Shown in pieces: positions 1-35,188 of a DNA stretch of 35,188 nucleotides. Origin of the DNA: Scenedesmus sp. PABB004. Its lineage: Eukaryota. Numbering within the stretch: position 1 is the first letter of the stretch; every line of letters starts with the position of its first letter. Both the position numbers and the translations under genes were made by a program. The notes below the pieces were generated by a model. That model did no database searches, had not been told where the DNA came from, and saw only the letters and a list, made by a program, of their open reading frames with translations. Location: the NCBI GenBank assembly GCA_014905635.1, contig JABVCE010000015.1:868001-903188 (forward strand). Reading direction: 5' to 3'.

Positions 1-1292
1 GGCGCCGCCGGCAGACGGCGGCGGCTGCTCAATCAGGTACAGCCGCTCCGCGCCGCCGCCGCCGCTTCTACTGCCGCCGCCGCTGCCGCTGCCGCTGCTG
101 CCGCCGCCGCGCTTCCAGCGGCTGCTGCCGATGCCCGCCGCCAGCAGGCGCGCCTGCAGCTTGAGCAGCTGCGGCGGCGGCGCGGGCAGGTACAGCGTGT
201 CTGCCTCGGCTGCACCCGCTGCGGCCGTGCTGCCGGAGCCACCGCCGCCGCCGCTGCCCTCGCCGGCGCCGGCCAGCCAGGCGCTTATCGTCTCCTCCAG
301 CTGCGCCACCAGGCACGCCTCGTCCGGGTCGTCCAGGTCAACCGACGCGTCGCCACCGCCGCTGCTGCCGCTGCTGCCGCCGCCGCCGCCGCTGCCGCGC
401 GCGCCGCTGCCGCTCCCGCCCGCACGCAGCTGGCGGTCGCGCCAGGAGAGGGGCAGGAAGGGGACGCCCTCGTACACCATCTTTAACACGCGGCGGCGGC
501 GGCGGCGGCGGCGGCGGTTGTGGCGGCGGCGCGGGCGCTGCCGCGGCGCGGGCGCTGCTGTGGCGCGGGCGCTGCCGCGCCGCGCTGCGGCCGCCGCTGC
601 GACCGCCGCTGCGGCCGCCGCCGCGGCCGCCGCCGCCGGCGGCGCACCCGGTTGAAGTCAAAGCCCTGCTCCGCGAGGAAGGCGAGCGCGGAGGCCTGGC
701 ACATGAACCGCGCGTCGACGTCCTCCGTGGGCGAGGGGAAGAGCGTGAAGTTGAACGACCGCGCCTCGTAGGCGCCGCCGGCCCAGGTGAAGCAGCTGAG
801 CCCAAACTGGGTCACCAGGAACTGCTCCGCCGCGGCGGCGGCCTTGGCGTATCGGTCGTCGACGTCGTCCGCCGCGTAGTCCTCCTGGCCCGCCAGGAAG
901 AGGCCCGACATCTCGCAGTCGAACGCCCAGAACTGGCAGCTCGCGAGCGCGGCCGCCACGGCCGGCAGCGCGGCCGCAAAGTTGGACCGCGTCACCTGCA
1001 GCGGCGGCGGCGCCGCCGCGCCCGCACCGGCCGCTGCTGCTGCTGCAGCTGCTGCTTGGGCTGCTGCTTCGCCGGCCGAGGGACCAGCGGCGGCGGCGGC
1101 GGCGGCGGCCGGGCCGAGCGCCGGCCGCCGCGCCGCTGCTGCTGCCGCCGCGCCAGCGCGCAGGCGCCGCTGCTGGCGCTGCGGCTGAGCTGACGGCGCT
1201 CCGGGAGCGCAGTGAGACCGCAGCGCTGCGCGCGGCGCCCCACGCGGCCCCCTGGCCGCGGGGCGGGCGGCCCCAAGCTCGCGGAGCTTCAT
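1..1292 (-). CDS. PARN: Poly(A)-specific ribonuclease PARN / CAF1-family DEDD deadenylase, 5' part; exons 1292-648 and 480-<1, gene continues beyond the window
   Basis: Translation gives VTRSNF...FWAFDCEMSGL (DEDD motif I), then QFGLSCF, FNFTLFP and FMCQASALAFLAEQGFDFNR|MVYEGVPFL, matching the PARN N-terminal nuclease domain. GT-AG intron at 647-481. The start at 1292 is the nearest in-frame ATG and is uncertain. Confidence 0.85.
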
Positions 1293-1551
1293 CGGCCCCG
1301 ACGCGCCGCGCCAGCTGCTGCGCACGCCACAGGAGCTCCGCGAGCCTCCCGGCCGCCGAACGGCAGCGCACAGTCCTCGCCGCGCCGGTGTGTCTGGCGG
1401 CGGCGACGCGTGCGGCAGCGGCGCCGCTGGCTGCTGGCCGGCCACGGCTGAGCCGGCGCGTAAGCGAGTGGCTGCGGGCTTGCGCTCGGCGCAGTGCGCC
1501 CACGGTTCGGGCGGGGCTCTATTGCAGCGCGCCGGCGGCTTGAGCCCTGCC

Positions 1552-3353
1552 TCACCGAAGCTTGGCCTTGCGCGCGCGCGCGCCGGCCGCGGTGTCGCCC
1601 GCGGCCTCCGCGGCGCGCGCCAAGAAGCGCTCCCACAGCAGGACCTCCGCCCAGTTGGCCAGCAGCCCCCGGTCGTACGGCCGCGGCGGCGGCGCGACGG
1701 CCGGCCGCGCACGCCGCCGCGTGCGCCACCAGCCGCCTCCCGCGCCGCCGCCGCCGCCCGCTGCCTCGGCCGCTGCCTCGGCCGCGGCGTCGGCCTCGGC
1801 GCGCGCGGCGCGGTGCAGTGCGGCGGCGCGGAAGGTCTCGTAGGTGGTGGTCCCCCGGCTGATGAGGGCGGCCTGGTGCGCGAGCAGGCCTGAGAGCAGC
1901 GCCCCCGCGGCGACCATGAACCCCAGCAGGGCCAGGGGGACCGGGTAGAAGGCGAGCAGCCACTCCAGCAGCCTGGCAGGGTTCAGGGCGCGGGGCGGAG
2001 GCGGGGCGGGGCGGACGGCAGCGAGTTGGGTGCCGCTGCGCGCGCGGGCTGCGCCTGGCCTCTCCGAGGCCGGGCTGGCCAGGGGCGCGCGGGGTGGGGG
2101 TGGGTGGGTGGGTGGGTGGGTGGGGGCGGGGCGCACCGCGCTGGCCGGGTGTAGAGGGGGACGCGCGCGCGCAGGGCGGGGTCGTAGACGTAGCTGCGGC
2201 GCGAGTGGGTGCGTGCGTGTGGGTGGGCGGAGGGCGGGGCGGCGACGCGGCGAGAGGCCGCACGCTGGTACGGCAGCGCCCGCGCGCGCGCTCACACGTC
2301 GAGCATGCCGCGGCGCTGCAGCTCGCCCGCGAGCGTCGCGGCGCCGAGCGCGGCGCCGTAGGCGCACAGCGCGGCGTGGGCGGCGAGGAAGGCCAGGAAG
2401 GTCCGGGTGTTGGCGAGGCCGACGCAGTTGTTGATCCAGCCGCAGTGGTGGTCAAACCGCGCGATGCAGCTGCGGGCGCGGCCGCGGGCAGGGGGCGCGG
2501 CATGTGGGTTTGAGCGGGCGCGGCGCGGGAGGTCGAGCGGGCGCGGCGCGATGGGCCGTGTGCGTCGCGCCGCGTCGCACCCGCCGCACGCGCCGCAGTG
2601 CTTTGACCGCCCCGGGCGCGCGCGGGCGCAGGTGGCGCAGGCCTTTGGGGGAAACAGAAGGCCGTCGGGCGGGTGTGCGGCCAGGTGGGCGGCCGCCGTG
2701 TCGGCCGTGATGCGCCCCGGGTCGGAGAGGCTCGCCGCGACAAACAGCGACAGCGCGCCGCACACCGCGGCCGTCCCCGTGAAGCTGTGGCGGCCGCGGG
2801 GCGGCAGGAAGGGGCGGCGGGCGGCGGCGGGGGAGGCGAAACGCTCGGCGGCGGGGCCGCCGCAGCGTCCGCGGCGTCTGCCTGAGCGCCGCGCGCCGCC
2901 GCGCCGCGGCCGCTCACACGTGGGTCTCGCCCACAAACGCGTTGGGCAGCAGGCGCAGCAGGTGGTGCCAGTAGAGGCCATACCCGCCGGTCATGATGCC
3001 CAGGTAGGCCACCTGGCGGCGAGAGCGTTATCTTGTTATTGCGGCGGCGTTCAAACCCGCGCGCCGACAGCCGCCCCCGGGCGCGGCGCCGGGGCGGCGG
3101 CGGCGCGCGCCTGCAGCGTGGGGTTGCGCCGCTCGCAGCAGCACTCGGTCGCGGCGTCGAGCGCGCGCAGGCCGCGCTCGCCGCACACGCGCGACACGGC
3201 GGCCTCCAGGCCGGTCGCCCAGCCCTCGGTGAGCAGCCAGCGCGCCCACGACACGGGCGTGCCCGCAAACAGGGGCGCCTCGCCGCAGAGCAGCACGAAG
3301 ACGAGCGCCGCCGCAAAGCCCGCGTACGCAAAGGCGAGCGTGGCGACGTCCAT
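1552..3353 (-). CDS. DHHC-type zinc-finger protein S-acyltransferase (palmitoyltransferase), SWF1/ZDHHC4-like, multi-exon
   Basis: Exons give MDVATLAFAY...CCERRNPTLQ, SDPGRIT, CATCARARPGRSKHCGACG|CIARFDHHCGWINNCVG (DHHC cysteine-rich domain), transmembrane segments, GTTTYETF (TTxE motif) and PYDRGLLANWAEVL. Stop TGA at 1554-1552. The first intron has a GC donor at 3110. Confidence 0.93.
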
Positions 3354-3403
<50 letters not shown>

Positions 3404-3911
3404 ATGACGATGTTGTGTGGGCTGCTGGGCCGCCCGGCAGCAGCAGCGCCGCTGCTCCGCGCCCCGCGCGCGAAGCAGCGGCGGCGGACGGCGCGGCTGG
3501 CGCTGGGGCCCGGCGCAGCACTGGCCCGCGCGTGGCGGATGCACGGGATCCGGCGGAGTGCTGGGACGCTGTGCGGAGCCGCGCAGCCCGGCGTCGGCGT
3601 CGGCGCGCTTCAAGCGAAAGCGACAGACGCGCTGCGCGGCCGCTCCCTTCGCAGCTGGGCGCCCGTCCTCAGCGCGACCGCACCGTGCCGGAGCTACGCC
3701 GTCGGCCTGCCAGCGCGCGCCTCTACCGGTGCGTGGGGCCGCCCGGTGGTGCCGCCGCTGCTCGAGCGCCAACGCCGCCGCCGCGGCGCAGCAGCCGCCT
3801 GTTCCGCGGCCCTCGCTCCTGCGTGCTCCTGGCCCATCGCACGCCTTGCCTGGGAGCCGAGCGCCCTGCCTCGGCCCCGCGCCAGCCCGGCGCGGCGGCG
3901 GCGCGCTGCCC
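3354..3911. promoter_or_regulatory. Short head-to-head intergenic region, probable bidirectional promoter for DHHC and CEP44
   Basis: Divergent start codons at 3353 (-) and 3912 (+) lie about 560 bp apart. No specific motif was identified. Confidence 0.45.
3355..3407 (+). repeat. Compound (GCT)n(GAT)n microsatellite immediately 5' of the DHHC start codon
   Basis: Directly visible gctgct...gatgat run. Confidence 0.9.
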
Positions 3912-6157
3912 ATGGCGACCGGCGACCTGCGCGGCAACATCGCGCAGCTGGGGCGCTGCCTGAAGCACCTCAAGTATCCCTCGCCCCTGGACGAAGTCGG
4001 GTGCGCGGCGCGGCGCGCGCGCGCTCGCCGCGGCCCGCCGCCAGCGCAGCGCCCGCCCAGCGCAGCGCCCGCACGCCCCGCGCGCCGCGGCCGCAGGCTG
4101 ACGCTGGGCGACCCGCTGGCGGCGCTGCCGGTGCTGCACTATGCGCTGCTGCGGTACAGCCGCCACGTGGCCGCGTTTGTGCTCAAGCAGGGCGTCCAGG
4201 TGCGCGGGCGGCGCCTGGGTGCCTGGCCGTGGTGGCGCGCAGCCGCGCGGCGGCCGCCTCGCTGCTGAGACCCTGCGCGGGCGTCCGCGCTGCCGCCGCC
4301 GGGCCCGCGCAGCTGCAGGGCAAGACGGACGAGGGCTTTGTGCGCGGCGCGCTGCGCCTCGCGCGCGAGCACCTCGGCCTGCGCGTGATGCTCACGCCTG
4401 CGCAGTTCCTGGAACAGGCGCGCGGCGGCGCGGCAGCAGCGGCAGCAGCGGCAGCAGTGGCAGCGGCCCAGCGCGGCGCAGCGGGCCGGCTGCCGCGGCC
4501 AACCCACCTGTCGCGCCCGCGCAGGGTTTTGCCGAGCGCAAGGTGCTGCTGCTGTGTGACGTGGTGCAGGCCGCGCGCGGCGTGCACGCGGCAGGAGCCA
4601 AGGCTGAGCGCGCGGCGCAGGCCGCCGCGAACCGGCAGGTGGGTCTCGCGAGCGCCGGCGCGCGCAGGGGCGCGTGCAGCAGAGCCCCACGCACACCAGC
4701 GCGCGTCGCCGCCGCCGCTCCCGCCTGGCTCCCCGCCGCCGCAGAGCCCCGCCAAGCTGGCCGCCGGCGCGGGCTCGCCACCGCCGGCGCTGGCGGTGCA
4801 GCGCGGCGGCGGCGCGGCAGCGGGCGTGCGCGTGCGCAAGCTGCCGCTGCCGGGCGCCACGCATGGTTCGCAGGCACTGTATGAGACGCTGCCGTCGCCC
4901 GCCAGCCCCACCGGCCCCGCGTCGCCGAGCGGCGGCGCCTGGCAGCTGGAGGCGGCGGCGCGGCGCGTCATTGCCAGCAGCCCGGCAGCACAGCGAGCCG
5001 CTGCGCGGCGCAGCGCCGCCGCCAGCCCCGCCGCGCAGCGGTCGGCTCGGCGCTCCCCCGGCCAGCAGCCGGGCAGCGACACCCCGCGGGCGCGGTCGCT
5101 TGACGCCCACCGGGCGCGACCGGCGGCCGACCAGCTGGTGGCCGCGGGACTGCTGCCGCTGCCGTGGGCCCGGCAGCAGTCGCCGGCACAGCTCAGCAGC
5201 AGTGGCAGCAGCCCCGTGGGCGCCGCACCGCTCGGCGGCGGCAGCCCGCTGCCGGCGCAGCCGCCGGACGCGCCCGCCGCCGGCGCGTGGGGCGGCCCCG
5301 CGCCGCAGCCGGGCGAGACTCTGGCGCAGCAGCCGCTGGAGCGGCGGCCCATCCGCGCCTACCTGTGGCCACCGTCGGGCCAGGCTGGCGGCGGCGACGC
5401 AGCGCCAGGCGCGCCGCATGCTGCACAGGGCGGCGGCGTGGCCGCGCTGCAGCAGCAGCTGGCGGACGCGGAGGCGGCGGTGGCCGACCTGCGGGCGCGG
5501 CTGGAGCTGGCGGAGCAGCAGCTGGACGAGCAGAGGGCTGCCGCGCGCAGCTTTGAGGAGGCCACCAGCGCGCGCGTGACGCTGCTGGAGGGGCGGTTGC
5601 GGTTTCTCGAAAACGCACAGCACCAGCACCAGCACCAGCACCAGCAGCAGCAGCACCAGCAGCAGCACCAGCAGCAGCACCAGCAGCAGCAGCGGGCGGT
5701 GGTGGCGGTGCCCTGGGCGGCGTCGCCCGTGCGGAGCGCCGTCGCCGAGGGCGGCGGGCGGCCAGGCAGCCTCGGCCGCGGCGCGGCGGCCGGCAGCACG
5801 CCCGTGCGGGGCGCGGAGCGGCCCGTGGCAGTGGCCGACGCGCCGCGGCCGCCGCGCAGCCCGAGCGCGAGCCCCGCCGCGGCGCGGCGAGGCGGCGCGC
5901 TGGCGTGGCCGGCAGCCGCTGCCGGCGGGGGCGAGCCGGCGGAGCCGCGCAGCAACGCCTGGGGCGCGCCCGGCTCCGGCGCAGCGGCCGCTGGCCGCGG
6001 CCCCGCCGCCAGCCCTGCCGCCAGCCCTCCCGCCGGCGCGCGCCGGGCCGCGCCGGGCGGCCCGCCGCCGGCGCGCGTCGCGATCCAGCGGCTGGCCAGC
6101 CGGGCTGCGGAGGCTCAGGCGCTGCTCGACAGCATGCGCCTGGGCGGCGCGGTGTAA
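3912..6157 (+). CDS. CEP44: Centrosomal protein CEP44 homologue; exons 3912-4000, 4097-4199, 4313-4417, 4525-4638, 4745-6157
   Basis: The spliced N-terminus MATGDLRGNIAQLGRCLKHLKYP...LGDPLAALPVLHYALLRYS...KTDEGFV...LTPAQFLEQGFAERKVLLLCD matches the CEP44 domain (MATGDL...GDP...F...GFAE.K...CD). A later coiled coil ends in RVTLLEGRLRFLE. Stop TAA at 6155-6157. Confidence 0.88.
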
Positions 6158-6628
6158 GAGAGGCCGCGGCGGCGTCGGCCTGCGAGGCAGCGGCGCGCGC
6201 TGCCACCCGCCGCCTGCAACCGTCTGCCAGGGACCCCCACGCGCCGCGCTGGGCACCGCTGCGTGCTGGGCGGCCGGTGGCCGTTCGAGAGCGCCGCTGC
6301 AGCGCGCGCCACGTCGGGGCGGGGCGATGCGGCGGCGGCCATGCGGCACACAGTATCCGGGCGCCGCGACCGGGCCCGGTGCGCCGCTGGGCGGGGCCAC
6401 CGATGCGGGGACGCGCAGCTACGTTTTTTGGGGCCGCACCGAGGCGGCAGGACGTGCCGGGGGCGTGGAAGCTTTGGCGACTAACAGGGCAGGGTTGCGA
6501 CGCCTGCGCGCCGCGCCCGCGCTCCCCAGGCGGCGCTCCGCGCACGGCGCGTCACTCCCGGGCTCCACGAGCCGCCACGCCGCACTTTGCGGGCCCATGC
6601 GCTGAAGCAGGGGACCTGCAGCTGCGCC

Positions 6629-15010
<8,382 letters not shown>

Positions 15011-15853
15011 GCAGCAGCCCGCTGACGGGCCACGGCTGGCGCGCCGGCCAGCTGTGCCAGCGGCGCGGCGGGGCCACGCCCAGCCGCGGCGCGCCCAGCG
15101 CCGAGCACCCGGCCTCACGGGGGCGCGCGCGCCGAGGCTGCCGCGCGGACGGGCGGGGGCGGGGCCGGGGGGCGCGGGGGCGGGGGCGGGGGGCGGGGCG
15201 GGGCGCAACGCGGGGGCCGGCCGGCGGGACGCGCCGCGGCGGCGGCGCGCGCGCCACCCCCTGGTGGCGCCGCGCGGCGCCGCCCGCGGCGCGCGCGCGC
15301 ACGCGGCCGCGCGAGCTGCGGCCCGTGGCAGCGGGCGCCGCTGCCTGGGCCGCCGCCGCGGTCGGCGCTTTTTCCGAGGGCGTTTGGGCGCGGCGAGCGT
15401 TGTACGATACGGCTTGAGCGGCGGGGCGCAGGCATGGCAGCGGCGGCGGGCGGCGGCCGGGACTTGCTTGTGGCTGCGCCAACCAAACAAAACGCGGCGC
15501 GACGCGGCGGGCACGCATTGGCATTGCACGCGCGCGCCCCAGCAGCGCTGCCCTGCCCCCGCCGCGGCGGGCGGCGCACTGCACTGGGCGCGCGCCGACT
15601 GAGTGAGCGCGCGGCAGAGCGTGTTTAACCCTTGAACCCTGCGGCTGCGGAGAGCGGCGCGCACAGCACGTGCGAGCTTCCCCTCAGCTGCAGAGCCACG
15701 CCAGCAGCACGCCGGCCCGCGGCCCGCCGCCGCCACAAACGCTCCGCCGCTGCTCGCGGCCGTTGCCGCGCCGCCTGGGCCGCTGCACCTGCGCGCACTC
15801 ACCACCGCGCACGTGACCGATCAAACGACTCGTCGCGACGCTCGACCCGCCTG

Positions 15854-15969
15854 ATGCGCGGCCTGATGCGCGGCCAGCGCGGCGCGGGCCTGCTGCTGGC
15901 GCTGGCGCTGGCGCTGGTGCCCTGGCGCGCAGCCTCAGCCGCGCCTGGCCCACTCGCGCGTCCGGGAGA

Positions 15970-16020
<51 letters not shown>

Positions 16021-17244
16021 CCAGCAGCAGCAGCGGCAGCAGCAGCAGCAGCCGGAGAGCTTCAGCCTGCGCCACGCGCCGCCGGGCGCAGCGGCGGCGG
16101 TGCAGGTGCCCTTCCTGGCCTGGCGCGGCGACCCGAAGGCCCCCGGCGCCGCCCGCCTGCCGGTTGTGTTCGTGCTGAACGGGGCCAACGTCGAGGCGAG
16201 GGACTACGGCGCGCTCGCGGCGCGCCTGGCGGCGCGCGGGTACAGCGTGGTCGCGGCCGACCTGTGGCGCCCGCTGCCCGCCGCGCTGCGCGCGTGCGTC
16301 ACCGCGGCGCCGGGGCAGCAGCGCTGGACGCTGCCGCCCGGCTGCCCGCGCGACGCGCTGCTCACGCCGAGCGCGGCGCTGCTGCGCACGTTCCTGGACG
16401 GCGCCGCCGCGGCGCCGCGCGCCGGCCTGACCGCGGCCGACGTGCGCGCGCGCGGCGTGGTGCTGCTGGGGCACAGCATGGGCGGCGCCGTCGCGGCCGA
16501 GGTGCTGGCGGGGCGCTGCGCAGCGCCGCGCGCAACGGCCGCGCGCAACGGCAGCGCGCCCGCCGCGCCGGCGGCGCCGCCGCTCGACTACTGCGAGGGC
16601 GTGCAGCCGACGCTGCGCGCGGCGGCCTGCGGCGAAGCCGGCGGGCAGCCCGCCGGCGCCAGCCCGGGGCTGGTGCTCGGGGCGGTGCTGTTTGAGGGCT
16701 ACGCGAGCTGCCCCGTGCCCGCGGCGGCGCCGCCCGGCGGCGGCGGCGGCGGTGGCGGCGCCAACGCGTGCGGCGGCGGCGGCGGCGGCGGCGGCTGGGC
16801 GCCCGCGGGCGTGGCGCTGCGGCCGGGGGCTTCCTGCTTTACCTTGGCGGCGCCTGGGGGTGGCCCAAGACGCGGGCCGCGTTCGACGCGTCGCCCTCGC
16901 CGCCATGCGGGTGCGTCGGCCACGCCGCGTTTGCGGGGCTGAACCACTTTGGCGTGAACGACTTCCAGCGCGGCAGCCCGCGCCAGCTCACGCGCTGCGG
17001 GCGCGCCGCGGCGAGCGATCCGCTGGGCTACGCCACGACCCCGGCGCGCCACGCCGCGGCGCTGGACGCCATGGCGGCCCTGGTCGACCGCTTCGTGCGC
17101 GCCGCGGCGCTGCGCGACGGCGCCGCGCGCGCCGCGCTGCGCGGCGAGGCGGTCGCCGCGGGCGGCGGCGGCGGCGGGCCGCCGGCGGCGGCAGCGGCGG
17201 CGGGCGGCTACGCGCTGGCGCTCAAGCCGCACTGCTTCGAATGA
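15854..17244 (+). CDS. Alpha/beta hydrolase (chlorophyllase-like) with signal peptide and polyQ; apparent 1-nt frameshift at ~16826-16829
   Basis: Hydrophobic N-terminus (GLLLALALALVPW), PVVFVLNG...YGALAARLAARGYSVVA, and nucleophile elbow GHSMGG. The C-terminal part with LNHFGVND (candidate catalytic His) is in another frame and joins if G5 at 16825-16829 is read as G6. Confidence 0.7.
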
Positions 17245-18060
17245 AACAGCGCGGCCCGCGCGCCCGAGACCAAGCTCGCCCCCCGACCGGCTGGCGCGCT
17301 CCGCCGGCAAGCGCGGGCGGCGTGGCGGGCCGCGCGGGGCGGCGGCGGCACGGCGCGGAGGGAGCGGGCGGCGCGGCTGGTGTGCGTGCCGGGCGCCGGG
17401 CGGCAACAGGTTCAGGGCTCACGCCGCCGCTCTACCGCGTGTGCGTCCCGCACGCCGGCTACGCCCCGCACCCCTGCGCCTGGCACCTCACACGGATCAG
17501 CGGCAGGCGCGCCACAGCCGGCGGCAGCTCGCAACGCCCGCGCGCTCGAACGCCCGCGCCGCGCTCGCCGCAGCGCCGCAGCCGGCTCACGCTCGTCCCA
17601 GCCGGCGCCCAGGCGTGGCCGGCCCTCCGACCCGCCCGCCATGGTGGCCGCACCGCGCCCCCGCACGGGCCGCACGCGCGGCGGCGACAGCGGCGCGCGC
17701 CTGCTCCTGCGCAGCCGCCCGGCGTGGCGCGAGGTACGGGGATCTCGAGCTTCCGGGAGCAGGGGTGCCCCGCAGCACGGTGCAGCAAAGGGCCCGACAG
17801 CCCGGGCGCGCGGCTCCGAGCAGCAGCAGCGGCGGCGAAGCTCGAGCAGCAGCTGCTGGCCGCGGCGCGCGGCTGGCGGCGGCGCGCCAGCGGCTGGCGG
17901 CGGGGCTGGCGCCGGGCCGCCAGATCGCCGGCCAACTTGTAAGCCGGCAGCACGCGGCGCGCGCGGCGCCCGCTCCCGCCGATGTGCCCGCCGCGCACGC
18001 CCGCGCTGTGCGCCCCGCAGCAGGCGAGTCGGCGCAGCTGCGCGAAGCCCGGCCGCAGCC

Positions 18061-19368
18061 ATGGACTTGCTGGCGCAGGTGGAGGCGGCGGCGAGGGAGG
18101 GCGACGGCGCCGCGCTGAAGGCGCTGCTGGCGGCTGGCGCAGATGTGCACGCAGCCGACACCACCGGCTGCACGGCCCTGCGCAGCGCTGTGCTGGGCGA
18201 CCATGTGGGCGCGCTGCAGGCGCTGCTGGCGGCTGGCGCAGACGTTCACGCAGCCGACACCACCGGCTGGACAGCCCTGCACGCCGCTGCGCGCGCTGGC
18301 CACGTGGGCGCGCTGCAGGCGCTGCTGGCGGCTGGCGCAGACGTCCACGCAGCCAGCACCAACGGCGTGACAGCCCTGCACGCCGCTGCGAGCGCTGGCC
18401 ACGTGGGCGCGCTGCAGGCGCTGCTGGCGGCTGGCGCAGACGTCAACGCAGTTGACACCATCGGCTGGACGGCCCTGCGCAGCGCTGTGCTGGGCGACCA
18501 CGTGGGCGCGCTGCAGGCGCTGCTGGCGGCTGGCGCAGACGTTCACGCAGCCGACACCACCGGCTGGACGGCCCTGCACAGCGCTGTGCTGGGCGACCAC
18601 GTGGGCGCGCTGCAGGCGCTGCTGGCGGCTGGCGCAGACGTGCACGCAGCCGACACCACCGGCTGGACGGCCCTGCACAGCGCTGTGCTGGGCGACCACG
18701 TGGGCGCGCTGCAGGCGCTGCTGGCGGCTGGCGCAGACGTGCACGCAGCCGACACCACCGGCTGGACGGCCCTGCACAGCGCTGTGCTGGGCGACCACGT
18801 GGGCGCGCTGCAGGCGCTGCTGGCGGCTGGCGCAGACGTCAGCGCAGCCGACACCAACGGCGTGACAGCCCTGCACGTCGCAGCGCGCGCTGGCCACGTG
18901 GGCGCGCTGCAGGCGCTGCTGGCGGCTGGCGCAGACGTCAGCGCAGTCGAAACAGAAGGCCACACAACGCTGTCCAACGCTGCGTTTGGCGGCCACGCAG
19001 CGGCCGTGGCCGTGCTGCTGGCGGCCCCGGGCGCGGCGTGGTCCGGCTCACAGCTTGCGGATGCAGCAGACGCCGCCTTGACCGACGGCGGCGCTGCCAA
19101 CGAGGGGTGGCAGCAGGCTGCGGCGCTCGTGGCGCAGCGCCTGGCTGTCGCAGATCCGGCGGAGTTCTGCTCCCTCGTGTCTGGCACGCCCGCGGTGGCG
19201 GGGGCACTGGCGCAGGAGTGCGGCCGCCTCGCCGCCGAGCTGGCAGCGCAGCCCGCGCAGCTGGCGGCGGAGCGGGGCGAGCTGGCGGCGCAGCGCACCG
19301 CGCTGCAGCAGCTGCTCGTCGGCGTCTGCTGCGAGGCCAGGCGGGGGGCGGCCGGCGAGGAGGGCTGA
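18061..19368 (+). CDS. Intronless ankyrin-repeat protein with about 9 tandem 33-aa repeats and a C-terminal helical/coiled-coil segment
   Basis: Repeats of ALQALLAAGADVxAxDxxGxTALHxAxxxxHVG with 99-bp DNA periodicity at ~18112-19002. Stop TGA at 19366-19368. Confidence 0.92.
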   Translation: MDLLAQVEAAAREGDGAALKALLAAGADVHAADTTGCTALRSAVLGDHVGALQALLAAGADVHAADTTGWTALHAAARAGHVGALQALLAAGADVHAASTNGVTALHAAASAGHVGALQALLAAGADVNAVDTIGWTALRSAVLGDHVGALQALLAAGADVHAADTTGWTALHSAVLGDHVGALQALLAAGADVHAADTTGWTALHSAVLGDHVGALQALLAAGADVHAADTTGWTALHSAVLGDHVGALQALLAAGADVSAADTNGVTALHVAARAGHVGALQALLAAGADVSAVETEGHTTLSNAAFGGHAAAVAVLLAAPGAAWSGSQLADAADAALTDGGAANEGWQQAAALVAQRLAVADPAEFCSLVSGTPAVAGALAQECGRLAAELAAQPAQLAAERGELAAQRTALQQLLVGVCCEARRGAAGEEG

Positions 19369-19680
19369 GCCCCCGCCGGCCAAGCGCAGGCGCGCCGGTG
19401 GGGCGGTGAGGCGGCGGTGGCTCGGTGCAGGCGGCGAGTTGGGTGCGTGCATGCGCTGACGCGCAGCGAGGGCGCGCCGCGTGCCAGGGCTCAGGCAGCC
19501 GCTCAACCCTTAACCACGTTGTTGCGGTTGGCTCCGACTGCCCCGCCCGCCCGCATCTTGCCGGCGTGCTGGTCCGACGTCCAGTGTGTCCAGTCGCAGC
19601 ACGATCGGCCGGCGCGCCCGCCCCGAGGGCGGGCGCTTCTGCCGCAGCAGCGGCGCCGCCCGCCCCGCTGCCACGGCGCG

Positions 19681-22600
19681 ATGCCGGCGCCGCGATCGCA
19701 GCAGCGCCCGAGCGCGGGCTTGGTGCACCGCATCTACCCGCGCCCGCTGGCGCTGCGGGACGCCGTGGCGGAGCTGGTGGGGCGCCAGGAGGCGGGCGAG
19801 GCGCTGCTGGCGGCGCTCGCGCGGCCCGGCGACCCGCGGCGCTACTCCGACGGCTTTCTCTTGCGCACACTGGTCTGCTTCCGCGGCGAGCCGCCCGCGC
19901 TGCAGTCGCCCTGGCGCCTCTCGCAGCGCTGCAGCCAGGAGCAGGTCGGCGCCCCGCGCCGCGCCGCCGCGCCGCCGCGCACGCTAATCTGCGCTGCTGC
20001 CGGCCCGACGCAGCTGCGTGGAGCGCCACCGGCGCCGCCGCCGGCCAACCGCCACCGCGCTGCGCGCGCTGCGCCGCCGCTGCTCGCGGCGCAGATTGTG
20101 CTGCAGGCGATCGACTCCCTCGTGGCCGGAAACGCCGACAACGTGCTGCGCGGCGGCTTCAGGAAGGTGCGCGGCCGTCCCCGGCGCGGCACCGGCGCGC
20201 ACCGGCGGCTCAGCGCGCCGCGCGCCTCCGCCCACGCTGCCGCCGCCCGGGTGGCCTGGCCCGCTCGCCCGCCGACCACCACGCCAGCGCTCGCCCGGCG
20301 CCCGCGGCGGCGGCGGCGGGGGCGGCGGCGGCTGGACGGCGGGCCTGTTCCACGCGCAGCAGGTGCACCCGGGCAGCACGCACGCGGTGCTGCTGGGCCC
20401 CGACTGGTGCCGCCTGCTGGAGCGCGTGGGGGACGAGGTGATGCTCACGCTGCTGCTGCATGGGTCAATCTTCAGCCCCCTACCGGGCAACAACTACCTG
20501 CAGCTCAGCGGCACGCCCGTGCACACGGTGCGCGCGCGCTGTGCGGCGGGCGCGCGTGGGCGCGGCGTCAGCCGCTGGCGCACGCGGGGCCGACGCCATT
20601 CCCGCCGCCGTCGCCACCCACAGGTGCTGCGGGACCGAGCCAGCTTGCCTGCACCCCAGGTGCTGGCCGCCGATTGGCTGGTGGGCCAGCACCTGGCCCA
20701 GGCTGCGGCGGCACAGCAGGCGCAGCAGGCGCAGCAGCAACAGGGCGCTGGCAGCAGCGCAGCACCTGCCGCCACGGGGGAGACCTCCAGGCAGGGCGGC
20801 AGCAGGCCGCCGTCATGGCTGCGGCGCAAGCGAAAGCAGCAGGAGCTGCAGCGCGACGCGGCCGCGGCCGCGGCGCTGCAGCGCCAGCTGCTGCTGGCGG
20901 GCTCGCAGGAGGCGCCGCCGCCAACGGGCACGCAGCAGGGGCTGGTGCAGCTGCATGACGTGGACAGCTGCGACGCGCCCGCCACGCAGGTGAGACGCCG
21001 GCACGGCTGCGCCGCCGCAGCACGCGATGGCGCGCACGCAGCCGCGGCGGCGACGCGCGCACGCGCCGCGCCTGCAGGTGCTGCCTGCCAGCCCCATGGC
21101 GCTGTGGGAGTTTGACTTGGACGAGCTCGGCGACGCGCCGGGGCAGCAGGAGGCGACCAGCCGGGACGCGACGCAGCTGGCCGACGCGATGCAGCTGGAC
21201 GACGCGCCGCAGCTGGACACGGGCCAGCAGCAGCCGTCGCAGCAGCCGTCGCAGCAGCAGGCGCCACCCGCAGTGGCGCGCGCCGGCCGGCCCTCTGCCG
21301 CTGGCGCGGGCGCGGCGCCGGTCAACCCCTCGTCCTGGGTGGTGCCCCGGGCGCTGGTGTTCCACTGCGCCACGTTCAGCCGCAAGCCGGGCCTGCCCGC
21401 ATCGCGTGAGCGGTGCTGGCAGGGCGCTTGGGCCGCGGCAGCCGCGGCAGCAGGCGGCGGCCGGCCTGCGCCGCGCGCCCGCGCCGCTCAGCCAGGCCCG
21501 CCGCCCGCGCCGCCGCCCGCCGCCGCAGACATCCTCCACCAGCTCGCGGGCCGCCCCACCGGGGCGCGGGTGCTGTACGGCGAGATCTTTGCCGCGCCAC
21601 GCCCGCCACCGCTCGGCCGCGGCGGCAGCCGCGCCGCGGCGCCGCGCCCGGCACCGCAGGCGGCCGCCGCAGCGCGGGGTGCCGTGTACCCGCCGCCTGC
21701 GCAGCGCGGAGGCGGAGGCGGCGCCGCGGGCGGGGGCCAGCCCGGCCTTGGCGCGCTGCCGCCGCCGGCGGAGGTGCCGCCGCAGCACCGGCTCCTGCTG
21801 GGCTTGCTGGGGCGCGTGCTGGGTGGGTGCGCGCGTGGGCTGCGCAGGCGCAGCCGGCACGGCTCGCTAGCCGCGCTGCCAGCCGCCTCCCGGCGCTCAC
21901 AAGCCCCCCCCCTCCCACTCTGCCCTGCGCCGCCCCGCCCCACGCCGCCCCGCACCGCGCTGCAGCGCGCGCTGCCCGCTGCCCTTACGCCCTGCTTCTG
22001 AACCACCACTGCCCGCTGCCTGCGGGCATGGGGCCACCGCCGCGGCATCCAGCGAGCGGCGGCGCTGCTGCGGCAGCTGGCGGGGGCGCATGCGCTGCGG
22101 CGGCAGCGTTATCCGCGCGCCGCAAGCGGCGGCGGCGGTCTGGCGTGGCGCCAGCAGCAGCAGCAGCCGCAGCTGCAGGAGCAGCACCAGCAGCAGGTGG
22201 CGCGGCCACACCAGCGCTGCCCGCAGATGCTGGCGGGCCCGGCCGGCCGCCCCGCTGCATGGTGCTGCCGCAGCAGCCGGTGCCTTTGTTCGCGGGGCCG
22301 CCGGTGCCGCCGCCGCAGCTGAGCCTGGTGCTGGCCAGCCCGCCGGTCGGCATGCTGGCGGGCGGCAGCAGCCTGTCGACCAGCCCTCACATCCAGTGCG
22401 GCCAGGGCTCGGCGCCCGCGAGGCCCAGCGAGCAGGGCACGGGGCCCGCCGCCAGCCGGCCCAGCCAGGGCTCAGCGGCCAGCCTGGGCGCGCAGGGCCC
22501 GCTGCTGGAGGCCGGGAGCTCAGAGCAGGCAGGGCCGGCAGCGGGGCTGGGGGGCAGCGGGCCGGCAGCCATGGAGCTCGACCAGCAGCCGCCGGCGGGC

Positions 22601-25243
22601 AGCGCTGAGCAGGCGGCAGCGGGCCTGGCGGCCGCCTCGCAGCAGCAGCCTGCCGCGGCCTCGCCGCCCGCGTCGCCCGACGCCGGCGCCCAGGCGTCGC
22701 AGCTGGGGCTGGCGGCGCAGGTCGTGCCTTGCGGGGCGGTGGAGGCCTACGTGTGGAGCGTGGTGCGGCACGTCGTGCCCGCGGCCCTGCTCGGCAGCCG
22801 GCACAACCGCCAGGCGCGGCGGCGCAGCGCGGCTGGCAAGCGGCAGAGGCGGGGAGCCTGGCCGCGCCCGCCCGCTGCGCGCGGCGCCGGCGCTGACACG
22901 CCGCCGCGCGCCGCGGCGGGCCGGGGTCTGCCCAGGTGCTGCGCCGCGCGCTGGCGGTCGTCATCCGCCTGCGCCGCCACGAGACCGTGCGGCTGCACAG
23001 CCTGCTGGACGGCCTCAAGACCAGCCACATGCCCTGGCTGCAGACCGGTGCCGCCGCCGCGCCGGCGCGCGCGCCGGCGGCGCTGCACGCTGCGCGGGCG
23101 GCGTGGCTCGCGGCCTGGGTGTGGTGGCTGCTGGGCGGCCTGGTGCTGCCGCTGCTGCGCAACAGCTTCTACGTCACAGAGAGTGAGCCGTACCGCCAGG
23201 AGGTGTTTTACTACAGGCACGCACAGCGAGCGCGCGTGGGGAGCCAGGGAGGGCAGGGGGAGCGCCGGGCGGCGGCGGCGGCGGGAGCCCGCCCTGGGCG
23301 GCGGCCGGCCCGCGCGCAGCAGCAGCGCGCCGGCGGCGACTGGCGGCCCGCCCCGCCCTGCGCCGCCGCGGCGGCCGCCGCCGCCGCGCAGGAAGCCGGT
23401 GTGGGCGGCGCTGATGCGGCTGGGCCTGGCGGAGCTCACGAGCAGCTGCTTCACCCCGGTGCCCCGCCAGGCGGCGCTCGCGATGCTGTCCAGCCGCACG
23501 CTGGGCGTGTCGTCGCTGCGGCTGCTGCCCAAGCGGCAGGGCATGCGGCCCATTGCCAGGCTGGGCAGCGCGAGCGTGGTGCGGCTGCGCCGGGGGCGTG
23601 GGGCCGGCGGCGCGCCGGGCGGGCCCGACGCGCAGCCGAGGCACGGCGGCAGGGGCGCCGGCGCCGGCGCGCGCGGCGGCGGCCGGGCAGACGCCCGCGG
23701 CGGGCGCGGGCGCGGCGTGCGGCTGGCCGGGGCCAAGCGCCCGCGCGCCGCCAGCGCCCCGGGCGCGCTGCGGCTGGCCGCCGGCGACGGCCGCGGCGGC
23801 GGCAGGGCCGGCCGCGGCGGGCGCGCACACGCGGTGCTGTCGTTCCGGCCGGTCAACGCAGTGCTGCAGCCGGCCTTCCAGGTGCGCGCGCGGGGGGGGG
23901 GGGGCAGCCGCGACGCGGCGGTGTGGCCGCTGCTGCTCGGTGGGCGCGGGGACGGCCGCCGCGCCAAGGCCCGCCTGTCGTTCCGCTGCCGCGCAGGCGC
24001 TGCGCGCCGAGGTGCTGGCGCGGCCGGGGGTGCTCGGCTGCAGCGTGTTTGGCCTGGACGACATCGCCCGCCGCCTGCACCCCTTCCTGCGGCGCTTCCG
24101 CGCGGCGCAGGACGCCGACCCGGCGCTGCGACCGTGCATCCTCAGCGCCGACGTGCGCCGCGCGTTCGACTCGGGTGCGCCTGGCGCCGCGCTGGCGCCG
24201 CGCCGCCGCGCGCGCGCCGGCGCGCGGCGCCGCGCCAGCGCAGTGCGCGACACCGCCCGCGCGCGCCCGCGCGCAGTGCGCATTCCCAAGCTGCTGTCCC
24301 TCATCGAGCCGCTGCTGGCGAGCCCCTCGTACCGCCTGCTGCGCTTCACCACCGCCAGCCCCATGCTCGGCTCCGTGCGCCTGCGCTACAGCGTCGCCGC
24401 GCTGCGCGACGGCGGCCCCGCCAATGCCAACGGCAACGGCAACGGCCACGGCGACGGTTTCCTCGCGTGGGTCAAGGCGGCGTGCGGGGGCAGCGCCAAC
24501 ACGCTGTACTCAGACCAGGTGGCCAGCAGCGGCGGTCGACGCGCCCGGCACGCCGCCGCGCCGCGCAGCGCCGCACAGCGCAGGAACACCCCTCACCCCC
24601 AACCCGCCGCGCCGGGTCGCATCGCAGGCGCAATCGCGCCGGCTGGAGGGCGCCGAGGTGTGGCGCCTGCTGCGCGAGCACCTCGCGGGCAACCTGCTGC
24701 GCGTCGGCGCAACGCTGCTGCGCCAGACGACCGGCATCGCGCAGGGCAGCGTCGCGAGCACGCTGCTGTGCAGCCTCTACCTGGCAGACCTGGAGGCGGC
24801 GCACCTGCTGCCGCTGCTGCCCAGCCTGGGCGCGCCGCCCGGCGGCGACGGCGCCGCGCAGCCGCGCCAGCGGCCGCCGCCCGCGCTCGCGCTGCCCGCG
24901 GCCGGCCTGGGCAGCATGGCGGGCGCCGCGGCCGCGGCGCCGTCGCGCGCAGGCCCCGGCTCGGCGGCGACCAGCGAGCCCTGCGCGCTGAGCGAGCTCG
25001 CGGCGCTGGCAGCCGCGACGCAGCGCTCGTCGCCGGCGCTGCAGCCGCCGCCCGCGGCGCAGGGCCGTGCCACGCAGACGCCGCCGTCGCAGCCGGCGCC
25101 GGGCGCTGGCGCCGCGCGCTTGCCCGCAGCAGGCGTCGCCCCGCTTGTGGGCGGCACGCCCGTGGGCGTGCAGGTCCCTGCACGCCCGCCGGCGCGGACG
25201 GCCGCCGGGCCGCAGCCGTCGCAGCAGCCGCAGCAGCAGACGT

Positions 25244-25279
<36 letters not shown>

Positions 25280-26061
25280 TGGTCACGCCGCTGCCGCTGC
25301 GCCCGCCGGGCGGCGAGCGCGGCTCTGCGCAGGCCTCCAAGTCGGGGTCTGGCGGCTCCGGCGTCAAGCACACAAGCAGCCAGTCCGGCGGCAAGCTCAG
25401 CGTGACGTCCAACGCGTCCACCGACGACCCCGAGCGCCTGCCACGCTGCGGCGCGGGCGCGGGGCGACGCGCCCACGCGCCTGGCGCGCCGGGCGAGGCC
25501 GACGCGGGCGTGCCGCCGCTGCGGCTGTCGCAGGGCGCGGACGGCGGCGCTGGCGACGCTGCGGGCGGCGCGGGGGAGCAGGCGCTGGACATGGAGTCGC
25601 AGCACGAGCAGCAGTGGCCGGCAGAGCCAGGCGGCGAGCAGGGCGCGCCGCACAGCCAGGAGCAGCGCCAGGCGGCGATGCTGCCGCCCGTGGCGCCGGG
25701 GCGCGTGGGGCTTGCGCAGCGTCTGCCGCAGCAGGGGCCGGCGGCAGCGCTCGGCGCGTCGCAAGGCAGCGGCACCCCGCCTGCCGGCTCGCCCCACCTG
25801 CTGCTCACGCTGTGCAGCGGGCAGAGCGCAGGGGCGGCGGCGGCCATCGGCGGCAGCCAGCCGCAGCAGGCCGGCCCGGCGCAGGTTGGCAGCGGCGTCG
25901 CGCTCGCGGCTGCAGCCGATGCCGCCGCGGGGAGCCCTGCGGGGTCGGAGCCGCTGCTGGCGACGCAGCCGGTGGCGGAGGCCGCCTGCGCAGATGCCTG
26001 CCCTGGCTGCGGCGGGCACGGCGGCAGCGGGCAGAACGTCAGCCCTATGGACGTCGACGGC

Positions 26062-26105
<44 letters not shown>

Positions 26106-28061
26106 GCAGCGGCAGCAGCAGCAGGGGCCGCCCAGAGGTGGCGGCGGCGGCGCCAGCGACAGCGACTGCCTGCCAGCCACCCAGCCGGTGCCGGCGAGCC
26201 CGAGCGCGGCCCCCGGCGGCGACGCCGCGCCGGGCGCTGGCAGCAGTGAGAGCCCGATGAGCACCGAAGACCTCGCGGAGCAGCGAGGGCAGCCCGACCA
26301 GCAGCCCCTGGCGCAGCCGCCGGCGCTGCAGCCGGAGGGGCAGCGCGAGCGGGCGTCGCAGGAGCTGGCGCAGGCGACGCCGCCGTCACAGGCGACGCCG
26401 CCGTCGCAGGCGCAGCTGGACGGCCAGCTGGTGTGGCCCTCGCAGCTCACGCAGCGCCAGCGCCGCGAGCAGCAGCGCGCCGGGCCGGCGGCGCTGCGTC
26501 CCGCGGTGCCCGGCGCCGAGGCCGCCCGCCCCAGCGCGGCCGCGCCCAGCGCCGCCGGCGCGGCCGCGCCCAGTGCCGCCGGCGCGGCCGCTCCCGCCGC
26601 GCCCCCTGCGCCGCGCGCGCCGCGGCGGCGCCCCGACTCTGTGCTGCTGCGCCTGGTGGATGACTTCCTGTGCATCACCACCAGCACCGCCGCGGCGGCG
26701 GCGCTGCTGGCGCGCCTGGCCGAGGGTGAGCCGCGCCCCCGCCGCGCGCGCGCCGCGCCCGCGCCGCGTGGCTTACCCTCCGCGCCGCCCCCTGTTCCTC
26801 CCATCTTCCCCCCGCGCCAGGCTTCCCCGGTCACGGCATGAGCATCAACCCCGCCAAGACGCAGCTCAACTTTGACGCGGCGCTGCCGGACGGCACGGCG
26901 CTGCCGCCGAGCGTGTGGCGCAGCCGCGACGGGTGCGCGCCGCGCAGCCGCGCACGGGGCTCCGCGCCCGCCCACGCCCACGCGGCCGCGCCTGCCGCGC
27001 CCTGGCGCGCCCGCCTCGCCCACGCGCCCGTGTGCGGCGCAGGTCGTGCTGGGTGCGGTGGTGCGGGCTGCTGGTCAACGCGGTCAACTGTGAGCTCATG
27101 GCCGACTACAGCCGCTACAGCGGGCAGCACATCAGCACCGCGCTCACGGTCAACCGCGGGCCCCGCCCCGGCGCGCACCTGCTCAGCAAGGTGCGGCCGG
27201 CGCGTGGCGCCGCGCGCCGCGCGGGAGGCGAGGCGAGGCGATTTGCCGCCGCGTGGCCCCGCGCACCGCCGCCGCGTGGCCCCGCTGACGCCGGCCGCGT
27301 GACACAGGTGCTGAGCTACATGCGCCCCAAGATGCACGCGCTGCTGCTGGACGGCGGCCTCAACAGCCCCCTCACCGTGCGGCTCAACATCTACCAGGCG
27401 CGCCGCCGCGCGTGCCTGGAGGGCGGTGCCACACGCCGCGCGCTCACTCCGCTCCCCCACACACACACACCGCACACCACCGCTACACGCACACGCCTCT
27501 CACACCTCTCACCTCACGCCCCCACGCCCCCCCCCCCCGCCGCCACGCCCCCAGGCCTTCCTGCTGGCGTTTATGAAAATGCACTGGGCCGTGCGCTGCC
27601 TTCTCACACGCCGCGGCCCCGCGGCCGACCCGCGGCTCGCGCTGCGCGCGGTGCAGGGCTGCATCAACTACGCCGTCGGCCTCGTGCGGGGGCGCGTGGC
27701 GCTCGCGCGGCAGCGCCTGCGCCTCGACGTGCGCTGCACCGTCAGCCGCTGCCACATCCGCTGGCTCGGCCTCAGCGCCGCGCGCGCCGTCATGGCCAGG
27801 CGCGGCGCGGCGCGCGCGCCGCGCACGGCGCCGGCCGCGCACGACGGCGATTGGGCCGGGGCGGGCGACGGCACCGCACGTGGCCGACACCGCCGCCGAC
27901 GCTGCCGCCGCCGCCCTTGCAGGAAGCAGTCGTGCTACGCCGCGGCGCTCGCGGTGCTCGACCGGCAGCTCGCCGCGCCGGCGTTCCGCCACGTGCGCGC
28001 GCAGCTGGCGCCCGTGGTGGAGCCGGCGCGGTCGTCGGTGTTCGACGACGTCCGCTTCTGA
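19681..28061 (+). CDS. TERT: Telomerase reverse transcriptase, multi-exon
   Basis: TEN domain (NVLRGGF; WCRLLERVGDEVMLTLLLHGSIF...NNYLQLSG), CP motif (CPYALLLNHHCP), QFP motif (VEAYVWSVVRHVVP..LLGS..N) and T motif (LLRNSFYVTESEPYRQEVFYYR|KPVW). RT motifs 1/2 (LRLLPK..GMRPI), A (SADVRRAFDS), B' (QTTGIAQGSVASTLLCSLY), C (LLRLVDDFL), D (GMSINPAKT) and E (WCGLL), followed by the CTE (LLLDGGLNS...LNIYQ). Stop TGA at 28059-28061. Confidence 0.96.
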
Positions 28062-28265
28062 GCGGGTCGCGCTTCTCCCGGGTCGCGCGCGCGTGCCGCG
28101 GCGCAGCGGCGGCGGTTTGGCGTGCGCGGGCCAGGCGGCGGCGCGCCGCGCTCGCGAACAACTCGGCGCACGCAGTCCCGCTCCGCCCGAGCAGCCGCGC
28201 CGGCCACGGAGCGCCTGCCAATCCCGTTCGTCCGCGCAGCAGCAGCCCGCGCGGCGTGAGCAGCC

Positions 28266-31200
28266 ATGGGGAACGTCCTGGGCTGCCGGCCTAGCCCGGT
28301 GAGCTCCCGGCGGGGCGCGGGGGCCGCGCGAGCGCGCGCTGGGGCCGTAGACTTGCGCTCTCGCTCCCGCCTCCTCCTGAATTGCCGCTCCCGCTCGCCA
28401 GGCACCGGGCGAGGCCCGCGAGCGCCAGGCCGGTCGCAAGGAGGCGGCCGGCGCCGGCGCCGCGCCGGCGGCCGCCGAGGTGCGCGGCGGCGCTGCTGCT
28501 CCCGCGGCGGCCGCGCAGCGCGGCGCGCGGCTGGCGGCGGCGCCCGGCGCTCCCTGCCGGCCGGCCGCATCCCAGGCGGCGTCTGGCGCCGCCGCGCCGC
28601 ACGACGCCGCCGCCCGCCCGCCGTGCGTGCGCGCGGGGCCCGGCCCGCGCCGCGCAGGCCGACGACGCGCTGCCGGCGGACGTGCGCATCACGTTTGTGC
28701 TGGGCGGCCCCGGCAGCGGCAAGGGCACGCAGTGCGAGCGCATCGTGGCGCGCTACGGCCACACGCACCTGTCGGCGGGCGACCTGCTGCGCGAGGAGGT
28801 GGCGAGCGGCAGCGAGCTGGGGCGGCAGTGCGAGGAGATCATGCGGGAGGGCAAGCTGGTCCCCATGGAGGTGAGCGACCGACTGACCGACCGCCCGGGC
28901 GGGTGCAGCCGGGAGGCGCGGCGGGCGGCGGCAGGGCTGGCGGCGGCGGCAGCGGCGCGGGCTGCCGCTGCCGGGGCGCGCGCCGCTGACCGGACGCACC
29001 CGCGCGCGCGCCCGCGCCCGCGCTGGCGCAGGTCATCATCCGGCTGCTGCGCAGCGCCATGGTCAAGAGCGGCGGGCGCCAGTTCCTGATTGACGGCTTC
29101 CCGCGCGCGCTGGACCAGGCAGAGATGTTTGAGCGCATGGTCAAGCCGGCGGAGCTGGTGCTCGCGTTTGACTGCTCGCAGGAGGTCATGGAGGCGCGCC
29201 TGCTGAAGCGCGGCGAGACGTCGGGCCGCAGCGACGACAACGCGGCCACCATCCGCAAGCGCTTTGACACGTTTGTCGCGCAGAGCCTGCCCGTCATCGA
29301 GCACTACGAGGCCCTCGGCAAGGCGGCACGAGTCAGCGCCGAGGCACACCCGGACGACGTCTTCGCCGCCGTCGTCGCCGCGCTGGAGGCCGCGCAGGCC
29401 GAGGTGGGCAGCCGACAAGGGCCCCGGGCTCCGCGCGGCTTGCAAGGCGGGCGCTGGGCTTGCAGGACGCGCAGCGCAGCTCGCTCGGCGGCCTGCGCCA
29501 GGCGCCGACCCGCCACCGCGCAGCTGCCGCCGCGCAGCTGCGCGCGCTCGCGTGCGCTCACACAACCCGCCGCCGCCGCCCGCCGCGCGCAGGCGCAGGT
29601 GCTGGAGGAGGCCAGCATCGTGTTTGTGCTGGGCGGCCCCGGCAGCGGCAAGGGCACGCAGTGCGAGCGCATCGTGGCGCGCTACGGCCACACGCACCTG
29701 TCGGCGGGCGACCTGCTGCGCGAGGAGGTGGCGAGCGGCAGCGAGCTGGGGCGGCAGTGCGAGGAGATCATGCGGGAGGGCAAGCTGGTCCCCATGGAGG
29801 TGAGCGACCGACTGACCGACCGCCCGGGCGGGTGCAGCCGGGAGGCGCGGCGGGCGGCGGCAGGGCTGGCGGCGGCGGCAGCGGCGCGGGCTGCCGCTGC
29901 CGGGGCGCGCGCCGCTGACCGGACGCACCCGCGCGCGCGCCCGCGCCCGCGCCGGCGCAGGTCATCATCCGGCTGCTGCGCAGCGCCATGGTCAAGAGCG
30001 GCGGGCGCCAGTTCCTGATTGACGGCTTCCCGCGCGCGCTGGACCAGGCAGAGATGTTTGAGCGCATGGTCAAGCCGGCGGAGCTGGTGCTCGCGTTTGA
30101 CTGCTCGCAGGAGGTCATGGAGGCGCGCCTGCTGAAGCGCGGCGAGACGTCGGGCCGCAGCGACGACAACGCGGCCACCATCCGCAAGCGCTTTGACACG
30201 TTTGTCGCGCAGAGCCTGCCCGTCATCGAGCACTACGAGGCCCTCGGCAAGGCGGCGCGAGTCAGCGCCGAGGCACACCCGGACGACGTCTTCGCCGCCG
30301 TCGTCGCCGCGCTCGAGCGCATGGTGTGTGCACGCGTGCGCCCGGCAGCGCGGGCGCGCCGCATCCCTCCGCTGGCGCCGCCGCGCGCTGCGATGCTCGG
30401 GGTGGGGCAGCTGGCGCAATCGCTGACTGGGCTCGCCGCCGTCGCCGCGCCCGTGCCGCCGTGCAGGCCGTGCAGGCCACGCCGGCGCCGCTAGTCGTCC
30501 CGCTGGTCCCCGGCGAGCTGCACCCCGACGCCAGCATTGTGTTTGTGCTGGGCGGCCCCGGCAGCGGCAAGGGCACGCAGTGCGAGCGCATCGTGGCGCG
30601 CTACGGCCACACGCACCTGTCGGCGGGCGACCTGCTGCGCGAGGAGGTGGCCAGCGGCTCCAGCGTCGGGCAGGCGTGCGAGCGCATCATGCGGGAGGGC
30701 CAGCTCGTGCCAATGGAGGTGAGCGAGCCCCGAGGCGGGGGAGGGAAAGGGGGAGGGGGGCGGCGAGCGCGGCCGACCGCCATCGCCGACCGCCGCCGCC
30801 CGCCCGCCTGCCGCTGCCGCGGCGCCGCGCCGCGCGCAGGTGACGATCGCCCTGCTGCGCAACGCCATGGTCGCCAGCGGCGCGTCGCGCTTCCTGATTG
30901 ACGGCTTCCCGCGCGCCATGGACCAGGCGGCCGCGTTTGAGGCAATGATCAAGCCCTGCCAGTGAGGCCCGCGGCGCGGCGGGCGCGGCGCGGCGCGTCG
31001 CGGCGCCGGGCCGGCAGCCGTGCCGCTGCGCGCGCAGCGGCAGCCCGCGCGCGGCGCGGCGCGGCCGCGTGCTCGCAGCAGGGCCGCCGTGCGCCCGCGC
31101 CCGCGCGCGGCGGCGGCTGACCGAGGCCGGCCGCGCCGCCCGCCCCCGTGCAGGATGGTGCTCGCGTTTGACTGCTCGCAGGAGGTCATGGAGGCGCGCC

Positions 31201-31553
31201 TGCTGAAGCGCGGCGAGACGTCGGGCCGCAGCGACGACAACGCGGCCACCATCCGCAAGCGCTTTGACACGTTTGTCGCGCAGAGCCTGCCCGTCATCGA
31301 GCACTACGAGGCCCTCGGCAAGGCGGCGCGCGTCAGCGCCGAGGCACACCCGGACGACGTCTTCGCCGCCGTCGTCGCCGCGCTGGAGCCGGCCGCGGAG
31401 CGCACGCCGTTTGCGGCCGCTGCTGCTGCGGGTGCCAACGCGAGCTTCACCGTCGCCACGCCCGCTGGCGCGCGCCCGGCGAAGCCGGAGCTCACCGCGG
31501 GGCAGCAGCCGGCGGCGGCGGACGGGGCCGCGCCGGCGTTTGCGTTTGCTTGA
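28266..31553 (+). CDS. Adenylate kinase / UMP-CMP kinase-family protein with three tandem NMP-kinase domains and an N-terminal MG...C acylation motif (flagellar-type AK)
   Basis: Three copies of [34 protein letters not shown] and [11 protein letters not shown] (P-loops at ~28693, ~29622 and ~30541). First exon [11 protein letters not shown] (28266-28298) ends at a GTGAG donor. Stop TGA at 31551-31553. Confidence 0.93.
28693..30313 (+). repeat. Intragenic direct duplication with 929-bp offset, covering kinase domains 1 and 2 and their shared intron
   Basis: 28693-29384 and 29622-30313 are nearly identical, including intron 28871-29031 versus 29800-29960. Confidence 0.92.
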
Positions 31554-31776
31554 TGCGCGTGGCGCAGCGTGTGTGCGCTCCAGGCGGCGAGAGACCGTGG
31601 TGCAAAGCGTCCGACGCGCGCGTCACAGTGTGTGAGAGATGTTGAGCGCAGGAGAGAAGAGTTTGCGGACCAATGCGGGCGCTGCGAGCGCGCTTGCCGA
31701 GGGCGCATGGGGTGCAACAACACAAGTTGCAGGTTTTCAGATGGGTGCGCGCGGCACACCCGGCAGCGGGGCAGGA

Positions 31777-32525
31777 CAGCCTGTTGGAGCCGCGCACCTC
31801 CGCTCCGCAGGGGCGGCGGGGCAGGGGACACGGCGCACGGCATCGCCGCGCCGCGGCGCCGGCGAGCGGCGCGCGCGCGGGCGGCGCGCGGCCCGCGGCG
31901 CGGCGCGGCCGCCGGCGGCGCACCTCGGCGGCGCAGCCCGTGGCCGGGCAGCCTGTTGGAGCCGCGCACCTCCGCTCCGCAGGGGCGGCGGGGCAGGGGA
32001 CACGGCGCACGGCATCGCCGCGCCGCGGCGCCGGCGAGCGGCGCGCGCGCGGGCAGCGCGCGGCCCGCGGCGCGGCGCGGCCGCCGGCGGCGCACCTCGG
32101 CGGCGCAGCCCGTGGCCGGGCAGCCTGTTGGAGCCGCGCACCTCCGCTCCGCAGGGGCGGCGGGGCAGGGGACACGGCGCACGGCATCGCCGCGCCGCGG
32201 CGCCGGCGAGCGGCGCGCGCGCGGGCGGCGCGCGGCCCGCGGCGCGGCGCGGCCGCCGGCGGCGCACCTCGGCGGCGCAGCCCGTGGCCGGGCAGCCTGT
32301 TGGAGCCGCGCACCTCCGCTCCGCAGGGGCGGCGGGGCAGGGGACACGGCGCACGGCATCGCCGCGCCGCGGCGCCGGCGAGCGGCGCGCGCGCGGGCGG
32401 CGCGCGGCCCGCGGCGCGGCGCGGCCGCCGGCGGCGCACCTCGGCGGCGCAGCCCGTGGCCGGGCAGCCTGTTGGAGCCGCGCACCTCCGCTCCGCAGGG
32501 GCGGCGGGGCAGGGGACACGGCGCA
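31777..32525 (+). repeat. 172-bp GC-rich tandem repeat, 4 full copies plus a partial copy
   Basis: The unit starting cagcctgttggagccgcgcacc occurs at 31777, 31949, 32121, 32293 and 32465, and the copies are almost identical. Confidence 0.95.
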
Positions 32526-33229
32526 TGCCGCGCGCCCTGCGACACTTTGGCTGGAGCCTGCTGCACGGCGGGGTGCGCGTCAGCGGCGACAGGGTCTTCT
32601 CTTACCAGCGCGCGGCGCCGGAGCTGGCGGAGCTGGCGTGCCCGCACCCGCTCTGCCGCGCGCAGCAGCAGCCGCCGCTGGAGACGCTCGGCCACGTCCT
32701 CGGCGGATGCCCCGTGGCGGCGGCGGTGCTGCAGTGGTTCGCTCACCTCTGGGCGCGGCTGCAGCCGGGCTTCCCGCGCGCGCCGCCCCCGCCCAGGGTG
32801 ATGCTGGCGGACGACTTTGCCAGGTCGGGCGTCGCGCCGGAGCTGCAGCAGCTCTGGACGCACCTCCGCCTGCTGCTGCTGCGCGCCCTGCTCGCCGCGC
32901 GCGCGCGGCACGGCGGCGGCCAGCCCGGGCACGCGCCTGTGGCGGCGATTCGCATCTTTGTGTACTCGGTGCGCGACGCAGTCGTGCTGGACTGGCGCAA
33001 GGCAGCGATGGACGTGCGCGCGCTGGCGGGCGTGCCGCGCTCCTGGCTGTCGGGCTCCGGCAAGGAGCTCACTCGGGCAGATTTCGAACGCCGGTGGTGC
33101 CACCGAGGGGTCATCGCGCGCACGGGCCAGCACGGGGGCCGCTTCACAATGGAGTTCCGGCTCACCGCAGCGGGCGTGCCGGCGCTGCCGGCGGCGCCGG
33201 CGCTGGCCCCGCCGGCGGCGCAGGACCCC

Positions 33230-33260
<31 letters not shown>

Positions 33261-33663
33261 AGCGCGGCGGCTAGCTGCAGGGGCCGGGGGGGTCCGTGGC
33301 CGGGCTTGCTGCGACCCCGGCTGGCTGCGTGTCGCGCCTCTTCTGCAGCGTGCAAGGTTGGGCGGTGTCCCCCGTGCCGCGGGGCTGGTGTCTGCGTGTT
33401 TGTCGTCGCGCGGCGAGGGGGCTGCAGCCGATGGGGCCGGCCCCTGGCGCCGCCGGCGTGTTTGGCGGCTGCACGCGCTCCGTGCGCGGCGGCTTGGCGT
33501 GCTGCCTGCCCGGTGGGGCGGCTTTCTCATCGGTGCGCGGCTTTCTCAGGGGTTTTTGCAGCAAAGCCAACTGCTGCCCCCTGGTGTGTGCGTGTGTCGT
33601 CGCGCGGCGCGGGGGCTGATGCCGCTGAGGCCGGCCCCTGCCGCTGCAGCGTGGATGGCGTTT

Positions 33664-33729
33664 CAATGGGCTGCCCCTGGGCCTCGGTCCTTGTCTGGTC
33701 ACCCGTTGTAAAAAAAAAAAAAAAAAAAA
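33664..33729 (+). mobile_element. Extremely 5'-truncated copy of the same L1 family (3'-terminal ~46 nt plus poly(A)) inserted in the 3' UTR of copy A
   Basis: Matches 34277-34324 and is flanked by a 10-bp direct repeat gatggcgttt (33654-33663 and 33730-33739). Confidence 0.85.
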
Positions 33730-33739
33730 GATGGCGTTT

Positions 33740-33996
33740 AAAGATAAAGATAAAGATAGTTACACCATAGGCTCGCGCCCATTGGTCCCGCGCCCCTTAA
33801 GGACGGTGTCCCGCATCTTCCAGATGTCCATCACATAATCTGCCACAGAGTGAACAGCAAGCTCATCCTGCAGCAGGTCACCAAGCAGATAACGCCGAGC
33901 CTGCTCCAGTGCTGCACACCGACTCGCCGCGCCGGTAACGGCAGCCCGAGGGGCCGCCGCACCAGCAGAGATGCTGCTGACGCTGACCGCCGCCGC
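33740..33996 (-). mobile_element. 3' fragment of a different non-LTR element with a (TATCTT)n tail, possibly RTE/RTEX-like, in antisense orientation
   Basis: Lower GC than its flanks. The minus-strand ORF end ...VADYVMDIWKMRDTVLKGRGTNGREPMV* is followed directly by ctatctttatctttatcttt. A 17-bp target-site duplication cagcgtggatggcgttt lies at 33647-33663 and 33997-34013. The clade assignment is inference. Confidence 0.7.
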
Positions 33997-34348
33997 CAGC
34001 GTGGATGGCGTTTGCGCGTGATCTCTGCGCGGAGGCTTGGAGCCGGTGCACCTCGCTGCACCGATGCCCGGTGCGGCTCGCCGCACCGGAAGGGGGGTGT
34101 GCGGCCTGATCTGCAGCTGCCCCTTTGATTGCGGGGCATCACCTGGTCTCCTTGGGCGCCCGTTGGGCGTTGGCCTCTGGCTGTGCCGTTGGGTGATGTG
34201 TGGGCCCCCTCCCGGGGGGCGCCGGGGCGCGGTTTTTCACGAGGGGTTGCTGCGCTCTTCCCGTTGGAGCTTTTTTCAATGGGCTGCCCCTGGGCCTCGG
34301 TCCTTGTCTGGTCACCCATTGTAACAAAAAAAAAAAAAAAAAAAAAAA

Positions 34349-35188
34349 GCAGCGCAGGACCCTGGTTCAGGAGCCGGCGGCCAACGACCTCGTCGACCCG
34401 CTCACTGGTGCGACTGCGCCGCCGCGCGCCGGCGAGCGCGCGGAGCCGCCCGCCTGGGCCGCCTGCTACGCGCGCGCGCAGCAGGCGCGCATGCCGCGCG
34501 CCCTGCGACACTTTGGCTGGAGCCTGCTGCACGGCGGGGTGCGCGTCAGCGGCGACAGGGTCTTCTCTTACCAGCGCGCGGCGCCGGAGCTGGCGGAGCT
34601 GGCGTGCCCGCACCCGCTCTGCCCGCGCGCAGCGGCAGCCCGCGCTGGAGACGCTCGGCCACGTCCTCGGCGGGTGCCCCGTGGCGGCGGCGGTGCTGCA
34701 GTGGTTTGCTCACCTCTGGGCGCGGCTGCAGCCGGGCTTCCGCCGCGCGCCGCCCCGCCCAGGGTGATGCTGGCGGACGACTTTGCCAGGTCGGGCGTCG
34801 CGCGGAGCTGCAACAGCTCTGGACGCACCTCCGCCTGCTGCTGCTGCGCGCCGCGCGCGCGCGCGGCACGGCGGCGGCCAGCCCGGGCACGCGCCTGTGG
34901 CGGCGATTCGCATCTTTGTGTACTCGGTGCGCGACGCAGTCGTGCTGGACTGGCGCAAGGCAGCGATGGACGTGCGCGCGCTGGCGGGCGTGCCGCGCTC
35001 CTGGCTGTCGGGCTCCGGCAAGGAGCTCACTCAGGCAGATTTCGAACGCCGGTGGTGCCACCGAGGGGTCATCTTTTTTTTTTTTTTTTTGGTGTTACAA
35101 CGGGTGACCAGACAAGGACCGAGGCCCAGGGGCAGCGCCGGCGGCGCCGGCGCTGGCCCCGCCGGCGGCGCAGGACCCCGTGGCGGCG
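34349..35188 (+). mobile_element. Second, degenerate L1 copy (copy B) directly abutting the poly(A) of copy A; runs off the window
   Basis: 34487-35073 is highly similar to 32521-33115 with small frameshifting indels. It extends further 5' in frame (..PPAWAACYARAQQARMPRALRHFGW). Confidence 0.85.
35074..35135 (-). mobile_element. Antisense, extremely truncated L1 3' end inserted inside copy B, with loss of about 70 bp of target sequence
   Basis: A T17 tract plus the reverse complement of gctgcccctgggcctcggtccttgtctggtcacccgttgtaac. Copy B resumes at sequence equivalent to ~33188, so the equivalent of ~33116-33187 is missing. Confidence 0.85.

Follow-up and report, generated by a model that had tools for sequence, protein, structure and literature searches.

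The TERT gene and its B'-C insert

The window analysed here is a 35,188-nt stretch of Scenedesmus sp. PABB004 DNA, whose forward strand carries at 19681 to 28061 a gene that, judged by a hand-built 17-exon model, Pfam matches and homologues, is a telomerase reverse transcriptase (TERT). The model encodes 2,144 amino acids with one stop, the terminal one, and its 16 introns are each 88 to 175 nt long, four of them with GC donors. A Pfam search placed the telomerase RNA-binding domain (Telomerase_RBD, PF12009, E 5.8e-20, at 22936 to 23214) on the T-motif exon at 22936 to 23216 (+), and TEN_TERT (PF11474) scored 24.2 bits on one exon, just below the cut-off of 25. The reverse transcriptase (RT) motifs 1/2, A, B', C and E follow in order at positions 940, 1111, 1238, 1877 and 1944 of the 2,144-residue model, with the catalytic aspartates present, and B' and C match those of TERT relatives. 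In a quick tree of the RT core (36 rows, all TERT-type; one of 37 rows was dropped because it had no B' match, and locus L091 was left out), PABB004 TERT is sister to the Tetradesmus TERT model (SH-aLRT 98).

Exon 12 (24628 to 26725, +; 2,098 nt, bounded by an AG acceptor and a GT donor) carries motif B', an insert and motif C. The single open frame that the initial annotation described from B' to C is indeed there, running from 24628 to 26727 for 700 residues without a stop. Motif B' (24742 to 24780, +) is followed by a conserved helix (24781 to 24822, +), recognised by alignment and helical in both structure models, which belongs to the normal fold and lies outside the variable loop; motif C, with its two catalytic aspartates, lies at 26644 to 26670 (+). 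The first residue of B' is encoded at 24742 and that of C at 26644; the 621 residues between the two motifs agree with the insertion of about 600 residues first reported. The insert (24823 to 26634, +), about 600 residues long, is rich in A, P, Q, G and S and contains the two polyQ tracts (25246 to 25278 and 26065 to 26103) and the 17 S/T-Q sites (12 SQ and 5 TQ) that had been noticed earlier. It is also predicted to be disordered, as had been supposed, with pLDDT below 50 apart from the polyQ helices.

Two conserved islands lie within the insert. The helix-like island L-[TS]-[AE]-[LM]-A (24988 to 25017, +) occurs in all eight long inserts compared below, in a looser form in four of nine shorter inserts checked, and as helix 782-788 in the structure model of protein P0020; a second, 10-residue island (25414 to 25443, +) is identical in Chromochloris TERT, the longest match in 300 shuffles being 7. 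Further downstream are two TQ-x-hydrophobic motifs, both TQPV (25957 to 25974, a candidate phospho-threonine FHA site, and 26173 to 26190; both +), and the densest S/T-Q cluster, with five sites in 50 residues (four SQ and one TQ; 26356 to 26454, +). A DNA search of the genome (G000) with TERT, which skips simple repeats, returned one full match and elsewhere just short GC-rich matches, and a mobile-element origin of the insert found no support in it. The N-terminal linker of chlorophycean TERTs is likewise expanded by low-complexity sequence; it holds a TQ site in PABB004 (PATQ, with a PMALW motif after the intron; 20978 to 20989, +) that is also present in Tetradesmus, Chromochloris and L089.

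Distribution of the loop and its S/T-Q motifs

Motifs B' and C, which make up the polymerase palm, normally lie about 36 residues apart. The earlier statement that only tens of residues separate them is borne out by our survey, in which the spacing is 34 to 38 in 89 of the 138 proteins with both motifs and 639 in PABB004 (of 164 proteins, 26 gave no pattern match for one of the motifs, and P0089 was mis-assigned). A long insert of 512 to 2,252 residues occupies the same site in seven of the eight other chlorophycean-type TERTs retrieved (4 of the 21 proteins in this survey gave no pattern match), so that the insertion is not the peculiarity of PABB004 that it had been taken for; sequence comparison makes it a disordered loop of the whole class and not something grafted into this genome alone. 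The exception is the Tetradesmus TERT model, where B' is joined directly to C and conserved parts are also missing. Many land plants and other green algae have a shorter version of the same loop, 63 to 140 residues long. Almost no insert sequence can be aligned between distant lineages. A search for closer relatives with residues 1 to 280 of the exon product gave none among 8,000 candidates of 385 to 1,225 aa.

A palm loop of 500 to 2,250 residues implies that this site is freely expandable, and no special function is needed to account for the length alone, because the N-terminal linker expanded too. The loop also accounts for the mis-annotation of chlorophycean TERTs and for their escaping domain searches: the 700-residue exon product gave no match in Pfam or PDB sequence searches. 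Both the variable length, with almost nothing alignable, and the short loops of land plants and other algae are consistent with a translated insert that is mostly a low-complexity expansion tolerated at a permissive surface loop, with a few conserved islands that would bind partners or TERT itself without DNA-damage phosphorylation. Plasmodium TERT would be a parallel, having hypervariable inter-domain insertions according to the part of PMC2943602 used here.

The shuffle control called for by the initial annotation gave 9.5 expected against 17 observed with plain shuffles (P=0.007); with Q runs collapsed, the expectation fell to 6.1 and 17 was reached in 0 of 20,000 shuffles, and the reversed dipeptides QS and QT together occur only four times. 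Among 259 coding-like segments called in 800 kb of G000, the 60 of low complexity held 38 S/T-Q against 57 expected, and the top density among low-complexity segments was 1.81 per 100 aa, compared with 2.74 in the TERT insert. The S/T-Q cluster domain (SCD) criterion of at least three S/T-Q per 50 residues (PMC3564818) describes all eight long inserts (five per 50 in PABB004) and 4 of the 259 shorter G000 segments. The description of the insert as S/T-Q-rich therefore stands for PABB004, beyond both composition and genome background, but total S/T-Q is significantly enriched in just three of the eight inserts; the absence of an excess in the other five (among them Chromochloris, 19 against 21 expected) favours tolerated expansion. 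The eight inserts include two close pairs and are not independent.

As a signature, SQ and TQ also fare differently. SQ makes up 12 of the 17 sites and is not conserved in relatives (two Volvox species share 10 of 19, L091 and Volvox 0 of 15), whereas TQ is kept at 26 of 29 positions between the Volvox species, against 41% of all dipeptides; retention above background between relatives was found for TQ and not for SQ, QT or QS. TQ alone is enriched at P<0.05 in five of the eight inserts. What is conserved is the wider motif TQ-x-[VILMF], found 39 times in the eight inserts against 9.6 expected (P<0.05 in seven): one of these hydrophobic residues stands at +3 in 39 of 70 TQ but only 67 of 547 other Q, with V (14), L (14) and I (6) frequent and F outside the six commonest. 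The G000 background for a hydrophobic +3 after TQ is 10 of 57, and in six of the same proteins the motif follows 22 of 40 TQ inside the insert against 6 of 29 outside (P=0.006).

On the sequence evidence, then, the conserved S/T-Q-type signal of the inserts is T-Q-x-hydrophobic. Tolerated expansion would not readily explain why TQ is retained above background, why the +3 preference persisted in four sequences viewed after the motif was noted (25 of 43 against 36 of 283), or why the motifs concentrate in one part of the insert, mostly at 50 to 78% of its length in seven of the eight. The signal is thin in PABB004 itself, with only two motifs (P=0.04), and the cluster is absent from Chromochloris (one motif, 1.9 expected; three TQ, fewer than the 8.4 expected by chance), as tolerated expansion would allow. 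We regard tolerated expansion as a serious contender whose chance nevertheless falls some way below one half.

Retention of the insert in the mRNA

At 79% GC an open frame comes cheaply and alone is weak evidence of coding: the other two forward frames contain three and one stops, the probability of no stop is about 0.14, and the window holds 212 ORFs of at least 100 aa. A synonymous-codon test trained on the TERT gene alone separated the frames poorly (0.095 against 0.090 in one reverse frame; introns up to 0.103). GC at the three codon positions is 0.85/0.66/0.92 in the insert against 0.85/0.84/0.86 in introns, and a self-trained codon model gave +0.31 bits per codon in frame and at most -0.03 in the other five frames. 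L091 keeps a frame of 2,372 codons while its other forward frames carry 28 and 52 stops, L089 has the insert within one 2,449-codon ORF running from the TEN region to the C-terminus, and the insert is also part of the named gene models for Chromochloris, Chlamydomonas eustigma and two Volvox species. Because of the exon-like codon periodicity, the 88- to 175-nt introns and the long insert in seven of eight relatives, the insert is very probably coding, and we infer with high confidence that it is retained in the mRNA.

It is accordingly improbable that most of 24800 to 26630 is a long intron, or is spliced out in the main form to give an active enzyme with ordinary B'-C spacing. Besides the cheap open frame, this possibility could draw on the spacing of 21 in the Tetradesmus model, on the GC donors of the gene, which imply many cryptic sites (internal donors score up to 6.5; real ones, -2.4 to 12.0), and on the centre of the Chlamydomonas TERT model, which has no EST coverage. 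However, only one donor just downstream of B' (24829) scores above zero, and by a hand check of the reading frame it would not join in frame to any of the four acceptors listed near C; no modelled intron is nearly as long, and the codon statistics, the open frames of seven relatives and the conserved peptide islands all speak for an exon. The Tetradesmus model itself, with a spacing below 36 and lacking the post-B' helix and motifs 1 and 2, has the look of a mis-prediction.

A candidate docking scaffold and its known counterparts

That the TQ motifs form a multivalent array for dynein light chain LC8, dimerising TERT, is very hard to credit: LC8 clients typically carry repeated TQ-centred motifs in disordered stretches, but this hub protein favours a TQT anchor and disfavours prolines next to it, whereas TQT accounts for just 5 of the 70 TQ and the residue found most often on either side is proline (18 of 70 and 19 of 70). 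The reading that we prefer, to which we give a little under an even chance as a whole, is that the insert is a translated disordered palm loop acting as a PIKK/FHA regulatory scaffold. PABB004 would have a normal, single TERT in which the loop lies between the post-B' helix and the motif C strand, at a site that can expand throughout green plants and where the loop grew very long in Chlorophyceae. Around this loop the catalytic fold is predicted to close unchanged, judging from the structure model of a short-loop green-algal relative, which matches human TERT (9shz) with a Foldseek E of 3.6e-46. A PIKK kinase of the ATM/ATR type would phosphorylate the cluster of T-Q-x-hydrophobic motifs, the phosphorylated motifs would dock a protein with an FHA domain, such as an FHA-RING ligase, and this binding would tune telomerase recruitment, turnover or exclusion from DNA breaks.

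Phosphorylation of the TQ sites seems to us somewhat the likelier state of affairs, while FHA docking on the insert, with its effect, is put forward more tentatively. T-Q-x-hydrophobic also describes the FHA docking sites that ATM creates, the TQXF of MDC1 among them, and the kinase and FHA function is suggested by that analogy: in the parts of the sources used here, TQXF phosphorylated by ATM binds the FHA domain of RNF8 (PMC11884936) and the residue at pThr+3 is a main FHA determinant (PMC3351161). G000 contains an ATM-like FATC end of a kinase; the putative ATR-type kinase end (L095) matched no solved structure, and an ATR-type kinase is not confirmed. Eleven FHA matches were found (161 of 210 frames near them were scanned), and in one locus, L100, an FHA match is followed by a RING match, although the FHA stretch did not match solved structures. 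Our search found no phosphoproteomic data.

If the motifs are kinase-made FHA sites, checkpoint control would be wired into TERT itself. The widest form of the proposal is that Chlorophyceae carry in the telomerase palm a scaffold of up to 2,250 residues that resembles MDC1, is phosphorylated by ATM/ATR and docks FHA domains, that the checkpoint acts on the catalytic subunit itself, beyond telomere-binding proteins, and that the giant Chlamydomonas model is essentially right; this we consider rather more doubtful than not. The analysis singles out a small set of threonines for mutation in an alga with existing telomerase mutants and telomere assays, and, were the scaffold reading true, the mechanism could be dissected in Chlamydomonas.

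Literature searches of openly available text brought up no account of a B'-C insert in an algal TERT, and the portions of PMC3622300, PMC9498494 and PMC10620057 consulted add nothing further on TERT structure. A close case is CrTERT of Chlamydomonas reinhardtii (Cre04.g213652), likewise very large at 5,019 aa, on which telomere maintenance depends (PMC6549138). In the parts of that paper used here, its authors call the model probably incorrect and motifs 1, 2 and A not clear; B', C and E are conserved according to a figure legend, and the text section describes no B'-C insert. A long insert may explain the verdict, and offers a concrete reading of this disputed model.

PABB004 TERT shares with the canonical enzymes of human, Tetrahymena, yeast and Tribolium the order of a putative TEN region and the RNA-binding, RT and C-terminal regions, but the known large RT insertion (IFD) lies between A and B', as the portion of PMC2943602 used here places it, whereas the present insert lies between B' and C. 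Plasmodium falciparum TERT is also greatly enlarged; its hypervariable insertions lie between conserved domains, and that portion of the same source mentions no motif cluster. ATM/ATR-type S/T-Q sites are tied to telomerase recruitment in Cdc13 and Ccq1 (PMC1669766, PMC3820796, as far as the parts used here go), but there they sit on telomere-binding proteins, and in PABB004 inside TERT. With the MDC1 TQXF cluster, bound by the RNF8 and Pellino FHA domains, the insert has in common several clustered T-Q-x-hydrophobic motifs in a disordered region; phosphorylation and FHA binding belong to MDC1, and the likeness of the insert is one of sequence motif. MDC1 has F at +3 and is an adaptor, whereas the TERT insert has mostly V, L or I and sits in the catalytic domain of an enzyme. 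Its +3 residue thus places the insert outside the MDC1-type pTQXF arrays, though it may have a like function.

The TERT gene and its surroundings

By the features tested in the sequence, the gene is TERT. One exon carries a telomerase RNA-binding domain match (E 5.8e-20), and a hand-built model at 19681-28061 has 17 exons and 2,144 residues, with a single stop and the RT motifs in order; in a quick tree, its core is sister to a Tetradesmus obliquus model. The single open frame from motif B' to motif C claimed by the initial annotation was borne out, as 24628-26727 translates into 700 codons without a stop. Between motif B' (start, 24742) and motif C (start, 26644) are 621 residues with a high content of A, P, Q, G, and S; they contain 12 SQ, 5 TQ, and two polyQ tracts, matching the annotated insertion of about 600 residues with about 17 SQ/TQ dipeptides and two such tracts. 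Four of the 16 modelled introns have GC donors (22814, 23217, 27398, and 27800), a large proportion that will throw off gene prediction in this genome (40 Mb, 79% GC).

Upstream of TERT lie a polyQ-containing alpha/beta-hydrolase-like ORF (15862-17244) and an ORF of near-identical ankyrin repeats (18061-19365); downstream, a gene at 28260-31000 encodes three or more adenylate-kinase domains in tandem, and two of the repeats are near-identical in DNA, introns included. The plant telomere-type repeat occurs five times, always on the + strand (9995, 11702, 13553, 14211, and 14234; none in 100 shuffles), in or near a starch-branching-enzyme-like gene, and the two copies whose sequence context was read directly precede a splice acceptor; these repeats are possibly used as branch sites.

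Long inserts and conserved islands in relatives

The B'-C spacing was measured between the glutamine of B' and the first catalytic aspartate in motif C for the 138 of 164 proteins that showed both motifs. It is 34-38 in 89 proteins, 40-58 in 16, 63-140 in 27 (by sequence likeness mostly land plants and non-chlorophycean green algae, with one mis-assigned), and 234-360 in 3; it is 639 in the TERT of the window, 21 in the Tetradesmus model, and 1,106 in P0016, a protein clustering with a 2,921-aa Chromochloris gene model (species name from the label Chrzof1). The TERT proteins P0095, P0029, and P0084 have spacings of 360, 270, and 234; in the quick tree, P0095 and P0029 do not belong to the chlorophycean clade, so the loop has undergone more than one expansion.

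Searching for long TERTs and scanning metagenomes gave inserts of 512 residues in the protein P0177, 624 in the TERT-bearing DNA L089, 847 in Chlamydomonas eustigma, 1,088 in Chromochloris, 2,106 in Volvox africanus, 2,158 in V. reticuliferus, and 2,252 in the TERT-bearing DNA L091; the proteins of the named relatives are gene predictions, not sequenced transcripts. The L091 frame is open for 2,372 codons, with 28 and 52 stops interrupting the other + frames. The L089 insert sits in one 2,449-codon ORF (L089:6383-13729), which spans TERT from the TEN region to its C-terminus, apparently intronless, on a chlorophyte-type contig of 76% GC. A long insert is thus present in 8/9 chlorophycean-type TERTs having both motifs. 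The exception is the Tetradesmus model; it is also missing the conserved post-B' helix and motifs 1-2, which suggests that it is a mis-prediction. The annotated insertion is present, and the comparison with chlorophycean-type TERTs indicates that it is not peculiar to Scenedesmus sp. PABB004.

An L-[TS]-[AE]-[LM]-A motif near the insert start occurs in 8/8 long inserts, and a looser form in 4/9 shorter ones. Ten residues at 25414-25443 are identical to Chromochloris (longest match in 300 shuffles, 7), and the Chlamydomonadales-type inserts have other six-residue words in common; apart from these islands, inserts of distant lineages show no alignment. Inside the Chlamydomonadales-type inserts (L091 ORF 2693-9808; proteins P0173 and P0174), an SDEDVW word and a VIDL-plus-acidic word are kept, the latter resembling a SUMO-interacting motif.

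The disorder check proposed for the insert gave AlphaFold pLDDT below 50 except for polyQ helices, in a model whose flanks are poor too because of a shallow alignment and an exon product in isolation. P0020, a short-loop TERT from a green alga, gave a confident fold (pTM 0.78) that matches human TERT (E 3.6e-46); its loop is a low-confidence stretch at 768-811, with the B' helix before and the motif C strand after, and the island forms a small helix. Judging from this model, the TERT core would accommodate a longer loop as it does the short one.

S/T-Q sites and the T-Q-x-hydrophobic motif

The annotated S/T-Q richness stood against the shuffled control, with 17 sites where plain shuffling gives 9.5 (P=0.007) and shuffling after Q runs are collapsed gives 6.1, but it did not extend to most orthologues: the total is significant in just 3/8 inserts, with no excess in Chromochloris. 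Reversed dipeptides (QS, QT) number 4 in the Scenedesmus sp. PABB004 insert, and its site density is that of an S/T-Q cluster domain by the rule in the excerpted text of PMC3564818. In 60 low-complexity coding-like segments of the genome, S/T-Q is depleted (38 versus 57 expected).

T-Q-x-[VILMF] recurs in the 8 long inserts, 39 times versus 9.6 expected (P<0.05 in 7/8), mostly at 50-78% of insert length, with two copies in Scenedesmus sp. PABB004 and one in Chromochloris. A [VILMF] residue stands at +3 of 39/70 TQ versus 67/547 other glutamines (10/57 in a sample of the genome). The motif was chosen by eye in L091 and is post hoc there; it was fixed before the proteins P0173, P0174, P0175, and P0177 were viewed, where 25/43 TQ versus 36/283 other glutamines have it (17/29 versus 22/177 with one Volvox only). 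Between the two Volvox species, TQ is kept at 26/29 versus 41% of all dipeptides, and SQ at 10/19; between L091 and Volvox, TQ is kept at 8/30 and SQ at 0/15. Between L089 and P0177, 2/8 TQ are kept by alignment, not above background.

At the exon 4/5 junction (20978-21113), in the N-terminal TERT linker, a TQ site precedes a PMALW[DE]F-type motif, an arrangement common to Scenedesmus sp. PABB004, Chromochloris, and L089 and partial in Tetradesmus; this TQ is a second candidate regulatory site.

Possible role and comparison with known systems

Our best reading, still a tentative one, is that the insert would be translated as a disordered scaffold within TERT, that a PIKK would phosphorylate its TQ cluster, and that the phosphorylated cluster would become an FHA docking site. 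The genome has 6 FATC matches, one an ATM-like end, and 11 FHA matches; in its stretch L100 (G000:C1:2870500-2878500), at about 3040-3740, an FHA match has a RING match directly after it, a layout resembling RNF8/CHFR. It is nearly as likely that the loop is an expansion tolerated by TERT, with islands working independently of PIKK phosphorylation.

Removal of the insert by splicing is improbable. The open frame alone is weak coding evidence, because the other two + frames hold just 3 and 1 stops, and the chance of zero stops is near 0.14. Other tests carry more weight. GC by codon position is 0.85/0.66/0.92 in the insert; the remaining coding exons of the model give 0.78/0.60/0.93, and introns are flat at 0.85/0.84/0.86. 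With a codon model self-trained on 800 kb of the genome, the insert frame scores +0.31 bits per codon, and none of the other five frames exceeds -0.03. The modelled introns, 16 in all, measure 88-175 nt; a synonymous-only codon test on the insert frame was uninformative. The insert is probably translated, and since splice-like sites inside it score in the same range as real sites, partial alternative splicing may occur.

The proposed FHA-docking scaffold can be set beside MDC1, in which ATM phosphorylates clustered TQXF motifs and the RNF8 FHA domain then binds (excerpt of PMC11884936), the pThr+3 residue being one of the main FHA determinants (excerpt of PMC3351161). The insert is not an MDC1-type TQXF array, because its +3 residue is V, L, or I. 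What is new is a giant-loop variant of a known enzyme, namely, a class-wide loop in the TERT palm, real and probably translated, with a conserved TQ-x-hydrophobic cluster whose function we infer. A literature search found no description of a B'-C insert, though subscription literature may contain one. The known large RT insertion of TERT lies between A and B', and the Plasmodium TERT differs in being enlarged between domains (both in the excerpted PMC2943602). In the excerpted PMC6549138, Eberhard et al. judged a 5,019-aa Chlamydomonas TERT model probably incorrect; they saw no EST in its centre, and motifs 1, 2, and A were not clear, and a figure there lists B' along with C and E. A multi-kilobase B'-C insert in Chlamydomonas TERT would explain part of the oddities of that model.
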